Assembly: GCA_937858705.1 (NCBI GenBank)
Contig: CALLZM010000002.1
Coordinates: 2,046 to 66,045, forward strand
DNA from: an uncultured Candidatus Saccharibacteria bacterium
GTDB taxonomy: Bacteria; Patescibacteriota; Saccharimonadia; Saccharimonadales; Saccharimonadaceae
Direction: 5' to 3'
DNA length: 64,000 nt
Shown here: positions 1 through 64,000 of the stretch, piece after piece
Layout of the letters: each line of letters begins with the position of its first letter
How positions within the stretch are numbered: the first letter of the stretch is position 1
Position numbers and translations under genes: made by a program
The notes under the pieces: model-generated
Told to the model about the DNA's origin: nothing
The model's input: the letters and a program-made list of their open reading frames with translations, nothing else
Databases searched by the model: none

Positions 1-1005
1 TTCTACAGATTCTTTTGGTTTCGAACCATCGAGCTTGGTGGTTTTCGCAGTCACTTTGCTGAGAGTGCCGCCAGCAGTGCCAGTTGTATTGCTTTTTGCT
101 TTGTTAATGAGCGTCCCCTTGTTGTCGGCACTCGGTACTAGCTTGCCTTTACCCTTTAGCGTTCCGGTGATGATCACTGTCGTATTGCTACCGAGTGTAT
201 ATGGAATCGTCCCATTTAATACCACTGTACCACTAATGGTTACTGTACTGGCTTCAGATCCACCGCCGCCCATACACCCAGATGGATAACCGATACTGCT
301 TCCATCTTCAAAGGTATATGTGCTTGAGAGTGGCGTAGAAGATCCCCATATGCCAATTCCCATGCGGCCACCGTTTGTAAAAGTCATATTACCCATGCCC
401 CATGGAGAGAGCCCTACATCAGTACCAACTGTTGTTGATTTCGAAGTAATGTCTCCGCTGTATCCACAGAGCATATTGCGAATGCTGTAAGTATCGAGGC
501 TGAGCTTTTTCCCACCTTGCCCACCTAAACCTAGATCAACGCCCATCTTATCGACTGTTAGGTTTTTAATACCAGACCAATCGGTGATATAAACATTAGC
601 TCTGTTCGTTGTTTCATATAGATATTGTCCGCCATCAAACAGTACTGTTGGCTGAAACGCAACAGTATCAATAACGAAACGACTACACGATTCTACCCAA
701 GTATGGCCTGGTGCATTGATGGCAGCTATTTTCACGCCCGAGAGGTCGTTCGTGAGATCGTGAGGATCAGCCCCAGCCTCACTTGGCTGGCAAGGAAACA
801 CCAGTGTCGCTCCATCGGTAGGAACCTGTCCGCCTTGCCAGTTGGCGGCAGTGCTGAACTTGCTGTCTGAACCACCACCAGACCATGTATAAGTCCCCGC
901 CGCATATGCGTTTGGAGTCATGAGTACCGTAGCTCCACCCAAAGCCGACGATACAGTTAGCAAGCCTGCCGGAAACAAGCCTTTTATATTTTTATGTGTT
1001 TTCAT
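1..1005 (-). CDS. secreted/surface protein with N-terminal signal peptide; 3' end cut by window edge
   Basis: Absent from the ORF track because there is no stop in the window. ATG is the reverse complement of 1003-1005, preceded by SD GGTGGTGAG (1006-1014). Frame checked by hand and open to base 1. Starts MKTHKNIKGLFPAGLLTVSSALGGATVLMTPNAYAAGTYTW... Confidence 0.7.
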   Translation of the reverse strand, partial: MKTHKNIKGLFPAGLLTVSSALGGATVLMTPNAYAAGTYTWSGGGSDSKFSTAANWQGGQVPTDGATLVFPCQPSEAGADPHDLTNDLSGVKIAAINAPGHTWVESCSRFVIDTVAFQPTVLFDGGQYLYETTNRANVYITDWSGIKNLTVDKMGVDLGLGGQGGKKLSLDTYSIRNMLCGYSGDITSKSTTVGTDVGLSPWGMGNMTFTNGGRMGIGIWGSSTPLSSTYTFEDGSSIGYPSGCMGGGGSEASTVTISGTVVLNGTIPYTLGSNTTVIITGTLKGKGKLVPSADNKGTLINKAKSNTTGTAGGTLSKVTAKTTKLDGSKPKESVE

Positions 1006-1051
1006 CTCACCACCTTTTTTATGTTATGTGTTGGTTAGTTATATAGTAGCA

Positions 1052-1058
1052 CCCCCCC
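1052..1058 (-). repeat. homopolymer C7 (G7 on the coding strand) upstream of the 1..1005 gene
   Basis: acccccccag read directly. Lies 47-53 nt upstream of the ATG, just 5' of TACTATATA -10-like sequence. Confidence 0.8.
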
Positions 1059-1121
1059 AGCAAAATAAAGAGCGTTTTGTTGTAATATATACTACGAACT
1101 AGCTATAGTACCAGTAAGGGG

Positions 1122-2942
1122 TTACGGTGTCTTTAAGAATTGTGCCTTGGAGACTGTCCAGTTATTGACGCTAAAATAACGGTCGACGATCGAGACAAAC
1201 CGCATAGAACTATCGACGGACTGAGCATTTTTGTTCACAAAATACGGCGCAACTTGCTGGTACAGTGCGATTGCTGGCGCATCTACAAGCCACTGTTCAG
1301 CAAAGGCAATATATTTACTGTCTCGCCTGTCTGAGCTCGTCTGGTCACGGGCGCTCACCAGTGCCACATCTGCTGTATCGTTGGCATAGTTCGTAAAATT
1401 ATACCCATTTAGCCCAGTTTGCGATGAGTGCCAATACGCAAAGACATCGGGATCACCACCTATCGGTAGTTCATAGAGCAGTATGTCATAATTTCTCGGC
1501 TGCAATACATCTTGCACAAAACCAGAGGCTACCGCTTCGGTATCGATGACCTGCACCGAAGCTCGAACGCCTATAGTCTTCAATTGCTCAACCATCATAT
1601 GGGCAATTTTTTCATATTGTTCATTTTTGAGAACCGTTATCTGTAATCGTAGCTCAGTGTCTTTCTGCTTACGATATTCACCCTGCAGCTTCCATTTCGT
1701 TGTATCAAGTAGTTTATTCGCCTCAGCGATATCTACCTTCGGAACTTTGATTCGTTCGCTCCCTCGTACTTGGCTTGGCAGAAATGGCAGATTGAGAACT
1801 GGTGCATTTGGCGAAACTTCTTTACGAATCGCCTCAGTATCAATAGTTCGCTGAATAGCCTGCCGGACGATACGATCCTTCAAGATTGCCTGGTCGGTAT
1901 TCATGAGAGTGTAAATACCAGAGTTCAATGGAATATCGAAGCGATTGTAGCCACTCATTTTCACCGCTGAAGCCTGCACTTCGTCTAAACCAATTGCGCC
2001 AGTTACTTCGTTTGAACGAATCGCCTGAACAAGTTGATCTGTTTTTTGATAGACATGCAGCTCCATTCGATCAACAAACGGAGTCTTCTCATAATAGTTC
2101 TTGTTTGCCACCAAGTGGAGCGTGCGATGCATATCCCCACTCTGACTTGACTGCAATAATCTATAGGTGAATGGGCCACTGCCAACTGGTGATTTTGAAT
2201 AGCTACTTTCCCGAAGGCTCGAAACCGGAATCTGCGACACAATATGCTGCGGTAAAATGGCAAAAGTGAGAGCATGCGGAAATGCCGCGTAAGGCGACAG
2301 ACGAAATTCTATTGTATAGTTATCGATGACTTGAACTGCTACATCTTGCCAACTTGCTTGCAACGAGGTTCTGGCGCGGATATCAGGATTTTTAATAAGC
2401 TTGACGGTAAAATCGACATCTTTTGCCGTCAATGGTGTGCCGTCATGCCACTTTACGCCTTGTCTCATGCGCACCGTATATCGTCTGCCTCCGTCTTCCA
2501 TTTTCATCGATTCAGCAAGGTCGGGATGAAGTGCGCCTGAAGAATCGTAGCCATAGAGTGATGAAAAGAGAAGCTTTGATGCCGCACCTTCTGCGCTGGA
2601 AGAGATATACAACGGATTCAGCGTTTCGAGCTTCCCGACGACACCCTCTGCGTAGGTGCCTCCTGCGGTACTTGCCCTCTCGGTATATTGTTTATCGATA
2701 ACGAAAAAGTGAACGCCAATACCGGCGATCAACAGAGAAGCAACCAACAACCACGCAACAATATACCGCCTAGATTCTTTGACATTACCAATCCGCTTCA
2801 CGATAAATTTACGAGCATGTTTCGTAGTGGTGGTTTCGACCTTTTTGATGTGTTTTTTGAGATTTTTTTTATCCAAACTCAACAATTTTACCGATTTTCC
2901 ACCGTTTTTCGATTCCTTATGTGTACTCGCAGACTTATCCAT
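1122..2942 (-). CDS. ABC transporter substrate-binding protein, family 5 (peptide/nickel type), membrane-anchored
   Basis: 606-aa ORF with an N-terminal TM (IVAWLLVASLLIAGIGVHFFV) and SBP_bac_5-like motif GVKWHDGTPLTAKDVDFT. Confidence 0.8.
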   Translation of the reverse strand: MDKSASTHKESKNGGKSVKLLSLDKKNLKKHIKKVETTTTKHARKFIVKRIGNVKESRRYIVAWLLVASLLIAGIGVHFFVIDKQYTERASTAGGTYAEGVVGKLETLNPLYISSSAEGAASKLLFSSLYGYDSSGALHPDLAESMKMEDGGRRYTVRMRQGVKWHDGTPLTAKDVDFTVKLIKNPDIRARTSLQASWQDVAVQVIDNYTIEFRLSPYAAFPHALTFAILPQHIVSQIPVSSLRESSYSKSPVGSGPFTYRLLQSSQSGDMHRTLHLVANKNYYEKTPFVDRMELHVYQKTDQLVQAIRSNEVTGAIGLDEVQASAVKMSGYNRFDIPLNSGIYTLMNTDQAILKDRIVRQAIQRTIDTEAIRKEVSPNAPVLNLPFLPSQVRGSERIKVPKVDIAEANKLLDTTKWKLQGEYRKQKDTELRLQITVLKNEQYEKIAHMMVEQLKTIGVRASVQVIDTEAVASGFVQDVLQPRNYDILLYELPIGGDPDVFAYWHSSQTGLNGYNFTNYANDTADVALVSARDQTSSDRRDSKYIAFAEQWLVDAPAIALYQQVAPYFVNKNAQSVDSSMRFVSIVDRYFSVNNWTVSKAQFLKTP

Positions 2943-2967
2943 ACCTATTCTTGCTTAAACCTATAGC

Positions 2968-3195
2968 CTATAGCGGCAATAAGAGACCGGCCAAAATAGA
3001 TAATACGAAGATAACCGCAAAAATGATAGTAACTTCAAAAAGATTTTTGTCGAAACCACGCCGAGTAGTGTACAGCTCACTTGAACCGCCAAACCCTGCG
3101 CCAAGGCTAGCACCCCTTTGCTGCAACAAAATAGCCAAGATCATCAAAATCGCTGAGCCAAGCATTACTATTTGTATCGTTTCCCCTATCGTCAT
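2968..3195 (-). CDS. secG: preprotein translocase subunit SecG
   Basis: 75 aa with two TM segments and the typical ILLQQRGASLGAGFGG motif. Confidence 0.8.
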   Translation of the reverse strand: MTIGETIQIVMLGSAILMILAILLQQRGASLGAGFGGSSELYTTRRGFDKNLFEVTIIFAVIFVLSILAGLLLPL

Positions 3196-3575
3196 ATGTC
3201 CTCCTTATTATTTGACTGAGATTCAACAAAACTACTCACGGTATAGTTGACTAAACTGATGACCACTCCAGCAATAACCGAATGCCAGAAGGTCATTTCT
3301 ACACCTGGCGCTATTTTGAATGTGATATACACCAAAAAACCATTGATAATGAGCATGAATACTCCGAGCGTCAATAGCAAAGCTGGCAACGCCAAAATGA
3401 TAATGAGCGGCTTCAATAGTGAGTTGACGATCGATAACACTAAACCGACAAGTAGGAATGTGAGCAAACTTTCTGGAGTTTCAGCGTATCCTGTACCGAA
3501 TAGCCGAACCGCCAGCCATAAGCCCAACGAATTTAGTAGCCATCGAAAGGCAAACTGTTGTAATTGTGATTTCAT
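3192..3575 (-). CDS. 4-TM membrane protein, phage-holin-4 (YvlD/DUF360)-like
   Basis: 127 aa with pattern LLNSLGLWLA...LKPLIIILALPALLLTLGVFMLIINGF. 4-nt overlap with secG. Confidence 0.6.
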   Translation of the reverse strand: MKSQLQQFAFRWLLNSLGLWLAVRLFGTGYAETPESLLTFLLVGLVLSIVNSLLKPLIIILALPALLLTLGVFMLIINGFLVYITFKIAPGVEMTFWHSVIAGVVISLVNYTVSSFVESQSNNKEDI

Positions 3576-3591
3576 ATACTGTTCTATTCTA

Positions 3592-4830
3592 TCAAACCGA
3601 CAGCACTTCTGTCGACAGCTTGACGCTCAAATTACGACTACCAGTCTCCGTCACTGCTATATCATCTTCAATCCTAAAGCCGTACCCCTTCTCGTTCATA
3701 TAAAACCCAGGTTCTACGGTAACTACCATGCCTGGTTCAAAATAACGCGGCCTCCCTAAATGATCATGGACATCGATCCCAAGACCATGGCTGATGGCAT
3801 GCGGCATATACTTATAGAGGTCATCTCTTGTGGCAGCGGACCCTACAAGCTGACACTCGTGTAATGCCTCGAGAAGTAGTGCATCGACCGACTTGGCATA
3901 CTCAGTCAAAGGTAAACCTGGCTTGATGAGCGCAATGATTTGTTGCTGCGCTTTTGCTAGAGCATCATAGATAGCTTGTTGCTCGTGGTTCAATGTTCCT
4001 TTTACAAATACTCGAGTAATATCTGCGGTATAATACTGCTTTCTTGCCCCAATGTCACAAAGAATGGGTTGATTTTTATATATTTTATCGGTATTTTTAC
4101 CGTAGTGAAGCGTACATGCATTTGCTCCAGCTGCCACTATGGGGTCATACGCATGATCGGCATTGTGCATCCTGAACATATAACCAAACTCTGCTTCTAG
4201 CTGAAATTCATACTGACAATGTGCGAGCTTCGTCCGAGCATGTTCAAATGCCGAAACTGTCAAATCAACTGCTTGCTGAATCGCTTCAAGCTCCAGTGAC
4301 TGCTTGATAGCTCGCAACTTCGTGAGTTCCGACGAACAATCGAGTACTTTCGAAAATAATCTCTCGAGCCTGCCCCATTGTGCTTTCGGTGCAGGATTTA
4401 GTACAAACTCTTGCTTTTCAAGCTTAAGACCATACACAGTACTGTGCTTCTTTGCAAGGCTTCGAAGAAATGGTTCAAAATTTTCCTCGGGTATCACCTC
4501 TTTCGCACCGCTCCGTGCCAATATAGCTGCCGTGTCGGGTTCACCGCCGAATATTCGTTCTACCTCAGATAGCTTGGGCTGCACCAGCAGTGCGGTATCG
4601 TTCGTACCGTCATACACAAGATGCCAGCCAGGCTCTTCTATGCCAGTAAGATACCAGAAGTTGGCTTCTTGCAAAAAAGGTGACGCCATATCGCTGGTTT
4701 TCTGCATCAGATCATACGCCGATAATACTATCAGCCCACCCTGAGTTTTTTCGGCAAGTCGTTGTCGATTCCAACGAAAGAACTCAGCAGTAAAGATATC
4801 TTTTTGTCTATTTCGTGCCGTTATATTCAT
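3592..4830 (-). CDS. Xaa-Pro aminopeptidase, M24 family
   Basis: 412 aa with metal-ligand motifs HGLGIDVHD, VTVEPGFY and RIEDDIAVT. Confidence 0.8.
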   Translation of the reverse strand: MNITARNRQKDIFTAEFFRWNRQRLAEKTQGGLIVLSAYDLMQKTSDMASPFLQEANFWYLTGIEEPGWHLVYDGTNDTALLVQPKLSEVERIFGGEPDTAAILARSGAKEVIPEENFEPFLRSLAKKHSTVYGLKLEKQEFVLNPAPKAQWGRLERLFSKVLDCSSELTKLRAIKQSLELEAIQQAVDLTVSAFEHARTKLAHCQYEFQLEAEFGYMFRMHNADHAYDPIVAAGANACTLHYGKNTDKIYKNQPILCDIGARKQYYTADITRVFVKGTLNHEQQAIYDALAKAQQQIIALIKPGLPLTEYAKSVDALLLEALHECQLVGSAATRDDLYKYMPHAISHGLGIDVHDHLGRPRYFEPGMVVTVEPGFYMNEKGYGFRIEDDIAVTETGSRNLSVKLSTEVLSV

Positions 4831-6371
4831 GTAGTCTCCCCTGTAAATGCGTGGTGTATTATCTTTGCTTTAGCCGGACCCACTGCTTTCGCAATATCGG
4901 CTTCCGTGGCTTTCTGTATAGCCGCAATACTACCGAACGCTCTCATGAGCCGTCGTTTTGTTACTGGTCCTACGCCTGCTATATCGTCAAACGCACTCTT
5001 TTTTTGTCGTGTACGACTGATGGTTTCATGATAGCTTATCGCAAAACGATGACTTTCGTCGCGAATTCGCTGAATAAGCTTCGTGATGTCACTGTAGCGA
5101 AAGGTTTTATCGTCTGCCTGAAAGTTTTTCGCGTGGCCCGTTACCTTAAAGCGACCTAATTGTAAATTGATTACAATAAAATCGCCCTCTGGTATAGCTG
5201 AGGCTCCGAGCTCGGGGGTGAGTATAGACTCATGCACTATTACTTTGGAATTTCGGTGAATCATCAATTCTTCTTGGCGTTTCGCTACACTAATAATGGG
5301 AATATCGAGCCCTTTTTCATCTCTCGCCCGAATGGCCGCCATAAGCTGCCCTTTACCTCCATCGATCAATAGTAGATCTGGCGTGCCCCAGCTTTTTATA
5401 TTTCGCTCGCTCAACCTACGAGATAGTGCTTCGTATATGTTCCCCGTGTCATCATTTTTCTCAGACACTTTAAATTTACGGTACTCCGCCCTATTGCTTA
5501 CACCATTCGTAAACACCACCATACTAGCAACCACGCCTCGACCACCAGTATGCGAAATATCGAACCCTTCTATTCTTGCAGGTATGGTTGGTAATCCCAA
5601 TATATCCGTAATATCAGACAACGCCTGGTCTTTCGAGATGTCAAGATGTTCCTTGTCGCCAAAAGACACTCGTCTCTGCAACTCTTGCATAGCCAGCAAC
5701 CGATTGCGAAGCTTAGCGGCCTTTTCAAAATCCTGCTCAGCTGCCGCCAGTTTCATAGTCTGCTCAAGTTCCCTGACGATCTTTTTACGATTGCCCTTTA
5801 TATAGCTTATGAGCTGTCGCAGATCTGCTTTGTAGCTCATAGGTCCATCACTCAAACGGGGAGAAAGTCCAATATCTTCATCGAGCTTGGACTGCCCGGG
5901 ACGAATTTCTTTCGTAAGGTACGGAAAGATACGGCGCAAATAGCGAAGCGCTCGCTTCAGCGCAAAACCGTTATAAAACGGGCCGTAATATTCGGCGCCA
6001 TCATCAGCTGGATTTCTCGTAAACGACACAATTGGCCATTCGCTCTTCATATCGATGCGCACAAATGACTGACTCTTATCGTCTCTTAGCAATACATTAT
6101 AGCGAGGCATATAGCGCTTTACCATCTCACTCTCGAGAAATAAAGCATCCACTTCGCTCTCTGTTTCTATCCATTCAGTATCGACTATTTCTGCCACAAG
6201 CGCCATCGTTTTATTGTCGTGTGGTCGACTCACCTGGAAATACTGGCGCACTCGATTCTTCAATATTGCCGCTTTGCCAACATAAATCACTTCACCAGTA
6301 GCAGATTTATGGAAATATACCCCTGGTGATAGCGGCAACGATTTCAACTTTTCTTCGAGTTGCGTATTCAC
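4827..6371 (-). CDS. uvrC: excinuclease ABC subunit C
   Basis: 514 aa with a GIY-YIG N-terminus (GVYFHKSATGEVIYVGKA...RV..Y) and a C-terminal HhH (IAGVGPVTKRRLMRAFGS). Confidence 0.9.
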   Translation of the reverse strand: MNTQLEEKLKSLPLSPGVYFHKSATGEVIYVGKAAILKNRVRQYFQVSRPHDNKTMALVAEIVDTEWIETESEVDALFLESEMVKRYMPRYNVLLRDDKSQSFVRIDMKSEWPIVSFTRNPADDGAEYYGPFYNGFALKRALRYLRRIFPYLTKEIRPGQSKLDEDIGLSPRLSDGPMSYKADLRQLISYIKGNRKKIVRELEQTMKLAAAEQDFEKAAKLRNRLLAMQELQRRVSFGDKEHLDISKDQALSDITDILGLPTIPARIEGFDISHTGGRGVVASMVVFTNGVSNRAEYRKFKVSEKNDDTGNIYEALSRRLSERNIKSWGTPDLLLIDGGKGQLMAAIRARDEKGLDIPIISVAKRQEELMIHRNSKVIVHESILTPELGASAIPEGDFIVINLQLGRFKVTGHAKNFQADDKTFRYSDITKLIQRIRDESHRFAISYHETISRTRQKKSAFDDIAGVGPVTKRRLMRAFGSIAAIQKATEADIAKAVGPAKAKIIHHAFTGETT

Positions 6372-6390
6372 TTCTATACTATAAGCTTAT

Positions 6391-6723
6391 TTATGCGTGC
6401 TTTAGTAGCGTATCTTGCAACACTCCAGCAGGAACCATGCCGACAAGCTGGTCAACGACTTTACCGTCTTTATACACCTGCATGTTCGGAATACCTTGTA
6501 CACCATGTTCCTGGGCTAATTGGCCATTCTCAGGAGACGCCTCAATATCAATTTTCACCACATCGACTTTATCGTCCATCTGGTCACCCACTTGCTGTAA
6601 AATAGGTGCCATAGCGCGACATGGCGGGCACCACTGCGCCCAAAAATCGACCAAAACAACCTTCTGGCTATTGATGACTTTTGCTTCAAATTCTGATTTA
6701 GTTGTCGTGTTTAGTAAACCCAT
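6391..6723 (-). CDS. trxA: thioredoxin
   Basis: 110 aa with active site WAQWCPPCR. Confidence 0.9.
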   Translation of the reverse strand: MGLLNTTTKSEFEAKVINSQKVVLVDFWAQWCPPCRAMAPILQQVGDQMDDKVDVVKIDIEASPENGQLAQEHGVQGIPNMQVYKDGKVVDQLVGMVPAGVLQDTLLKHA

Positions 6724-6763
6724 ATCCCTCCTTAGATTTATAGCTCGGTTACTTGTTATTGTA

Positions 6764-7147
6764 TCATACTTGGCACTCTTTGCAGCGCCCCTTTACTAGC
6801 ACTGGTCCATCAAAACGAAAATTATTATACTTTTTCCTCATGGCGCTCAACACTTCAAGAGAAATCGTCGCATCGCACAATTGCCCGCAATCATTGCATT
6901 CCAGATGGCTATGAGGCAATAAGTTATTGTCAAATCGCATACAGCCATCTTTTGTCGGTGGAGCAATAGAAATTTCACCATCGTACATCATGCGTGTCGT
7001 GATGCGATGGATAGTCGTAGCACTCAGCTGTGAATGGTATTGCCTGCAATACTCTAGGATGTCATTATTTGTGACATGATTTGCCCGCTTGAGATATTGT
7101 CGAACCAGGGCAAGATATTTACTATCTCGTCTTGTAGCTATTGCCAT
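6764..7147 (-). CDS. Fur-family metalloregulator
   Basis: 127 aa with a winged-helix segment (SATTIHRITTRMMYDGEI), HSHLECNDCG and a C-terminal GRCKECQ Cys pair. Confidence 0.75.
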   Translation of the reverse strand: MAIATRRDSKYLALVRQYLKRANHVTNNDILEYCRQYHSQLSATTIHRITTRMMYDGEISIAPPTKDGCMRFDNNLLPHSHLECNDCGQLCDATISLEVLSAMRKKYNNFRFDGPVLVKGRCKECQV

Positions 7148-7154
7148 AACCTTA

Positions 7155-7171
7155 TTGTAAATTATTTACAA
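7155..7171. promoter_or_regulatory. perfect 8-1-8 inverted repeat TTGTAAAT-T-ATTTACAA, candidate Fur-family operator
   Basis: Read directly. Lies 8 nt upstream of the Fur-family start codon and has the 7-1-7 AT-rich architecture of Fur/PerR/Zur boxes. Confidence 0.55.
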
Positions 7172-7202
7172 TAAATAAACAAGCCCTCTCACCCCTGGTT
7201 GG

Positions 7203-8384
7203 TTATCCTGCAAGTGGCACAATGGTATCGATATACATACCTCGTGCCGTAGTCCCCGATGGACGAACAGCATCCATCTGAGTAGTACGAGTGGGGCCTT
7301 TCCTGGCGATTTGATGATTCAGCCGCATCGCCGAATCGGTTGGCCGTGCTTGCCGCATACCCTCAAGCGAGCGATGTCCACTCATTGAAACAACAGGCGG
7401 GCGGACTACAGATACCCTTGGAGTAGGTGAGGGATTCTTCTTTACAACTGGTGAACGAGAAACCACTCTCTTACGCCGTGGAGCAGTCGTTTCCCTTGCC
7501 ACTAGGCCGTTTGTCTTAACAACTGAGTCGATGGAAAAATGGGGTGAAACAGTCGGATCAGCCTGGGCTGAAGTAATTTCCTCGTGTAGTTCTGCCATTT
7601 GGGCTTCTCTTGCAATAGCAGTCCTCTTGCGGCGATTGCGTATCCAGATGACAACAATGCCCACCTGATACATCACGACGATAGGTGCAGCAAGCAATGT
7701 CTGGTTGATAGCATCCGGAGTTGGTGAAACAATGGCGGCAACAATAAATGACCCGAGAATAATTTTTCCTTGATGTTTCATGAGTCCACCTGGTTTAAGT
7801 GGTGTCACGCCGTTGATGATAAGCATAACAAGCGGTAATTGGAACAATATTGCACCCGCAAGTAAGTACACTAAAACGAACGACATATACGAATCGATCG
7901 TAAGCATGGAAGATATACCCTTGAGATCAAAGCCCGTCAAGAACTGTAGCGCAGCTGGAAGAGTAATAAAGTACACAAACAGTATGCCAGCGACAGCAAG
8001 AAACGATGAAGCGATGGTGTAACCAACCGCTATTCGTAAATGCATCGGCTTCATAGCAGGCATAAGAAAACGATACAAGTGATAGATGAACACCGGCAAC
8101 GAACAAACCAAGCCCGCCGCTAGTAGAGCTGTTATCATAAAGCTAAACGCCCCTGCAGGCGTAAGGTATACGAGATCATGCTCGGACTGTAGTGGTGCTA
8201 ATATAATAGCTACAATTTGATCAAAAAAAGGATATGCGGCGGCACTCGCCAGCAAAAACACCAACCCCACCACAAAGAACCGCCCCTGTAGTTCCTTCAG
8301 ATGTTCGAGGATAGTTACAGGGGCGTCTTCTGAAGAGCGATTATGACTTTGTTTCGCTCTTTTTTTCAGTGCTTTCCGGCTCAT
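7203..8384 (-). CDS. tatC: twin-arginine translocase subunit TatC with long basic/Pro-rich C-terminal extension
   Basis: 393 aa. The N-terminal ~250 aa is a 6-TM TatC core ([13 protein letters not shown]...). The last ~140 aa is non-membrane and R/P/S-rich. Confidence 0.85.
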
Positions 8385-8517
8385 CTCTCATTGCCTTCTT
8401 TAGTTCTTTGGCAGAAGTACCGACACCTTTAGCAAGCTCTGGCAGCTTCTTGGCACCAAACAGCAAAAGCAGAATGACCAAAATTACGACTAATTCCATA
8501 GGTCCTATAGTAGGCAT
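8341..8517 (-). CDS. tatA: twin-arginine translocase subunit TatA/E
   Basis: 58-aa ORF below the ORF-track cutoff, translated by hand: [58 protein letters not shown]. Overlaps the tatC start. Confidence 0.85.
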
Positions 8518-8630
8518 GTTGTATTTTCCCCTGTTGAATTTTACCTATATTGTTATTATACTAGTAGCGACTGAAAATACAAGTATTTTACGCTAAATAA
8601 ACTAAAGCGGCATAAAGTACTTACTTTTAT

Positions 8631-9296
8631 CTAGCGTTTGATTTCAACCCCAGACATCACTACATCTCCGATAATACGCAAAATAGGCGCATCATCTTCT
8701 ATACTAGTGTCGGTCGTAGCATTTTCTACACCGCCCAAAATAACCGAAGTACTATTCCTCACAATAACCTCTTTCGGTACATAGATCTCAATACCGCCCC
8801 AAAATGCAAACAAATCAAGCGTTGCCTCTTTCTTAATAGTCACCTCACGCAAATCGATCATGGCACCACCACATACCGCAATAACTCGACTTCCTCTATA
8901 GTCTTTCGATTGTACTCGTGTTTCACTACCACTCAACACTGCCGTTATATCTTCTCGCTCATGTGATGCAATGCGCTGCTTTGGTGTTGCTCGGCTCATC
9001 ATAATAGATATCCCAATCACGATAATGACCGCTGGCCAAAACAATTGCCACGGATTAACACTCACCACCCCTAATTGCTTTAATTGAAAAATGATGCCCA
9101 ATGCGATAACCAATAGTGCCCAGAGGTAATTTTTAACATCACTTAGCAAGATAACAATACCGCCAACCACGATAAACATCGGCCACCACTCGGCAATACC
9201 TACAGAAAAAGGCAAAATATTCAAATTAGTTAACAAGAACGACGCGCCGACTGCCACAACTAGTAGCCCGATGACAATACGAGTAAGTGATTTCAT
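8631..9296 (-). CDS. LiaF-like (cell-wall-active antibiotic response) membrane protein
   Basis: 221 aa with 4-5 N-terminal TM segments plus a C-terminal beta-rich domain (AVCGGAMIDLREV...FAFWGGIEIYVP). Confidence 0.6.
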   Translation of the reverse strand: MKSLTRIVIGLLVVAVGASFLLTNLNILPFSVGIAEWWPMFIVVGGIVILLSDVKNYLWALLVIALGIIFQLKQLGVVSVNPWQLFWPAVIIVIGISIMMSRATPKQRIASHEREDITAVLSGSETRVQSKDYRGSRVIAVCGGAMIDLREVTIKKEATLDLFAFWGGIEIYVPKEVIVRNSTSVILGGVENATTDTSIEDDAPILRIIGDVVMSGVEIKR

Positions 9297-10219
9297 ACTT
9301 TCAGTATAACACGAGGAGTCTGAGCTTTTCTTTCGTGCTTATTTCTACACTCACCAGTATGGAATAGTAAATTCGGATCTTGCTTGCATTCCTCACAAAT
9401 AAGCACGAGGCTGTTACATTCCGCATGCGCACAATTCTCAAAATTGCTTGTTTTGCTCTTACAATGTGTGCATTCGCCTATTGTTTTCGCATTATCCGAG
9501 AACGACATTACCATTCGGCTATCAAATACCCGAAGCGCTCCTTCCCAGAGACTATCGTCACCGTATGCTTCGCCGTATTTTACTATACCGCCATCTATTT
9601 GGTACACATCTTTAAAGCCGCGCTTCTTCATCATAGCGCTAATAACTTCGCAGCGAATACCACCGGTGCAGTAGGTGATAACTTTTTTATCTTTAACAGC
9701 GTCATATTTATCACTTTCCAGTTCGGCGATAAAGTCGCGTGAAGTATTGGTGTTTGGCACGATCGCATTTTTAAATTTACCAACCAGCGCTTCGTGCGCG
9801 TTGCGACCATCGAAAAACACTACTTCATCGCCATATTTCTCTACCATAGCATCAACCTCATGAGGTTTTAGGTGCGTACCGCCACCAATAACACCATGCT
9901 CATCTACCTCAAACTCATCATCGCTATTCTTAAAACCTACTAGCTCTCGGCGGGCTTTTACGCTCATCCGCGGAAAGTCTTCTCGAGCACCATCTGACCA
10001 CTTAAATACCGTATCTTTAAAACCAGGAAACTTTTTCGTTTCCTTAATATAGCGTTTCAAGTCTTCCATGTCGCCACCAACAGTACCATTGAGACCGTGT
10101 CGGCTCACAAGTATCCGCCCGCGCAAGTTCAAGCTGTCACAGAGTGTTTTTTGCCAGAGTTTTATCGCTTCCGGGTCAGGGATAGGCGTGAACTTATAAT
10201 AGAGTAGGATTTTTTGCAT
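9293..10219 (-). CDS. trhO: rhodanese-domain tRNA uridine(34) hydroxylase (UPF0176/YceA family)
   Basis: 308 aa. N-terminus ILLYYKFTPIPDPE, rhodanese active site YCTGGIRCE, and a C-terminal Cys cluster. Confidence 0.8.
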   Translation of the reverse strand: MQKILLYYKFTPIPDPEAIKLWQKTLCDSLNLRGRILVSRHGLNGTVGGDMEDLKRYIKETKKFPGFKDTVFKWSDGAREDFPRMSVKARRELVGFKNSDDEFEVDEHGVIGGGTHLKPHEVDAMVEKYGDEVVFFDGRNAHEALVGKFKNAIVPNTNTSRDFIAELESDKYDAVKDKKVITYCTGGIRCEVISAMMKKRGFKDVYQIDGGIVKYGEAYGDDSLWEGALRVFDSRMVMSFSDNAKTIGECTHCKSKTSNFENCAHAECNSLVLICEECKQDPNLLFHTGECRNKHERKAQTPRVILKV

Positions 10220-10242
10220 AATATACCAAATTATAGTCTAAT

Positions 10243-10271
10243 TTGACTTTATCGTCAAAATTTGCTATAAT
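10243..10271 (+). promoter_or_regulatory. sigma70-like promoter TTGACT-17-TATAAT for the ABC exporter gene
   Basis: -35 at 10243-10248 and -10 at 10266-10271, with a hand-counted 17-nt spacer. Confidence 0.55.
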
Positions 10272-10313
10272 GGTAAGAGTACTCTCGTGATGCTATAATA
10301 ACCAAAAGGACAT

Positions 10314-12083
10314 ATGCAAAAAAGACCCAACAATCGACCCATTTTTAAGCTGTTTTGGCGCGCAACCAAACCATACTGGCGCCTACGAACTGTTTCAATA
10401 GCTATGCCTTCGATTGCTGTAGCAATAAATAACCTACTATCGCCGTTTATCTTGTCGATGTTTCTCAATCGATTGCAAAGCGGTACCGTATCGTTCGATA
10501 ATAGCCTCGGCATCATACTCATATATGCCGCTTCGGTGTTTGTTGGTGAAGTAATTATTTGGCGCATCGCACTATACGCCTGTTGGACATTCGAGACAAA
10601 AGCCATTCGTGATCTTTTAGTGAAAATATTCGGTAATTTATCGCGACGAAGCATGCAGTTTCACTCCGATAGATTTGGTGGTTCACTCGTTAGCCAGTCA
10701 AACAAACTTGTTAGTTCATTTGAACGATTTTGGGATGTCATCACCTGGAATGTTGTTCCGATGATCACTATGACCATTGGTGCCATTATCATCGTCGCTA
10801 TCCTCGGATTCTGGCAATATGCCGTAGCACTGGCGGTTATTTCTATGGCTTTCGCCGTAACCGTTATCATTTCATCACGATTTATGCAGCCGCTGAATCT
10901 CAAAGAAGCCAGAGCCGTTAACAAAAATACAGGCTTCATTGCCGACATGATCACCAACACCATGACCGTCAAAGCGTTTGGCAATGAAACATACGAAACA
11001 AACCGCTTCAAAACATCAGCCAACCAGTGGTTTGATGCTTCGCAAAAACTCAAATGGGGCGTGGTGTGGGCGACAGGCACATACTCTATCTTACTTACCA
11101 TCATCCGCATCATGGCGCTGGTATTTGCCGTATATTTCGCCAGCACTGGTATGTTAGAAATCGGCACCGCGTACCTTCTTCTTGTGTATACGCTCGATGT
11201 CAGCCGTCAGTTGTGGGAGATAAATGGCATTGTGCGAAACTATTCTCGCGTCATCGGCGACGCGCATGACATGACCGAAATTCTCAATACACCGCTAGCC
11301 ATTGTCGACCACAGTACCAAGCATCTCCAGGCGAAAAAAGGCGCTATCCGTCTAGACACTGTTTCTTTCACGCACGACAATGGCAAAGGCGAGCAGGTAT
11401 TTTCAGATTTCAGCCTTAGCATACACCCCGGCGAACGAATAGGTATCGTAGGTCGTAGTGGCTCGGGCAAAACTACCCTGGTGCGCATACTTCTCCGTTT
11501 CTCAGATATCCAAGCTGGTACCATCACCATAGATGGCCAAAATATAGCAGCGGTAACACAGCAAAGCCTTCATGAGTCGATTGCGTTTGTTCCTCAGGAA
11601 CCGCTCCTCTTCCATCGTTCACTCGCTGAAAATATCGCATACAGCAAGCCCGATGCCGATAAGCGAGAAATAGCAAAAGCTGCCGCATTGGCGCATGCAG
11701 ACGAATTCATCGAGAAGCTCCCAGACGGCTTCGATACTATCGTCGGCGAACGAGGCATCAAGCTTTCGGGCGGACAACGGCAACGAATAGCTATTGCCCG
11801 TGCTCTCTTGAAAGATGCACCAATATTAGTGCTCGATGAAGCAACTTCGGCCCTCGACAGCGAAAGTGAAAAGCTCATTCAAGCAAGCCTCGAAACGCTC
11901 ATGAAAGGCCGCACAAGCATTGTTATTGCCCATCGACTTTCAACTATTTCCAAACTCGACCGCATCATCGTGCTCGATAAAGGACAGATCATCGAAGACG
12001 GCACTCATGTGCAATTGCTCCAACAAAAAGGCGTGTATGCCAAGCTTTGGTCGCACCAAAGCGGCGGGTTCATCGAAGAATAA
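10314..12083 (+). CDS. ABC exporter, fused permease/ATPase (MsbA/multidrug type)
   Basis: 589 aa with a 6-TM domain, Walker A GRSGSGKTT, signature LSGGQRQRIAIARAL and Walker B ILVLDEATS. Confidence 0.9.
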   Translation: MQKRPNNRPIFKLFWRATKPYWRLRTVSIAMPSIAVAINNLLSPFILSMFLNRLQSGTVSFDNSLGIILIYAASVFVGEVIIWRIALYACWTFETKAIRDLLVKIFGNLSRRSMQFHSDRFGGSLVSQSNKLVSSFERFWDVITWNVVPMITMTIGAIIIVAILGFWQYAVALAVISMAFAVTVIISSRFMQPLNLKEARAVNKNTGFIADMITNTMTVKAFGNETYETNRFKTSANQWFDASQKLKWGVVWATGTYSILLTIIRIMALVFAVYFASTGMLEIGTAYLLLVYTLDVSRQLWEINGIVRNYSRVIGDAHDMTEILNTPLAIVDHSTKHLQAKKGAIRLDTVSFTHDNGKGEQVFSDFSLSIHPGERIGIVGRSGSGKTTLVRILLRFSDIQAGTITIDGQNIAAVTQQSLHESIAFVPQEPLLFHRSLAENIAYSKPDADKREIAKAAALAHADEFIEKLPDGFDTIVGERGIKLSGGQRQRIAIARALLKDAPILVLDEATSALDSESEKLIQASLETLMKGRTSIVIAHRLSTISKLDRIIVLDKGQIIEDGTHVQLLQQKGVYAKLWSHQSGGFIEE

Positions 12084-12115
12084 AATCACCCCGGCAAAAT
12101 TCCAGGGTGATTTTT
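12082..12115. terminator. bidirectional intrinsic terminator between convergent ABC exporter and rplY
   Basis: 10-bp stem AAAATCACCC/GGGTGATTTT with a 13-nt loop and flanking A/T runs. Confidence 0.6.
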
Positions 12116-12133
12116 CCTACAGAACTGTAAAAA

Positions 12134-12853
12134 CTATTCTGCTTTTTTCTCGTCCTTGCTCTCAGTAGCCTCTTCACCGTGCTCGGCTTCAACTGCATCG
12201 GCATCAGCCTCCTCGGCGTCACCACCAGCAGCATCATTTGCCGCCTGGAGCGCACTCGGTTCGTACACGCTCGCAACAACCAAGTCCATGATAGATGGCT
12301 TTTCTTCATCATCATCTTCAGCCCGGCCATCGTTTCGTTCAACAAACTCAACACCCTTCGGCAAGACAATATCGGCAACAGTAACACGATCGCCTTCTTC
12401 CTTTAGCTCGACGATAGACACCTCAAGCGCCTCTGGCAGTTCCATCGGCAATGCCTTAATTTCAATACGATCCAGTGCCTGCAATACAATCAAGCCAGCT
12501 TTCTCGGCTTCTGACTCACCTTCGCCCACCAACTTAATATTCACTTCAGTCGTAACAGGCTCATCGGCACGAACAGCGTGAAATGAAATGTGTCGAATAG
12601 TATTCTTTGCTGGATCAAGATCGATCTCTTTGATCATAGCAATCCGTCGCTTACTGCCAGTAAGATGGACTGGCGTATGTCGGCCAGCTGCCTTGACTAC
12701 CCGCACAACTTCGCCCTCGGTAGCTTGTACACTCACTGGCTCGATGCCAGCACCATACACTACGCCCGGAATCATACCATCCTGGCGAAGCTTTGCGACT
12801 TTCTTCCCGTGCACTTCCCGTGCTTCAATGTTTAGTGTAATCTTATCTCCCAT
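12134..12853 (-). CDS. rplY: 50S ribosomal protein L25/general stress protein Ctc with acidic C-terminal tail
   Basis: 239 aa. N-terminus ITLNIEAREVHGKKVAKLRQDGMIPGVVYG. Confidence 0.9.
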   Translation of the reverse strand: MGDKITLNIEAREVHGKKVAKLRQDGMIPGVVYGAGIEPVSVQATEGEVVRVVKAAGRHTPVHLTGSKRRIAMIKEIDLDPAKNTIRHISFHAVRADEPVTTEVNIKLVGEGESEAEKAGLIVLQALDRIEIKALPMELPEALEVSIVELKEEGDRVTVADIVLPKGVEFVERNDGRAEDDDEEKPSIMDLVVASVYEPSALQAANDAAGGDAEEADADAVEAEHGEEATESKDEKKAE

Positions 12854-12959
12854 ACTTCTCCCTTTCGTTTGGATACCTGTTCGGAGGTAAAATGTGATAT
12901 TGTCCTCTTATTGTACCACATCCTATATGGCTATGCTAAATCGTGATACAATACGATAG

Positions 12960-13694
12960 ATGATTAACACATTTTTTACCCACCTACACTCATTTGGTGC
13001 CATCCCTGGGTTTGACCTCGTCGACCTGATCATTGGCCTTGGTATTTTTGCTATTATTTTTGTGATTTTCGCCGAATCTGGCCTACTCATTGGCTTCTTT
13101 TTGCCTGGCGATAGCCTCCTATTTACGGCTGGCGTGCTGTATCATGCGGGTATTCTCCCAGGAAATGTACCCATTCCTTTTTGGCTCTTTCTCATTTTTC
13201 TCTTTATCGCCGCTGTTTTAGGTGATACTGTTGGCTACTGGTTTGGGCGCAAGACTGGTCCACATATTTTCAAAAAGCCAGATGCTAGGCTCTTTAAGCA
13301 AAGTCACATCAAAAAAGCGCAAGAGTTTTACGAAAAACATGGTGGTAAAACAATTATCATTGCCCGATTCGTACCAATTGTTCGTACCTTTGCGCCCATT
13401 GTTGCTGGAACCGCGAAAATGGAATACCGCAAGTTTCTCGCGTTCAATCTTATCGGTGGCTTTGCATGGACAATCGGCATTACCACACTAGGGTATTTTG
13501 TTGGCGCTGCGTTCGAGGCTGCGGGTATGGATATCGACCATGTATTGCTGCCTATCATCGCTTGTATCATCTTGCTGTCTGTTGCGCCGCCCGCTATTCA
13601 TATCTTGAAAGATAAAAAACGACGAGAAGCTTTATGGAATGGCGTGAAGAAAGAAGCCCAATCAATCTTCCGCCCACGCAACAAACAGAAATAG
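12960..13694 (+). CDS. DedA-family membrane protein
   Basis: 244 aa with motifs FLPGDSLLFTAG and GGKTIIIARFVPIVRTFAPIVAG. Confidence 0.85.
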   Translation: MINTFFTHLHSFGAIPGFDLVDLIIGLGIFAIIFVIFAESGLLIGFFLPGDSLLFTAGVLYHAGILPGNVPIPFWLFLIFLFIAAVLGDTVGYWFGRKTGPHIFKKPDARLFKQSHIKKAQEFYEKHGGKTIIIARFVPIVRTFAPIVAGTAKMEYRKFLAFNLIGGFAWTIGITTLGYFVGAAFEAAGMDIDHVLLPIIACIILLSVAPPAIHILKDKKRREALWNGVKKEAQSIFRPRNKQK

Positions 13695-13710
13695 CCTAAA
13701 CTATCTCTGT

Positions 13711-14913
13711 TTAATGATGGCGAGCGCCAGTTCTACTTTCGACAAAAGTAAACGCCCTGCCTGCTTTGCCAGCTCGACCAGTTCGGCCAATTCGGTGAAC
13801 ATAATCGTCATATTGCTTTGGTGCATCAAAGTTGATGACATGCGATACACTTGGAATATCAAGACCTCTGGCAGCAACATCGGTTGCTACAAGTATAGTT
13901 GCTTTGCCAGCTTTAAAATCTCGTAAGGCTCTTTCGCGCTGCGATTGCGACTTATTGCCATGAATCGCCACCGCCAAATGATCGTTACTAGCTAGTCTAT
14001 CAGCCAGGCGCTGCACACCAAACTTCGTTTCGCCAAAAATAATCACCTTCTCGAACGGTTCTTTCTCTAGCAGCTCGTGCAGCATGTCTATTTTGTGCGC
14101 TCGATCTCTCGTTTCAATCACACTCTGCTCGATATGATCATTGGTAACATTTTTCGCTACCGATACAGTCACTGGGTCGTGCATAAATTCTTCAACTATT
14201 TTTTGCACGGCATCGGTCATAGTAGCGCTAAAACACAGCGTTTGTCGCTCTTTGCCCATTTCCGCCTCAATGTCTTTGATGTCGTTGACGAATCCCATGT
14301 CGCACATACGATCAGCTTCGTCCAGCACAAAGGTGTGCACTTGCGACAATCGTAGTACTCTTCGTTTGATGAGATCTTTGACGCGACCCGGTGTGCCAAT
14401 CACTACATGTGGTCCGCGCTGAATTTGACGAATTTGTTGGTTGATATTTGCACCACCAACCACCAGTGCCGAATACACTTTTTGCCCTGCCGCAAACCGC
14501 CGAAGATCGGCATCTATTTGCTGAGCGAGCTCTCTTGTAGGTGCCAAAATAAGCGTGCTGACTACTTGGCGATGAGTCCTAGTTTTCTCGATAACTGGCA
14601 GCGCAAACGCCGCCGTTTTGCCCGTACCGGTATTGGCAAGGCCTATGATGTCTTTGCCTTCAAGTGCCAATGGGATACACTGATCCTGGATAGGCGTAGG
14701 CGTGGTGAATTGCAGATGCTTTAGTGTAGCAGCAGTTTGAGTGTTTAGGGCAAAATCATCAAAAAGATGCCGCGGTTCATACACCGTTTGTTCTTCTGGC
14801 GACGCTGCTTTATTGACGAAACGACTCGGATGAATCGATTTTGTTGATTGCTTGCGAAAATTTCGCTTATGCGCAGGCCGCCTATGAGGCGAGCGCGTAG
14901 GTTGATACGGCAT
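13711..14913 (-). CDS. DEAD-box ATP-dependent RNA helicase
   Basis: Motifs TGTGKT, VLDEADRM, SAT and HRIGRTGRAG. The longest ORF starts at 14934, but the second ATG (14913) has SD GAAGGAAG 8 nt upstream. Confidence 0.85.
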   Translation of the reverse strand: MPYQPTRSPHRRPAHKRNFRKQSTKSIHPSRFVNKAASPEEQTVYEPRHLFDDFALNTQTAATLKHLQFTTPTPIQDQCIPLALEGKDIIGLANTGTGKTAAFALPVIEKTRTHRQVVSTLILAPTRELAQQIDADLRRFAAGQKVYSALVVGGANINQQIRQIQRGPHVVIGTPGRVKDLIKRRVLRLSQVHTFVLDEADRMCDMGFVNDIKDIEAEMGKERQTLCFSATMTDAVQKIVEEFMHDPVTVSVAKNVTNDHIEQSVIETRDRAHKIDMLHELLEKEPFEKVIIFGETKFGVQRLADRLASNDHLAVAIHGNKSQSQRERALRDFKAGKATILVATDVAARGLDIPSVSHVINFDAPKQYDDYVHRIGRTGRAGKAGRAFTFVESRTGARHH

Positions 14914-15076
14914 AGTTATACTTCCTTCTTTCATTAGGATTGTTCGATGAACGACCTAGGAAGTTTCGTTTTGATATTCAAAACAGTGAGACATAGGATT
15001 CACCCATAGGAGCTATTTACTCCATATCTTTTCATTTTAGCACAAAAACTATAAAAAATCAAGCTTTTTGTTAGAA

Positions 15077-15637
15077 TTACAAGCTAAGTGTTTTGATGCA
15101 AGCAGTGATCGTATTCGTATTATTATTCCAGTTACTGATGAATCCGCCACCGCAATCGGTCCCAATCGCCCAATAACCATCAAGGCCAATAGTTACTTGG
15201 ATACTCGTTGCTCCTCGAACTAGATAAGGGCCTGTAAATCCAGGCTTCGTGGGGATAGGCGTGGCTCTAGGTAGATCAGTAGCAGCTTGCAATTCACTCA
15301 TGAGCGTTGCATTATTACTTTCAGCTGCACTGTTACCATCGGTTCCTGTCACATTTTGACACCGCGCGACACCACCGCCGCCCATCGGAAAGCCGCTACC
15401 AAGACAAAACCGTGTATTGTCCGCTGCCGCAACAACCGAGGGTGGCATAGCGCCATTATACACTTGATACAGCTGAAACGCGCGAACCCACTGTTCTCCT
15501 GCTGCTATACGAGATGTATTGTTGGCTCGGTCTGTAATCCCACGATAAGTAACTATCGAAATAGAAGCAAGGATTGCAATAACAACAATGACTATAATAA
15601 GCTCAACTATTGTAAAACCATAAGCGCGTTGCTTCAT
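15077..15637 (-). CDS. type IV pilin-like protein (prepilin N-terminal methylation domain)
   Basis: MKQRAYGFTIVELIIVIVVIAILASISIVTY. Start chosen at the Met preceding the class-III signal; the ORF-track start at 15676 is less likely. Confidence 0.8.
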   Translation of the reverse strand: MKQRAYGFTIVELIIVIVVIAILASISIVTYRGITDRANNTSRIAAGEQWVRAFQLYQVYNGAMPPSVVAAADNTRFCLGSGFPMGGGGVARCQNVTGTDGNSAAESNNATLMSELQAATDLPRATPIPTKPGFTGPYLVRGATSIQVTIGLDGYWAIGTDCGGGFISNWNNNTNTITACIKTLSL

Positions 15638-15713
15638 GTTTTTCAGTATATCATTCCTCCCCTTCCGACACCACAATTTTGCCCCATTTTAGATCTTCGA
15701 GGAGTTAGGGACG

Positions 15714-17168
15714 CTACTGGAGCGACGATGTTAAACGAGCAATATTATCGAGCAACTGCTTTCGCGGTGGACGGCTAAGCCAATCCTTTTTGTGAATTTT
15801 TGTAGATTTTTTGAGATAACCATCGGTTATATTTTGCATTAAGGCGACAAATGCCGTATCGTAGCAGGTCAGCGTCAATTCTTGATTGAGTTCAAACGAG
15901 CGAATATCCATGTTGCTCGAGCCAACAAAGCACGCATCATCATCAATGAGAGCAAACTTCGAATGAAGAAGTGTCGGTTTTTTGTACAGATAAATCTCTA
16001 CACCAGCTCGCAACATCTCTTCATAATACGAGCGCTGAGCATGCGCCACAAGCACCTGGTCGATGGCCTCAGAATTCAGCAACCTTACCCGAACACCACG
16101 ACGAGCCGCACCAATGAGCGCAGTAATCAGTGACTGATCTGGCACAAAATAGGGGTTAACGAGTACGATATCTTTTTCGGCCGCATAAAACAAACTAGCA
16201 AATAATTTTCTATTATTTTCATACTCGTAGCCAGGGCCACTCGGCACAATGTGTGCTGGTATAGTACCTTGTGGCTGTAGTTGTTGGTCGAAATCTCGCT
16301 CTGGCTGCTTCAGCACTTCCCCTGTTTCCGCCAGCCAATCATTCAAGAATACTGCCTCGAGTTGCAATACCACTGGTCCTTGTATGCGAACCACCAATTC
16401 GTCATATACAATGTCATCTTTTCGATGATAGTCGCGCTGAATCATATTGAGCGAACCAGTATAGCCTACCCTACCATCAACCACTACAAGCTTGCGGTGG
16501 TTGCGCAGGTCGGGACGAGTATATTTTTTCCCTGGAAAGTGCAACGGTAGCATGGGGTGGGCTTCTATGCCAGCCTTTGCAAATCGCGCTATCATCTCCT
16601 TTTTTCGTGGATACTTACTCACACCAATGGCGTCATACAACACTCGCACCTCAACACCTCGTTCAGCTGCCTCCTCAAGTGCTTCAATCAACGGCTCCGT
16701 TGCCGTATCTAGCGCCAAGATAAAATATTCCAGCTGGATATAGTGTTTCGCCGAACGCACATCTTCAATAATTCGCGCAATGATCTCATCATACTCTGGC
16801 AATGGTTCAATGGCATTGCCCGCAAACAGTGGTAAATGCGTCAAACTATCACTCAGGCTCACTGTACTTGCATACTTTTGAGGTGGTTCAATTATCACCG
16901 AAGATACTTTTTTGTTTTTCGAATGCATAATAGCCTGCTTCACTTCTTTGATATAGATATCGAGCGAGCTTTGAGCATCTCGTCGATTTTTCGGCAGTTT
17001 TGGCGATCCAAGTATTAAAAATACTACCCAGCCAATCTCTGGCAGCAGAAAAATAAACATCAGCCAAGCCATGCCTGCCGTTGGCTTACGATTTCGCGGC
17101 ACCACAAATAGTGCCAAAATTCTTAGTAACCACTCGACAACAATCCATGCGATAAATAGCGCGTACAT
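15714..17168 (-). CDS. cls: cardiolipin synthase
   Basis: 484 aa with two N-terminal TM segments and two HKD motifs (HRKLVVVDG, HSKFALIDD). Confidence 0.9.
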   Translation of the reverse strand: MYALFIAWIVVEWLLRILALFVVPRNRKPTAGMAWLMFIFLLPEIGWVVFLILGSPKLPKNRRDAQSSLDIYIKEVKQAIMHSKNKKVSSVIIEPPQKYASTVSLSDSLTHLPLFAGNAIEPLPEYDEIIARIIEDVRSAKHYIQLEYFILALDTATEPLIEALEEAAERGVEVRVLYDAIGVSKYPRKKEMIARFAKAGIEAHPMLPLHFPGKKYTRPDLRNHRKLVVVDGRVGYTGSLNMIQRDYHRKDDIVYDELVVRIQGPVVLQLEAVFLNDWLAETGEVLKQPERDFDQQLQPQGTIPAHIVPSGPGYEYENNRKLFASLFYAAEKDIVLVNPYFVPDQSLITALIGAARRGVRVRLLNSEAIDQVLVAHAQRSYYEEMLRAGVEIYLYKKPTLLHSKFALIDDDACFVGSSNMDIRSFELNQELTLTCYDTAFVALMQNITDGYLKKSTKIHKKDWLSRPPRKQLLDNIARLTSSLQ

Positions 17169-17186
17169 TCTAGTATTGTAGCATGT

Positions 17187-20006
17187 CTATCGCAATAACG
17201 GCGCAAGATATTTGCCAGTAAACGAAGCTGGCTCCTTGGTAATTTCTTCTGGAGTGCCGATGGCAACAACCATACCGCCACCCATGCCGCCTTCGGGACC
17301 CATATCGATAACGAAGTCAGCGCTTTTGATGACATCGAGATTATGCTCAATAATGATCATCGAATTGCCACCTTCAACTAGCTGGTGCAAGATACCGAGA
17401 AGCCGCTTCACATCAGCACTATGCAGACCGGTCGTCGGCTCATCGAGAATATACATGGTTTTGCCAGTTGAGCGCCGGGATAATTCAGCTGCAAGTTTGA
17501 TGCGTTGTGCTTCACCACCAGAAAAGGTGGTTGCTGGCTGCCCAAGACGAATATAGCCGAGGCCAACTGCCACCAAAGTCTGGAGCTTTCTTGCAATAGT
17601 CGGTACACTCTCAAAAAAGCTTGAAGCTTCATCGACAGTCATGTCCAGCACATCGCTAATGGTTCGGTCTTTGAACTTTATCTCTAGAGCCTCACGGTTG
17701 TATCGTTTGCCGCGGCACTCATCGCACACAACAAACACATCGGGAAGGAAATGCATTTCAATCTTAATCATGCCATCGCCCTGGCAATGCTCACAGCGGC
17801 CACCTTTTACATTGAAACTAAAGCGCCCAGCCTTATAACCCCGCACGCTCGCTTCGGGCGTAGAAGCAAATAGCTCACGAATCGGCGTAAAAATACCAGT
17901 ATAAGTGGCTGGGTTCGATCGCGGCGTACGACCAATGGGCGATTGGTCGATGACGATTGCTTTATCGAGCTGCTTAACGCCCTCGATAGTATCGTGCGTA
18001 CCCGGCACAGCAGTTGAGCGATTCAATCGAGCAGCGAGCTCTTTTGCAACAATATCGTTCACTAGTGTCGATTTGCCAGAGCCAGATACACCGCTAACAA
18101 CCGTCATGACACCCAGTGGGAAATCGACAGTAATATTTTTAAGATTATTTTCTTTAGCACCTTTGACGATCAGTTGCTTGTTTGTATCAGTTTTTCGTCG
18201 CTTTTTAGGAACTGGTATCGTTTCGGCGCCGCTCAGATACCTGCCAGTAATGCTATGAGATGACTTCGCCACTTCCTCTGGCGTACCTTGCGCAACGATG
18301 TTGCCTCCCGCCGCACCAGCGCCTGGCCCCATATCGATGAGATAGTCGCTTTGCCGAATAGTATCTTCGTCGTGCTCAACCACCAGCACAGTGTTGCCAA
18401 GGTCTCTGAGGTGTTGTAGCGTACCGATCAAACGATCGTTATCTCGCTGATGCAAGCCAATCGATGGCTCATCGAGCACATACAATACTCCTTGCAGTCC
18501 AGACCCAATTTGCGTGGCCAACCGAATTCGTTGTGCTTCACCACCAGAGAGCGTATTCGCCGCCCGGCCAAGCTCAAGATAGTTCAGACCAACATTGCTC
18601 ATGAATCCCAGTCGTGCAGTAATTTCTTTCACAATCAATCGCGCAATTGTCATTTCTTGCTCAGATAAATGCAGCTTATTGCGGAAAAGATCTAGTGCAT
18701 CATCAACACCAAGATCGCAAATATCCATGATACTGAGGCCTTGCACCGTCACCGCCAAAACAACTGGCTTCAAGCGAGCGCCCTTACAGGTAAAACACGC
18801 TCTTTGTCGCATAAATCGTTCGATATCGCGACGCATAAAATCACTCTCGGTGTCTTTCCAGCGGCGCTCGAGATTTGGGATCACACCCTCATAGGTGGCG
18901 TCGTAATGCCTACCATTGCCTAACTCCACTCGGTATTTCTGATCACCAGTGCCGTACAACACTTTTTGTTGCGCCTCTTCGGACAGCTCGCCAACAGGAA
19001 CTCGCACACTAAACCCATGCGCTTCAGCCATGGCAGTAATTTTACGCATATAAAAATTATCGACATTCACGCGGTTGTAGGGGCGGATAGCTCCTTCAGA
19101 GATGGTGAGATTATTATTGAATACTAGCTCCGGATCAACTTCTAAGCGACTACCGAGGCCAGTACACACTGGACAGGCGCCTTGGGGAGCATTAAAACTA
19201 AACAATCGTGGCTCCAGCTCAGGAATTTCTACTTCGGGGTGGTTTAGGCATGCATATCGCTGCGAAAACACCCCTATCTCATCGCTATCAGCATCGAGCA
19301 CCTCAACAACACCTTGGCCCAAGTCGAGTGCTTGCTCAATACTTTGGCTCAGTCGAGATTGCATGCTCTCGCCATCCAGCACCAAGCGATCAACAACTAG
19401 TTCAATATTGTGCTTATAACTCTTCTGCAATTCTGGAAATTCATCGAGTGCATAGACCACGCCATCAACCCTCGCTCGCGCATAACCAAGGCGACGATAT
19501 TGCTCGGGAATATGGATAAATTCACCCTTCTTTTCTTTCACAATTGGCGCTAAAATCATGATTCGCTTACTAGTGTACTGCTTCTGAATTTCTGCCACAA
19601 TCGCATCCATTGTTCGCCGACTCACCGTCTCGCCACATATAGGACAATGCGGCACACCAATTCGCGCATAGAGTAGTCGAAGATAGTCATAAATTTCCGT
19701 CACTGTGGCAACAGTAGAGCGCGGATTGCGACTGGTCGATTTTTGGTCAATAGAAATAGCTGGAGAAAGCCCTTCAATACTATCGACATCTGGCTTATCC
19801 ATAATGCCCAAAAACTGCCGCGCGTAGCTCGACAAGCTTTCCACATACCGCCGCTGACCTTCTGCATAAATAGTGTCAAATGCCAGGCTGGATTTGCCCG
19901 AGCCAGAAAGACCAGTAATAATGACCAGCTTATTCCTCGGTATTTCAACAGAAATATCTTTCAGATTGTGCTCGCGCGCGCCTTTAACTCGAATAACCTC
20001 AGCCAT
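17187..20006 (-). CDS. uvrA: excinuclease ABC subunit A
   Basis: 939 aa. N-terminus [50 protein letters not shown], with two ABC modules and zinc-finger Cys pairs. Confidence 0.95.
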
Positions 20007-20065
20007 AACTGATATAGTATACAGGATTTTTGACTATTTTTCTAGAGCTTCACTATGTGGAATAA

Positions 20066-21160
20066 CTAGGAGGCTACACAACGAACAGCAAACCCATAGA
20101 GCTTACTGCCGGCGACCATAACGACGCCGGAGCTGAAGAAGCTCAAGTGGCGGCCGTAGGTGGCTGAGTACTGCGTAGACGACCGGTAGAAACCGTTGCT
20201 ACCCTGAGAGTTGAACCCGCCGCTGTACCAGCTGCCACTCCGCTGCGCCAGCCACTCGCTACGCAGACCGGCGTCAGTGGTGGTGAGTCCGCTGTTGACT
20301 GCGTTGTTGAGGAGGGTGAATTCGTTGGTGGGGCTTTGTGTGGGGAGGCGCCAGTTTGCTGGGCAGATGGAGATGGTAGTGTTTACAGCTGTAGAGACTG
20401 AATCACTACATGCACCATTGCCAGTCTGTCCACCATTGGCAGCACAGAAGTTGTACAGATAGCCATATTGAGGGTTGGTTACTCCACCGTCTGTGGAAGT
20501 GCTTGGTTGAGTGGGGTTGGTAGTAGGGTTTGCTCCGGTGGGGATGTAGTATTTAGCGAGGGCGTAAGTAACAGAACCAGAGTTGTCTGGACCGTGGAGA
20601 GTGCCGTTAGAGCCGTCTCCGGTGGGGATGGTGTCGCTGTAGGTATTCACCCCTCCCCCAGCATACGCCAAGTTCGTCAACATCCAGCATTTGCCGTCAG
20701 CGAGTTTTTGCACCCAATAGGTTTTGTTATCTCGTGCATCGACAGCCATGGTCCTAGTAGTTGGGCAGTTGGCAGTGGTGATAGATTGCATGAAGGAGCC
20801 ATTGGCGATAGCATCGTTGTTTCCGCCTCCACTGCTATCTCCTGTAGTGAAGAGTGTGTAGGGGCCATGAGGAGAGGAAGAAGAGTAAGTGGTGTAAAAC
20901 TTGTCTCCTGGTTTTTGTCCAGTGAGAGAATCGAAGGTGGCTTGGTCTTCTGGGTAGGAGTCGTTTTCTACTTTGTAAGTCTCTAGTTTCTTTTTGGCTG
21001 TAGACTCTTTGGAGGCAATAGCCGAGTCGGTGGCGCGTTGCCGTATACCATTGTAGGCAACGATGCTAATAGTGGCGAGAATGGCAATGACGATGACAAC
21101 AATGAGGAGTTCGACAATGGTGAAGGCAGGGTAAAATGATGTGGTACGAGATTTTCTCAT
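20066..21160 (-). CDS. type IV pilin-like N-terminus fused to a Fibrobacter succinogenes major paralogous (FISUMP) domain
   Basis: N-terminus [37 protein letters not shown]-terminus [49 protein letters not shown]. The longest ORF begins at 21196. Confidence 0.75.
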
Positions 21161-21263
21161 AGTTCTTATGGCAGCATACTCTCTCTCACCTGTCATTTTG
21201 TCAACTCATGCCACTATATTGCTTATAGTTGCATATTTTTGACCGATGAGCTATTTTATTTAA

Positions 21264-21572
21264 ATGGATAGGAAGTTTTGGACATTATTAGCAAGCTGCT
21301 GCCTCGTTGTAGCGCTCTTTTTCTCTGGGGTGAGCAAATCTATCGCACTCTTTTTCTTCATGGGCATCGTACCGGGCACTTCTATCGTGTTATCGCCCAT
21401 CACCATGATGTGCATCCTTATCGCTATTTCCTGGGTGATTATCATGCACATCACCGGGAAACTATCTGAAACGATAGTATTCACCAAACAAGCAAAAGAA
21501 TACCTTGCCAGAAAAGAACGGCTTCCACGCCGTCGATATGCATTCAGCCACATCAGTCGATCGGCAAAATAG
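21264..21572 (+). CDS. small hypothetical membrane protein
   Basis: 102 aa with three hydrophobic segments and a basic tail (RKERLPRRRY). Overlaps the sbcB 3' end by 20 nt. No recognisable family. Confidence 0.4.
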   Translation: MDRKFWTLLASCCLVVALFFSGVSKSIALFFFMGIVPGTSIVLSPITMMCILIAISWVIIMHITGKLSETIVFTKQAKEYLARKERLPRRRYAFSHISRSAK

Positions 21573-22962
21573 ACTCAACCCACAACTGCAATTCTTGTAG
21601 AATAAACTGCTGGGATTCGTCAGCTGTTTTCGACAAAGCCACCAATCGATTTTGAAAACTGGGAAGCTCCTCTGTTAATCGCTTTATACGCCATGCCTCC
21701 CAACTGGCCATTTCATCTTCGCTCAAAGTTTTTGGATAGTTCCTTGCCTTATAATGCACGAGAAGCTCCGGCAGTCGCTCGTCGCTAAACTCTGGGCGAA
21801 AATCCGCCAATTGCCGTTCAGTAGTATTGCGTACTGCTTCAATGCGTATTTTGTCCCGATCACTCACGAAACCATCATACAACTGCGCCTCTGGATCCAG
21901 CGATGGCGGATACGCTGGCTTCGACTCAAACACCGTTCGTATATTCTCGGCAAACTCAGGGTGTGCCAGTAGCGTCTGAAGATGCTTTTGTACAATAGCC
22001 TCGTCGAGCCCAATACTATCCCAGCCATTTTCCTGTGCCAGCACCCCCATCGGTGCGACAGCTGGACAGCGATTGTATTGCAGCTGCTTCACTGGCAAAG
22101 GCACGAAATTCTCTGCTTGCCGCTCTTCCCACGGCGCAAACAATTTTTCTGCCATTTGCTTTTGGCTAAGCTCCACAAATGGCGCCGGATCATGGCGCAA
22201 GTCATACGCCAATACATTGCCGTAGGGCGCACTAGTCAGCGGAAAAGCAACCGTTGTTTTGGCAAATTGCTTATCGTACCGACCACTCGTATACACAAAC
22301 GGTCGCTTGTCGTCGAGGTTCACTAGCTTTTGGATTTCTTTCTTGTCTCGAAGTCGCAATAAGTAATCAAACAGCTGTGGCTGAGCTTTTTTTATGAGCC
22401 GTGTCACATCTATGAGCGCCTCGACATCACTCAGCGCATCATGCGCATTTGCGTGTGCTATACCATTCGCTTTCGTGATGAGCTCGAGGCGATTTGTTGG
22501 TTCACCCTTGTCGTCAACTGGCCACTCGATACCTTTTGGCCGCAGTGCTCGCGTCATCCGCACAACATCCAGCAAATCCCAACGACTCCGCCCCTCCTTC
22601 CACGACCATTCATACGGATCGTGAAAAGTACGCCAGAGCAAATGGCGGATAAATTCATCGTCAAATCGTACACTATTAAAACCAACGATAATTGTATCTG
22701 GCGTAAACCACTCCTCCACCAGCTTCCTGGCAAACTCAGCCTCTGTCCAGCCGTTTTCGAGTGTTTGCTGGGGTGTGATACCAGTTACCAGGCTTGCATC
22801 TGGGCTAGGAATAGTATCGTCATTCAGCGCCACTAGCTCATTGACAGGTTCGCCGATTGGCTGCAAATTCATGTCAGTCCGCTGCCCAGCAAACTGCATA
22901 ATTCTATCTTGCCTGGCATTCAGACCAGAAGTTTCGAGGTCGTAGAAGAAAAAAGTTTTCAC
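21553..22962 (-). CDS. sbcB: exodeoxyribonuclease I
   Basis: 469 aa. DEDDh N-terminus FFFYDLETSGLNARQDRIMQFAG, HDALSDV, and a SH3-like/helical C-terminal region. Confidence 0.85.
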   Translation of the reverse strand: MKTFFFYDLETSGLNARQDRIMQFAGQRTDMNLQPIGEPVNELVALNDDTIPSPDASLVTGITPQQTLENGWTEAEFARKLVEEWFTPDTIIVGFNSVRFDDEFIRHLLWRTFHDPYEWSWKEGRSRWDLLDVVRMTRALRPKGIEWPVDDKGEPTNRLELITKANGIAHANAHDALSDVEALIDVTRLIKKAQPQLFDYLLRLRDKKEIQKLVNLDDKRPFVYTSGRYDKQFAKTTVAFPLTSAPYGNVLAYDLRHDPAPFVELSQKQMAEKLFAPWEERQAENFVPLPVKQLQYNRCPAVAPMGVLAQENGWDSIGLDEAIVQKHLQTLLAHPEFAENIRTVFESKPAYPPSLDPEAQLYDGFVSDRDKIRIEAVRNTTERQLADFRPEFSDERLPELLVHYKARNYPKTLSEDEMASWEAWRIKRLTEELPSFQNRLVALSKTADESQQFILQELQLWVESILPID

Positions 22963-22992
22963 TACCTATAGTGTAGCAGATATACTGGAGAT

Positions 22993-23331
22993 ATGAATGA
23001 ATTACCCGTTGTTAACCGTTCTCAAGAATTATACGGCGCTGTGCGGCCTATTATCAATAAACTACCAAGCCTCGAAAAGCAAACCATTGGTTGTCGAGTT
23101 GAAGACGGTATATTGTCATTGCTCGAATCATTTATCATGGCAAAGCACGCGCCAAAAGCCCACAAGACAGTATATTTATTGCGCGCAACTGCCCAGATAG
23201 AACTGCTTACCTTTCAGCTTCGCCTTTTACTCGAGCAGAAGTTGGCAAACGAGACAACCACGCACCAACTCCAAGCCAAACTCGTCGAGATTGGCCGCAT
23301 GTGCGGCGGGTGGCTGAAATCAACACAATAA
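22993..23331 (+). CDS. avd: Avd-like accessory variability determinant (four-helix-bundle family)
   Basis: 112 aa, all-helical and basic. The segment ...LRATAQIELLTFQLRLLLEQ...LQAKLVEIGRMCGGWLKS parallels the Bordetella phage bAvd C-terminus (...AQVLIAEVGRILGSWIAR, recalled). SD GGAG lies upstream. Confidence 0.7.
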   Translation: MNELPVVNRSQELYGAVRPIINKLPSLEKQTIGCRVEDGILSLLESFIMAKHAPKAHKTVYLLRATAQIELLTFQLRLLLEQKLANETTTHQLQAKLVEIGRMCGGWLKSTQ

Positions 23332-23332
23332 A

Positions 23333-23358
23333 CCTCCCTATCCTGTAGGAAAGGGAGG
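23333..23358. terminator. hairpin CCTCCCT-A-TCC-TGTA-GGA-A-AGGGAGG between the avd stop and the TR 3' end
   Basis: Read directly. On the minus strand it is followed by TTTATTGTGTT. It starts 2 nt after the avd stop codon (23329-23331). Confidence 0.6.
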
Positions 23359-23365
23359 TCATTAC

Positions 23366-23482
23366 TTGTTGCCTCGTCGAGAGACCAACGCCGATGCTCG
23401 GATTGCCCTTGCCATTCGACCTGTCCAGCTTGAGCTGACTATCGTTCGAGTTGACATTACCGACCATCGAGTCACCGTCCGC
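23366..23482 (-). repeat. DGR template repeat (TR)
   Basis: Aligns without gaps to 23715-23831 (offset 349). It has 30 adenines on the minus strand. In the VR frame it reads ADGDSMVGNVNSNDSQLKLDRSNGKGNPSIGVGLSTRQQ. Confidence 0.85.
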
Positions 23483-23544
23483 ACTATATACCCTGGCACT
23501 TCATACTCTACGGTTCATTCGCAAATAAAGAGAGTTACAGGCAC

Positions 23545-23573
23545 ACTATACCAGGCGCACGCGGGGCATACAA
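23545..23573 (-). promoter_or_regulatory. candidate promoter TTGTAT-17-TATAGT driving the minus-sense TR RNA
   Basis: -35 is the reverse complement of 23568-23573 and -10 that of 23545-23550. It lies ~60 nt upstream of the TR 5' boundary. Confidence 0.45.
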
Positions 23574-23702
23574 ATTATTTATTTTCGATTGCCAGGCACT
23601 CATAGATTTCAGCCCTACTCGGCAAACCAGCACCCAGGATGACAATACGAAACCAAAACCAAGTATACCACAAAAGGGGAGAAAGGAGAGAAGAGCTAAG
23701 GC

Positions 23703-24542
23703 CTAAGGGCGCTTAGCCGGCCCCGCCGAGAGACCAACGCCGACGCCCGGATTGCCCCGGCCACCCGACCCGCCCAGCTCGAGCTGACCACCGCCCGAGC
23801 GGACACCACCGACCAACGAGACGCCGACCGCGTCCTTTGTCCGACCGAGAGTTGGGTCACGCACAAAACCACGGTTGAGTACATAGTCGAGGCTTGTCGG
23901 ATCAAGCGCATCATCAACTTTTTCGCCGCGAATACGATCCATGATGACCATCATCAAAACCGCACGCGTCGAAAGATCCCAGGCAGTATGACCAGGATGG
24001 GCTTGCTCAAAGCCTTGTCCCGCGTCGTCAAGCCACTCTAGCTGCGTTTGTTTGCCCCGATCCCACCTGTCTCTTGCATAAGGGTCAAAAGGCAGACCAA
24101 GGGCATGCAATATCGGGTCTACGCCCGTATCTTCTTTGTGCGTAAAGAGAGCTAGACGACCTTCATTAATCTCTGGCCCGCCGTCTAATGCACTGCACAC
24201 ATAACCACCGCTACGACGAGATTGCTTCAGAGGCCACAGACCATCATAACGATATACCGTCGCAACTCCTTGCGGACGCTTGCCTTCAGCTCCACGCACT
24301 AGATCCTCAAATGTGGCGACTGCCGCTGCCAACGCTGGATATAGCCGGCCATCGTAGCCGAGGCGACCTACATCCTCATAATCTTCAGCGAGGCCTTTCG
24401 ACGGGGTAAAACCAAGCCACTCAAGTGCCTCGTTCGAGACATCAAGCGCTTCCTGTGTATCAGGCGCTCCACGACGGAATGGTAGATCTGGCGATGTGGA
24501 GGCCGGTCGCCGCCCAGTAGATTGAGTTACTTCAAATGCCAT
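23703..24542 (-). CDS. DGR target protein with C-terminal variable region
   Basis: 279-aa ORF whose last 39 codons are the VR. No signal peptide or TM was seen. The N-terminal ~240 aa has no family I recognise. Confidence 0.8.
   Translation of the reverse strand: MAFEVTQSTGRRPASTSPDLPFRRGAPDTQEALDVSNEALEWLGFTPSKGLAEDYEDVGRLGYDGRLYPALAAAVATFEDLVRGAEGKRPQGVATVYRYDGLWPLKQSRRSGGYVCSALDGGPEINEGRLALFTHKEDTGVDPILHALGLPFDPYARDRWDRGKQTQLEWLDDAGQGFEQAHPGHTAWDLSTRAVLMMVIMDRIRGEKVDDALDPTSLDYVLNRGFVRDPTLGRTKDAVGVSLVGGVRSGGGQLELGGSGGRGNPGVGVGLSAGPAKRP
23715..23831 (-). repeat. DGR variable repeat (VR)
   Basis: 28 of 117 positions differ from the TR, and 26 of these are at TR adenines (coding strand). Encodes AVGVSLVGGVRSGGGQLELGGSGGRGNPGVGVGLSAGPA and ends 12 nt before the stop codon. 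Confidence 0.85.
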
Positions 24543-24583
24543 GAGGGTCCTTTCTTTAGCATATAGTTACATTGTATCATATC

Positions 24584-26829
<2,246 letters not shown>

Positions 26830-26862
26830 TTAACAGAAAACGACTTCTTTTGCGAGCCCCTC

Positions 26863-28035
26863 CTAATGAATGTAGCGATACATACCGCTCACAGCTTCAC
26901 CCCACGATATTTTACCGTTGCCGATGCGATTGTACCCGCCGCCAAATCTATAGGCGTTCATTTCAGAAATAGTCACTGATTTACCTGGGTCAACCGCCTC
27001 AACGATAGCTACATGACCATACCAGCCACCACCATTTTGCATGACTGCACCAACTGCTGGAGTGCCATTTACTTTATAGCCAGCCGCAGCGGCGTAGCTT
27101 GCCCAAGTACTTGCGTTGCCCCACATACCGCCAACTGGTCGCCCCAGTTTAGCTCGTCGTTCATACGCATACCAAGTACAGTTACCGGCAGCATAACGGT
27201 TTCCGCCAGAGGTTGAGAGAGTATTTCCGGAGCCCCAACCGCCGCCATAGCTCCCAGAAATGCCGCCATTTGTAGCGTTATAATTGTTCGTTTGCACTGG
27301 CTCAACATAGCCAGGTCGCTCCTCTTCCGGGAGTGTACCAGATGGAATGACAAGCTGTTGACCCTGCTTCACACCATCAATTTCTAGGTCATTAAAGAGT
27401 GCTAGTTGGTCTTTATTGGCGTTATATTTTTTCGCAATGCTATCTATCGAATCGCCCGACTGTGCGGTATACAATACACCGTCAACTGGGAGAATCTTCA
27501 GTTTTTGACCAACAGAAACACTATCTCCAGTAATATTATTTGCCCACTTAACAGTTTGAGCAGACACCTGGTACTGCTCGGCAATACTTTTAATAGTATC
27601 ACCTTTCGCTACTTTGTGGTTTTTAATTTCACGACGATTTTCATTGATATTCAATACTTGCGGTTTTTCAACAACATTTGCATCGTTTTGCGCCAATACT
27701 CGCTCTGCTACAAGAGATTGAGTGAGGTTGGCTATATTATTCGTTATAGGCAGATTTGCCGTCTGTGCTACATTGGCCGCCACACTCGTGGCGATAATAT
27801 CATCGATCGATACATCAGACAGCTGAGTCGCTGACTGTCGCACCTCGATAGAGCTTGCCGCTGCATCGAAATGCTCTGGTGGCTTATAGCTAATAGCTAC
27901 GACTGCGATGATCGCTAAAAATGTTCCAGAATACATAGCTACCGAACCCGTACGAAAGTATCTTTTTGATACTCTACGCCAACTACGGTGGCTGTTTGTG
28001 CTATTTGTTTCACGCTTAAATGCCTTATGAGACAT
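26863..28035 (-). CDS. peptidoglycan hydrolase with two LysM domains and a C-terminal CHAP domain
   Basis: LysM: VAKGDTIKSIAEQYQVSAQTVKWANNI and AQSGDSIDSIAKKYNANKDQLALFNDL. CHAP: GNCTWYAYERR...GHVAIVEAV. N-terminal TM present. Confidence 0.8.
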   Translation of the reverse strand: MSHKAFKRETNSTNSHRSWRRVSKRYFRTGSVAMYSGTFLAIIAVVAISYKPPEHFDAAASSIEVRQSATQLSDVSIDDIIATSVAANVAQTANLPITNNIANLTQSLVAERVLAQNDANVVEKPQVLNINENRREIKNHKVAKGDTIKSIAEQYQVSAQTVKWANNITGDSVSVGQKLKILPVDGVLYTAQSGDSIDSIAKKYNANKDQLALFNDLEIDGVKQGQQLVIPSGTLPEEERPGYVEPVQTNNYNATNGGISGSYGGGWGSGNTLSTSGGNRYAAGNCTWYAYERRAKLGRPVGGMWGNASTWASYAAAAGYKVNGTPAVGAVMQNGGGWYGHVAIVEAVDPGKSVTISEMNAYRFGGGYNRIGNGKISWGEAVSGMYRYIH

Positions 28036-28328
28036 TGATCGTTGAATACGAATTGCTCTTCTCCTGCCTAAGTATTGCTACCTAGGACTGCTACCGGACT
28101 TTGTCTTTCTCTGCCCCTCTTAGTGAAAGTGAGGCAAGACAGAATGTACGCGTCGACCATTTTCGTTAATAGTAAAAAGTGTTTTTCGACATTCGTTGAC
28201 GACATTTTTGGCAGGCTCATGTGTCTTTCAGTCTCCCACTCGCAGGTACTTTTTGTTGTAGTACTCAGTGCTGAAATCAGATAAGCTTTTCTTATGGTAG
28301 CATTTTGGGCTATAAAAAGTCAATGTTT

Positions 28329-29411
28329 TTATAGTTCTTGGCACAATTTGTGGCAATGCTGCGCCACGGCTCTATCGTGCTCTTCATTGGTCTTTGAAAA
28401 ATAGGTCTTGCCATCATCGCCCGCTACGAAATAGAGGTAGTCGGTATGGCTTGGGTCTACAACCGCCCTGAGTGAGCCAATGCTCGGGGTTGCTATTGGC
28501 CCAGGAGGCAGCCCTTTGTGTATGCGAGTATTATACGGTGAAGCAAAATCAACTCTCCTTGGCTGATTCTTTTGGTCGGCAGCATAGATAAAGGTGACAT
28601 CTGATCCAAGTGGCATATCTATCTTTAGTCGAGATAAAAATACTTGTGCTACCTTTTTGCGATCTTCACACGGTTCGGTCGAATTCGGGCAAGTCACCTC
28701 TCTCTCGACAATCGATGCCAAAGTGATAGCTTGGAATAGTGATAAGCCCTGCTTTTTCGCCTGCTCCTCGATATTGTACTTTTGTATCTCACCATAAAAT
28801 GTTTCAAAAACATGGTCTAACACCGCAGGCAGAGAAGTTCCTCTCCCAAACGAATATGTTTCACCATACAAGTATCCCTCCAGATTCGCGCTTGCTGGCT
28901 TGCCGCTGAATAACGGAGAAGTATGCTGCCCATTAAAGGCTGCTCGTATTTCATCTCCACTAAAACCAGCTCGTACCAGCATAGTATATGCATCGGTCCG
29001 CTTACTAGCTTCAATATCTCGAGGGTCAAAGAGCGTCGCTCCAGGATAGAGCGTGATCATCATATTTTGACTCAAGCCTTCGCTCAATAGCGACACCACT
29101 TGTTCAAGCGAATACTTGACCGGAACATCGTATGCCCCAGCTTTCAAACTTCCGCTCAAGCCACGAAGTTTTGCGTGTACCACGAATGCCAGAGGCGAGG
29201 TAATGGCTCCTTTATTCTTTAGCTCTCTCGCGATATCATCTGGTGTCATACCAGCCTGAATTTCGACACGCACTACTGATTGGCTCGTAGCATCGGGCGA
29301 ACGGCTAGCCAGCTGATACCACACCATGCATCCTATCGCTAGCGCAAGGATACCGCCAAGCACGACCAAGGGCCATTTTTTTAAGTATGAGCTTGGTCTT
29401 GGCATACGCAC
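28329..29411 (-). CDS. mltG: endolytic murein transglycosylase MltG (YceG family)
   Basis: 360 aa with an N-terminal TM and YceG-like core (ITLASIVEREV, SPYNTRIHKGLPPGPIATPS). Confidence 0.85.
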   Translation of the reverse strand: MRMPRPSSYLKKWPLVVLGGILALAIGCMVWYQLASRSPDATSQSVVRVEIQAGMTPDDIARELKNKGAITSPLAFVVHAKLRGLSGSLKAGAYDVPVKYSLEQVVSLLSEGLSQNMMITLYPGATLFDPRDIEASKRTDAYTMLVRAGFSGDEIRAAFNGQHTSPLFSGKPASANLEGYLYGETYSFGRGTSLPAVLDHVFETFYGEIQKYNIEEQAKKQGLSLFQAITLASIVEREVTCPNSTEPCEDRKKVAQVFLSRLKIDMPLGSDVTFIYAADQKNQPRRVDFASPYNTRIHKGLPPGPIATPSIGSLRAVVDPSHTDYLYFVAGDDGKTYFSKTNEEHDRAVAQHCHKLCQEL

Positions 29412-29815
29412 TAAAGCTGCTCCAAATAATCCTCGAGGATGATACTCGCCGCCAGTGCATCGATGTCTTCTTTTCCGTACGGTTTACCGAGTGATTTTAA
29501 TCGATTTTCTGCGAGTACACTTGTGAGAGACTCATCCTGAAAGACGATTTTAACATCTAAATCTCGCAATTTGTCTACAAATGTCTCGACAAATTCGGTT
29601 TGTTTCGTTGTCTCACCCTGTTGATTGCGCGGATATCCCACAACAATGGTTGATATATCTCCCATGAGTACCAGCCGAGTGATCTCTTCTACCTCTCTGC
29701 CATCTACTAATATCGTTTCCGACGGAATGGCTATGCGCACGCCAGTATCACCCTCCGCTACGCCAATCCGCTTTTCCCCCACATCCAGACCAAGTACTCG
29801 GTCTATCTTAGCCAT
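29411..29815 (-). CDS. ruvX: Holliday-junction resolvase-like nuclease RuvX/YqgF
   Basis: 134 aa, VLGLDVGEKRIGVAEGD...VVGYPRNQQGE...DESLTS. Confidence 0.85.
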   Translation of the reverse strand: MAKIDRVLGLDVGEKRIGVAEGDTGVRIAIPSETILVDGREVEEITRLVLMGDISTIVVGYPRNQQGETTKQTEFVETFVDKLRDLDVKIVFQDESLTSVLAENRLKSLGKPYGKEDIDALAASIILEDYLEQL

Positions 29816-31424
29816 CGACTTTAAATTCCACAGTGATCTTGTCTGTATTGTTCGGCACAGATTTTACCCAAAACGGCGAGAAACGAATATCGACATCACT
29901 CACTCCTTCGATAGCAGTAAGCTGTATGTCGCCAACTCGTTTGCCAGCCACTTGTTTTTTCACTTCTTCTTCCGTTATTTTTGGACCAATCTTACCGACT
30001 GTCGATAAGCTTACACTCAATGAATCACCACTCTTCCTGAAGTTTGAAAACTTAGCAGCCTTTGCGCCATTGTCATAGATCCGTTGCGTGCTTGGGTTGT
30101 CGAGCTGCTTTTCTAGAAGCGTATCGAGATACGACTTGAGCTCCTGGTTGCTCACCGCATACAGCTTAAAAACTGCCTTACCACCATATTTTGCTCCACC
30201 ATTTGGTGCTTCACCATCTTTTTTTACACTAGAAGAGAAGTCTGAAGTATCTACCTGAAGCGAATCAGTTATGATAGTGTAACCTCCTTTGAAATTTGCT
30301 GCGATAGTACTTTCCATCGCTTTCCTATCTACCTTTGATTCGACAGCCTTCTTGGCCTTTGCGATGTCTTCTTCTGTGACAATGGCTGCCATTTTCGTTG
30401 TACCACCGCTCGTTGCACCGTTTATCGTTGTTGATACTCCAGATGGGCCGCCCGTCATAGTGCCACTTGCGCCATTGTATGATTCACCAGATTCGCTCGC
30501 CACAATATCTCCAGATGCTGTACCTGCTGAAGCACAGGGACTACTGCCACACCACGCCAAGGAAGCTCTCGGAACAGTCACTGCCGACACTACCGTATAT
30601 ACTTTGCCGCTTGCGCTCGTGAGCTCTGTTCCAGCTTCAACGGTTTGAGACAGTGGAGAGGAGTTCGAAAAGTTCACCGTACCAGTTGCTTTTTCGCCCA
30701 CATCCTTCTCGCCTGTTGCATCAAACTCGACTGAAATATCTTCGCTTGCAGACTGAGATTCAACTCTCAAAGTAGTTTTACTAACATCTGACTCACCGCT
30801 ATCGGTAAGTGTCACCAGCTGATTGATTGATATATCGGAGGTACGCATAGTAACCGCCACTGTCGCATGTGGCGCAAATACAAGCGCCCATACCAAAAAT
30901 CCAACCAGAAGTACTCCAGCAGATATACCGATAACCAGTTTCTTGCGAAAGGTGTTGAAGTTCGGTACCGCCTTCTTAGCTTTTTTACCCTTAGCTCCAG
31001 TTTCCGCACTTTTCGTGGCTATTTCACCAACGGCCTTATCAAGTTCTTTATCTTTACTCTTTGGCTCAGTCAGCGAAGCATGATCGCCCACAGGCAAATC
31101 TATCCCATCGATGACATCATTACCGTCATCGATATCGAGTGCAGCTATCTCGCCAAGCTCCGGTTTGCTCTGTAGATTTTTGGCAACTGGTATTTTAGCA
31201 CTCGCCGCGAGAGTACTCAGGGCATGGTTGTTCGTAATGATAACCAGCCGTTTATCGTGCTGCTCAGCCGTTCGTGCCAACAAACGCAGATTCACCGCCG
31301 ACTGCAATACTCCCACTCGTTTTGGCGGTACTAGTGCAACAATCCTAGGACTAGCCGACTTTAGCTTACCGATGATGGTAGTAATGTCGTCTTCATTATC
31401 GAGGTAAATAACTTCTTTTTGCAT
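29808..31424 (-). CDS. hypothetical single-pass membrane protein, co-transcribed with the ftsA-like gene
   Basis: 538 aa with an N-terminal cytoplasmic ~170 aa, one TM (LVIGISAGVLLVGFLVWALVF) and a Thr/Ser/Gly-rich external domain. No family recognised. Confidence 0.6.
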   Translation of the reverse strand: MQKEVIYLDNEDDITTIIGKLKSASPRIVALVPPKRVGVLQSAVNLRLLARTAEQHDKRLVIITNNHALSTLAASAKIPVAKNLQSKPELGEIAALDIDDGNDVIDGIDLPVGDHASLTEPKSKDKELDKAVGEIATKSAETGAKGKKAKKAVPNFNTFRKKLVIGISAGVLLVGFLVWALVFAPHATVAVTMRTSDISINQLVTLTDSGESDVSKTTLRVESQSASEDISVEFDATGEKDVGEKATGTVNFSNSSPLSQTVEAGTELTSASGKVYTVVSAVTVPRASLAWCGSSPCASAGTASGDIVASESGESYNGASGTMTGGPSGVSTTINGATSGGTTKMAAIVTEEDIAKAKKAVESKVDRKAMESTIAANFKGGYTIITDSLQVDTSDFSSSVKKDGEAPNGGAKYGGKAVFKLYAVSNQELKSYLDTLLEKQLDNPSTQRIYDNGAKAAKFSNFRKSGDSLSVSLSTVGKIGPKITEEEVKKQVAGKRVGDIQLTAIEGVSDVDIRFSPFWVKSVPNNTDKITVEFKVDG

Positions 31425-32687
31425 CTAAATTCTCAATATTTTATTGATTTTATCTTTAACGCTATCGGTATCATTACTTTCTATTGTATCACAACCAACT
31501 CTTAGGAGACCTGTCGCCGTGATGAAGGTATGGTCATTTACCTTTCCCGTTTGGTCAACAATACCCACAATATCGCTCGGCTTCACCAGTTGCACCTTGG
31601 GCTTATGCGAAAATGGCAATTCTTCGTACCATTTTTGCTCACTCAGTGCTTCGACTAACTGCTCGAGACTCGCGCCGCCGCCACAGAGCAGCAACTTACT
31701 TGGCAAATGATCGACAGTGTCAAACTCACTGAGCGCTAACTCTACACCATCCAGCCACACCTCCAGCGTCTTATCAATAGCCTTCATAGCAACCTTCTTG
31801 ACATCGGGCTTTATTTTTTCATGAGATAAGTTCAACTTCAGCTTCTCTGCTTCTTCATACCCTACACCAAGTTCATTCGCAATGGTGCGCGTAAAGCTCC
31901 GACCACCGATGCCAAACATCTTCGTCCCCTCAACACCACCGTCATTTACCACAGCGATATCCGTCGTACCACCGCCAACATCGGCTAAAATTGCCGTAAA
32001 ATTGCTGTTGGCGTCATCGCCCAATACACTACGGCTTACCGCAAAAGGTTCAGCTGCTACAGCTATGAGATCAAGCGCCAATTCATCGGCTACTTTCTCG
32101 AGCGCTCCGATATGAATCATCGGCGCAAACGCTGTGTATATTTGTACCGCGACATCTTTCCCCTGAAATCCCACTGGGTTTGTCACCTTATAGCCATCGA
32201 TATGAATGCTCACAAGTGCGCTATTGACCAACTTCACCTCAACATCTTCATTACCCGTCTCGAGTGCTATCTGCTTTTGGGCTTTTTGAGCTGCTCGTTC
32301 CTGTACTTTTTCGATAATAAACTCCATCTCGGCGATATCGAGAGGCTTATCTGGCTGTGGTCGACGATAACGAATCGTATTCGTGACACCTTTTACGAGC
32401 TCGCCAGCAATACCGATGACTGCCTGTTTGGCTTGCAGCCCCGCCTCTTCTTCAGCCTGAGCCAGCGCATCTTCGCAATTTCGTACCACACTTGTAATAT
32501 CAGCAATCGCACCACCATACATGTCACCCATGCCCTGGTGCGTCCGTCCAACACCGATGACCTCTAGCGATCCGTTGGCAACACGAGCAATTAGCGCTTT
32601 TACATTTTCAGTACCAATATCGAGCCCGACGAGTAAATTTTTGGTAGTATTCTGATTCGTAAATGTGAAAATATTCTTCAAAGACAT
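31425..32687 (-). CDS. actin-like ATPase, FtsA/PilM-like cell-division protein
   Basis: LVGLDIGTENVKALIARV..., ILADVGGGTTDIAVV, FGIGGRSFTRTIA. Start set at MSLKNIF (37 codons inside the longest ORF). Confidence 0.75.
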   Translation of the reverse strand: MSLKNIFTFTNQNTTKNLLVGLDIGTENVKALIARVANGSLEVIGVGRTHQGMGDMYGGAIADITSVVRNCEDALAQAEEEAGLQAKQAVIGIAGELVKGVTNTIRYRRPQPDKPLDIAEMEFIIEKVQERAAQKAQKQIALETGNEDVEVKLVNSALVSIHIDGYKVTNPVGFQGKDVAVQIYTAFAPMIHIGALEKVADELALDLIAVAAEPFAVSRSVLGDDANSNFTAILADVGGGTTDIAVVNDGGVEGTKMFGIGGRSFTRTIANELGVGYEEAEKLKLNLSHEKIKPDVKKVAMKAIDKTLEVWLDGVELALSEFDTVDHLPSKLLLCGGGASLEQLVEALSEQKWYEELPFSHKPKVQLVKPSDIVGIVDQTGKVNDHTFITATGLLRVGCDTIESNDTDSVKDKINKILRI

Positions 32688-32727
32688 ATGAATATAGTAT
32701 ATACTTCTCATGCTTTTGGGGCAAATA

Positions 32728-32756
32728 TTGCATTCTCGATAATTTTGTGATATAAT
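32728..32756 (+). promoter_or_regulatory. consensus-like promoter TTGCAT-17-TATAAT, -10 only 6 nt from the ATG at 32763
   Basis: Hand-counted spacing. Predicts a leaderless or near-leaderless mRNA. Confidence 0.6.
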
Positions 32757-32762
32757 AGGAGT

Positions 32763-33584
32763 ATGGACCAAGATCCAAGTGAAATAGAGCCCTTCCAGCA
32801 ACAGATTATGCTCGAAAATCTGGGCTATTCTTTAAAAAGTGTCCACGAAGCGGTCACTGATCCATTCGCACCCCCCCCCTCGACAGTCGAAACCTCACTA
32901 TTCGTTCCAAGCAGTGAAATAAGACAGGCAACTGGCCGGTATGGTTTTGCCCTATCGACACTCTTAGATAAGAACAATATATGGCAAGAGTTAGGTCTCG
33001 CACATGCCTCTCTCAGTTTCCAAAAAAATGGCTCTACCATAACATTGCATCGACCGCCGAATCGTTCAAGATGGCAACTATCGGAAAATGGCCTCGGCAG
33101 CAGAGCTATTCCATTTGATAGTGTTGCTGCACTCGCTCTGCCAATATTTAAACACCCGAACGATATCACACGGAACCTTCTCGATGAAAGAGTGAATGAG
33201 CAAACCATGCTTGATGCACTTGGACAACAAGCAAGAGACAGTAAAGGGCGAGGAACAGTAGACAGAACATACCTGTTCAAATATCCGTCGACCGGTAATC
33301 ATGTGTACTTCAGGTCTACCGTCGATCAAGATGAAACACCTATCAAATACCGCCTTGGCATTGTAGGAAAATATCATTTGGGAGAAATGGTAGTCACAGA
33401 ACACATCAGAGCCAAGACTCGACTGCCTCACCCCACTAATCATCTACGACAAACCGATACTTCTGTGGAGTTTAAGCAAAAAATCGATTGCGGAAACGGT
33501 CGAAGCAGAAAACCCTCCGATTATAATACCCTAGAAAATATCATCATAGCTCTCGCCGAGGCGGCGAAGCGCATATCCGCCTAA
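32763..33584 (+). CDS. hypothetical protein carrying an in-frame C9 tract
   Basis: 273-aa ORF with no recognisable domain. Codons 37-39 (PPP) are the C9 run. Confidence 0.55.
   Translation: MDQDPSEIEPFQQQIMLENLGYSLKSVHEAVTDPFAPPPSTVETSLFVPSSEIRQATGRYGFALSTLLDKNNIWQELGLAHASLSFQKNGSTITLHRPPNRSRWQLSENGLGSRAIPFDSVAALALPIFKHPNDITRNLLDERVNEQTMLDALGQQARDSKGRGTVDRTYLFKYPSTGNHVYFRSTVDQDETPIKYRLGIVGKYHLGEMVVTEHIRAKTRLPHPTNHLRQTDTSVEFKQKIDCGNGRSRKPSDYNTLENIIIALAEAAKRISA
32871..32879 (+). repeat. homopolymer C9 inside a CDS
   Basis: gca ccc ccc ccc tcg read directly. Confidence 0.9.
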
Positions 33585-33594
33585 AAACTAAGTT

Positions 33595-34446
33595 CTATCG
33601 GCGTGCTTGCTCACTCAAAAATTTGCTGAGGTCTTCTGCTGTATCTTTTGCATTGGCTTCTTTAGCGTGCTTTTCAAAGTTGGAACGAAAATCAGCTTGT
33701 GCGTCGCGTATATTCTTTTGTACTTCATACCCCTCGTCACGAAGAGATTTGTATTGTTCGTACTGAGCGCCGTATGGGTTAGTAATCGCCACCATTTTAT
33801 CCATAATCGATGCAAGCCTCTCGCCCTCAGTAACCATGGCTTTCACAAAAGTTTTCACATCATTATCTGGTATGTCACTGGCCTTCTTAAATGCCGATAC
33901 ACACTCATTCTGTGCAGTTGTAGCCGACTTACTACTCGTTATAACACTATTAGCCGCGCTGCAAGCCAGCGATGCCTCACGAATATTGCTTATAGACTTT
34001 ACGGCATCAGAAGTGAAGGTTAGCTGTTCCTCGAGTTTTTTATTAAACTCATCGTATTGCTTTTTACCTTCGCCCACCTTTATGGCTTTTAGCGTAGATA
34101 GCTCCTTGTTTTCTTCGCGTACTTCTTCTATCGCTTCTTCGACTGCCTCTACATCATTTTTAAATTGAGTGTCGGTCGATGATGTAAGTCCATATTGCAT
34201 CGATGAAAGCTTTGAGTTCAGGCTAGAGTTTGCGCTCACAACTCCTTCCATCTGATCATATGCCTGACGATACTCCTCTTTCGAGACGGAAAAAAATGAA
34301 CTGACGATAGCGATCGTTATGATCACCAACACTGCCCCGGCAATAATACCGATCATCTTAATAGACTTTTTATCTGGCATCGATGCGCTTGCAGGCGACT
34401 GCCCTGTAGAATCTGGCTGCGGTTTTGGTACTTGTGAATTATTCAT
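33595..34446 (-). CDS. hypothetical membrane-anchored coiled-coil protein
   Basis: Start at MNNSQ follows SD GAGGAGGAA. One TM (MIGIIAGAVLVIITIAIVSSFF), then a helical Lys/Glu-rich ectodomain. Confidence 0.6.
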   Translation of the reverse strand: MNNSQVPKPQPDSTGQSPASASMPDKKSIKMIGIIAGAVLVIITIAIVSSFFSVSKEEYRQAYDQMEGVVSANSSLNSKLSSMQYGLTSSTDTQFKNDVEAVEEAIEEVREENKELSTLKAIKVGEGKKQYDEFNKKLEEQLTFTSDAVKSISNIREASLACSAANSVITSSKSATTAQNECVSAFKKASDIPDNDVKTFVKAMVTEGERLASIMDKMVAITNPYGAQYEQYKSLRDEGYEVQKNIRDAQADFRSNFEKHAKEANAKDTAEDLSKFLSEQARR

Positions 34447-34529
34447 ACTTTTCCTCCTCAATATCTATCTCAGTACAGCACATTATTTAAGCTAATATTA
34501 AGGTAAAGTATCTCAACTTATGCAATACG

Positions 34530-36584
34530 CTAGCGAACTTTGAACGCATCGATATAGATGTATTTGCCACTCACCTTTTTCACGGTGATAGTATGTTTGC
34601 CCGGCTTCAGACCGCTGCGGGTAAACGATGCGTGTTGGTATTTGCGGTACTTTTTTGGATGCTTGAGGTTGAGGTCGACGCGTGTTGGTGTGCCGCCGTC
34701 GATGCTGACATCTATCACACCTGAGTAATTGTTCGATTCATTGAACGCAGTGATGCTCGTGCCCGTAAAGGTCATGGTCATGGAGTCGCCGTTCTTAGAG
34801 GCACGATGAATCGTCCGACCAAAGTCAGGCGAAGTATCTTTGCGGTTTTTATAGGCATTCCAGCCCGAACCGGTGTATGTGATACGACTATCCATGTCGT
34901 CAATCAGCGTCGTGTCATTGTAAGTGCGTTCGTTGCCAAATGAATCTTTAACGACCAGTTTGTACTGTAGTGAAGTGCCGACCGGGACATCTGTGTCGAC
35001 ATAGGTCCACGATTTCGACTGCCACCAGTTGGCCGTCACCGTCTTTGTCGCTAGTTTGGTGCCGTCGAGGCGATAGAGCACATAGGTCAGTTTGACATTG
35101 TCATTATCGCTCGTCGTATAGACCGTCACTGTGGACTCTTTTTTGCTATTTGCTGGCGTTGCACTTACACCATAGCCAGCGTGGCGATACGGATTTGGCC
35201 CAACTTTGTTTGGCGCCTTGGCTGTAGTCGTAAATCGCACCAGCCCCTGCTGCGGCACACCACCGACCGCTGGGAATTCACCACCAATAGAGAGATAGTC
35301 TGTATTACCAACAATCGTCCAGCCGGCCTGCGCAGAACTACTCTTATTGCCGACGGTAAACTTGGGATACCAGTGAAGCAGTTCGCTGTGGTAATACCCG
35401 TCGAAAATATTCTTTGTCGGAGCTGTCGTTTCAGCAGCAACATGATGAATCGGCTGCAGCTGCGGATACATGTCAGGATACCCGCCGATGGCCGAACATT
35501 CATGTGGATGCCCTACCGAGTAGAGAATACCGCCAACCGGCACAGCGTCGTAGCTGTCGCCCTTGCACGCATTACGCCAGATGATGTTGCCGTTTGATGG
35601 GTTGATAGCCGCTCGTCCTTCAAAAGTACCAGACCCCGTCGCCCCTTGCAGATAGCTAAAGGCCGTGAAATATGCCTGCTTTCCGTCGTAGCTCGCGCTC
35701 GTGAAGCCCATACTGCTATAGGTCAATTCCTTGCCCGGCGCAGGCTTACTTATTTGCATACGGATGGGATAACTCGAGCTCTGGCTAGCCCACTTCACTT
35801 TTTTGGCAGTGTCGAGCTTGACAGCACCCGATGACAGATAGGTGCTGCCGGCAATCTGCGTGAATGCCCCAGTGATGATAAGGTTGTTTTGTTTGGACGC
35901 CACGGTCAACGCCGCCACTCGTGAACCACGCGGACCAGTCACATCTGCCTTCCACTTCGTGTCGAGCTTGCCGTTTGCCAGATACGCCGCCAAGTTGTTC
36001 CGAGGCTGGCCTGCCGCCTTGCTAAAGCCGCCACCGACATAGACTCGCTCGTTCGTCGCGGCTAGGGCCATGACACTATTGCTCGTACCATCAAAGCCTT
36101 TGAGAAGTTTGTTTGTCTTTAGGTCAAACGCGGCGAAATTACTACGAGGCTGGCCATCTACCGTGTCAAAATTACCGCCGACATAGAGCCGCGTGCCGTC
36201 TGGCGAAGCAGTCACCGCAGCGACGACTTTTTGCGATGGCTTTTTTGTAGTGATAGAGTGGACAAACGAGGTATCTAGCACTCCGGTACGGATGTCAAAC
36301 GCGAGGATATTTGTGCGTTTCACAGTGCCTTTTCCACCAAGCGCCACGCCCGCTGGTCGCGCATAGGCGAAGGTTCCGATCGCATAGACTTTGTTACCTA
36401 CCAGCACCTGGTCCCACACCATGCCGTCTACCTGCACAGTTGGTAACGGGTCGGCCGACATCGTAGCCAGTGTTTTACTCGAGGGTGGCGCTGTGTCTGC
36501 TTGTACTGGTGATATAAGTACTATCGCCATACCGATTGCAGCAATCATCACTCCATATTGTTGTACGCGATCACGAAATGACAT
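34530..36584 (-). CDS. secreted beta-propeller repeat protein with C-terminal beta-sandwich (carbohydrate-binding-like) domains
   Basis: 684 aa with a signal peptide (MIAAIGMAIVLISPVQA) and repeated xYVGGxFxxxxGxxRxNxAAxD units. Confidence 0.65.
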   Translation of the reverse strand: MSFRDRVQQYGVMIAAIGMAIVLISPVQADTAPPSSKTLATMSADPLPTVQVDGMVWDQVLVGNKVYAIGTFAYARPAGVALGGKGTVKRTNILAFDIRTGVLDTSFVHSITTKKPSQKVVAAVTASPDGTRLYVGGNFDTVDGQPRSNFAAFDLKTNKLLKGFDGTSNSVMALAATNERVYVGGGFSKAAGQPRNNLAAYLANGKLDTKWKADVTGPRGSRVAALTVASKQNNLIITGAFTQIAGSTYLSSGAVKLDTAKKVKWASQSSSYPIRMQISKPAPGKELTYSSMGFTSASYDGKQAYFTAFSYLQGATGSGTFEGRAAINPSNGNIIWRNACKGDSYDAVPVGGILYSVGHPHECSAIGGYPDMYPQLQPIHHVAAETTAPTKNIFDGYYHSELLHWYPKFTVGNKSSSAQAGWTIVGNTDYLSIGGEFPAVGGVPQQGLVRFTTTAKAPNKVGPNPYRHAGYGVSATPANSKKESTVTVYTTSDNDNVKLTYVLYRLDGTKLATKTVTANWWQSKSWTYVDTDVPVGTSLQYKLVVKDSFGNERTYNDTTLIDDMDSRITYTGSGWNAYKNRKDTSPDFGRTIHRASKNGDSMTMTFTGTSITAFNESNNYSGVIDVSIDGGTPTRVDLNLKHPKKYRKYQHASFTRSGLKPGKHTITVKKVSGKYIYIDAFKVR

Positions 36585-36727
36585 AATTTCTCTCCCATAG
36601 ACACTTAGACAGCTATATTTTATAACTTAAGCGTATTATATCACAAAGTTTATTAAAATGCAATATTTAGCTATAGTCATACTATAGTGACAGGAAATGG
36701 AAGCTTTCGCCCAATAGGCACTGGCGC

Positions 36728-37378
36728 TTACTTGATGGATGTAAGCGCTCGCAGCACCGCTATACCATCCATGGCTTTTTGATTTACCACAGCATCTTCT
36801 GAGCAGGGAGCATGCGGACCTGTATATATCAATGACGAGCCATCGCTATATTTCTTGTAAATCGTCCTGTCCGTATACGGGTCTAAGCTGCTCACTTTAC
36901 TGAAAGCGCCCAGAGGTCCGTTCTCAGAGCCGCAATATTCACCGCCTTGCTGAGTAACATATTTCGTAGAGAAACTCACCGATTCCGCCAGTGAACCATT
37001 TTGCCCCTTTGTAGCTTTATAGCTATAAGTCAAATCACCAAGCGACTCCGGAAGCTCCATAGTTATATCTAGCTCTCGGATATATAATGTTGTCGTATCA
37101 GAAGATTTCTTAGCCGTCTCCTCGGTAGGTTTATTTGCTGCACTACTTTTCAGCTCGGCAATTTGCTTCTCATAGTCACCTATCTTTGTTTGCAATGCCT
37201 GCATATCGCCTGTTTCCGCCACTGGTGCACGATTTTGCATCGCTCCATATACCGAATAGCCGATGCTAGTTAGTGCCAACAGAGCCAAAAGAATAACTCC
37301 AGCTCGCCTTAACCCCTTTCGTTCTTTTTTCTGATTGTTTGGTTCGCTCATTGGTTGTGTGTATTGATTGCTGTCCAT
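36728..37378 (-). CDS. hypothetical membrane-anchored protein
   Basis: MDSNQYTQPMSEPNNQKKERKGLRRAGVILLALLALTSIGYSV... The longest ORF (to 37429) would place the G10 tract inside the CDS. Confidence 0.55.
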   Translation of the reverse strand: MDSNQYTQPMSEPNNQKKERKGLRRAGVILLALLALTSIGYSVYGAMQNRAPVAETGDMQALQTKIGDYEKQIAELKSSAANKPTEETAKKSSDTTTLYIRELDITMELPESLGDLTYSYKATKGQNGSLAESVSFSTKYVTQQGGEYCGSENGPLGAFSKVSSLDPYTDRTIYKKYSDGSSLIYTGPHAPCSEDAVVNQKAMDGIAVLRALTSIK

Positions 37379-37395
37379 GCATTCATAGTAACATA

Positions 37396-37405
37396 CCCCC
37401 CCCCC
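37396..37405 (-). repeat. homopolymer C10 (G10 on the coding strand) in the CTAG-Gn-TAT promoter module
   Basis: Read directly. Flanked on the minus strand by ...tgCTAG and TATGTT. Confidence 0.9.
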
Positions 37406-37450
37406 TAGCAAGATTATCACTAGGGGCATAAAAAAGATAAGGCAGTGCTT

Positions 37451-37702
37451 TTAACTAGACAGCGCTACTGCTATCAATACCCAAACACCTATGTAGGCGA
37501 GTGCGGCAACTGACCAGATCCCCCCAATAACCATGCTTATAGTGCCAAACCTTGCTGGCATATTTGCTGCTTTTGATTTTTTGCGCGATATGGCACCGAG
37601 AATAATGCTAAGCGGAAAAAGACCGATAAAGCTCAGCGCTATGCCGATGATACCGATCGCGTCTCCTGGATTCTTCGTGGGCCGTGATATACTCTCTGAC
37701 AT
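37451..37702 (-). CDS. small DUF4190-like membrane protein
   Basis: MSESISRPTKNPGDAIGIIGIALSFIGLFPLSIILGAISRKKSK... A TATAGT box lies 6 nt upstream of this ATG. Confidence 0.55.
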   Translation of the reverse strand: MSESISRPTKNPGDAIGIIGIALSFIGLFPLSIILGAISRKKSKAANMPARFGTISMVIGGIWSVAALAYIGVWVLIAVALSS

Positions 37703-37779
37703 AGCTTTACTATAACAGATATTTGGTAAAATAAAAGAATATAGCGCCAATACTCCGCACGACATTCTAGTCATATAAG

Positions 37780-38339
37780 CTACAGTACATAATAGCCAGT
37801 GAATCGACAGTCCTCATCATAGCCAGTTTGCGCAAAGTAAGGCTGGCACGGATGCTCATCCTTAAATTCACCAGTAGCTCCTACGGTATAAAGATGCCAT
37901 ACTTTCTCTGCCCAATTCCAATAAGCATAATTGATGACAATTCCATCGAAAGATAGTGCTACATAGATCTTCTGCGTATCAAAGCGAGGAATTTCTCCTA
38001 CGACTAGGTCTGGGTAGCATGATATATCAAATTCTCTTATGCACAATTTTTCAGACAGTCCCGATAGGCCATTCGCTGCAAGAAATTCAGAGCGTGTCAT
38101 CGTAAGATGATGTCCCTCTCCCCCGTATGGAGTAATTGTCGAGTAACCCTGTGGGTGGGTCACTTTATTAGATTTGAGCGTAGTATTGAGACTTTTTTTG
38201 CAGTTGCCGCCATGGATGAGTCTGCTGCTCGATGTTGTATGCCCGTGTAACCTACGATGCCAATAGCGGCAAGAATGGCGATGATGATAATGATTATCAA
38301 GAGTTCGACAATAGTGAATCCGGCTGTGGTTTTCCTCAT
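37780..38339 (-). pseudogene. type IV pilin-like gene split by a frameshift at an A7 tract (pseudogene, phase-OFF allele or -1 PRF)
   Basis: Frame A (38339->38160) gives [59 protein letters not shown]. The 3' 430 nt are open in the -1 frame (ORF 37780..38376). One extra A or a -1 slip joins them. Confidence 0.65.
38193..38199 (-). repeat. homopolymer T7 (A7 on the coding strand) at the pilin frameshift site
   Basis: In frame A it reads gcA AAA AAA Gtc, an X_XXY_YYZ slippery heptamer. Confidence 0.9.
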
Positions 38340-38346
38340 AGATATG

Positions 38347-38376
38347 AGTATACCCCCCCCCTAGCAGTGATGTCAA
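38347..38376 (-). promoter_or_regulatory. promoter TTGACA-18-TATACT with a G9 tract (38353-38361) in the spacer
   Basis: -35 is the reverse complement of 38371-38376 and -10 that of 38347-38352. The -10 lies 7 nt from the pilin ATG. Confidence 0.6.
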
Positions 38377-38439
38377 TATCGTCTTACACTGCCGCGCAGG
38401 TTTTTGAGCTTAAGATTTAGCTATCCCCTTATGGCGCCG

Positions 38440-38610
38440 GACAAAACTTGGTCAACAGTACGCCATACGGCAAACCTATTGTTTTTACCACCATAATATA
38501 TCACTGCCGACTGACCGCTTGCTACAGCTCGTTCGGCATATCAAGGTAAAGAAGGCTCACTCCCGAGAAGTACTCTTCTCCTTTTACAAAGATAGTCGAT
38601 TCTCAGGAGT
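38440..38610 (-). pseudogene. relic of an mnmA-like 3' end
   Basis: 38507-38555 matches mnmA 41977-42026 at about 43 of 50 nt with a 1-nt deletion. Conceptual translation ...SLLYLDMPERAVASGQSAVIYY...DQVLSGAI parallels the MnmA C-terminus SLDKPERAVASGQSAVIYRGDEVLGGGI. Confidence 0.55.
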
Positions 38611-38772
38611 ATTTTATAGTCTTACAAATGCAACAAATAGCACTTTCAATCGCGACATTGCGTCCAATTCAACCTGATACAGCAATCAAGCGCATGAGTT
38701 GTCATCAGACAAAATGCAACCCGATAGCCCTACGCGGCCACACATACCATATCTTGGAGATTTTAGGCTTTA

Positions 38773-39843
38773 TTATTTGCATGCATTCGCATCAGGCTTT
38801 GGTCCACTCCAGGTAGGATACTCCTGACCATAATAGCGCGTCCAAAAGCCCATACTCTTCGCCTGGGCTAGATTCTTTTCTCTGTCCGCCCTCATTTCTT
38901 TGGTAGTGATGTATGCTTTTGCTTTCTTATCATTCACCGCTTTGAGAAGTTTGGCTAATAAGTTTTTACTTTGCCATTGTGATGATTCTTTCAGCTCAAA
39001 CTGTAAGGCTATCCCAGACCTTGCAGCTTGTGCGATAATATCTTCCACTTTGTGAATGTTATAAGTATAGACTTTACCCTTATACTCATGCTTGTGCTCC
39101 AATCGCTTTATAACATTCCAATTCAGATCACCAACCCCTCCCTGTTTCACAGGATTTTTAAGATTGGTATCTACAAAACCCGCCTCATACCCCTTAGCAA
39201 AAACATCGGCAGTGTGAGTAGCCACTATTACGCCATCTTTAGTAACGCGTAAGTCAATGTCGATTCGGGAGAATTTCTTGCCTTCACTTCCCTTAGCATT
39301 CCCTTCAGCAGCATCCTTAACACCCTGCGGAGAGTTTTCATATGCATAAGGAATCTGGGGCTCTCCATTTTTATCTGCTGGAATATGGTATATCTCTCCC
39401 GACGGAGCTTCATTAGGATTCCAATAGCACCCCTTGACCACGCTCACATGAGTGTGAGCAGAAACAACCTTGGAGTCACCTATCATTCCATCGTTATTGC
39501 GAGCTATGATAACAAAGAAGTAAGTGGTACCTTCTTTGAGACTAGTGACTTCCCTTGAAGTACCTTCCGAACTAATAGTAACCGATTTTTCAAACGATGG
39601 TGAAGCCGAATATATCAATGAATAATTCTTGGCCGACTTGTAGGCTTTCCACTGTACTGTGATTGCGTTTTTAGAGTTTGCAGCTACCGTCAGTCCGGTT
39701 ACTTTAGCGGCGCATCCCGCCTTCAGTCTTGGCTCTATAGCGTCTGGTGCATCAACTAGGCATAGCTTCTTCCAAGTTCCTGGACCGACAGTACCGCTAA
39801 CTCCCAGACCTCTTGACTCTTGAAATTTCTTGACAGCTTTCAC
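38773..39843 (-). CDS. PG-binding / fibronectin-III / glycerophosphodiester-phosphodiesterase-like protein, apparently 5'-truncated
   Basis: The ORF begins mid PG_binding_1 domain (VKKFQESRGLGVSGTVGPGTWKKL). The rest of the domain lies upstream behind an in-frame TGA. FN3: ITVQWKAYKSAKNYSLIY...GTTYFFVIIARN. GDPD-like: FSRIDIDLRVTKDGVIVATH. No signal peptide. Confidence 0.55.
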   Translation of the reverse strand: MKAVKKFQESRGLGVSGTVGPGTWKKLCLVDAPDAIEPRLKAGCAAKVTGLTVAANSKNAITVQWKAYKSAKNYSLIYSASPSFEKSVTISSEGTSREVTSLKEGTTYFFVIIARNNDGMIGDSKVVSAHTHVSVVKGCYWNPNEAPSGEIYHIPADKNGEPQIPYAYENSPQGVKDAAEGNAKGSEGKKFSRIDIDLRVTKDGVIVATHTADVFAKGYEAGFVDTNLKNPVKQGGVGDLNWNVIKRLEHKHEYKGKVYTYNIHKVEDIIAQAARSGIALQFELKESSQWQSKNLLAKLLKAVNDKKAKAYITTKEMRADREKNLAQAKSMGFWTRYYGQEYPTWSGPKPDANACK

Positions 39844-39977
39844 TGTCCCTGGTCCATAAGAACCTTCCGCAGAATCAAAGTCAACTCAAATGAAATAACT
39901 CTGCAACAGCGCGTCTGGGCTCTGAGAGATATAAGATTCACCACTGAAAGATGCGTTTTATCAAGTTAGCATATACT

Positions 39978-41876
39978 TCAGGCGAGGACGCCTTTAACGC
40001 GGCGGATACCAGCAGAGGAGGATTCTTCTTTGGTGATTTTGAAGCGTTTGCCGTTGGGCGTGCCATCGTCATTTTGTGAGAGCTGACCAGTATGGTCGGC
40101 GTGGGGGCCGCCGCAGATTTCAAAGCTGGCGCGCCTGTCGCCCTCGCCCATTTGGTAGACTTTGACCGTCTCGCCGTAGCGGTCACCAAATGCGCCGATG
40201 GCACCCATTTTGAAAGCTTCGTCGGTAGGATATTCTTTGTAGCTGACGGGTAAATCTTCGTCAATCCAGGCGTTGACCATGCGTTCGACTTCGTCCAGCT
40301 GCTCGCGGGTGACTTTTTCGTCGTTGTTGAAGTCAAAGCGTAGGCGCTCTTCAGTGATATTGCTGCCGTGCTGGGTGACATGCTCGCCAACGACTTTTTT
40401 GAGTGCGGCATACATGAGGTGATTGGCCGTGTGTAAGCGGCGGTGCGCCATGGTTTGCCCGCCGAGGCCGCCTTTGAAGACACCTTTGGCAGCAGTCTGT
40501 GAGCGCTTGCGCTGTTCTTGCATACAGGCATCAAACTCACTCTTCCAATCTTTGTCTAGCCGTATACTTTCACGACGGGCTATCTCGGTGCTTAGCTCAA
40601 CTGGAAAGCCATAAGTATCGTGCAGAGTGAATAGCTCTTTGCCGGTCAAACCGTCTTCAATAAATCGCCTGAGATGCTTTACTCCCTTCAGTAGTGTTCG
40701 CGTAAACGCTTTTTCCTCCTTCATGAGAGTGATGATAATTTTATCTCGGTTCTCGGCAACTTCTGGAAAATCATTCGCATATAAGTCGGCAATGACTGGT
40801 ACAATTTCTTCAAAAAATTCTTCACTAATACCAAGTTCATTTGCAAATCGAATCGCCCGACGGAGCAGCCGACGCATAACATAGCCCTGCTCTTTGTTGC
40901 TCGGCGCACAACCATCAACCGCCAAGAAGGTCGCCGCACGCAGGTGGTCGGCGATGACGCGCATACTTTCGGTGTGGCTTTCGTACTTTTTGCCACTCAG
41001 AACTTGCAACTTTTCGATAATTGGCCACATGAGGCTAATCTTGAAGACATCCGGGTCGCCCAGTTTTGCCGCGGCAATGCGCTCCAGGCCAGAGCCATGG
41101 TCGATATTTTTCTGTTCCAGCTCTTCAAATTGCCCTTCCGCGACTTTGCGATAGGCCATGAAGACATTGTTGCCGATTTCCATAAACCGGCCACAGTCAC
41201 AGTTCGGGTGGCAGTGCTCGCCAAACTCGGGATTGTGTGGCGTGCCAAAGTCATAAAACATCTCACTATCTGGGCCACACGGGTCGCCCACCGGGGTGGT
41301 TTCTGGCGAACCGTTGCGACTCCACCAGTTTTTCGAACCGTCATAGTAGAAAATCCGCTCGCCTTCTTTAATGCCGCGTTCATAGCCCGATTCTTCCGAA
41401 CCAATATCCGCTTGACCATGACTCAGCCCGGCTTTTTCATATAGCTCTGCCCACACCTCGGCCGCTTCTGTATCTTTTGGAATACCATAGCGCTCATCGC
41501 CGATATAGCAGGTGACATAGACTTTTGACATATCGAGCTCAACCACTTCTGACAAAAACTCCCACATCCAGCGGATTTGCTGTTCCTTAAAGTAATCGCC
41601 CATGCTCCAATTACCCAACATCTCAAAAAAGGTCGTGTGGCGATTGTTGCCGACATCGTCAATATCCTGCGCACGCAGGCACGTTTGTGAATCAACAATT
41701 CGTTTACCCTCAGGGTGTGGCTGCCCCAACAGGTACGGAATCATCGGCTGCATACCACTGCCCGTAAACAGCGTCGTCGGGTCGCCCGTCAGCACCAATG
41801 GCGCGCGCTTGATAGCAGCGTGGCCACGATTCTCAAAAAACTTTATATACGCATTGCGGATTTGTTGAGTATTCAT
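39978..41876 (-). CDS. alaS: alanine--tRNA ligase, short form lacking the C-Ala domain
   Basis: MNTQQIRNAYIKFFENRGH..., FTGSGMQP, editing-domain HTANHLMYAAL and CGGPHADHTG. 632 aa from this Met. Confidence 0.9.
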   Translation of the reverse strand: MNTQQIRNAYIKFFENRGHAAIKRAPLVLTGDPTTLFTGSGMQPMIPYLLGQPHPEGKRIVDSQTCLRAQDIDDVGNNRHTTFFEMLGNWSMGDYFKEQQIRWMWEFLSEVVELDMSKVYVTCYIGDERYGIPKDTEAAEVWAELYEKAGLSHGQADIGSEESGYERGIKEGERIFYYDGSKNWWSRNGSPETTPVGDPCGPDSEMFYDFGTPHNPEFGEHCHPNCDCGRFMEIGNNVFMAYRKVAEGQFEELEQKNIDHGSGLERIAAAKLGDPDVFKISLMWPIIEKLQVLSGKKYESHTESMRVIADHLRAATFLAVDGCAPSNKEQGYVMRRLLRRAIRFANELGISEEFFEEIVPVIADLYANDFPEVAENRDKIIITLMKEEKAFTRTLLKGVKHLRRFIEDGLTGKELFTLHDTYGFPVELSTEIARRESIRLDKDWKSEFDACMQEQRKRSQTAAKGVFKGGLGGQTMAHRRLHTANHLMYAALKKVVGEHVTQHGSNITEERLRFDFNNDEKVTREQLDEVERMVNAWIDEDLPVSYKEYPTDEAFKMGAIGAFGDRYGETVKVYQMGEGDRRASFEICGGPHADHTGQLSQNDDGTPNGKRFKITKEESSSAGIRRVKGVLA

Positions 41877-41936
41877 ATCTGTTATTATATCACTCGACTT
41901 TACACTAAACAAAATTCAATAAGCCAGGCCTTTTCG

Positions 41937-42998
41937 TCAGACCACAATCCCGCCGCCAAGCACTTCGTCTCCTCTGTATATCACCGCCGACTGACCGCTT
42001 GCCACGGCTCGTTCTGGTTTATCAAGAGAAAGCATTGTCGTGTCACTACCCATCGCTAAGTTTGCCACTGGCAACAATTCGCCTCTATGACGCAGGCGAA
42101 CCGTAAGATTCTCGTGTGATTGAGGCGGGTTATGTATCCAATGCACGCTACCAAGCGAAAGCTCGTTCGGCCACATCGCCGCATCGTTGAGATTTGTGCT
42201 GACAAAAACTTGATTGGCCTGCATATCTTTGCCAACCACATAATAGGGTAGCCCACCGCCAATGTCGAGACCGTGTCGTTGACCAAGAGTATAAAATAGT
42301 GCACCATCATGTCGTCCCAATGCCTTGCCCGTCTGCTTATCGATAATATCCCCAGGAAACGCCTCGACAAACTGGTTTAAAAACTCTCGCATACCAACTT
42401 CACCCACAAAACACACTCCCATCGACTCTTTTTTATGAGCTGTAAATAGTCCTTTTTCTTTAGCAATTTCTCGCACCTGTTGCTTGGTGTATTCGCCAAG
42501 CGGGAAAAGCGTTTTCGTAAGCGCTTCGGCGGTGACGCGATAAAGAAAATAGGTCTGATCCTTCTCACTGTCGACTGCGCGCATCAAACGAGCACCCTGC
42601 GCGAGCTCCTCCCTCTCAACCTTCGCATAATGGCCCGTCGCAATCATCTCTGCGCCTTGTTCCAGCGCCGCTTCCAAAAACAACTTAAACTTTACTTCCT
42701 GGTTACACATAATATCTGGGTTGGGCGTCCGTCCTGCCTCATATTCATCGATCATATATTGCACCACTTTCTCACGGTATTCTTTTTCGAAATCAAACAC
42801 CTGAAAGTCGATACCAAGACCCACGGCCACTCGCTTGGCATCGGCCAAATCTTCCGCCCACGGACAGCGCATACCGGGTAAATCTTGGCTCCAGTTTTTC
42901 ATGTACACGCCCACGACATGGTGGCCTTGGTCTTTCAGTAAAGCGGCGGCCACGCTACTATCGACTCCGCCGCTCATACCAACAAATACTCTCGCCAT
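41937..42998 (-). CDS. mnmA: tRNA 2-thiouridine(34) synthase MnmA
   Basis: 353 aa with PP-loop VGMSGGVDSSVAA and C-terminus GQSAVIYRGDEVLGGGIV. Confidence 0.95.
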   Translation of the reverse strand: MARVFVGMSGGVDSSVAAALLKDQGHHVVGVYMKNWSQDLPGMRCPWAEDLADAKRVAVGLGIDFQVFDFEKEYREKVVQYMIDEYEAGRTPNPDIMCNQEVKFKLFLEAALEQGAEMIATGHYAKVEREELAQGARLMRAVDSEKDQTYFLYRVTAEALTKTLFPLGEYTKQQVREIAKEKGLFTAHKKESMGVCFVGEVGMREFLNQFVEAFPGDIIDKQTGKALGRHDGALFYTLGQRHGLDIGGGLPYYVVGKDMQANQVFVSTNLNDAAMWPNELSLGSVHWIHNPPQSHENLTVRLRHRGELLPVANLAMGSDTTMLSLDKPERAVASGQSAVIYRGDEVLGGGIVV

Positions 42999-43597
42999 TA
43001 TGATAGCCCTAAGTAAAACACTATGATTTTCACCGTCTCAGAAAGCGATAAATACCAACCCCATGGCGACAACCACCACCACACGCCCCAGGCTGAATCA
43101 CCACTGGTGGGATAGGCACGAAACTCCACACCTGGCGCTTGCGACTGAAATTCTAGAATAGTTCGTTTCATATGATATCCAGAAGTCACCACAATCGCCG
43201 ATGTAAGATGCTTGTCGGTGATGATACTTTTTGTCTCAATAGCATTTTCTTTGGTATTTTGACTTGTCTCTTCGATGAATATGGCCGACTCGGGAACACC
43301 TTGTTTTATCGCCTGTCGTCGCATCACTTCAGCATTACTTGGTCCACTCGTATCTGCGGCCGCGCCAGAAAAAATCAGTTTTGGTGCCCAACCATTTTGA
43401 TACAAATCAATGGCGGTCTGTGTCCTCGCGGCAGTATCACCACCGCTCACTGCTATGATGACATCGGCCTTACCACAACCAGTGAGCGAGTTTGGTGTTT
43501 CGCTACAATTCATAAGATTATTCGGTGCCAAGAAAAGACTCATTGCCACAATGAGTGTCACCAAAAATACCAGAACACTGATGAACCATTTAAGCAT
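42998..43597 (-). CDS. DUF218 (YdcF/ElyC/SanA) family protein
   Basis: 199 aa with an N-terminal TM and VIIAVSGGDTAARTQTAIDLYQNGWAPKLIFSGA. Confidence 0.75.
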   Translation of the reverse strand: MLKWFISVLVFLVTLIVAMSLFLAPNNLMNCSETPNSLTGCGKADVIIAVSGGDTAARTQTAIDLYQNGWAPKLIFSGAAADTSGPSNAEVMRRQAIKQGVPESAIFIEETSQNTKENAIETKSIITDKHLTSAIVVTSGYHMKRTILEFQSQAPGVEFRAYPTSGDSAWGVWWWLSPWGWYLSLSETVKIIVFYLGLS

Positions 43598-44753
43598 GTC
43601 GCACTCTCTCGTACTCTTGGCTCACGACAGCAACGATGTACTGCGCTGCTCTTTTACTATTTTCCTCGTCATTCAAGCGACCTAAACTAAAGCGCAAACT
43701 ACCATTCCGCTCATCCTCTTCGAGCCCAATCGCCTTCAATGTTGCCGAACCAGTTTGTTTGTTCGCTGCGCACGCACTCCCTGTCGCCACCAACACGCCC
43801 TTCGACTCCAGCATAAATACCAGCCGCTCAGCATCGATACCAGGAAACGATACATGCAAATGCCCAGCTAATCGCTTTTTGGCATTACCGTTAACTGTCA
43901 TATCGGGAAAGTGGTTCATCAATGACTTTTCTAGCTGATCCCGAAGCATAGACAAACGCGCCACTTCACTCTTGCGGTGTGCTGTTGCGAGCTCTAATGC
44001 CGTTGCAAATCCTATAACTCCTGCGACATTTTCAGTGCCGCTTCGAAGCCCCATTTCTTGCCCGCCGCCAAGAATAACCGGCTGTAAACAAATCATTCCT
44101 CGCCGCCACAATAGTCCAACCTGCTTCGGACCGTATATCTTACCCGCATTCAACGAAAGCATATCAACACCCAGTCGAGCTACAGAAATATCGAGTTGCC
44201 CTACCCCCTGCGAAGCATCGGTATGCAGCCAAATAGGCGTAGAGTCATGGCGTTCCAACCGCTCACGGCGAACTTTTTCCACCACTCGAGCGATGTCGCT
44301 CAGCGGCTGGATGGTGCCAAGCTCACTATTTGCAAGAGCAATACTCACCAGTGTCGTCTTGGGTGTGATAGCCGCTGCAATATCGCTCACCGAAACAATA
44401 CCGCATTTACCAACTGGCACGATGGTATGGCTATACTGCCTGGCATTCGCAAGCACCGCCTCATGCTCAATGGCACTCGTCACCACATGCCCACCTTGTG
44501 CTGCCGTCATCGCAAGAGCAATCGATTCTGTCGCCCCAGCAGTGATAACCACCTCATCCGCTTTGCCACCAAAACACACCGCCAAACGATGCCTGGCATT
44601 CTCAAGCTTTCGCCGAATTTCTACCGCAGGCGCATACGGGCTAGACGGATTATAAAAATCATTACTCAAAAAAGGCTGCATAGCCAGCATCACACGCTGG
44701 TCCATAGGCGTGGCAGCGGCATGATCAAGATATATTATTTCACTATCACTCAC
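43590..44753 (-). CDS. cysteine desulfurase (class V aminotransferase, NifS/IscS-like)
   Basis: 387 aa with IYLDHAATTP-like N-terminus, PLP lysine region SLNAGKIYGPKQVG and active-site SGSACA. Confidence 0.85.
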   Translation of the reverse strand: MSDSEIIYLDHAAATPMDQRVMLAMQPFLSNDFYNPSSPYAPAVEIRRKLENARHRLAVCFGGKADEVVITAGATESIALAMTAAQGGHVVTSAIEHEAVLANARQYSHTIVPVGKCGIVSVSDIAAAITPKTTLVSIALANSELGTIQPLSDIARVVEKVRRERLERHDSTPIWLHTDASQGVGQLDISVARLGVDMLSLNAGKIYGPKQVGLLWRRGMICLQPVILGGGQEMGLRSGTENVAGVIGFATALELATAHRKSEVARLSMLRDQLEKSLMNHFPDMTVNGNAKKRLAGHLHVSFPGIDAERLVFMLESKGVLVATGSACAANKQTGSATLKAIGLEEDERNGSLRFSLGRLNDEENSKRAAQYIVAVVSQEYERVRHA

Positions 44754-44777
44754 TTCTATCTATTATACCACCTAGCA

Positions 44778-45203
44778 CTAATCGAACTTTTTCGGTTCGG
44801 TGCCATATACCCTACGAGCGACTTGTTCATAATATGAATGAATAGCAGTTACCAGATTTTTCAGTTCTTCGCCCTCAACAAAGCTATAACGAGCGCCTTC
44901 TTGTACTTTTAATACACCCTTCTCTTGTATCTCATATCGAGTTGTGGCCACTTTGATATGCTTCTGCTCATCAAGCCATTCTTCATGCCAGATCCAAGTT
45001 TTTTCGTCGAGGCAAAAAAACTCTCGGCGGCGACCTTCGGGTATTGGCCCAAACAGCTTGGAACCAATTTCGCTCTCAAGTTTTATCAAATCTCGCTCTG
45101 TTAAAGATTTCAACTGGTGATTTTTTGGAATCTTTAGCCAATCGACATTTGGCTTAGTGTCGCCAAGAAGTAGTTTGATGGCTTTTTGCAATATCGTAGG
45201 CAT
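44778..45203 (-). CDS. hypothetical protein
   Basis: 141-aa ORF abutting the upstream 97-aa ORF. No recognisable motif. Confidence 0.5.
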   Translation of the reverse strand: MPTILQKAIKLLLGDTKPNVDWLKIPKNHQLKSLTERDLIKLESEIGSKLFGPIPEGRRREFFCLDEKTWIWHEEWLDEQKHIKVATTRYEIQEKGVLKVQEGARYSFVEGEELKNLVTAIHSYYEQVARRVYGTEPKKFD

Positions 45204-45497
45204 TTAGGCCGCCAGTGTGAAATCTTCCTGCTTGTTATTTCGCATCTTAATGACCGCAGCTGTAACTTGTCGTAGATCCATAAGTACCTCCGGTGAAGAA
45301 TAAATTTCTTTTGTTAATTTATTGGCTATCGTTGCCTGCCGGCCAAATACGCCAGCTCGAGCTTCATTTTCTATATGCCGCTCTTCTTGCCAAGCATATG
45401 CGTCTTTCACTGCTTCATATAATTTAGAATCGACCTCAAAACCTAGCTCCGTAGAGTCAAGCAAAGATTGTTTTTCAAAACCCTTTGGGTCTCCCAT
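45204..45497 (-). CDS. hypothetical helical acidic protein
   Basis: 97-aa ORF whose stop is immediately adjacent to the next start. Confidence 0.5.
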   Translation of the reverse strand: MGDPKGFEKQSLLDSTELGFEVDSKLYEAVKDAYAWQEERHIENEARAGVFGRQATIANKLTKEIYSSPEVLMDLRQVTAAVIKMRNNKQEDFTLAA

Positions 45498-45518
45498 GGT
45501 CGAAGTTCTCCCTGTTAT

Positions 45519-46286
45519 TTATATACGAAACAGCTTTTTCGTATTTTCAAGTGTCACGAGGGTAATATCATCAAGCAGCAAGTCTCTCACTTCCGCCATA
45601 TGCCTCGCAACCCTCTCCACATACTTAGGCTCATTCATTGTACCACGAAAAGGCGCTGGAGTCAAGAAGGGAGCGTCGGTTTCGAGCAACATTCTATCGA
45701 GTGGGATAGTCGCATACATCTGGACCTGGGGCTCATCTCTGGTGAAAGTGCTTATGCCATTTACTCCCACGAGCAATCCTCGCCCAAATCCTCGTTCCAA
45801 ATTTGCCTGATTGTCAGTAAAACTATGCATAACGCCGCGGATACCGTGAAAATTATCGAATATCGGCCAAAAATCATCAAAAGCGTCACGGATATGAAAA
45901 CTTACTGGCAAATTATAGTCAATCGCTAACTGTAGCTGCGCTTCCAGCGCTCGTATCTGATCGTCTCTCGGGCTATGGTCATAGTAATAATCAAGTCCAA
46001 TTTCACCTATGCCAACTATGTTCGAGCGATCATTCCCTCTCGAGTCTCGCAACAGTTGTTCCACCATAGCATATCCCATTTTCGATTCATGCGGATGCAC
46101 GCCCACAACAGCCCACGAACTATCATGAGTAGCCGCAAATTGCACTGCTTCAGCCGAACTTCGTTCATCGGTACCAACCAGTATCATGCCGATACCAGCC
46201 TCAATAGCCCGTTTGTACACTTCTTCGCGATTTTCCGAGTAAAATTCGCTATCGTGCAAATGACAATGTGAATCTATAAGTTTCAT
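45519..46286 (-). CDS. TatD-family metal-dependent hydrolase/DNase
   Basis: 255 aa, LIDSHCHL, GEIGLDYYY, LETDAPFL. Confidence 0.9.
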   Translation of the reverse strand: MKLIDSHCHLHDSEFYSENREEVYKRAIEAGIGMILVGTDERSSAEAVQFAATHDSSWAVVGVHPHESKMGYAMVEQLLRDSRGNDRSNIVGIGEIGLDYYYDHSPRDDQIRALEAQLQLAIDYNLPVSFHIRDAFDDFWPIFDNFHGIRGVMHSFTDNQANLERGFGRGLLVGVNGISTFTRDEPQVQMYATIPLDRMLLETDAPFLTPAPFRGTMNEPKYVERVARHMAEVRDLLLDDITLVTLENTKKLFRI

Positions 46287-47779
46287 GTAGTTTTTGTGGT
46301 TCGCGGGTCTTGAGTATGAAGATATACTTTTGGAAACAGCGGCTGGATATCGCTTGGCACCACGCCCGAAGCAAAGAGCTGGCGAATATAGTTGGCCGTT
46401 TGCGGTAAAAATGGCGTTAGCATATCGGCGATTTGTAGCAATACACCCGCTGAATGAGCTAATATTTCTGCCAAGTGCGATTCTGCCTCTGGGTCGCTCT
46501 CGCGGCGTTTAGCAACCTGCCATGGCTCCACTTGGTCGATGTATCGGTTGAGTGACCGTACCACTTCCCACGCTTCATCGAGTGCACGGTTAAACTCAAG
46601 TGATTCCATAGCCGTACGATACGGCCCCATATCATGTTCAGACTGCGGTGCATCGCCTATCACGCCCGCCTGATAGCTGAGTACCATCTTGGCGACTCGT
46701 TGTACGAGGTTTCCAAGATCATTACCCAGTTCGCCATTGTATGCAGTTTCAAATTTTTCCCAAGTAAAATCGCCGTCTTCTTGCGTCGGAATATATCGCA
46801 AGAAATAGTACCGAAACGCATCAATACCATAGTGTGGCAAAATATCCACTGGCCCAACACCATTGCCAAGCGACTTACTCATTTTTGCGCCATTTGTCGT
46901 CACAAAACCATGTACTAACAGCGCTTTTGGTAACGGCAGATCAAGCGCCATCAGCATGGCTGGCCAAATACCGGCATGAAATCGCAAAATATCTTTGCCA
47001 ATTACCTGAACATCGGCAGGCCAATAGTTCTGCCAGTCTGGATTGCCAGGGTAGCCCAGTACAGTTAAGTAGTTACTGAGCGCATCGATCCATACATACA
47101 TCACTTGCGTGTCGTCACCAGGCACTGGCACGCCCCAAGATAAGCTTTTGACAGGGCGCGAAACGGACACATCTTGCAAGCCATCTTTTATGAGCTCGAG
47201 AAATTCTTTTTGCCGCGATTTAGGAATAATTTTCATCTTGCCAGACTCGAGAGCAGCACGAATCTTGTCAGAAAAAGCACTCGTCTTGAAATAATAATTT
47301 TCTTCGCTAAGACGCTGGTAGGGGGTTTGATGGTCAGGACACACACCATTGTTTTCGGTGGCCTCTTTATCAGTGACAAATGCTTCGCAACCCTGGCAAT
47401 ACCAACCTTCATACGAATTTTTGTAGATATATCCACCCTCAACTAACTTTTGCCAAATGTATTGTACGGCAGCTTTATGTCCTGGATTCGTCGTACGAAT
47501 AAAGTCGGTAGCTGAAATATTGAGCCCGCTTAGTAGCTGCTTAAAGTTCTCGTGCACACCATCAACATACGCTTGAGGAGCCAGCCCTTGCTCGGCAGCT
47601 TTGGCAGCGATTTTATTGCCATGCTCATCGACACCCGCCTGAAAGCGAACTTCCTTTCCCTGTTGTCGCTGGTACCGCGCCCACACATCTGCCAGCAAAT
47701 AATCGAGAGCGTGGCCGATATGGGGCTGGCCATTGACATAGGGAATGGCGGTGGTGATATAGGCGTGTTTTTTTGTCAT
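46283..47779 (-). CDS. metG: methionine--tRNA ligase
   Basis: 498 aa with HIGH motif (PHIGHALDY) and KMSKS present. Confidence 0.95.
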   Translation of the reverse strand: MTKKHAYITTAIPYVNGQPHIGHALDYLLADVWARYQRQQGKEVRFQAGVDEHGNKIAAKAAEQGLAPQAYVDGVHENFKQLLSGLNISATDFIRTTNPGHKAAVQYIWQKLVEGGYIYKNSYEGWYCQGCEAFVTDKEATENNGVCPDHQTPYQRLSEENYYFKTSAFSDKIRAALESGKMKIIPKSRQKEFLELIKDGLQDVSVSRPVKSLSWGVPVPGDDTQVMYVWIDALSNYLTVLGYPGNPDWQNYWPADVQVIGKDILRFHAGIWPAMLMALDLPLPKALLVHGFVTTNGAKMSKSLGNGVGPVDILPHYGIDAFRYYFLRYIPTQEDGDFTWEKFETAYNGELGNDLGNLVQRVAKMVLSYQAGVIGDAPQSEHDMGPYRTAMESLEFNRALDEAWEVVRSLNRYIDQVEPWQVAKRRESDPEAESHLAEILAHSAGVLLQIADMLTPFLPQTANYIRQLFASGVVPSDIQPLFPKVYLHTQDPRTTKTT

Positions 47780-47808
47780 ACTAGTCTATAGTATAGCAGA
47801 AACGACGA

Positions 47809-48546
47809 TTAGTGCATCATCGCCACAACAGCAAACCGTCCAGCGACATCTCCCATAGAATGAGAAAAGTAGCTAGAGGCGGTCATGGTATTGATAGGAG
47901 AAATGGTAATATTTTCTGGCAAAATACCAGCCTTCAAACATATGTCGCGATTAAAGCCAGGAAGGTCGAGGCAAATACCGCGCTCGGTGGTATCGATAAA
48001 AGGCTGCCATGAGGGTCTGTCTGCACCATCAAACCACTGCATGCAATAGGTTTCGCGTTTAGCGCTAGGACCCATATATACTACGAGATCATTGGGCGAA
48101 GAGCCTTCTATCATAAACTTATCGATCATTTGTTTCATCAATTCAGCTACCGTCGAATCTCTACCTAAATGGAGTAACGCTAAATAGCGATGAGTCGGAT
48201 CATATAACACTGCGGCTATACAGTCTGCCACGGGCAAAAAAAGTCCAGCACCAGGAGTTTTCGTAAACAGTGCATCCGCCGAAATGGCCTCCGTATATGC
48301 TGTAGTGTGAGTAGCGTCGACGGTAGCAATTTTTATATATGATTGCCCTTCGCCATAGACAATATTTTGATACACCATGTCACTATATTCCAACCCTAAG
48401 GCTTTACAAAATGCGGTTCGATTTGTCACAGTCGCTGGCGCGTGAAGATCGGTAGTTCTGTCGAGCATAGTGCCGTCTGCCTTAGACGACAATCGGATTA
48501 GCATATCTCCCGGGAGATAAGCTGGCTGATCTTTGAGGATCAACAC
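47809..48546 (-). CDS. pgeF: purine-nucleoside/peptidoglycan editing factor PgeF (YfiH/DUF152, laccase-domain) family
   Basis: 245 aa, DALFT, LPVADCIAAVLYDP, LLHLGRDS. Confidence 0.75.
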   Translation of the reverse strand: MLILKDQPAYLPGDMLIRLSSKADGTMLDRTTDLHAPATVTNRTAFCKALGLEYSDMVYQNIVYGEGQSYIKIATVDATHTTAYTEAISADALFTKTPGAGLFLPVADCIAAVLYDPTHRYLALLHLGRDSTVAELMKQMIDKFMIEGSSPNDLVVYMGPSAKRETYCMQWFDGADRPSWQPFIDTTERGICLDLPGFNRDICLKAGILPENITISPINTMTASSYFSHSMGDVAGRFAVVAMMH

Positions 48547-48547
48547 C

Positions 48548-49330
48548 TTATCCTTTCATCTTATCATACTTTTGCAATAAAGTCAACCATTGATCGATCG
48601 TCAGGGCTTCGGCTCTTGCATCTGGTGATATATTTGCCTGTTGAAGAAGGTTTTCTACCTCTGTTTTAGATAGCTGCAAGCCACCAGCGAGTGAACTGCG
48701 AAGTTTTTTGCGCTTGGCCGAAAAACCCGCTCGAACGAGTCGGAAAAAGTCAGACTGTCGCTCCTCTGGCACCAATGGCTCTATTCTCCTCTTCAAAATA
48801 ACCACCCGCGAATCAACTTTGGGCGGCGGAGTAAATAGCTCTGCTGGCACAATGTTACCCAATGAAACCTCGTGATATACCTGTGCTGCCACCGCCAATA
48901 TGCTATAGTCACCAGGTCCCGCCGCTAGTCTCTCGGCCACTTCTTTTTGCACCAATAACACCATGGCGCTGGGTGGATTTTGCGATTCGGTGAGGTGTTG
49001 AATAATTTTACTAGTGATGTAGTAGGGTACATTTGCTACTACTTTGTAGCCAGCAGGCAAGGCGGAAGGGTTGAATTGTAAAATATCTTCATGGATAACT
49101 TGCAAATTTTTACCTGGAAACTGACCAGGCAGTTTTTTGGCCAAATCGGCATCGAACTCTACCGCTACCACAGAACCTGCCCTCGCTAATAAGCGGCTCG
49201 TAAGCGTGCCGAGGCCTGGACCAACCTCAAGCACGGTATCATCCGAAAGAATATCCACTGCGTCTGCAATATGCGCCAACACCTCAGGATCTTTCAGCCA
49301 ATGCTGCCCAAGGTGTTTTTTGGTAGGCAC
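48548..49330 (-). CDS. rsmA: 16S rRNA (adenine1518/1519-N6)-dimethyltransferase
   Basis: 260 aa, LGQHWLKD, VLEVGPGLGTLT, VANVPYYITS. Confidence 0.9.
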   Translation of the reverse strand: MPTKKHLGQHWLKDPEVLAHIADAVDILSDDTVLEVGPGLGTLTSRLLARAGSVVAVEFDADLAKKLPGQFPGKNLQVIHEDILQFNPSALPAGYKVVANVPYYITSKIIQHLTESQNPPSAMVLLVQKEVAERLAAGPGDYSILAVAAQVYHEVSLGNIVPAELFTPPPKVDSRVVILKRRIEPLVPEERQSDFFRLVRAGFSAKRKKLRSSLAGGLQLSKTEVENLLQQANISPDARAEALTIDQWLTLLQKYDKMKG

Positions 49331-50511
49331 TAGAGAATTCCTTGAGCTCGCATTTTATTTGCGCAACCTGGAAATTGCGTGAAGATACTCGACCGAGAAA
49401 GAAGATTTTGTACCGCTTGCTTTTGAGCATCAAGCGGCGCCTCATGAGGCATGCCTTGATTATATGGAGCAGGTGCTACTGTTCGCCAAGTTGATGGCAT
49501 AAATTGAAATGCTCCATAAAAACCGTTGCCAGAGTTACGAGTGGCCGTCATGCCGCTTTCACAATTACCCAAAGCTTGTATTTGTGCGTCACTTAATGGT
49601 CCGCCAGTATAGTTAAACTTCCCGCCAACCACCTCTACCTGCTTCTTCGGCTTATCAACCACTACGCTGGCAATTTCTTTTCGAGCAACTTCTTTGCCAT
49701 TTTTCATGGTAATTTTGTAGGTAACCGACCGTTTGCCATTGGCTCCAACTTCTTTCACGGCATGATAATCCGGCGATCGATCGGTATCGACAATTTTTTC
49801 AATCGGCATTTTTATTGGCTCGTCAACCGTTACCGTCTGCACGCCATTGCGCCAAATTTCAATCTTCATACCACTTGCCAATGGAGCGTCCATATCAACC
49901 GACAGATGATCATCTTTTTGCAAGGTAATATCTTTTTCTTTCAGCATATCAGCCACAGTATTCGTGTGTGTTCGAAGTATTGTCGATTTGCCGTAGAGTA
50001 CTAGGTTGAATTCAGTCGCTCGATCGATCACCATTGTCTCAAGTGCACCTTCGAGTGCGCCCGCAAATACCTGAGAAACGGTCGTACTGTCTTCATCATA
50101 CAGCTCTATACCCGCTTCTTTGGCAATTTGCTTCGGCGTCTGATACGCTGTCATAACCTTCATGCGCGATTGACCGTCGATGATGAGCATAGGGCGAGCT
50201 CGATAAATATTGACATCGTAGTTCGAAGCTACCAACTTTTCGTCGAGGCTCGGCTCGGTAATATCATTTTGTTCTAACACGATCCCGGCTTGCTCTAGTG
50301 CATCGCCAAGAGTATCGGCATCGGTATAAACACCTTTAGTTGTGCCTGCATCATGCACCGTCAGCACATGCTTACTACTCGGCTTTTCTGGACCATCAGC
50401 CGAAGCACGAAGTGATACTACGGCGAAAAAGCCGAAAACGACTAGTGTAAAAGCTGCGGTCAATATCCATAAACGATGCCGCGCTAACCGTGCATTCATC
50501 AGAAGCGACAT
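49330..50511 (-). CDS. RpfB-like protein (DUF348 repeats, G5 domain, Rpf-type transglycosylase domain)
   Basis: 393 aa with a G5-like segment ...VGANGKRSVTYKITMKNGKEV... and C-terminal NCESGMTATRNSGNGFYGAFQFMPSTW. Confidence 0.75.
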   Translation of the reverse strand: MSLLMNARLARHRLWILTAAFTLVVFGFFAVVSLRASADGPEKPSSKHVLTVHDAGTTKGVYTDADTLGDALEQAGIVLEQNDITEPSLDEKLVASNYDVNIYRARPMLIIDGQSRMKVMTAYQTPKQIAKEAGIELYDEDSTTVSQVFAGALEGALETMVIDRATEFNLVLYGKSTILRTHTNTVADMLKEKDITLQKDDHLSVDMDAPLASGMKIEIWRNGVQTVTVDEPIKMPIEKIVDTDRSPDYHAVKEVGANGKRSVTYKITMKNGKEVARKEIASVVVDKPKKQVEVVGGKFNYTGGPLSDAQIQALGNCESGMTATRNSGNGFYGAFQFMPSTWRTVAPAPYNQGMPHEAPLDAQKQAVQNLLSRSSIFTQFPGCANKMRAQGIL

Positions 50512-50568
50512 GCGCTTTTGCTTACTCCATGAGTTAACATCTGTACCAGTATAGCAAATAATGCGTCG

Positions 50569-52692
50569 TTATGCCAGTTTTTCGAGCCGTGCAAATTCAA
50601 CATTGAGCTTTTTCATCGAGCCCGAATCGAACTGCACGACCACCGCTAACCCATCGATATCAAGCACTTCACCAGCACCAAAGAGTGGAGTTTTCACTCT
50701 ATCACCTGGCGATAAGTCAAGTTCATCTGAGAAAAATTCTGTTTCTTCCTTTACGAAATGTGCCTCGGATTCTCGTTCATCGGCTGCGAACAACCCCATT
50801 TCGCTCAAAAACCGTGACGGTGCGTTGAAGCCTATCTGGCCAAACTGCGTTCGTGAATTGGCACATGATACAAAAAGTTCTTCCCTGGCCCTGGTGATAC
50901 CGACATAACAAAGCCGCCGCTCTTCTTCGATATCGTCTGGTTTACCGCCATCAAACACTCTAGCATGAGGCAGCAGTCCCTCTTCGAGGCCTACCAAAAA
51001 GACCACCGGAAACTCCAATCCTTTAGCGGCATGAAGTGTCATGAGCGTTACTTCATCGCCCGCCGTTTCGTCACTCGCAGACATCAACGACATTTCCTCT
51101 AGAAATGAATCAACGCTCGTATAGGCTCGAGCCTCCGCCACCAATACACCGAGGTTTTCCAGTCGTTCTTCAGCTTGAAGCGATCCGTCATTGATATAAT
51201 CAGCATATCCTGTTTTCTTGATAATTTCCTCAAGAAGATCTGCTGGTGAATGGTCAAGGCGCGATTGAATATCCCGAAGCGTCATACCAAGCATATTGAG
51301 CGCGTTTTTCGCCCGTGCCGGCAAGCCACTACCATCATCCACCTCCACCAAGTCTTCGATGATAGAGCGACCAGTCGTCTCGTGCCAATCAAGAAATTTT
51401 CGCAAGCTCGCCTCACCCACACCGCGTTTCGGCACGCCTACAATACGACGAAAACTCACTGCATCATATGGCTGAAACAGAAGACGGAGATACGATATAA
51501 CATCTTTGATGACCGCCCTATCGAGAAAGCGCAAGCCACCCACCAATTTATACGGAATATGATACTCCCGGAGTGCGCGCTCCAAGGCATAACTTTGTGC
51601 ATTAGTGCGATACAATATCGCGATATCTTGATACGGCCGACTCGCAAGTGCTTGTTCGGAAATTTCATTTGCTATGCGATGCGCCTCTTCGGCCTCGCTA
51701 TATACTTGCCAGAAAACAGGCTCTCTGCCACCCTTTTCAGCTGTCCAAAGGTTTTTATCTGTACGATGCACATTGTGCTCAATGAGATTATTTGCGAGTG
51801 CCAAGATAGCATCAGTTGAACGATAATTTTGCTCTAGTTTCACGACTGTCGCACCAGGAAAGTCCCGTTCAAAATGTAAGATATTTGTGTAGTCAGCACC
51901 ACGAAAACTATAAATCGACTGTGCATCATCGCCCACCACACAAATATTTCGCTCTTCACCAAGAAGCAATGTTATTAGCCTATATTGCACTGCGTTCGTA
52001 TCTTGATATTCATCGATGAGAATATGTTTGAACTGCTGTCGCCATTTATTACGAATAGCTGTATCTTGTTGGAGTAATTCGACTGTTTTTACCAGCAAAT
52101 CATCAAAATCAAGACCATTCGCTGCTTTTAATTGTTTTTCATATTCAGCAAATAGCTCGGCAACTTTCTGGTCGATTGGCCCTCGCGCCGCCACTGCAAA
52201 ATCTTCAGCAGTTTGCAGGCTATTTTTTGCCTTCGATATCTTTGCAGCGACACTTCTGGGCTTCAAATCACGATCAGTCAGCCCCTGTCGCTTCATGGCT
52301 TGGCGAATGGTACTCAGCCTGTCATCCTCGTCATAAATAACAAAATTTGATGGAATACCGATAGCAACGCCGTCATATCGCAACAACTTTACGCAAATAC
52401 TATGGAAAGTCCCCATCCATGGCATGAACGACCTAGGAGGATTGTCGTCCGCAGTAGGCACATCACCAATCAATTTCCACAGCCGCTCACGCATTTCTTT
52501 AGCAGCCTTATTCGTAAATGTAACCGCCAAAATATGACTAGGAAAAACACCTTGCTCACGCACAAGATAGGCAATTCGATAGGTCAAAGTCTTTGTTTTA
52601 CCGCTCCCTGCACCTGCCAAAATGAGCAATGGGCCAGAAAGCACCCCTAGCGCAGATAATTGCGCCTCATTTAATTCACCCTCAATATTCAT
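50569..52692 (-). CDS. pcrA: ATP-dependent DNA helicase PcrA/UvrD
   Basis: 707 aa, AGAGSGKTKTLTYRIAYL, ILIDEYQDTN, TLHAAKGLEFPVVF, YVGITRA. Confidence 0.9.
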   Translation of the reverse strand: MNIEGELNEAQLSALGVLSGPLLILAGAGSGKTKTLTYRIAYLVREQGVFPSHILAVTFTNKAAKEMRERLWKLIGDVPTADDNPPRSFMPWMGTFHSICVKLLRYDGVAIGIPSNFVIYDEDDRLSTIRQAMKRQGLTDRDLKPRSVAAKISKAKNSLQTAEDFAVAARGPIDQKVAELFAEYEKQLKAANGLDFDDLLVKTVELLQQDTAIRNKWRQQFKHILIDEYQDTNAVQYRLITLLLGEERNICVVGDDAQSIYSFRGADYTNILHFERDFPGATVVKLEQNYRSTDAILALANNLIEHNVHRTDKNLWTAEKGGREPVFWQVYSEAEEAHRIANEISEQALASRPYQDIAILYRTNAQSYALERALREYHIPYKLVGGLRFLDRAVIKDVISYLRLLFQPYDAVSFRRIVGVPKRGVGEASLRKFLDWHETTGRSIIEDLVEVDDGSGLPARAKNALNMLGMTLRDIQSRLDHSPADLLEEIIKKTGYADYINDGSLQAEERLENLGVLVAEARAYTSVDSFLEEMSLMSASDETAGDEVTLMTLHAAKGLEFPVVFLVGLEEGLLPHARVFDGGKPDDIEEERRLCYVGITRAREELFVSCANSRTQFGQIGFNAPSRFLSEMGLFAADERESEAHFVKEETEFFSDELDLSPGDRVKTPLFGAGEVLDIDGLAVVVQFDSGSMKKLNVEFARLEKLA

Positions 52693-52715
52693 TCCTCTTA
52701 GTGTAGCATGAGCAA

Positions 52716-53687
52716 CTAATTCATGCCATTCGTGAGGATAAACACCCCTATACCGGCGCCTACGCTCACCATTGCAAGCCCAACAATCCCAAGGGCAATC
52801 AACCAGCCGTTTTTCTTTTTCGGCTTGGCGATGATTGGTGGCTCTATATCGAAAACTGAAGCATGTTCTGCCGTTTCGGTCACGCTAACTTGATACTGCT
52901 GTTTGATAGCAACAGGTTGAGGCGATGGAGGAACGGGGGAAGCAGTAGACTCAATAGCGGCATTATCTGAAGAGGCTTCTTCAATCGACGCCACTACTGA
53001 TGACTGTTCGATAGCACTATCTGGCTGCTCAGATTGGACAATAGCTTCTTGTTGAGGCGCAACAATTTCTTGCGAAACAGGTTCAGCCATATGAGGTGTG
53101 TTCGATTCAATATTCAAGAGGTCGCTCTGCAATTCTGCTGGTAATGGCACCTCAAACGAATCTTTTTTCTCTTCGGCGGTAGGACTGGGTTCATTCGCTG
53201 GAATTCTATCGATGTTCGTCACAGTTGGCACAGCCTCTTCTTCGGCCTGATCGCTACTTGGTAGAGGTTCAATCACCGGCAATCCCAATGGTCGTTTTTC
53301 TACTTTTGCATCTGGCAAGAAAGGTGATGCGCCCAAATCACTACCAGTAAGCGCGTCTGTTGTATTATCTACATCGGAATTGCCTACCGTTGATTGTTCG
53401 GGTGAGGGAGAGATGATTGAAGTAGCAGTTGGACGGGGAGGAACAACACCAGTTGTTTTCTTGGGATAATTTGCAGTAGGTTTCATGTCCATAAACTGAC
53501 CTCGTCTTCGAGATACAATAGAAGAAGACCGAGCATCAGCAGCTTGGGTTGTCGCCGGATTTAATTCCGAAGAGAATCGAAGCGAATTGCCAGTTCGTTG
53601 CGGTACGGACACAGGCTGAGGGGCGCTACTTCCAGTCATTACTGAGTTCACCGCTCGATCCAGTTCATCAAAGTCCAATTCTGTCAT
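52716..53687 (-). CDS. hypothetical Pro/Ser/Thr-rich protein with C-terminal TM anchor
   Basis: Start at MTELDFDELDRAV follows SD AAAAGGGGGGAT. The longest ORF (to 53786) would overlap tpiA. C-terminal TM is WLIALGIVGLAMVSVGAGIGVFIL. Confidence 0.55.
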   Translation of the reverse strand: MTELDFDELDRAVNSVMTGSSAPQPVSVPQRTGNSLRFSSELNPATTQAADARSSSIVSRRRGQFMDMKPTANYPKKTTGVVPPRPTATSIISPSPEQSTVGNSDVDNTTDALTGSDLGASPFLPDAKVEKRPLGLPVIEPLPSSDQAEEEAVPTVTNIDRIPANEPSPTAEEKKDSFEVPLPAELQSDLLNIESNTPHMAEPVSQEIVAPQQEAIVQSEQPDSAIEQSSVVASIEEASSDNAAIESTASPVPPSPQPVAIKQQYQVSVTETAEHASVFDIEPPIIAKPKKKNGWLIALGIVGLAMVSVGAGIGVFILTNGMN

Positions 53688-53700
53688 ATCCCCCCTTTTA

Positions 53701-54474
53701 TTATTCTCTGTTTTTGCCATGAGCAACGCGAGCAATCTCTGAAAAATCAACCGATTTGAGACTTGCACCACCAACCAGTAGCCCATTTATATCTTTCTTC
53801 TCTAGATAACTCTTGGCATTATCCTTCGAAACACTACCGCCATACAACACTGGTATATTTTTAGCTATCGTAGTACCAAACAGATGTTTTATTTGATCAC
53901 GGATAATTTTCACGGCCCGTAAAGCATCTTCTGGAGTTGCATTTTTACCTGTGCCGATAGCCCATACTGGTTCATATGCGATAATCACTCGCTCCATATC
54001 TTCGCTCGTCATATTGGCAAGACCAGCCACTAGCTGATCATGAATAACATCTGCCGTTTCGTCCAGGCTTCTTTCGCTTGCAGTTTCGCCAACACACAGC
54101 ACCGGACATAGCTCGTTTCGGATAGCAGATTGCATTTTTCTGCCGATATCTCGACCCTGTTCGCCGAAAATATATCGTCGCTCAGAGTGTCCAACAAGAA
54201 CATACTTTACGAGCCCTCGTAATTGCGTAGCTGAGATCTCACCCGTATATGCACCTTCATCTCGCCAATAAAAATTCTGTGCGCCCAGCTTGAATTTGCG
54301 ACGATTGAGCTGTAAAGATATCGGCTGTAATGCTAGTACACCAGGAAAAAGTGCTATCTCGACATCATTATGTGCTTCAATCGCGGCTTCAAGCCGATGT
54401 ACTAGCAAACTGGCCTCACCAACCGTAAGGTTCATTTTCCAGTTACCAAAAATATATTTCTTATCTATCGCCAT
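53701..54474 (-). CDS. tpiA: triosephosphate isomerase
   Basis: 257 aa, IFGNWKMN, VLVGHSERR, AYEPVWAIGTG, YGGSV. Confidence 0.95.
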   Translation of the reverse strand: MAIDKKYIFGNWKMNLTVGEASLLVHRLEAAIEAHNDVEIALFPGVLALQPISLQLNRRKFKLGAQNFYWRDEGAYTGEISATQLRGLVKYVLVGHSERRYIFGEQGRDIGRKMQSAIRNELCPVLCVGETASERSLDETADVIHDQLVAGLANMTSEDMERVIIAYEPVWAIGTGKNATPEDALRAVKIIRDQIKHLFGTTIAKNIPVLYGGSVSKDNAKSYLEKKDINGLLVGGASLKSVDFSEIARVAHGKNRE

Positions 54475-54505
54475 ACTGTTTATGATTAGTGTACGCTATT
54501 TTTTG

Positions 54506-55735
54506 CTAAGCGTCTAGTAGTGCCTCGATTCCCGGCAGATTACGACCTGCCATCAGCTCTAAACTTGCGCCCCCACCAGTCGAAACATGCGTAAAGCTTT
54601 CACCTTGTTTGGCGTCCCAGTTGATCACAAAATCTGCCGTGTCGCCACCACCAATGATAGAGGTTTTTTCGGGGTGCATCGCCAATTCAAGCGCTGCTCG
54701 AGCCGAGCCATGAGCAAATGGTTCGTATTCTGCCATACCCATGGTACCATTCCAGATGATTGTTTGTGCTCTATTGATCGCCTTCGCCATTCGCTCAATT
54801 GATTGATCGCCAATGTCGAGCGCTGCCGTATCTTCAGGTACTTGATCGACAGCTACCATTCGACGATACTTGCGTACAGACGGGTCATCTACCGCCAAAT
54901 CAGTCGGCAAAACTAAGAAACTTTCTTGCATATCCTCACCCGCTTTTTCACGAACCTTATGCCAAATACGATCGATCACCTCGGATTGATCGGTCTCAAC
55001 CTTACTTTTGCCAAGTGAGTAGCCCTTATTCGCCAAAAAAGTATTTGCCATGGCACCGCCAATGACTATCTGGTCGGCAACTTTTGCCAATGATTCGATG
55101 ACTTCTATTTTGTCGCTGACTTTTGCGCCGCCAAGAAGCGCCAAAAACGGTCGCCTTGGTGCATGCATAGCATTGGTTATTTCTACGAACTCTCGTTCAA
55201 GCAGTAGCCCAGCAACACTTGGCAGAAAGTGCGTGATAGCGTCGGTACTGGCGTGCGCTCGATGAACCACGCCAAACCCATCTTGAATGAAATACTGAGC
55301 CAGTGAATCAGTTGCTATTTTGTTCGCAAAAGCACTATCATTAGCCTCTTCTTCAGCATGAAATCGTAGATTTTCTAGTAGAATAACGCTTTTTTCTTTT
55401 GCGTTACGGACTGCTTGGCTCACTTTCGGACCGATACAATCATCGACGAATTCAACCTTGTGGCCAAGTAACTCAGCTAGTCGCTTCGCTACTGGCGTTA
55501 GAGAAAACTCAGTCGTCGGTGCACCATCAGGCCGCCCCAAATGACTCATAATGACCACTTTGCAATCGTGCTCTAGCAGATACTTGATAGTCGGCACGCT
55601 AGCACGAATACGAAAATCATCAGCAATACTACCGTCTTCTTTAAGCGGCACATTATAATCTGCTCGCACTAAAACAGTCTTGTGCTCTAATGGAGTAGTA
55701 CGAACTGTTCGTTTTTGAAAACCCACCCGGCTCAT
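54506..55735 (-). CDS. pgk: phosphoglycerate kinase
   Basis: 409 aa, VLVRADYNVP, SHLGRP, GGAKVSDKI, STGGGASLE. Confidence 0.95.
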   Translation of the reverse strand: MSRVGFQKRTVRTTPLEHKTVLVRADYNVPLKEDGSIADDFRIRASVPTIKYLLEHDCKVVIMSHLGRPDGAPTTEFSLTPVAKRLAELLGHKVEFVDDCIGPKVSQAVRNAKEKSVILLENLRFHAEEEANDSAFANKIATDSLAQYFIQDGFGVVHRAHASTDAITHFLPSVAGLLLEREFVEITNAMHAPRRPFLALLGGAKVSDKIEVIESLAKVADQIVIGGAMANTFLANKGYSLGKSKVETDQSEVIDRIWHKVREKAGEDMQESFLVLPTDLAVDDPSVRKYRRMVAVDQVPEDTAALDIGDQSIERMAKAINRAQTIIWNGTMGMAEYEPFAHGSARAALELAMHPEKTSIIGGGDTADFVINWDAKQGESFTHVSTGGGASLELMAGRNLPGIEALLDA

Positions 55736-55745
55736 ATGTCCTCCG

Positions 55746-57167
55746 CTAGAAAACCCTTACCTGGATATCGTTAGTCGTACCTGGCTCACCAGGTGTATAG
55801 CCACTCACCAATACGACAGAAAACGGACTCTCACCAAAATATCCTTCATCTTTCAGCTCTTGTGCTAGTTTACCGGCAGCCTCAGAGTCACTTGGGCGAA
55901 CATAGGTACGATTAGCGTAGCAAAGAGCAAGTTTTTGCGCTGTTTTCTGATGATCAGTCACGCTAATGATCGGTAAGTTTGGACGAAATGCGGCGATATT
56001 GACAGCTGTCGCGCCGCTACTCGTCTCGGCAATGATAGCAGCTGCATATATATCTCGAGCTAAATTGGTAGCTGCATAACTAATAGCTGCGTCTTTTTTA
56101 TGACGGACTTCGTCTTTATTTACCATCATCACTTCACTATGATCTTGTGTATAAATGATCGTTTTTCGCATAGCTTTGACTGTCTCAACAGGATACTTAC
56201 CGTTTGCCGTTTCATCAGAAAGCATAACAACATCAGCGCCCTGAATAACTGCATTCGCAACATCACTCACCTCTGCTCGAGATGGTTCAGGGTGGTCAAC
56301 CATGCTACCCATCATTTGAGTAGCAACAATACATAGCTTACCGTGTTTGCGACAAAGGGCAATGATTCGGCGCTGCACAACTGGCACAATCTCCGCGCCA
56401 GCTTCAACCGCGAGGTCACCTCGTGCTACCATAACGCCATCGCTTACCTTGATGATTTCTTCGAGATTTTCATCGCTTATAGCCGATTTTGTCTCAATCT
56501 TCGGAATAACATACGCATCTGAACCCAGTGCTACAAGGCGAGATCGAAGGTCGGTAATATCAGCAGCGGTTTGTACAAAACTCAGTGCTACGAAGTCAAA
56601 ATCTTGACCAGCACCCCATTCGAGGTCTTCTATGTCTTTTGGCGTCAAAATATCACCACCAAAATCGGTATCTGGCAAGTTCAAGCCCTTGCGGCTCATC
56701 AAAAAGCCATCATTTTGGACTTCTACTTTTATGGCCGTCTCGCTCGCAATCTCTTTTACAATAGAGTGAACCTTGCCATCAAACATATATAGCGGCTCAC
56801 CGACTTTCATTTTCTCGGCGAGATTGTACTGCACTGGCAGCTCAAAACCACCATCGTGCTCCTCAATACTCGAGTCGAGCGTCAATACATCGCCTGGCTT
56901 TACGGTAAGCATATTATCTTTCAATATACCAAGACGAATCTTTGGCCCCTGGAGGTCCTGGAGGATAGCCACTGGTTTACCATATTGTTTGCTCGCATCA
57001 CGAATCCAGCCGATCTGTTCAAGACGGTCTGGTGCGGCACCATGACTAAAGTTGATACGGAAGCCGTTTGCGCCTGCAGCCATAAGCCCGGCAATTTTTT
57101 CAGCACTGTGGGTGGCAGGTCCAACAGTTGCCAATATCTTGGTTCGTTTAAATATAGTTTTGCTCAT
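55746..57167 (-). CDS. pyk: pyruvate kinase
   Basis: 473 aa, TKILATVGPA, FRINFSHG, MVARGDL, ATQMMGSM. Confidence 0.95.
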   Translation of the reverse strand: MSKTIFKRTKILATVGPATHSAEKIAGLMAAGANGFRINFSHGAAPDRLEQIGWIRDASKQYGKPVAILQDLQGPKIRLGILKDNMLTVKPGDVLTLDSSIEEHDGGFELPVQYNLAEKMKVGEPLYMFDGKVHSIVKEIASETAIKVEVQNDGFLMSRKGLNLPDTDFGGDILTPKDIEDLEWGAGQDFDFVALSFVQTAADITDLRSRLVALGSDAYVIPKIETKSAISDENLEEIIKVSDGVMVARGDLAVEAGAEIVPVVQRRIIALCRKHGKLCIVATQMMGSMVDHPEPSRAEVSDVANAVIQGADVVMLSDETANGKYPVETVKAMRKTIIYTQDHSEVMMVNKDEVRHKKDAAISYAATNLARDIYAAAIIAETSSGATAVNIAAFRPNLPIISVTDHQKTAQKLALCYANRTYVRPSDSEAAGKLAQELKDEGYFGESPFSVVLVSGYTPGEPGTTNDIQVRVF

Positions 57168-57176
57168 ACTTAACTC

Positions 57177-57206
57177 ATTGTAGCACTATTTAGAGATCGT
57201 GGTCAA
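57177..57206 (-). promoter_or_regulatory. candidate pyk promoter TTGACC-18-TACAAT, -10 only 9 nt from the ATG
   Basis: -10 is the reverse complement of 57177-57182 and -35 that of 57201-57206. Confidence 0.45.
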
Positions 57207-57222
57207 AATTGTAAGGACTAGT

Positions 57223-57274
57223 CAAAAACCACCACTGAAAACACCCCAGATACACTGGGGCGCTTTCACTGGTG
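57223..57274 (-). terminator. strong intrinsic terminator-like hairpin plus U-run upstream of the pyk promoter
   Basis: Minus sense: CACCAGTGAAA-gcg-CCCCA-gtgtatc-TGGGG-tgt-TTTCAGTGGTG followed by GTTTTTG. Confidence 0.6.
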
Positions 57275-57384
57275 TGATTTTACGCCGAAGCCCGAACCGA
57301 TTTTGCGGACGAGTGAGTGAAAAGCAAAGCTTGCCTTGGCTTTTCCGAGCGAGGGGCTAAAATATTCCATATTTTGGGCAAAAT

Positions 57385-57407
57385 GGCTGAGCCGTGCGGG
57401 CTCAGCC
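57385..57407. other. perfect 9-bp hairpin GGCTGAGCC-N5-GGCTCAGCC
   Basis: Read directly. On the minus strand it is followed by ATTTTG. Confidence 0.6.
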
Positions 57408-57462
57408 CCAGCGCCTGCGCTTTAGCGACCTGGCGTTAGAATTTGCACGAAACTAGCTGATA

Positions 57463-57996
57463 TTGCATACTAGGATAGTGAAGTTTGAATACGATAGACA
57501 CGAGATAGAACGAGCTTTATTCTTCCTGTCGAATGCTTTGCAAAGCTCTGGACATAATACTAAACCAGTACTGCTTCATTCGATTCAAGTTGCAGAGATG
57601 CTCTGGGATAGAGGTTACTCGCAAGATGCGGTGATTGCCGCAATTCTTCATGATGTCGTTGAAGATACGGATATCACTATCGATGATATCGAGCAAAGCT
57701 TTGGAAATCAGGCTGCATTGTATGTCGATGTCCTCACTGTTTCGGATGCTCAGGACATCACTCAGTCTTTTGCCCATACGGTTGAGCTCGGTGATGAGGC
57801 GTTGGCAATCCGCGCGGCAGACCTCATCCAAAATAGTTACTATTATCACTTAGCCTCAACTGGCATGCAAAAGCAAATACGAGATAAGTTCGTATACTTC
57901 ATGGAACTATCAAGTGAGCTACTGGATGAATCTCTAGCAAGTGAACTTAGCAAAGCCTATAAGCAAAATGTTGAGACCCTATCGCCTAGAATATAG
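57463..57996 (+). CDS. HD-domain phosphohydrolase, RelA/SpoT-hydrolase-like (small alarmone hydrolase-like)
   Basis: 177 aa, LLHSIQVAEML...VIAAILHDVVEDTDITIDDIEQSFG. The start codon is uncertain (TTG at 57463 or GTG at 57478). Confidence 0.7.
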   Translation: MHTRIVKFEYDRHEIERALFFLSNALQSSGHNTKPVLLHSIQVAEMLWDRGYSQDAVIAAILHDVVEDTDITIDDIEQSFGNQAALYVDVLTVSDAQDITQSFAHTVELGDEALAIRAADLIQNSYYYHLASTGMQKQIRDKFVYFMELSSELLDESLASELSKAYKQNVETLSPRI

Positions 57997-58108
57997 AACA
58001 CCAAATTATATACCAAAAACTAGTATTTCCGGTGGGGATAATTTATGACCTCGCTACTAACAAGTTTGGAACGCCTGAATTATGCTCACTTTACACCTTA
58101 GCGAACAT

Positions 58109-58139
58109 CAAAAAAGACCCATCAAAGGCTGATGAGTCT
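58109..58139 (-). terminator. intrinsic terminator downstream of tRNA-Glu
   Basis: Minus sense: AGACTCATCA-gcctt-TGATGGGTCT followed by TTTTTTG. Confidence 0.65.
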
Positions 58140-58143
58140 CTTA

Positions 58144-58218
58144 TGGTGACCTTACCGGGAATCGAACCCGGATTGCAAGGATGAGAACCTTGTGTCCTAA
58201 CCGTTAGACGATAAGGCC
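58144..58218 (-). tRNA. tRNA-Glu (anticodon CUC)
   Basis: 75-nt cloverleaf folded by hand: acceptor GGCCTTA/TAAGGTC, D arm GTCT-AACGGTTA-GGAC, anticodon arm CAAGG-TTCTCAT-CCTTG, T arm CCGGG-TTCGATT-CCCGG, and encoded CCA. Confidence 0.9.
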
Positions 58219-58324
58219 ATAGAATCTTCTCTGGTACATTATAAATAATCGACCAAATATAGTCAATAACCCCTAGGAATACACCAAATTAGTTGTGCTT
58301 AGTTGCATTTTGTTGTAAAAAGTG

Positions 58325-58353
58325 TTGACATTTTATATTTTGTGTGATATTAT
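58325..58353 (+). promoter_or_regulatory. promoter TTGACA-17-TATTAT for the LPXTG surface protein gene
   Basis: Hand-counted. Followed by SD GAGGAGGAG and the ATG at 58389. Confidence 0.6.
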
Positions 58354-58388
58354 GGGTAGTGAACAATCAATTGAGGAGGAGAGTTCAC

Positions 58389-60506
58389 ATGCGAGGAAAT
58401 ATTAAATTTATGGTGGTAGCACTATCGATGCTGACAGCCTTGGTCGTTGGCCTAGGTATTCGCACCGGTGCGGCAACCATCGACACAACCCGTGACTGTG
58501 ACAAATTTGCAGTCATAAAGTGCGGCACTATGACTGCCGCAGAGCTTCGTACCGAGTACGATAGTCTCAATGTAAATAAGTCTAACGGATCAACAACCAA
58601 GCAAGCAGATATTCCTGCAATATTTACTGCGCTTGGTATTAAACGAGCCGACTTAGATGGCAACTTCGTCAAAGGTGTTGTCTACCAAGACGGCACCGTA
58701 CGAGTAAACGGTAAAATCGTCGCAAAAAATGCGCAAACAGCTATCCGCAATGTCAGCGGTACTGCCATCAAGGGCTCGACAACAGCTAAGCTGGTATCAA
58801 CAAGCAAAATGGGTTCAGCCCAAGAAGCTCTTGTGCGACTCAATGCCAAAGGCCAATTTGTGTTCGCCGTCATGACCCCATGCGGTAACCCAGTTAAGGC
58901 TACAAATGTCGTTCCAGAGCCAGTCTACTCTTGTGACGCGTTGACACCAGGTAAAGTTGCTAAAGCAACTGACCTTAAGCGATCGTTCACCGTTAAAGCA
59001 AGCGCCGATAAGGGTGCGAGCATCAAAGACTATACTGTAGACTTCGGTGACGGCAAAAAAACTGCAAACCAAAAGAGCAACGCCTTCACACACACTTACG
59101 CTAAGCCAGGTACTTACACCGTTACAGCAAGCGTTCGAGTAGATGTTGCTGGTTCAGTAAAGACCGTTACGAGCAGTAAGTGCTCTACGAAAATCACTAT
59201 CGATAAGCCAGTTACACCAGTATATGCGTGTAAAGACATGACCGCTACTCCTAAAGAGATTAAACTTAACCAAGTAGTCACATTCGATACTACTGTAACC
59301 GCTACCGGTGGTGCAGTTGTCAAGGATTATACTTACAACTTCGGTGACGGTACTACTCAAACCGTCAAAAACTCGAAAATCACTCACGAGTACAAGAAAG
59401 CCGGCACATTCACCGCCACTGTAACTCCATCGTTCACCGTAAATGGCGCAACGAAGACACACACAAGCGCTGCTTGTAAGGAAACTATTACTGTGAAGGC
59501 AAGCCCTGCAGTCGATATTACGAAAAAGGTAAATAATACTAGCCACATTGTTGTCGAAGTCAACAAGCCGTTTGTCTATACTCTTGTCGTAACAAACCGT
59601 GGCGACATCGACCTAAAGAATGTAAAGGTAACAGATACCCCTGAAGCTGGCGTTGTTCTCCAGAGTAGCGTTGGCAATATCGGTACTATCACCAATAATA
59701 CTTGGAGCCATACTATTCCTTCGCTCAAAGTGAAAGAATCGGTAGAGTTCAAACTCAACGCAGTAGTACCTGCATACAAACCGAACAAGATCATCAATAA
59801 CGCCTGTGTTGATGCCCCAGAAGTTCCTGGCAACCCAGATGATTGCGATAAAGCAACTGTCGAAGTAAAGGAAGTGAAAGTAAAGGCCTGCAACACCGAA
59901 ACTGGTGTGATCGAATGGGTCAAACAAGGTAAAGAGAACACCCCGCCTTTTACTACCGATCTGTCGAAGTGCGACAAGGTAAAAGTATGCGATACCAAGA
60001 CTATGCTCATCACTACTGTTACACGGCACGAAGCTGAAAATAACGACCGCTATGTAGATGTAAATAGCGACAAGTGTAAAGTACAGGTCTGTGATCCAGA
60101 TACTGGCAAAATTATCACTGTGCCAAAAGAGGACGAAGATAAATACGCACCTGTCGATAGTGACAAATGTAAAGTAGAAGTCTGCGACCCAGATACAGGT
60201 AAGATCATCACTGTACCCAAGGAAGACGAAGGCAAATATGCACCGATTGATAGCGATAAGTGTAAAGTGCAAGTCTGTGATCCTGAGTCAAAAGATATCA
60301 TTACTGTACCAAAAGAAGATCAAGGCAAGTACCTACCTGTCGATAGCGATAAGTGCAAGGAAGAGCCTGTAACCCCACCAACAGATAATCCAAAAGCACC
60401 GCCAACACTACCTCAAACAGGTATGGCTGATATCCTACAAGGTATCATTGGTATCGGTACACTCACAGCCGCTAGCTACTACTACGCCGCTAGCCGCCGA
60501 TCATAG
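58389..60506 (+). CDS. LPXTG-anchored surface protein with PKD domains, a DUF11-like domain and Cys-containing 31-aa repeats
   Basis: Signal peptide MRGNIKFMVVALSMLTALVVGLGI. PKD: DFGDGKKT...HTYAKPGTYTVT (x2). The C-terminus is LPQTG plus a hydrophobic stretch plus RRS. Confidence 0.85.
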   Translation: MRGNIKFMVVALSMLTALVVGLGIRTGAATIDTTRDCDKFAVIKCGTMTAAELRTEYDSLNVNKSNGSTTKQADIPAIFTALGIKRADLDGNFVKGVVYQDGTVRVNGKIVAKNAQTAIRNVSGTAIKGSTTAKLVSTSKMGSAQEALVRLNAKGQFVFAVMTPCGNPVKATNVVPEPVYSCDALTPGKVAKATDLKRSFTVKASADKGASIKDYTVDFGDGKKTANQKSNAFTHTYAKPGTYTVTASVRVDVAGSVKTVTSSKCSTKITIDKPVTPVYACKDMTATPKEIKLNQVVTFDTTVTATGGAVVKDYTYNFGDGTTQTVKNSKITHEYKKAGTFTATVTPSFTVNGATKTHTSAACKETITVKASPAVDITKKVNNTSHIVVEVNKPFVYTLVVTNRGDIDLKNVKVTDTPEAGVVLQSSVGNIGTITNNTWSHTIPSLKVKESVEFKLNAVVPAYKPNKIINNACVDAPEVPGNPDDCDKATVEVKEVKVKACNTETGVIEWVKQGKENTPPFTTDLSKCDKVKVCDTKTMLITTVTRHEAENNDRYVDVNSDKCKVQVCDPDTGKIITVPKEDEDKYAPVDSDKCKVEVCDPDTGKIITVPKEDEGKYAPIDSDKCKVQVCDPESKDIITVPKEDQGKYLPVDSDKCKEEPVTPPTDNPKAPPTLPQTGMADILQGIIGIGTLTAASYYYAASRRS
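60066..60359 (+). repeat. three 93-bp in-frame tandem repeats plus a partial fourth
   Basis: SDKCKVQVCDPDTGKIITVPKEDEDKYAPVD with boundaries at 60066, 60159, 60252 and 60345. The copies differ at synonymous sites. Confidence 0.85.
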
Positions 60507-60553
60507 AGATTGACCGCTCTAGACTATCTAACGAGAGGTTGCTCTCAAAAGCA

Positions 60554-60584
60554 CGAAACCCCCTTTATACAAAAGGGGGTTTCG
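60554..60584. terminator. bidirectional terminator hairpin between convergent genes
   Basis: 13-bp stem CGAAACCCCCTTT/AAAGGGGGTTTCG with a 5-nt loop. Overlaps the last codons of the histidine kinase. Confidence 0.65.
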
Positions 60585-62727
60585 TTTGTACGGGGAGACT
60601 AAAGCCAAAGGTGCTGCCCTCACCTTCCTGTGATTCGAAGATCATCTCGCCACCATGCTCGGCAATAACTTTCTTTGCCAAAAAGAGCCCGACACCAGTG
60701 CCATCGGGACGGCGTTTTCTCGCGTTGCTAGCACGAAAGAACTTGCCAAACAGTCCAGCCTTTTCCGATTCTGGTACACCAATGCCCGTGTCTTTCACTG
60801 TGAACTCTACTCTATCACCCTCTTTCTTTAGTGTGATATGAATAGTTGTGTCAGGCTTTGAATAATACAGTGCGTTATCCATCATATTCAACATCACTTG
60901 CTGGATTTTACCGCCGTCAGCCAGGACGGTTGGAACATCTGGCGCCACGGCAACAGACATTGAGATATTGTGTTGGCTCGCCATGACACTCAGCATCTGC
61001 GTTTGTTCTTTCAGTAAACTCGCCAAGTCGATCGCATGCTTATCGATGATAAATTTACCCGTCTGCAACCTCGATACATTCAAAAAATCATTGATAAGCG
61101 ACACCATGCGTTCACTCGACATATACGCCTCAGTAAGTGCCGTTCGCTGTGTATCGTTGATATCGCCCATGTCGCCATCGAGCACCATATCGAGATAGCC
61201 TTTTATGCTCGTAAGTGGCGTGCGAAGCTGGTGTGATGCCATAGAAATAAACTCATCTTTTGTTTTATCGAGCTCTTGCAGCTGACGGTTGCTATCTCTC
61301 AGATCACGCGTAGCATTTTCGACGCGTTGTTTTAGCGTACTGTTCAAATCTCGTACTTCTTCTACTGATAGAGCGTTTTGCATAGCAATTGCAAGCTCAT
61401 TACTCACCATACCGAGAGTATGGACATCTCGAGGCGCATACCCTCGACCCTTATGATCGCCGATGAACAAATAGCCTAGTACTTGGCTACCTACAATTAA
61501 TCGCACCACGGCTTGGACTTTATGGCTAGCGAGTAATCGTTGCTCGTCCTCTCCCGCAGCACTATATACCATCACCTCGTCTGTTTCTTTCTGAGCTTCA
61601 AACCATTTCTCTATGAGAGCTACGGTATGCTCCGGCAGCTGTCCTTGTTCTGTATTGTAACGCCCAATCACTCCTCTGTTATTGACATAGAAGAAGGCTT
61701 TTTCAGCGCTCAGCGTCTTCCCTATATAAGCACTCGTTTGTTGCAATAGTAAAAATAAATCAGTATCGTGCGAAATAATTTTGCCAAATTCACGCAAAAA
61801 TGCGCTCTGGCTATATTGCCCTCTGTAAAATATACGATTCGTGAGCTTATCGAAAAAGAGCTTGATTGGCTGAAAGATAAATGCGAGCACGAGAGCAATG
61901 ACGATATTTGCTGGGCTCAATCCCACTCCGTCCGTCACAGTTCCACCGAAAAAGACAATCGACATACCATATGCCAGAAGAATATATATTCCCGCCATAG
62001 CCGCAACGGTAAGAGTGTAGCCGACGGTACGAACAGCAGCACGACGAATGTCGAATAATTGATGTCTTACAACCGAATAGTATAGCGCACCGACTAAAAA
62101 CACCATTGGCGTTACACCAAATTCTGTGAAAGCAAAGATACCAGTAGCCGCAGGTAATACATACGATAAAATCAGGACAAGTGGTATAACTACCATAAAA
62201 GCAAAACTTATGGATTTTAGCTGCCTCCTGGGCGTTCCTGTCTGTACTTTTAGCCCGCGTATAATTACATACACCATAAATACGACAATGAGAATAAGCA
62301 GTATGCCATACAAATCGCCTAGAGGACCGAACACAACACCGTTAACACCTTCTTGCCTCTCTATATCTTTACCGACCAAGGGAGTCGCGCTAATAATTGC
62401 AAAAGGCCACAAGAACCATTCAGCAACTTTCATGATACGACGCTCTCTGGGAAGATTCGCGATTTCTATAACAATTTTAACCAACAATACTCCTGTCACA
62501 AAACTAGATGCAAACACAAGATGATTAAAAAATACAGCTATATCATGTGGTGTGCCCAGATAATTCCCTATATGATTCGACGGTAGCCATACAGTAAGAG
62601 CAAGAGCAAACCCAGCAAGCAGCCTATTGAGAGAGGCTTTATATCCACCCCTAGCTAAAGCAAGACCCGTCAAAGTCAACAGGAGAGCAATAGTGATAGC
62701 ATCAACAATAAGATAAGTATTAAGCAT
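60565..62727 (-). CDS. multi-TM sensor histidine kinase (GAF-like plus HisKA plus HATPase_c)
   Basis: 720 aa with ~10 N-terminal TM segments, H-box FISMASHQLRTPLTSIKGY, N-box MLNMMDNALYYS and G-boxes DTGIGV, GTGVGL. Confidence 0.85.
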   Translation of the reverse strand: MLNTYLIVDAITIALLLTLTGLALARGGYKASLNRLLAGFALALTVWLPSNHIGNYLGTPHDIAVFFNHLVFASSFVTGVLLVKIVIEIANLPRERRIMKVAEWFLWPFAIISATPLVGKDIERQEGVNGVVFGPLGDLYGILLILIVVFMVYVIIRGLKVQTGTPRRQLKSISFAFMVVIPLVLILSYVLPAATGIFAFTEFGVTPMVFLVGALYYSVVRHQLFDIRRAAVRTVGYTLTVAAMAGIYILLAYGMSIVFFGGTVTDGVGLSPANIVIALVLAFIFQPIKLFFDKLTNRIFYRGQYSQSAFLREFGKIISHDTDLFLLLQQTSAYIGKTLSAEKAFFYVNNRGVIGRYNTEQGQLPEHTVALIEKWFEAQKETDEVMVYSAAGEDEQRLLASHKVQAVVRLIVGSQVLGYLFIGDHKGRGYAPRDVHTLGMVSNELAIAMQNALSVEEVRDLNSTLKQRVENATRDLRDSNRQLQELDKTKDEFISMASHQLRTPLTSIKGYLDMVLDGDMGDINDTQRTALTEAYMSSERMVSLINDFLNVSRLQTGKFIIDKHAIDLASLLKEQTQMLSVMASQHNISMSVAVAPDVPTVLADGGKIQQVMLNMMDNALYYSKPDTTIHITLKKEGDRVEFTVKDTGIGVPESEKAGLFGKFFRASNARKRRPDGTGVGLFLAKKVIAEHGGEMIFESQEGEGSTFGFSLPVQTKPPFV

Positions 62728-62779
62728 AACTACTTATTAAGTAGTATACCTTGAATTTTACATTAGTCCAACAAAAACA

Positions 62780-63958
62780 TTATTTTGACGATCGAATATG
62801 GTCATAGTAGCCGCTTGCTGCTCCCAGCCACTCTCTAACGGTAAATCCCTTACCTAAGGCCCTACCTATTTTCACGGGATATCTACCCGTATCGAGCTTA
62901 TTGCCTAGTAGTATTTCGCGACATGCCGCCGTTGCCACACCTGCCGCAACAAGTGCCGTGCTCCCCTTTTGTGGAATACCAGCCACTTCGGTGCCTATCT
63001 GTAGAGTAGATTCAATGAGTGGCGGTGTTAGGTGTGCATAGCCAATCGTGCGCGCAAAAACATCTTGCTGATCACTCTCGGGCATTGTTCCATTCAGCAA
63101 ATTCTGAGCCTCTTCATGCCTCACTCTCCCTGCATAGAGCGGCAAGGATGGATCGAGATCATGACGAACCACTTCTAGCACGGCGTTATCGTCAACATCA
63201 CTGACAGTAATATATGGAAGTCTATTGCGCTTACTAAAATCACGCATTTCAGCAGAAGACCCCATATCATCTACCTCATCTACCACCAACGACGGCATCC
63301 TTTCTCGCATACCTTCCAAAGTTTCTCGCGAAATACCTTCATGGATGTGATGCTGTACCAGGAATGGATCAAGCAAGCTCATTCTTTTTGCCGTACCGTC
63401 GATCTTTGGTAACCCTAAATCTAACATGCTTGTTTCCGAGCGACCAATACCCGACACATTAGGCTGAGCCCTATCGCTAATAGTTACCTCACGAAGGCCC
63501 AGATTTCTTATGAGTGCCAGCGTTACCACACTACCAACACTTTGCCCGCCAACAAGAACATGATTGTCTCGTAACCTGTGAAGTTGATCCCGAGTTATCA
63601 AGTTACGAAAACGGTCTGTACGCATATGGAAATAATCCGCCTCCTCGGGAAAGCGTACCACATCGCCAGACCATGGATACAGCACCCATTTCCCATATTC
63701 TCTGCCGCTAAACCTGTCTTGCTTAACATACTCTTCCAGTTCGTCTGCCGTTCCGCCTGGATGATTCAGTTCAAATAAATTGCGCGCTATTGTTCCTATG
63801 GCGTTATGAGTATTGCATACCCGACCATCACGATATGCTTGCGTCAATCTTTCTGCATCATCAGGCATGGCTAAATCAAATATATCAGGAGGTGACCAGT
63901 TCTTATTGCGAGACTCTGAAGTAGACATCATCTCCTCTAGCGATCGTTGCTGTGTCAT
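62780..63958 (-). CDS. ThiF/E1-like Rossmann protein of the Rv1355c (MoeY) N-terminal type
   Basis: 392 aa, GKWVLYPWSGDVVRFPEEADYFHMRTDRFRNLITRDQLHRLRDNHVLVGGQSVGS. Family assignment is from recalled sequence patterns only. Confidence 0.5.
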   Translation of the reverse strand: MTQQRSLEEMMSTSESRNKNWSPPDIFDLAMPDDAERLTQAYRDGRVCNTHNAIGTIARNLFELNHPGGTADELEEYVKQDRFSGREYGKWVLYPWSGDVVRFPEEADYFHMRTDRFRNLITRDQLHRLRDNHVLVGGQSVGSVVTLALIRNLGLREVTISDRAQPNVSGIGRSETSMLDLGLPKIDGTAKRMSLLDPFLVQHHIHEGISRETLEGMRERMPSLVVDEVDDMGSSAEMRDFSKRNRLPYITVSDVDDNAVLEVVRHDLDPSLPLYAGRVRHEEAQNLLNGTMPESDQQDVFARTIGYAHLTPPLIESTLQIGTEVAGIPQKGSTALVAAGVATAACREILLGNKLDTGRYPVKIGRALGKGFTVREWLGAASGYYDHIRSSK

Positions 63959-64000
63959 AGTGCAGCTGCTCCATGCCGTATATTACCCCAGAATTGTACT
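63955..64000 (-). CDS. 3' end of an unidentified upstream gene, translationally coupled (ATGA overlap)
   Basis: Open frame ...VQFWGNIRHGAAAL* whose TGA overlaps the ATG of the ThiF-like gene. Too short to identify. Confidence 0.3.
   Translation of the reverse strand, partial: VQFWGNIRHGAAAL

Follow-up and report, generated by a model that had tools for sequence, protein, structure and literature searches.

The stretch of DNA analysed here (the window, 64,000 nucleotides of a contig from an uncultured Candidatus Saccharibacteria bacterium) contains a genuine chromosomal Saccharibacteria diversity-generating retroelement (DGR), of a type that is common in this group. Its genes, repeats and target-gene promoter are as follows.

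24584 to 25537, minus strand: DGR reverse transcriptase (RT; RVT_1 match, 2.3e-15), with a GTG start overlapping the obg stop codon
24571 to 24600, minus strand: strong sigma-70-like promoter upstream of the target gene, TTGACA-18-TACAAT with a TG (11/12 match in the scan)
23703 to 24542, minus strand: diversified target gene of 279 aa with the variable repeat (VR) at its 3' end (from the list of open reading frames)
23718 to 23831, minus strand: VR, offset by 349 nt from TR
23369 to 23482, minus strand: template repeat, TR (from repeat comparison with VR)
22993 to 23331, plus strand: avd, convergent with TR (Pfam bAvd, NCBIfam and PDB matches)

Read along the minus strand, the order is obg, RT, target gene with VR, a gap of 237 nt, TR and a hairpin, after which the 3' end of avd is met. 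The same order had been given in a preliminary description of this DNA, which put the VR-TR gap at 220 nt and the distance between TR and the plus-strand avd at 35 nt (we measure 37-39 nt). Its proposal of a minus-sense TR RNA running head-on towards avd is likewise supported by the minus-strand TR and VR and the plus-strand avd.

The translated RT carries IGNLTSQ and YGDD, and the NCBIfam model nearest to it is a group II intron RT, with a score under that model's cutoff. By motifs and profile matches, an RT of the DGR/group-II type adjoins the repeat pair. The RT has 712 homologues at E<=1e-40, and the named matches in the best 120 of them are almost all Saccharibacteria/Saccharimonadales. 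The preliminary description had made its reading depend on the frame at 22993-23331 encoding an Avd homologue, and homology bears this out. The protein scores 49.4 bits against Pfam bAvd (cutoff 40) and aligns over its full length with Bbp7/Avd of BPP-1 in the PDB (E=0.0017); it matches NCBIfam DivGenRetAVD at E=5e-18 with 65.3 bits, under the curated cutoff of 80. The locus thus has the Avd accessory protein of a DGR. The target protein gave no match among Pfam, NCBIfam and the PDB sequences. TR and VR differ at 25 of 114 positions, 24 of these 25 at TR adenines, and 15 nt separate the end of VR from the target stop codon. No further VR was found in the window. At the 3' boundary of the repeats, the IMH core of VR (GCGGGGC, 23726-23720) is matched in TR by ACGAGGC, as IMH and IMH* in DGRs.

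We compared the window with 12 related loci, 13 in all (RT 45-70% identical). A VR/TR pair with adenine-specific mismatches is present in 12 of the 13 related loci; in all 12 that have the pair, avd is convergent with TR and the VR-TR gap is noncoding and 223-344 nt long. The block of target, TR and reverse avd is found in 11 of the 12 relatives, the exception being L070. A genome scan contributed one close relative, L001, whose target gene is likewise preceded by a comparable promoter sequence, TTGACT-17-TATAAT. A metagenome scan with the RT alignment was discarded; it returned distant RTs only (<=39% identity, most 24-32%), which are too distant to be of use for covariation.

The layout had been called non-canonical in the preliminary description. 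Comparison with catalogued architectures indicates otherwise: a reverse-strand avd directly downstream of TR is the norm in CPR, being the B3 architecture, TR-(avd)-RT, to which 90% of the CPR DGRs of Wu et al. (2018) belong. The window resembles B3 in its CPR host and in its reverse-strand, convergent avd directly downstream of TR. It differs in that the RT lies upstream of the target gene, as in 10 relatives, and not downstream of avd; the other arrangement, which is the exact B3 order, is seen in L069 and L071.

The gap of ~237 nt between VR and TR is, as judged by comparison of sequences, a conserved structured leader. The following elements were delineated in it and at the end of TR.

23587 to 23647, minus strand: P0 domain, tentative, its stem closed by TATTGTCA/TGGCAATC (from the MFE fold of the 334-nt RNA)
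23561 to 23575, minus strand: motif M, AUUUGUAUGCCCCGC, forming the 5' side of the long-range helix P1 and a candidate for the cis-primer (covariation with the TR 3' end and flank)
23556 to 23560, minus strand: conserved GUGCG linker (G19 and G28 are invariant columns in the relatives' alignment)
23548 to 23555, minus strand: P2 5' strand, putatively equivalent to the strand that Sp gives to the cPRT-Stop duplex of BPP-1 (covariation)
23509 to 23532, minus strand: P3 hairpin, whose tetraloop at 23523-23520 is UGCG (covariation)
23492 to 23499, minus strand: P2 3' strand, ~10 nt upstream of TR (covariation)
23364 to 23377, minus strand: P1 3' strand, made up of the TR 3' end (IMH*, ACGAGGC) and 7 nt of downstream flank; candidate template strand

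The helix of greatest interest is P1, in which motif M pairs with the end of TR. Across the 13 loci 76.4% of P1 cells are paired, against 61.5% in shuffles and 36-52% in slid controls, and the covariation is 0.463 against 0.192 in shuffles (0 of 500 shuffles). The flank of M covaries with the TR flank (permutation p=5e-5) and not with the VR flank (p=0.30). P1 is recovered both by RNAalifold and by the single-sequence MFE of the 334-nt RNA, and its G.U pairs fall on the minus-sense strand. Its central A, which forms a C.A mismatch with M, is unpaired in all 13 loci. The window's own P1 is weaker in the fixed register, where it has C.A mismatches at two positions and forms 4 of the 8 flank pairs, and its extension needs a 1-nt bulge. 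The invariant G that follows M, at 23560, stands opposite an invariant template G at 23378.

The remaining helices behave in the same manner. P2 is 86.4% paired, with changes on both sides in 6 of its 8 pairs, and its strands pair better within a locus than across loci (-12.8 vs -8.5 kcal/mol, permutation p=3e-4). In P3 every one of the 9 pairs shows changes on both sides (permutation p=5e-5), and the loops of the 13 loci are UGCG (eight), CGCG (three), UGUG and CGUG. Taken together on a MAFFT alignment, P1, P2 and P3 are 80.1% paired vs 65.2% in shuffles, with changes on both sides in 24 of 31 pairs and 0 of 500 shuffles matching the observed value on any measure; these figures refer to a structure derived from the same sequences on which the helices were tested, and since the 13 loci are related their compensatory changes are not all independent. 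P0 did not reach significance (own-versus-cross-locus test, p=0.06).

The relation of M to the two repeats is asymmetric. Its 7-nt core complements the VR IMH exactly (7 of 7 pairs, maintained through compensatory changes) and mismatches the TR IMH* (C.A), so that M pairs better with VR than with TR. In 11 of the 13 loci a single exact complement of the VR IMH 7-mer is present, 77-97 nt upstream of TR. Downstream of TR none of the 13 has one, and no conserved complement is found there that could serve as a primer strand of the BPP-1 type. Opposite the IMH* position VR has G in 13 of 13 loci and TR has A in 12, with C in L064; L066 has another TR/VR difference inside the P1 3' strand (A in VR, G in TR). 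Such fixed differences within the P1 3' strand fit a start of cDNA synthesis 5' of the duplex. Automated TR/VR detection in L002-L060 gave a repeat pair in L002 only, uninformative for the IMH-complement rule, and one in the BPP-1 control locus (L074). Viral contigs scanned with TTGCCCCACGTGCG yielded 120 matches, none near an RT or Avd homologue, which we judged to be chance, and Rfam models run on 22800-24700 gave nothing at gathering score and two sub-threshold chance matches.

From these comparisons we propose, as the rather probable reading, that the RNA of this DGR is circularly permuted: the functions of the spacer would lie 5' of TR, with M as the cis-primer. TR would be embedded in a structured noncoding minus-strand RNA of ~330 nt, running roughly from 23655 to 23322. 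M (23575-23561) would pair with the TR end and its 3' flank (23377-23364), looping out TR and forming the template:primer duplex, and the invariant G after M, facing the invariant template G, would place the start of cDNA synthesis at ~23378. Beyond the 5-nt GUGCG linker, P2 would join the segment after M to the segment ~10 nt upstream of TR and enclose the UGCG-loop hairpin P3. Since the M core complements the VR IMH perfectly and mismatches the TR IMH*, primer RNA that stayed attached to the cDNA would favour annealing to VR. The DGR parts, the three covarying helices and the fit between M and the IMH were shown by the sequences; where transcription starts and ends, whether M primes, and what the hairpin after TR does are the inferred parts of this proposal.

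Two places where such an RNA might begin were considered.

23662 to 23695, minus strand: polypyrimidine tract with an extended -10 box behind it, TGgTATACT (-10 at 23667-23662); candidate TR RNA promoter
23545 to 23573, minus strand: TTGTAT-17-TATAGT (TTGTAT at 23573-23568, TATAGT at 23550-23545), the promoter of the preliminary description

The second of these had been described as a good promoter, from which a discrete TR RNA of ~200 nt would start near 23538. The hexamers and their 17-nt spacer are indeed present, but they match the consensus at 8 of 12 positions (3 of 6 in the -35 hexamer), under the scanner threshold, and the window holds 697 sites of equal or better quality, ~1 per 184 nt of strand; the match is at chance level. 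When the TTGTAT and TATAGT hexamers were sought in the 12 related loci, they were not conserved. A transcript from near 23538 would also drop the 5' strands of the covarying P1 (23575-23561) and P2 (23555-23548). We therefore judge that this is not the promoter of the functional RNA, and, since the upstream gap holds conserved RNA elements, the predicted RNA is ~330 nt (~23655 to 23322) and not ~200. The hexamers flank motif M, and TTGTAT (-35) falls inside it. We also considered M as an operator (its CACGTG palindrome) within this promoter, and rejected the idea in view of the covariation between the M and TR flanks and the lack of conservation of the hexamers.

The extended -10 box at 23667-23662 is a candidate promoter for the TR RNA. 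A TAnnAT box lies 30-61 nt past the VR end in 11 of the 13 loci, and in seven of these a TG precedes it; the box of L071 is at 109 nt, and L066 lacks one. No -35 match accompanies the box at 23662-23695. The same structure could also be made without a promoter of its own, if the target mRNA, started by the promoter at 24600-24571, carried the leader and TR as its 3' UTR and stopped at the hairpin. The 11/12 promoter upstream of the target gene and the lack of a clear intervening terminator, with only a weak hairpin with a C/U-rich tail between the window's VR and the leader, would allow read-through into the leader and TR. The conservation of the -10 box past VR argues against this origin, as do the strong terminator-like hairpins that L001, L062 and L068 carry between VR and leader. 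Transcription as a 3' UTR is in our view a possible, somewhat doubtful, variant of the permuted RNA.

The other end of the permuted RNA is suggested by two features downstream of TR.

23332 to 23359, minus strand: hairpin, beginning 4 nt beyond P1, with 12/13 bp and a UACA loop (fold and terminator scan)
23321 to 23331, minus strand: U-rich tract UUUAUUGUGUU after the hairpin, overlapping the avd stop codon (sequence and terminator scan)

The preliminary description had noted this hairpin and the T-tract behind it, and both hold up: the hairpin folds at -19.6 kcal/mol (z=-4.7; 0 of 200 shuffles fold as well), is followed by TTTATTGTGTT, and is flagged on the minus strand by the terminator scan. 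A stable stem-loop with a U-rich tract on the transcribed strand, predicted as an intrinsic terminator, thus occupies 23359-23321. It resembles a rho-independent terminator in its GC-containing 12-bp stem, its U-rich run and its consensus scan match; it is unlike one in that the U-tract is interrupted (UUUAUUGUGUU) and in that it follows an RNA helix by 4 nt and extends into the stop codon of a convergent gene. Similar hairpins are clear in 4 of the 13 loci, with unrelated sequences, and weak in 2-3 more. L062, L065 and L067 have no hairpin; in these three relatives only 2-9 nt (values of 2, ~7 and 9) separate TR from the avd stop. The claim that this hairpin offers the only room for a priming spacer does not survive: it is missing where the TR-avd gap is 2-9 nt, which argues against a conserved priming spacer, and conserved elements are found in the upstream gap. 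The hairpin also has no complementarity to the TR 3' end. Together, hairpin and U-tract look like a lineage-specific terminator and are a plausible 3' end for the TR transcript in the window's genome, where they most likely would end the RNA just before it became antisense to avd. The hairpin is similar in position and size to the Avd-binding stem-loop of BPP-1, and is absent or unrelated in most relatives.

A canonical topology would have the TR RNA run on into antisense avd and find its primer and protein-binding elements there, P1 and P2 serving as a Stop-type or scaffold duplex. Handa et al. predict elements just downstream of TR in 207 of 278 Avd-containing DGRs, CPR included; the antisense avd 3' end is conserved and GC-rich, with duplex energies comparable to those of M, and several relatives lack a terminator between TR and avd. 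Against this, the best downstream partners are scattered (+10 to +132), no locus has an exact IMH complement downstream, and, by eye, no covariation with TR is seen at the avd codon that varies in the candidate region. The conservation at the avd 3' end is explained by the C-terminal motif of Avd, and in the window the strong hairpin and U-tract separate TR from avd. We consider the canonical topology unlikely. A hairpin or primer antisense to the avd 3' end (stem GCCGC...GCGGC) was rejected because it tracks the Avd G-R-M-x-G-G codons and shows, by eye, no covariation with TR, and because downstream partners are scattered.

That M fits VR better than TR makes possible a role at VR itself, in DNA or in read-through mRNA. 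M would then not be a primer; it would pair with the IMH in the mRNA or in single-stranded DNA, as a long-range target-site hairpin or a processing or insulation signal. The perfect, compensated complementarity to the VR IMH and the read-through permitted by the strong target promoter favour such a role. It is nevertheless decidedly improbable in our estimate: the flank of M covaries with that of TR and not with that of VR (p=5e-5 vs 0.30), the experimentally defined primer of BPP-1 also matches VR better, and a loop of 150-250 nt is unlike the known IMH hairpins. The weakest reading is that of the preliminary description, a ~200-nt RNA whose hairpin doubles as priming spacer and avd terminator; hexamers, hairpin and U-tract do exist, the hairpin at the place of the first BPP-1 Sp stem-loop, but the chance-level, unconserved promoter, the loss of the P1 and P2 5' strands, and a hairpin absent from L062, L065 and L067, unrelated in sequence elsewhere and without complementarity to the TR 3' end leave it very little probability.

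The permuted RNA that we favour can be set against that of Bordetella phage BPP-1, which consists of the avd 3' end, TR and Sp (Handa et al. 2018/2024; Naorem et al. 2017). In both, the last TR nucleotides form a template:primer duplex whose primer strand is perfect to the VR IMH and imperfect to the TR IMH*; in BPP-1, Sp48-56 is the exact complement of VR118-126 and pairs imperfectly with TR, as Naorem et al. noted when they proposed that primer RNA attached to the cDNA favours annealing to VR. In both, the G after the primer nucleotide faces a template G (Sp G57 and TR G117 in BPP-1), a second duplex begins near the primer strand (2 nt after it in BPP-1, 5 nt in the window), its partner strand lies ~10 nt upstream of TR, next comes a hairpin with a UNCG-type tetraloop, TR has an A-rich linker before it, and an Avd homologue accompanies a group-II-like RT. 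A Stop-like duplex beside the primer, with its partner upstream of TR and a tetraloop hairpin behind it, is thus present at the locus, and its equivalence to that of BPP-1 is inferred. The main difference is one of position, the primer and Stop strands of the window lying 75-96 nt upstream (5') of TR and not 3' of it, which amounts to a circular permutation. Furthermore, avd lies on the opposite strand in the window and adds no sense sequence to the RNA upstream of TR. The Stop strands enclose an element of just ~55 nt, and priming would be from a C (or from the G next to it) in place of an A. For two parts of the BPP-1 RNA, the long bRT-binding stem and the Thumb Ring, we identified no counterpart in the RNA of the window. 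Handa et al. describe downstream stem-loops and up/downstream duplexes in many DGRs, CPR ones included, and P1 might be what they call the Stop duplex. The sole comparative survey of TR flanks covered only 40 nt upstream and 100 nt downstream of TR.

The topology proposed here has a parallel outside the DGRs. In retron msr-msd RNAs a long-range duplex has one of its strands at the template 3' end; its other strand is found 5' of the template, as is the nucleotide that primes. The window would have the same arrangement, with the RT starting beside the duplex and copying back towards the primer. The likeness ends there: the RT is of the DGR/group-II type, the template is a protein-coding repeat subject to adenine mutagenesis, the product would enter VR and not stay as msDNA, and the system has an Avd cofactor.

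BPP-1 is the one system in which the reverse transcription of a DGR has been dissected, and there all non-template needs lie 3' of TR. In the dominant CPR layout a convergent avd comes right after TR, sometimes 2 nt away, and the papers that we read give no account of its priming. An upstream primer would, if true, explain this layout, and would mean that the DGR RNP still works when its RNA is circularly permuted. We go further, with chances that we regard as evenly balanced, in suggesting that Saccharibacteria and other CPR-type DGRs with a convergent avd may use circularly permuted RNAs of retron-like topology, in which cis-primer, Stop duplex and protein-binding elements would be upstream of TR, a downstream spacer would be unneeded, and cDNA-attached primer RNA would guide homing through IMH pairing. 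An RNA of ~330 nt and two small proteins would then form a compact, testable and engineerable unit. The conserved M:IMH complementarity, if confirmed, would give independent evolutionary support to the idea that pairing of the primer RNA sets IMH recognition and the direction of homing, and RNA-guided IMH recognition would gain its first phylogenetic evidence, in the form of the compensatory changes by which 11 of 13 loci retain the 7-bp match. Should the permuted-RNA model be wrong, the locus is an ordinary CPR DGR.

Finally, one small element was noted at the end of the target gene.

23694 to 23718, minus strand: small hairpin directly after the IMH, spanning the target stop codon (-13.6 kcal/mol, z=-1.4)

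With z=-1.4 this hairpin is by itself not significant. Its position is that of the known DGR target-site hairpin, and, on reading the relatives' alignment by eye, a hairpin is seen again at the target stop.

The locus is a genuine diversity-generating retroelement (DGR) of the known CPR type, and its most interesting feature is a conserved leader upstream of the template repeat (TR) that resembles the Bordetella spacer in permuted form. The parts of the element in the window are as follows.

25534-26817, minus: obg, first in the minus-strand order obg > RT > target gene
24584-25537, minus: reverse transcriptase (RT), with an RVT_1 match and IGNLTSQ and YGDD motifs
24600-24571, minus: the target gene's own promoter, 11/12 match
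23703-24542, minus: target gene (279 aa), directly after RT in minus-strand order
23831-23718, minus: variable repeat (VR), 114 nt, paired with the TR
23667-23662, minus: -10 of an extended -10 box (TGgTATACT), preceded by a polypyrimidine tract and without a -35 element
23573-23568 and 23550-23545, minus: the hexamers TTGTAT and TATAGT
23482-23369, minus: TR, 114 nt, paired with the VR
23359-23332, minus: hairpin (12/13 pairs, UACA loop, -19.6 kcal/mol, z=-4.7), UUUAUUGUGUU next, flagged as terminator-like
22993-23331, plus: avd, Pfam bAvd above the gathering threshold

VR and TR differ at 25 positions, 24 of which are TR adenines on the minus strand, and no further VR was found within the 64-kb window. 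The assignment of the plus-strand ORF to Avd is borne out by the bAvd match, by NCBIfam DivGenRetAVD (E=5e-18, 65 bits, under the curated cutoff of 80) and by a full-length alignment to BPP-1 Avd in the PDB (E=0.0017). The window's target protein has no sequence match in Pfam, NCBIfam or the PDB, and Pfam matches none of the target proteins of the 11 related loci with a called target gene. The GTG start codon of RT (25537) overlaps the obg stop codon (25534-25537), which places RT at the 3' end of a housekeeping operon. This junction recurs in L061 and L062; in five other relatives RT comes after uvrB, almost immediately (a few nt) in L063, L064, L067 and L072 and with about 300 nt between the two in L065.

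Homologs of the RT number 712 at E<=1e-40, and among the top matches with a named organism nearly all are Saccharibacteria/Saccharimonadales. We compared 13 related loci with RT identities of 45-70%. A VR/TR pair with adenine-specific mismatches is present in 12 of the 13, and avd converges on the TR in all 12. In ten of these the elements are arranged as in the window, RT > target > TR > (avd), while in L069 and L071 the order is target > TR > (avd) > RT, the architecture B3 (TR-(avd)-RT, avd on the reverse strand) to which Wu et al. (2018) assigned 90% of their CPR DGRs. The conserved module is target/VR - gap - TR - (avd), and convergent avd is the norm in this group of DGRs; the layout, initially described as non-canonical, is so relative to the Bordetella phage only. 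In the remaining homolog, L070 (46% identity), a TR/VR pair was not detected within 3.5 kb, and a 103-aa reverse-strand ORF upstream is without a Pfam match; the element may have degenerated or be organised in another way. Further scans to enlarge the family returned distant or chance matches only. In L061, the closest relative, a CdiA_C-domain gene (6089-6487) lies between avd and the exonuclease I gene, where the window has nothing.

The gap between VR and TR is noncoding in all loci (223-344 nt) and contains conserved blocks. One of these, motif M, (G/A)CCCC(A/G)CGUGCG, is found 75-96 nt ahead of the TR; in the window it occurs only once (23567-23556). Together with its 8-nt 5' flank, M is predicted to pair with a stretch made up of the final 7 nt of the TR and the 8 nt that follow, forming a helix, P1. 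The helix statistics rest on 13 related loci, the window among them, the same ones from which the structure was derived: in an ungapped alignment anchored on the conserved cores only, 76.4% of P1 cells pair versus 61.5% in shuffles, with a covariation score of 0.463 versus 0.192 (0/500 shuffles), 9 of 14 pairs changing on both sides, and pairing of 36-52% when the partner is slid by 1-3 columns. When partners were swapped between loci, the M flank proved matched to the TR flank (p=5e-5) and not to the VR flank (p=0.30). Since the G.U pairs of P1 fall on the minus-sense strand, the helix would form in RNA of TR polarity; the window's copy has two C.A mismatches. A second helix, P2, has its 5' strand after the conserved GUGCG that follows M and its 3' strand about 10 nt upstream of the TR (own-locus duplexes -12.8 versus cross-locus -8.5 kcal/mol, p=3e-4), and encloses a hairpin, P3, capped by UGCG, CGCG or UGUG (p=5e-5). 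In a plain MAFFT alignment (11 loci), P1, P2 and P3 taken together have 80.1% paired cells versus 65.2% in shuffles, 24 of 31 pairs changing on both sides and a covariation of 0.563 versus 0.282; none of 500 shuffles reached the observed value on any measure, and slid controls gave 39-47%. P2/P3 also appear in the single-sequence MFE folds of most of the 13 loci, and P1 is recovered in the MFE fold of the window's 334-nt RNA (with a 1-nt bulge) and by RNAalifold. An additional upstream domain, P0, is suggestive only (p=0.06).

Several lines of comparative evidence point to M as probably the primer strand for cDNA synthesis: its complementarity to the IMH (the 3' boundary element of the VR), two invariant Gs facing each other, fixed positions that appear uncopied, a parallel in BPP-1 and a matching order of elements. 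In 11 of 13 loci all 7 nt of the M core are complementary to the VR IMH, and compensatory changes are seen (AU in 10 loci and GC in 3; GC in 7 and AU in 4; CG in 12 and UA in one, at two pairs), whereas against the TR a central position of the core never pairs (13/13; C.A in 12, C.C in one). Between the VR and a point 200 nt past the TR there is a single exact complement of the IMH 7-mer, in every case 77-97 nt ahead of the TR and never downstream of it. M is directly followed by an invariant G, opposite which stands another invariant G, immediately 5' of the TR strand of P1. The differences between TR and VR that fall within the 3' strand of P1 are fixed and not random, as expected if this stretch is never copied: the VR has G in 13/13 loci, and in L066 there is even a VR A against a TR G.

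The BPP-1 spacer (Sp) offers a counterpart. Its experimentally defined primer strand, Sp48-56 (AGGUGGUCA), is the exact complement of VR118-126 and makes only six Watson-Crick pairs and one wobble with TR118-126; Naorem et al. (2017) noted the better match to VR and proposed that the IMH is bound by the primer RNA still joined to the cDNA, a pairing that would determine in which direction homing proceeds. The G after M and the G opposite correspond in BPP-1 to Sp G57 and TR G117, the latter being the first templated base. The BPP-1 RNP (Handa et al.) has the same succession of primer strand, short linker, Stop-duplex strand and tetraloop hairpin, with the Stop partner just upstream of the TR, as here. 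The connectivity differs in that the putative primer and Stop strands here lie 5' of the TR, which would make this a circular permutation of the Bordetella-type RNA, with a topology like that of retron msr-msd RNA. In the literature searched we found no description of a DGR primer upstream of the TR; Handa et al. confined their search to 40 nt on the upstream side of each TR and 100 nt on the downstream side, so M fell outside it.

The leader bears on where the TR RNA begins. The preliminary description, accurate as to gene order, repeats, avd, hairpin and hexamers, was wrong in part in its interpretation, and it put too much weight on TTGTAT-17-TATAGT as a good promoter. This site agrees with the consensus at 8 of 12 positions (in the -35 hexamer, at 3 of 6) and goes unreported by a promoter scanner; sites at least as good number 697 over both strands of the window, roughly one every 184 nt. 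Among the relatives the hexamers show no conservation, while the sequence between and under them does. The -35 hexamer sits inside the P1 5' strand and the -10 hexamer shares 3 nt with the P2 5' strand, and a transcript starting near 23538 would lose both strands. A better candidate is a start after the conserved extended -10 box, a box of this kind lying 30-61 nt past the VR in 11 of 13 loci. This box has no -35 element, and the TR RNA may instead arise by read-through from the strong target-gene promoter. A polypyrimidine tract of 20-25 nt (CUCUUCUCUCCUUUCUCCCCUUUU, 23672-23695), conserved at the equivalent position in all related loci, separates the IMH hairpin from the -10-like box; possible roles are the U-rich tail of a terminator, an upstream element of a promoter or some part in homing. 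Right after this box, between VR and leader, L001 (6909-6952), L062 and L068 carry a long near-perfect hairpin and T-tract, and in L001 another terminator-like hairpin stands just ahead of M (7051-7070); these structures may attenuate or terminate the target mRNA.

The hairpin after the TR had been proposed as the priming spacer. The relatives speak against this: the sequences of such hairpins are unrelated between loci, even between the window and L061, and the spacing of TR and avd stop codon (2 to 122 nt in 13 loci, the window included) leaves no room for an intergenic hairpin in L067 (2 nt), L062 (about 7 nt) or L065 (9 nt). The hairpin also resembles the Avd-binding stem-loop of BPP-1 in position and size, but with so little conservation it is unlikely to be essential. 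Hairpins with U-rich tails are clear in the window, L001, L061 and L066, and weaker ones are seen in L063, L064 and L068, a pattern that fits a fast-evolving terminator rather than a conserved priming element. In the window the hairpin starts 4 nt after P1 and the U-tract behind it overlaps the avd stop; most plausibly, they would end the TR RNA and shield avd from antisense transcription. Within the 64-kb window the 10-mer TCTCGACGAG has just two copies (0.07 expected), both on the minus strand, one at the 3' end of the TR (23373-23382) and one 92 nt downstream (23281-23290), antisense to avd codons K-L-V-E-I; the copies form a direct repeat, not a complement, and are partially conserved among the relatives.

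Follow-up and report, generated by a model that had tools for sequence, protein, structure and literature searches.

Long poly-G tracts in a pilin and surface-protein island of a Saccharibacterium as candidate slipped-strand switches

Two nearby genes in a 64-kb stretch of Saccharibacteria DNA (hereafter the window, meaning the whole stretch that was analysed), one for a type IV pilin and one for a membrane-anchored protein, begin shortly downstream of runs of nine and ten G. The question that this locus raises is whether such runs are mere peculiarities of base composition or whether their length could set the expression of the genes next to them. Taking together the tracts, their genomic setting, their lengths in other assemblies of the same locus and the genes and putative promoters that they adjoin, we favour, at a probability of roughly 0.6, the reading that three hypermutable poly-G tracts in one genomic island are contingency switches operated by slipped-strand mispairing.

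Poly-G tracts of the window and their genomic island

Reading of the minus strand confirmed the coordinates and sequences of both tract modules as the earlier, sequence-only reading had given them. The pilin module runs TTGACA (38376-38371), tcactgcta, G9 (38361-38353), TATACT (38352-38347), catatct and ATG (38339), and the second module runs GTGATA, atcttgcta, G10 (37405-37396), TATGTT, actatgaatgc and ATG (37378). That the two genes share a module therefore stands, but the motif first proposed for it, CTAG-G(9-10)-TAT, does not: "CTAG-G9" counts one G twice, because CTAG already ends in the first G of the run, and the common core is TGCTA-Gn-TAT. The spacers of 18 nt (pilin) and 19 nt (GTGATA to TATGTT) were nonetheless of the correct length despite the double-counted G. 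The likeness of the two long modules reaches past this core, to TGAYAWYMYTGCTA-Gn-TATRYTMMTATS, with about 19 of 33 flanking positions identical.

The two tracts had also been taken to be longer than anything else in the window; their length is indeed unusual, but they are not unique, since a further G9 lies at 32871-32879. A G7 tract (1052-1058) is present as well. Overall, the 64-kb window contains 13 G/C runs of five nucleotides, two of six, one of seven, none of eight, two of nine and one of ten. Analytical extrapolation, based either on the distribution of run lengths or on dinucleotide frequencies, predicts 0.01-0.1 runs of at least nine in 64 kb, versus three observed, and all three fall within 5.5 kb. 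The steep fall in run length, together with this low expectation, therefore places the tracts far beyond chance; the three long tracts are real and non-random, and independent assemblies contain them too. Tandem Repeats Finder detected no further short-unit repeat of the contingency type.

In relatives, alaS is directly followed by ftsA, and the proteins encoded between these two genes in the window had no tblastn match in the relatives' alaS-ftsA loci; all three long tracts thus belong to a 7.2-kb island between alaS and ftsA that is absent from relatives. The island holds genes for an fn3/GDPD/PG-binding protein, the type IV pilin, an 83-aa membrane protein, the 216-aa membrane-anchored protein, a 684-aa secreted beta-propeller protein and a 288-aa membrane protein, together with an orphan gene on the plus strand. 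An Rfam search returned no match in the island; an Rfam lysM-TM7 element lies at 28061-28216. Moreover, only three G/C runs of at least eight were present in the alaS loci of relatives (n = 80, about 1.3 Mb), and, with long G runs almost absent there, the tracts are a lineage-specific feature and not a phylum-wide system. AlaRS (39978-41912) had at most 82% identity to Saccharibacteria MAGs in a scan of a genome collection, and the same scan found no conspecific genome. The window corresponds to contig k141_185956 of ENA ERZ27240677, at 100% identity over the stretch compared.

Table 1. Features of the window discussed in the text, in order of position.
Feature	Position	Strand	Remarks
G7 tract adjoining extended -10 TGCTACTAT	1052..1058	-	Upstream of 534-aa secreted protein; G7 in both assemblies seen
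Orphan gene, 273 aa	32763..33584	+	TGATATAAT and AGGAG directly before ATG
C9 tract (G9 on minus strand), codons 37-39 of orphan gene	32871..32879	+	C9 open frame; C10 breaks frame
684-aa secreted beta-propeller / CE2_N-like protein, downstream of gene 37378	34530..36584	-	
216-aa membrane-anchored protein (gene 37378)	36728..37378	-	Family of about 100 representative proteins; no Pfam domain
Extended -10 TGTTACTAT	37385..37393	-	6 nt from ATG 37378; preferred promoter reading
G10 tract upstream of gene 37378	37396..37405	-	Non-coding; invariant in all assemblies seen
Small membrane protein, 83 aa, between the two modules	37451..37702	-	Own extended -10 TGTTATAGT, 6 nt from ATG
Pilin C-terminal part, shifted frame	37780..38192	-	106-aa ORF annotated at 37780-38100
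Type IV pilin N-terminal fragment, 59 aa, prepilin N-methylation motif	38160..38339	-	ORF ended by frameshift; N_methyl
A7 run, break of pilin frame	38193..38199	-	Sister strain: A5, intact 185-aa pilin
-10 hexamer TATACT, predicted pilin promoter	38347..38352	-	7 nt from ATG 38339
G9 tract, pilin -35/-10 spacer	38353..38361	-	G10 in other assemblies
-35 hexamer TTGACA, predicted pilin promoter	38371..38376	-	TTGACA-18-TATACT, 11/12 vs consensus

Tract lengths at the pilin and orphan genes

The same locus was fetched from public assemblies through exact-protein look-ups, and the tract lengths compared are those of assembly consensus sequences, in which G9-G10 runs are open to sequencing error and some assemblies may share samples. 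Over 22 kb, ERZ794926 NODE_228, which is identical to GCA_035326905.1 over the stretch compared, differed from the window in three respects only: a cluster of 11 SNPs in alaS, one additional G in the pilin tract and one additional G in the tract at 32871. There were no other indels, and all A7/T7 runs were the same. GCA_035326945.1, compared with the window over 6.3 kb, showed the identical 11 SNPs and no gap.

Uniform length across assemblies would have spoken against the proposed variability, and the two tracts for which it was proposed behaved differently. The pilin tract differed among close relatives, being G9 in the window and in GCA_035326945.1 and G10 in five others (ERZ794926/GCA_035326905.1, SRR2107183, ERZ15186057, JGI 3300045387 and JGI 3300045326), whereas the tract of gene 37378 was G10 in all four to five assemblies that carry the gene. 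The third tract was C9 in the window, JGI 3300045341 and ERZ28615020, and C10, with the ORF truncated or re-called, in ERZ794926/GCA_035326905.1. Scans of JGI metagenome contigs gave no match, either for the two modules (degenerate patterns, any tract length) or for the third tract; the scanned JGI collection evidently lacks the short JGI contigs that the protein look-ups retrieved. An exact look-up of a 62-aa antisense ORF, a "barcode" of the G9 allele, returned no record.

Upstream of the pilin gene, the sequence fits the proposal that TTGACA-18-TATACT is the promoter. With 11 of 12 consensus matches in our scan, this putative promoter has a perfect -35, a near-consensus -10 without TG extension and the ATG at the predicted transcription start, and no Shine-Dalgarno sequence precedes ATG 38339; the pilin mRNA is predicted to be leaderless, in a layout that many other genes of the window share. 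Lacking an extended -10, the promoter is predicted to depend on its -35, and its arrangement would therefore be the one most sensitive to spacer length. If these hexamers are the promoter, the homopolymer would lie between -35 and -10, as at porA and tp0126, and the predicted spacer would measure 17 nt with G8, 18 nt with G9 and 19 nt with G10. The only alleles seen were G9 and G10, neither of which yields the 17-nt optimum, and the commonest, G10, is further from it than the G9 of the window. The length difference between assemblies makes slipped-strand variation at the putative pilin promoter well supported on sequence grounds. A terminator or attenuator role for hairpins that include the G tracts was considered and rejected, as there was no T-run and no terminator-like site in our scan.

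The pilin itself is recognizable by its N-terminus, where a class III signal peptide bearing the G/FTxxE motif is combined with a hydrophobic alpha-1 helix; Pfam N_methyl scored 21.6 bits on the fragment (cut-off 21.2), and more than 1000 homologues of the pilin carry PF07963. The globular C-terminal domain has no intact ORF in the window: the frame is lost at A7 after 59 codons, a stop soon after A7 ends the N-terminal frame, and the remainder of the pilin is read in another frame. The full-length pilin (P0005) of the sister strain with A5, whose DNA identity is about 99.3-99.5% and whose promoter tract is G10, is 98% identical over 100% of the fused window sequence. Every contig carrying the split pilin had A7, and a 186-aa allele (A8) did not occur in the cluster listing. 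Judging from the reading frames, -1 slippage on A_AAA_AAA would lead into the correct pilin frame. Since the ORF is split at A7, the predicted promoter here drives a broken gene, and, because of this frameshift, selection on the promoter may be relaxed in this lineage. The nearest non-conspecific homologue (P0006, 41% identity) lies inside an operon, 14 nt past the preceding gene, with neither poly-G nor any such promoter, and the module is therefore not conserved with the pilin gene family.

The third tract encodes PPP near the 5' end of the orphan gene's coding sequence, and its two length alleles are in frame and out of frame. With C10, translation would stop some 50 codons in, and the gene calls become 248 or 179 aa; the 273-aa product, which needs C9, is also on record from NCBI, Logan and one more ENA contig. 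The protein forms a single cluster among 5.8 billion proteins, with no predicted function and no evident surface signal. Gene calls in the island vary among pipelines and assemblies solely through tract length (233 vs 216 aa for gene 37378; 273 vs 248 vs 179 aa for the orphan gene).

We consider it unlikely that the tracts, although real, are non-regulatory, that is, neutral slippage-prone homopolymers, in a fast-evolving and partly decaying accessory island, whose length differences reflect drift or consensus-calling noise. The broken pilin ORF suits such decay, as does a variant strain that has lost gene 37378 together with the 684-aa gene, yet the tract is kept in the strain whose pilin is intact. 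G9 and G10 are the sole alleles and the commonest pilin state is the poor 19-nt spacer, which also fits neutrality, but A/T runs of seven were invariant between the assemblies in which two of the three G tracts varied. Finally, although the third tract sits within an orphan gene of no predicted function, three G9-G10 runs within 5.5 kb, every one of them either at a putative promoter or among the first 40 codons of a gene, would be very unlikely without selection to keep them. G/C runs of at least eight are almost missing from the rest of the window and from relatives.

Gene 37378, the G7 tract and extended -10 elements

For gene 37378, GTGATA-19-TATGTT had been put forward as the promoter; it is probably not, and we prefer the extended -10 TGTTACTAT close to the ATG, because alaS, obg, the small membrane gene and further genes of the window have this layout too. 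If TGTTACTAT is the promoter, the G10 would occupy roughly positions -27 to -18, immediately before the extended -10. TTGCTA would then serve as a -35-like hexamer, separated from the -10 of TGTTACTAT by a spacer of only 15 nt that holds the tract. An effect of tract length on this gene is possible and plausible, though less certain and probably weaker than at the pilin promoter.

More generally, a TGnTAnnnT extended -10 was found 5-9 nt before the start of 13 long ORFs in the window, compared with 3.8 ± 2.5 for permuted motifs; the examples include alaS, obg, an aminotransferase gene, an exonuclease gene and the small membrane gene. Because the same motif at offsets of 10-14 nt also gave 12 matches, its enrichment before starts is suggestive, not decisive.

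The G7 tract, which is preceded by TTGCT, looks like a third copy of the module. The 534-aa secreted protein encoded downstream is a likely sortase substrate: its C-terminus consists of a sorting-signal-like VPNTG, then a hydrophobic stretch and a basic tail, and a sortase gene comes next.

In Bordetella fim promoters, the C-stretch serves as positioning for BvgA. A comparable role here, in which the poly-G would mainly position or bind a transcription factor and its length would tune activator geometry instead of sigma-70 spacing, appears improbable to us. Such a role would account for the conserved sequence just 5' of each tract that lies at a promoter (TGCTA for the pilin gene and gene 37378, TTGCT for the G7 gene), and in the latter two genes the tract adjoins an extended -10 that needs no -35; in the pilin promoter, however, a perfect TTGACA already stands at near-canonical distance. 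The inverted repeats around the pilin -35 region, GCAGTG-N17-CACTGC, also speak for it, but no regulator was identified, and RNA hairpins that include the G tracts were no more stable than shuffled sequence (z-scores -1.4 and -1.6).

Very improbable is the last alternative, which the sequence-only reading had itself raised, that gene 37378 starts at ATG 37429 and that its G10 is coding and acts as an intragenic frameshift switch in a 233-aa protein: the 37429 ORF is in frame with the G10, its product appears in one set of gene calls and all assemblies have the in-frame length, but residues 1-17 are covered by none of 101 representative homologues, several of which begin at or close to position 18 (ATG 37378), the NCBI annotation gives 216 aa, an extended -10 precedes ATG 37378 by 6 nt as for many other genes, and the copy of the module at the pilin gene is clearly non-coding. 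The homologues, which lack the first 17 residues, thus put the start at ATG 37378 and the G10 outside the coding sequence.

Proposed mechanism and known poly-G switches

Absence of MutS and MutL should raise slippage rates, as in Campylobacter and Helicobacter. Saccharibacteria have been reported to lack both proteins (PMC8406219), and high slippage is therefore expected in them. In the contingency-switch reading that we favour, slipped-strand mispairing in replication would change the lengths of the poly-G tracts, with consequences that depend on where each tract lies. The pilin tract makes up half of the spacer, and each slip would raise or lower transcription of the predicted leaderless pilin mRNA. 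At gene 37378, a change in the tract between TTGCTA and the extended -10 may alter promoter geometry, probably with a weaker effect, and slippage may likewise alter the geometry of the promoter of the G7 gene. The third tract would switch the orphan gene on (C9) or off (C10) by frameshift. Within this model, we infer that the hexamers are promoters, that tract length alters expression and that switching is frequent and reversible.

Switches of this kind are known from other bacteria. In Bordetella pertussis fim2 and fim3, a C-stretch sets the distance between the activator (BvgA) site and the -10, and fimbrial expression is phase-variable. The pilin gene of the window likewise has a homopolymeric G/C tract in the putative promoter of a fimbrial/pilin subunit gene; unlike fim2 and fim3, it has a consensus -35 and no known activator. 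Neisseria meningitidis porA, a surface-protein gene, has a poly-G between its -10 and -35, where tract length determines the spacer and thereby transcription (PMC3639595; PMC7864442). The pilin tract resembles this arrangement in its predicted position between -35 and -10 and in a length that differs among closely related genomes. It differs from porA in belonging to a Saccharibacterium, a CPR episymbiont, and not to a proteobacterial pathogen, in an mRNA that is predicted to be leaderless, and in alleles with spacers of 18-19 nt, both above the optimum.

In Treponema pallidum, a poly-G in the -35/-10 spacer of tp0126 gives optimal expression at 17 nt, and tracts of at most 8 G are permissive at the tpr genes tprE/G/J/L (PMC7864442). 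T. pallidum and the present organism are both host-dependent bacteria with small genomes in which several poly-G tracts (7-11 nt) precede genes for putative surface proteins, and in both the tract position helped to redefine ORF starts (here, the 233-aa vs the 216-aa call); in T. pallidum, variation was measured within isolates and its effect demonstrated by reporter fusions (PMC7864442), whereas here the variation consists of differences between assembly consensus sequences. The C9 and C10 alleles of the orphan gene, in and out of frame according to the assembly, are comparable to the intragenic poly-G/C switches of Campylobacter, Helicobacter and Neisseria (hmbR, hpuAB; PMC3786947), from which they differ in that the gene is an orphan with no evident surface signal.

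Compared with porA and tp0126/tpr, the present case differs in its phylum, in a layout that is predicted to be leaderless, in a TGCTA-Gn-TAT module common to several genes and in the clustering in an island that relatives lack. Our literature search turned up no account of simple-repeat phase variation in Saccharibacteria and, for CPR bacteria generally, a hypervariable repeat gene in a Gracilibacterium as the sole match. A slippage switch would thus apparently be new to this phylum, its kind being known from porA and from T. pallidum tp0126/tpr.

For annotation, the island is a case in which gene calls hinge on tract length. In cultivated Saccharibacteria, host attachment and episymbiosis are driven by type IV pili (PMC9894109; PMC11623550). 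We suggest, as a tentative extension that we hold with less confidence than the switches themselves, that some Saccharibacteria, lacking mismatch repair and living on the surface of host bacteria, may keep a "phasome" of a few poly-G switches in a strain-specific pilin and surface-gene island beside a diversity-generating retroelement, by which cells would stochastically vary their structures for host recognition and binding. With its TGCTA-Gn-TAT modules on leaderless genes, it would be the first contingency system based on simple repeats in the Candidate Phyla Radiation. Without MutS and MutL, homopolymers are expected to be particularly unstable, and, if the reading is true, a poly-G switch on the pilin promoter and on neighbouring surface genes would offer a simple and testable way in which cells of one population could come to differ in host binding.

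Homopolymer runs within and ahead of coding sequence

Besides the poly-G tracts at 38353-38361 and 37396-37405, the window holds a third G/C run of 9-10 that the sequence-only reading had not listed. An orphan gene carries this run near the 5' end of its coding sequence, and the gene's frame follows tract length: it is in frame with the C9 of the window and out of frame with the C10 of the near-identical assembly ERZ794926/GCA_035326905.1. A search of 5.8 billion sequences gave no homologue of the orphan protein from any other species. A shorter tract, upstream of a gene for a 534-aa secreted protein (1-1005 region) with a sorting-signal-like C-terminus (VPNTG), was G7 in both of the two assemblies checked; this gene is followed by a sortase gene, past the window start.

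In the type IV pilin gene, an A7 run (38193-38199) splits the reading frame in every contig with a split pilin, while the sister strain carries A5 at the same run and encodes an intact 185-aa pilin (P0005). Judged from the run itself, the frame would be restorable by a -1 slip on A_AAA_AAA or by an A8 allele; no A8 allele of the pilin is on record.

Strain differences around the locus

A variant strain (SRR23702529, ERZ15186057) lacks a 2.87-kb segment (34579-37445) and has 8 nt (GGCATCGC) in its place. The segment contains the G10 tract module, the gene for the 216-aa membrane-anchored protein and nearly all of the gene for the 684-aa secreted beta-propeller protein. Because the last ~50 nt of the 684-aa gene persist in the variant strain, the sequence comparison points to a deletion. 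Over 22 kb, base substitutions set the window apart from two other assemblies at one place only, where 11 SNPs fall within 40 nt of alaS (40215-40254). This clustering suggests either a small patch of recombination or an assembly path that followed a different strain.

Retroelement, promoter layout and regulatory RNA

The window also harbours a diversity-generating retroelement (23371-25537), and across the 112 nt of its template and variable repeats all mismatches fall on A's of the template copy.

Coordinates of tracts, retroelement parts, promoter examples and regulatory RNA
Feature	Position	Strand	Remarks
G7 tract	1052-1058		TTGCT before tract; abuts extended -10 TGCTACTAT
C9 tract	32871-32879	+	in orphan gene 32763-33584
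Reverse transcriptase	24584-25537	minus	RVT_1, 317 aa; part of retroelement
Template repeat	~23371-23482		part of retroelement
Variable repeat	~23720-23831		inside 3' end of 279-aa ORF (23703-24542)
lysM-TM7 cis-regulatory RNA	28061-28216		Rfam, 77 bits; upstream of LysM/CHAP gene 26863-28035
Extended -10 genes without Shine-Dalgarno (examples)	41876, 44753, 26817, 22962, 17168, 12960, 52692

Throughout the window, an extended -10 motif (TGnTAnnnT) stands 5-9 nt upstream of the start codon in many genes that lack a Shine-Dalgarno sequence, a layout suggestive of leaderless mRNAs being common in this Saccharibacterium.

What the first reader, a model, noticed from the sequence alone, without database searches (positions are those of the whole stretch)
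37780..38339. Pilin gene split at an A_AAA_AAA_G site: pseudogene, phase-OFF allele or programmed -1 frameshift
A textbook prepilin N-terminus ([31 protein letters not shown]...) runs from 38339 and stops at 38160 after 59 codons. The remaining ~430 nt of pilin-sized coding sequence are open in the -1 frame (the ORF-track entry 37780..38376). The frames switch at the A7 run (38193-38199). In the zero frame this run reads gcA AAA AAA Gtc, an X_XXY_YYZ slippery heptamer of the dnaX type. Either one extra A or a -1 ribosomal slip gives a continuous ...AATAKK-SLNTTLKSNKVTHPQGY... product. Together with the G9 promoter tract, this gene would have two independent switches.
Basis: partly seen in the sequence, partly recalled or inferred. 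Interest (0 to 1): 0.6.

Follow-up and report, generated by a model that had tools for sequence, protein, structure and literature searches.

The report
Pilin gene broken by A-run expansion
One of 23 pilus-subunit genes in a tiny Saccharibacteria-type bacterium is knocked out of frame by two extra A's in a short A-run, while a sister strain keeps the intact gene, so this looks like an ordinary recent switch-off mutation and not a special decoding device.

Summary
A minus-strand prepilin gene starts at 38339 and stops after 59 codons at 38160. The remaining 137 codons are open in the -1 frame to 37780, and the frames meet at the A7 run 38193-38199.

The A7 is not a one-off error. The same A7 stands in four further public assemblies that match the window almost exactly.

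Four contigs from a sister strain (about 0.5% divergent) carry A5 instead, which gives an intact 185-aa pilin. In an alignment with 121 related pilins, the A5 length fits the N-terminal helix with no gaps. The product of an A8 allele or a -1 slip would carry an extra lysine in mid-helix, and no relative has a residue there. So A7 is a derived +2 expansion.

Nothing supports programmed frameshifting:
- No hairpin lies 5-9 nt downstream of the heptamer, and no Shine-Dalgarno-like stimulator lies upstream.
- The frameshift is not conserved in any relative.
- 87 equivalent heptamers sit in ordinary long genes of this genome.

The genome has no MutS or MutL domain, so homopolymer indels should be common. 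Best reading: a strain-specific null (OFF) allele of a dispensable, fast-evolving pilin paralogue, slowly reversible at most.

The parts
38347..38376 (-). Sigma-70-type promoter TTGACA-18-TATACT. The -10 box ends 7 nt before the ATG, so the mRNA is probably leaderless.
   Evidence: The scan gives 11 of 12 matches with an 18-nt spacer. Sequence read. The same module stands in front of 6 other pilin paralogues.
38353..38361 (-). G9 homopolymer inside the promoter spacer. Its length varies between assemblies.
   Evidence: G9 in the window and GCA_035326945.1. G10 in ERZ794926, GCA_035326905.1, SRR2107183 and the three A5-strain contigs that cover it. It is one of 42 G/C runs of 8-14 nt in the genome.
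38160..38339 (-). Zero-frame ORF of 59 codons plus TGA. It encodes the prepilin leader MRKTTAG, the cleavage/methylation motif G|FTIVELL, and alpha-1 helix residues up to K48. After that come 11 out-of-frame residues.
   Evidence: Pfam N_methyl PF07963 scores 21.6 bits against a cut-off of 21.2. The exact 59-aa product is on record from NCBI annotation.
38193..38199 (-). A7 run (T7 on the + strand). This is the site of the frame break. The sister strain has A5 here.
   Evidence: A7 in 5 assemblies and A5 in 4 contigs. A5 is linked to T38142C.
37780..38193 (-). Rest of the pilin in the -1 frame (137 codons plus TAG). It covers the C-terminal half of helix alpha-1 and a beta-sheet globular domain with 4 Cys.
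   Evidence: It is 98-99% identical to the intact 185-aa alleles P0001 and P0124. Motifs CIREFD and GYDEDCRFTG are shared with P0002. The AF2 model of the A5 allele has pLDDT 81.6, a helix at 10-60 and then 6 strands.
38142..38164 (-). Nearest local RNA hairpin (8 bp, 7-nt loop). It overlaps the zero-frame UGA and starts 29 nt after the A run, too far to act as a -1 frameshift stimulator.
   Evidence: The first 28 nt after the heptamer are unpaired locally.
38142..38142 (-). SNP linked to the A-run state. TCG (Ser66) goes with A7 and CCG (Pro) goes with A5.

Best explanation
The gene is a type IV prepilin paralogue, one of 23 pilin-like genes in a 0.9-Mb Saccharibacteria-type genome. In this strain a +2 expansion of a short A run (A5 to A7), in the middle of the codons for the N-terminal alpha-helix, has thrown it out of frame.

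Shown:
- The A7 allele is real and fixed in this strain.
- A closely related strain carries the in-frame A5 allele.
- The A5 length is the one shared by the whole pilin family.

Inferred:
- Translation from the leaderless start ends after 59 codons, so no assembly-competent pilin is made. This is a null or OFF allele.
- The loss is tolerated because pilin paralogues are many and their C-terminal domains turn over fast.
- The genome lacks MutS and MutL, so indels in homopolymers should be frequent. This explains both the origin of the lesion and the possibility of rare reversion (to A5 or A8).
- The tract is too short and too stable between assemblies to be a dedicated high-frequency switch.
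- Any full-length protein from RNA-polymerase or ribosome slippage on A7 would be a minor by-product carrying an abnormal extra lysine.
For: - A7 stands in the window and in 4 other assemblies. These match the window over 4-6 kb except for G9/G10 and one SNP patch.
- A5 stands in 4 contigs from 4 other metagenomes. It gives an intact 185-aa protein and is linked to a downstream SNP.
- In a MAFFT alignment of the first 62 mature residues of 121 pilins plus the hypothetical A8/-1 product, that product alone needs an inserted residue. No sequence has any other gap in the first 55 columns.
- The junction lies in a confidently modelled helix (residues 10-60; pLDDT 90-92 for residues 41-60).
- No structure lies within 28 nt downstream of the heptamer, and I saw no SD-like motif upstream.
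- 34 A_AAA_AAA and 53 A_AAA_AAG heptamers in the shift-prone phase occur in 398 ordinary long ORFs.
- Among all A/T runs of 6 nt or more, this is the only convincing split gene. Most of the A8-A9 runs lie in frame inside long ORFs.
- Only 1 of 23 pilin-like genes is broken.
- No MutS_V or MutL domain was found in the 96%-complete genome.
- The neighbourhood shows other strain-specific decay. The ORF at 38773-39843 starts in the middle of a PG_binding_1 domain, and the A5 strain has a 2.87-kb deletion next door.
- In N. lyticus TM7x, several minor-pilin mutants had no detectable phenotype (PMC11623550).
Against: - The downstream 137 codons are still fully open and 98-99% identical to the intact alleles, so functional use of the downstream frame cannot be excluded from DNA alone.
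- A5 to A7 needs two +1 steps or one +2 step, within about 0.5% of strain divergence. That hints at a raised indel rate at this site and would also fit recurrent switching.
- The A7 run does form a canonical X_XXY_YYZ heptamer, and tRNA-Lys(UUU) is present.
- The five A7 assemblies are nearly clonal, so they do not represent long-term maintenance of the frameshift.
Confidence: 0.72

Rival explanations
1. The A run is a true contingency tract. Slipped-strand mispairing moves it among A5, A6, A7 and A8 often enough that each population holds ON and OFF cells. It would act as a second, translational switch on top of the promoter poly-G.
For: - Both an ON length (A5) and an OFF length (A7) exist in nature in otherwise 99.5%-identical DNA.
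- Two indel steps separate them, against only about 5 SNPs per kb.
- The genome lacks MutS and MutL.
- The gene belongs to a pilin subset with variable poly-G promoters.
Against: - The A length is invariant within each strain (5 of 5 assemblies A7, 4 of 4 contigs A5) and is strictly linked to a SNP. In the same assemblies the G tract does vary.
- A5-A7 is shorter than the tracts this genome seems to use for switching. G/C runs are bimodal with a peak at 9-10 nt, while A/T runs decay smoothly (252 of 7 nt, 17 of 8 nt, 2 of 9 nt).
- No A6 or A8 allele was seen.
Confidence: 0.12
2. The A7 allele is expressed by recoding. Either a -1 ribosomal slip on A_AAA_AAA or RNA-polymerase stuttering to A8 yields a low but functional amount of full-length pilin (AATAKK-SLNTT), which could suit a low-abundance minor pilin.
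For: - A canonical heptamer sits in the zero frame.
- The downstream frame is intact.
- tRNA-Lys(UUU) and mnmA are present.
Against: - No hairpin or pseudoknot lies 5-9 nt downstream, and no SD-like element lies upstream.
- The frameshift is absent from the closest allele and from all 121 relatives.
- The product would have a one-residue insertion in the middle of helix alpha-1.
- 87 equivalent heptamers occur in ordinary genes. Any A7 run forms such a heptamer in 2 of its 3 phases, so the motif follows from the mutation and is not evidence of design.
- A separate tRNA-Lys(CUU) exists, unlike in E. coli.
Confidence: 0.08
3. The A7 is a sequencing or assembly artefact, and the organism really has an in-frame run.
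For: Homopolymers are the classic site of indel errors. No reads could be inspected.
Against: - The same A7 appears in 5 assemblies from different pipelines (a SPAdes-style ENA contig, two NCBI MAGs, Logan, and the window's genome), which differ from each other at the G tract.
- The in-frame allele differs by 2 nt, not 1.
- Most of the longer A8-A9 runs elsewhere lie in frame inside long ORFs, and no other A/T run splits a gene.
Confidence: 0.03
4. The truncated 59-aa product (leader plus N-terminal helix) is itself the useful product, for instance in DNA uptake. In Neisseria gonorrhoeae the first 38 mature pilin residues suffice for transformation competence.
For: The truncated ORF keeps the cleavage motif and 41 native mature residues. 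The precedent is PMC4877100.
Against: The genome has 22 other intact pilin-like genes that supply the same N-terminal domain. The sister strain keeps the full gene. Nothing indicates selection for truncation.
Confidence: 0.03

Closest known systems
Homopolymer-indel pseudogenes and OFF alleles of surface genes in bacteria without MutS/MutL repair (for example the Campylobacter jejuni and Helicobacter pylori contingency genes; from my own knowledge)
   Same: A mononucleotide-run indel breaks a surface-structure gene. In-frame and out-of-frame alleles coexist in closely related strains. No MutS or MutL domain is detectable. The genome also holds about 40 long poly-G tracts.
   Different: The tract here is a short A run (5-7 nt), below the usual length of dedicated switches. 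It is fixed within each strain, whereas the promoter G9/G10 tract of the same gene does vary.
E. coli dnaX tau/gamma and IS-element -1 programmed ribosomal frameshifting on A_AAA_AAG or A_AAA_AAA
   Same: The zero-frame heptamer A_AAA_AAA sits at the frame junction, and the zero-frame stop lies a few codons downstream (15 codons).
   Different: There is no downstream stem-loop at 5-9 nt and no upstream SD-like stimulator. The frameshift is not conserved in any relative. The closest allele lacks the heptamer altogether (A5).
Neisseria pilC poly-G and pilE frameshift phase variation of type IV pilus components
   Same: A pilus component is switched off by a frameshift in a homopolymer. A truncated N-terminal pilin product is possible (PMC4877100).
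   Different: Neisseria tracts are long G runs that switch at high frequency. Here the coding tract is A7 and no within-strain variation was seen.
Type IV pilins of Saccharibacteria (Nanosynbacter lyticus TM7x; PMC11623550)
   Same: Multiple pilin genes per small genome. The N-terminus is conserved and the C-terminal domains are poorly conserved. The predicted shape is a 'lollipop'. Several minor pilins are dispensable.
   Different: This pilin's C-terminal domain has only a handful of relatives (P0002-P0004, P0047). None were found in the 8 other genomes of the genus. It has no significant PDB fold match.

Membership tests
Type IV pilin (class III signal peptide proteins) | Prepilin-peptidase cleavage/N-methylation motif G|F-T-x-x-E with Glu5 and a hydrophobic N-terminal helix | tested here: met
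   The sequence reads MRKTTAG|[22 protein letters not shown]. Pfam PF07963 N_methyl gives E 1.5e-4 and 21.6 bits, just over the 21.2 cut-off. The motif is invariant across the 13-sequence alignment.
Type IV pilin (class III signal peptide proteins) | Long alpha-1 helix followed by an antiparallel beta-sheet globular domain | tested here: inconclusive
   The AF2 model of the intact A5 allele has a helix at 10-60 followed by 6 strands (pLDDT 81.6). Foldseek against PDB gave no match with E below 0.1 and no pilin among the top 50.
Type IV pilin (class III signal peptide proteins) | Pilus assembly machinery in the same genome | tested here: inconclusive
   A PilM/FtsA-like protein is encoded at 31425-32801 (PF11104, E 1.3e-10), and there are 22 other pilin-like genes. 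PilB, PilC and PilD were not searched.
Programmed -1 ribosomal frameshift (dnaX / IS type) | Slippery heptamer X_XXY_YYZ in the zero frame at the junction | tested here: met
   The run reads gcA AAA AAA Gtc at 38199-38193. However, 87 such heptamers occur in ordinary long ORFs.
Programmed -1 ribosomal frameshift (dnaX / IS type) | Stimulatory RNA structure 5-9 nt downstream and/or an SD-like sequence upstream | tested here: not met
   The first 28 nt downstream are locally unpaired. The nearest hairpin starts at +29. The upstream sequence CAUCCAUGGCGGCAACUGC has no GGAGG or AGGA motif.
Programmed -1 ribosomal frameshift (dnaX / IS type) | Conservation of the frameshift and slippery site among homologues | tested here: not met
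   The closest allele is in frame with A5. All 121 related pilins are single-frame and gap-free at this position.
Programmed -1 ribosomal frameshift (dnaX / IS type) | A trans-frame protein product is detected | not testable with these tools
Simple-sequence contingency locus (phase variation) | Tract length polymorphism giving ON and OFF alleles in closely related DNA | tested here: met
   A5 (ON) is in 4 contigs and A7 (OFF) is in 5 assemblies, with about 0.5% flanking divergence.
Simple-sequence contingency locus (phase variation) | Length varies within one strain or population at high frequency | tested here: not met
   At the level of assemblies, no variation was seen within the A7 strain (5 of 5) or the A5 strain (4 of 4). 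The promoter G tract does vary in the same set. Read-level mixtures could not be tested.
Simple-sequence contingency locus (phase variation) | The tract is long enough to be hypermutable and is over-represented in the genome | tested here: not met
   A/T runs decay smoothly (252 of 7 nt, 17 of 8 nt, 2 of 9 nt). G/C runs are bimodal with 42 tracts of 8-14 nt.

The most novel reading that the evidence does not exclude
The A7 allele is not dead. In a bacterium without mismatch repair, and perhaps with slippage-prone decoding of A runs, the tract would throttle the gene in a heritable way. Most ribosomes would make a 59-aa N-terminal stub. A few per cent of transcripts or ribosomes would slip to give a full-length pilin variant with one extra lysine. 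DNA slippage would occasionally restore A5 or A8. Together with the G9/G10 promoter tract, this would give one variable pilin a two-layer (transcriptional and translational) rheostat.
Probability: 0.1. Interest if true: 0.5.

Novelty: new member of a known kind. Interest (0 to 1): 0.2.

Why it matters
By itself it matters little. It is a recent loss-of-function allele of one redundant pilin gene, and it illustrates how homopolymer indels erode or toggle surface genes in a Saccharibacteria-type genome without MutS or MutL.

Its practical value is as a caution. A 'textbook slippery heptamer' at a frame junction is an automatic by-product of an A-run indel, so it is not evidence for recoding.

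The context is more interesting:
- Strain-level turnover at this locus takes two forms: a frameshift in one strain and a 2.87-kb deletion of two surface-protein genes in the other.
- The genome holds 42 poly-G/C tracts, many in the promoter spacers of leaderless pilin genes. This points to extensive surface variation in an episymbiont whose pili mediate host contact.

Tried and rejected
- **Genome-contig scan with the fused protein:** no relatives.
- **Metagenome-contig scan with the A5 allele:** only one distant N-terminal match.
- **Genus-level genome search with the C-terminal 137 aa:** no orthologue in the 8 other genomes. No dN/dS or deep-conservation test of the downstream frame was therefore possible. 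The A5 and A7 alleles differ by only 1-2 substitutions.
- **Foldseek of the AF2 model against PDB:** no significant hit, only weak matches to propeller blades.
- **Search for a frameshift-stimulating hairpin:** only a distant hairpin at +29 that overlaps the stop codon.
- **Systematic homopolymer errors in the assembly:** rejected.
- **Literature search for phase variation or homopolymeric tracts in Saccharibacteria:** nothing on point.

Full report
**Observation**

On the minus strand an ATG at 38339 opens a textbook prepilin N-terminus, MRKTTAG|[42 protein letters not shown]. This frame ends at TGA 38162-38160 after 59 codons. The -1 frame is open from 38376 to TAG 37782-37780. The only homopolymer between the two is A7 at 38193-38199, read gcA AAA AAA Gtc in the zero frame. 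Re-reading one A gives a 186-aa product...AATAKK|SLNTTLK....

The promoter is TTGACA-18-TATACT, with G9 at 38353-38361 in the spacer. Its -10 box ends 7 nt before the ATG, so the mRNA is probably leaderless. The description is correct in every coordinate.

**Organism and gene family**

The window is contig C2:2046-66045 of a 910-kb, 31-contig, 47% GC genome estimated at 96% complete. Named database relatives of the pilin are 'Candidatus Saccharibacteria' proteins.

The genome holds 23 pilin-like genes with the G|FT(I/V)VE motif, and only this one is interrupted. Seven of them, including this one, carry a poly-G tract of 9-12 nt directly before a TATACT-like -10 box (ATACACT at one locus) that sits 6-7 nt from the start codon. 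A TTGAC(A)-like -35 precedes the tract wherever the contig reaches that far.

**Is the downstream part pilin?**

Yes. The fused sequence finds an intact 185-aa protein at 98% identity (P0001) and a second at 99% (P0124). More distant full-length pilins also match: P0002 (41% identity over 98% of the length), P0003, P0004 and P0047. They share C-terminal motifs such as CIREFD and GYDEDCRFTG.

An AlphaFold2 model of the intact allele has mean pLDDT 81.6, a helix at residues 10-60 and then a six-stranded beta domain. The junction, K48/S49, lies in the best-modelled part of the helix. Foldseek against PDB found no significant match. The fold assignment therefore rests on architecture and sequence, not on a structural hit.

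**Is A7 real?**

I aligned the DNA of all public contigs that carry the exact products.

| Allele | Where found | Product |
|---|---|---|
| A7 | window, ERZ794926, GCA_035326905.1, GCA_035326945.1, SRR2107183 | broken, 59 aa |
| A5 | ERZ15186057, JGI 3300045387, ERZ28615020, JGI 3300045325 | intact, 185 aa (...AATAK-SLNTT...) |

- The four other A7 assemblies are identical to the window over 4-6 kb, apart from the G tract (G9 or G10) and an 11-SNP patch in alaS. They are one near-clonal strain assembled independently.
- The A5 contigs differ by about 5 SNPs per kb. One of these SNPs, T38142C (Ser66Pro), is linked to the run length.
- Most of the A8 and A9 runs elsewhere in the genome lie in frame inside long ORFs.
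- A scan of all homopolymers of 6 nt or more, using codon-usage scores per frame, found no other convincing A/T-run split.

A sequencing artefact is therefore very unlikely.

**Which state is ancestral?**

I aligned the first 62 mature residues of 121 related pilins together with the hypothetical A8/-1 product. No sequence has any gap in the first 55 columns. The single exception is the column created by the second lysine of the A8/-1 product, which no other sequence fills.

The A5 allele is in exact register with the family. For example, it matches P0004 at L, L, K and N across SLNTTLKSN. So A5 is the family length, and A7 is a derived +2 expansion.

**Programmed frameshifting?**

The heptamer is present, but it is uninformative:
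- Any A7 run forms A_AAA_AAA or A_AAA_AAG in two of its three phases.
- A homopolymer indel necessarily leaves a homopolymer at the junction.
- In 398 long ORFs of this genome, 34 A_AAA_AAA and 53 A_AAA_AAG heptamers sit in the shift-prone phase.

The other defining features of programmed frameshifting are absent:
- The 28 nt after the run are locally unstructured. The nearest hairpin (38164-38142) starts at +29 and overlaps the stop codon.
- No SD-like motif lies upstream.
- The genome has both tRNA-Lys(CUU) and tRNA-Lys(UUU). E. coli has only the UUU species, and that is what makes A_AAA_AAG so shifty there (from my own knowledge).
- Above all, the frameshift is not conserved. The nearest allele lacks both the shift and the heptamer.

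Programmed -1 frameshifting fails three of its four testable defining features.

**Phase variation?**

ON (A5) and OFF (A7) alleles do coexist in nature. Two indel steps in a 5-7-nt run, over only about 0.5% divergence, suggest a raised indel rate. This fits the absence of any MutS_V or MutL domain in the genome (each family is found in 11 of 14 control genomes).

Against a dedicated switch:
- The A length is fixed within each strain and linked to a SNP.
- In the same assemblies the promoter G tract does vary.
- A/T runs show no excess of long tracts, whereas G/C runs are strikingly bimodal: 348, 44 and 5 for lengths 5-7, then 7, 16, 12, 4, 1, 1 and 1 for lengths 8-14.

I read the A run as an ordinary mutational hotspot. 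It is at most slowly reversible, and it is not a dedicated switch.

**Context**

The neighbourhood shows other strain-specific decay.
- The upstream ORF 38773-39843 begins in the middle of a PG_binding_1 domain.
- The A5 strain lacks window 34579-37445. That segment holds the G10-promoter 233-aa gene and most of the 684-aa propeller/CE2_N protein. The last codons of the 684-aa gene remain, so this is a deletion in that strain.

Each strain has thus lost different surface genes at this locus. In N. lyticus TM7x, several minor-pilin mutants had no detectable phenotype, and pilin C-terminal domains are poorly conserved (PMC11623550). This makes the loss of one paralogue plausible.

**Verdict**

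This is a real, strain-specific frameshift (null or OFF) allele of a variable pilin paralogue, created by a +2 A-run expansion (confidence about 0.72).

| Rival reading | Confidence |
|---|---|
| True A-tract phase variation | 0.12 |
| Functional rescue by slippage | 0.08 |
| Sequencing or assembly artefact | 0.03 |
| Functional 59-aa stub (precedent PMC4877100) | 0.03 |

It is a new member of a well-known kind, and its interest is low. The genome-wide set of poly-G promoter tracts is the more notable feature, but it is a separate finding.

Noticed in passing
whole genome G000; in the window 32871-32879, 37396-37405, 38353-38361: G/C homopolymers are bimodal: 348, 44 and 5 for lengths 5-7, then 42 tracts of 8-14 nt. 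About 15 of these lie between a TTGAC(A)-like -35 and a TATACT or TGCTATAAT -10, just upstream of apparently leaderless ATGs. 7 of 23 pilin-like genes carry one. Assembled spacers are mostly 18-20 nt. The tract in front of this pilin is G9 or G10 in otherwise identical assemblies.
   Followed up: partly
whole genome G000: No MutS_V (PF00488) or MutL (PF01119) domain is detectable in the 96%-complete genome. Each family is found in 11 of 14 control genomes. This fits a mismatch-repair-free background for homopolymer instability.
   Followed up: partly
window 34579-37445: The sister (A5) strain lacks this 2.87-kb segment, which holds the G10-promoter 233-aa gene and most of the 684-aa beta-propeller/CE2_N surface protein. 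The last codons of the 684-aa gene remain, so it is a deletion in that strain. It is seen in 4 contigs (L010, L016, L017, L018).
   Followed up: partly
window 40215-40254 (alaS): Eleven substitutions within 40 nt, mostly spaced in threes (third codon positions), separate the window from L012-L014, which are otherwise identical over 6.3 kb. This is either a recombination patch or a mixed-strain consensus.
   Followed up: no
G000 C6:112416-112424 (outside the window): A G9 tract separates a 201-codon frame from a 280-codon kinase-like frame (HGDFKLKN) on the same strand, shifted by one base. It is a candidate intragenic poly-G OFF state.
   Followed up: no
window 38773-39843: The 356-aa ORF (PG_binding_1 / FN3 / GDPD) starts at profile position 32 of 57 of the PG_binding_1 domain, so its 5' end appears to be lost.
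   Followed up: partly
G000 contig ends: C26:43-52 / C28:4-13 and C7:9856-9863 / C31:4-11: Two pairs of contigs end in the same poly-G promoter sequence (G10-TATACTCGAAACATGAGTAAAACC... and G8-TACACTATATACCATAAC...). The assembly therefore breaks at poly-G tracts, and these contigs probably abut.
   Followed up: no
window 24584-25537 and 20066-21196: A reverse transcriptase (RVT_1, E 2.3e-15) lies near a 376-aa pilin-like protein with a Fib_succ_major-type C-terminal domain. Earlier notes report a complete DGR here (e1-3022720).
   Followed up: no
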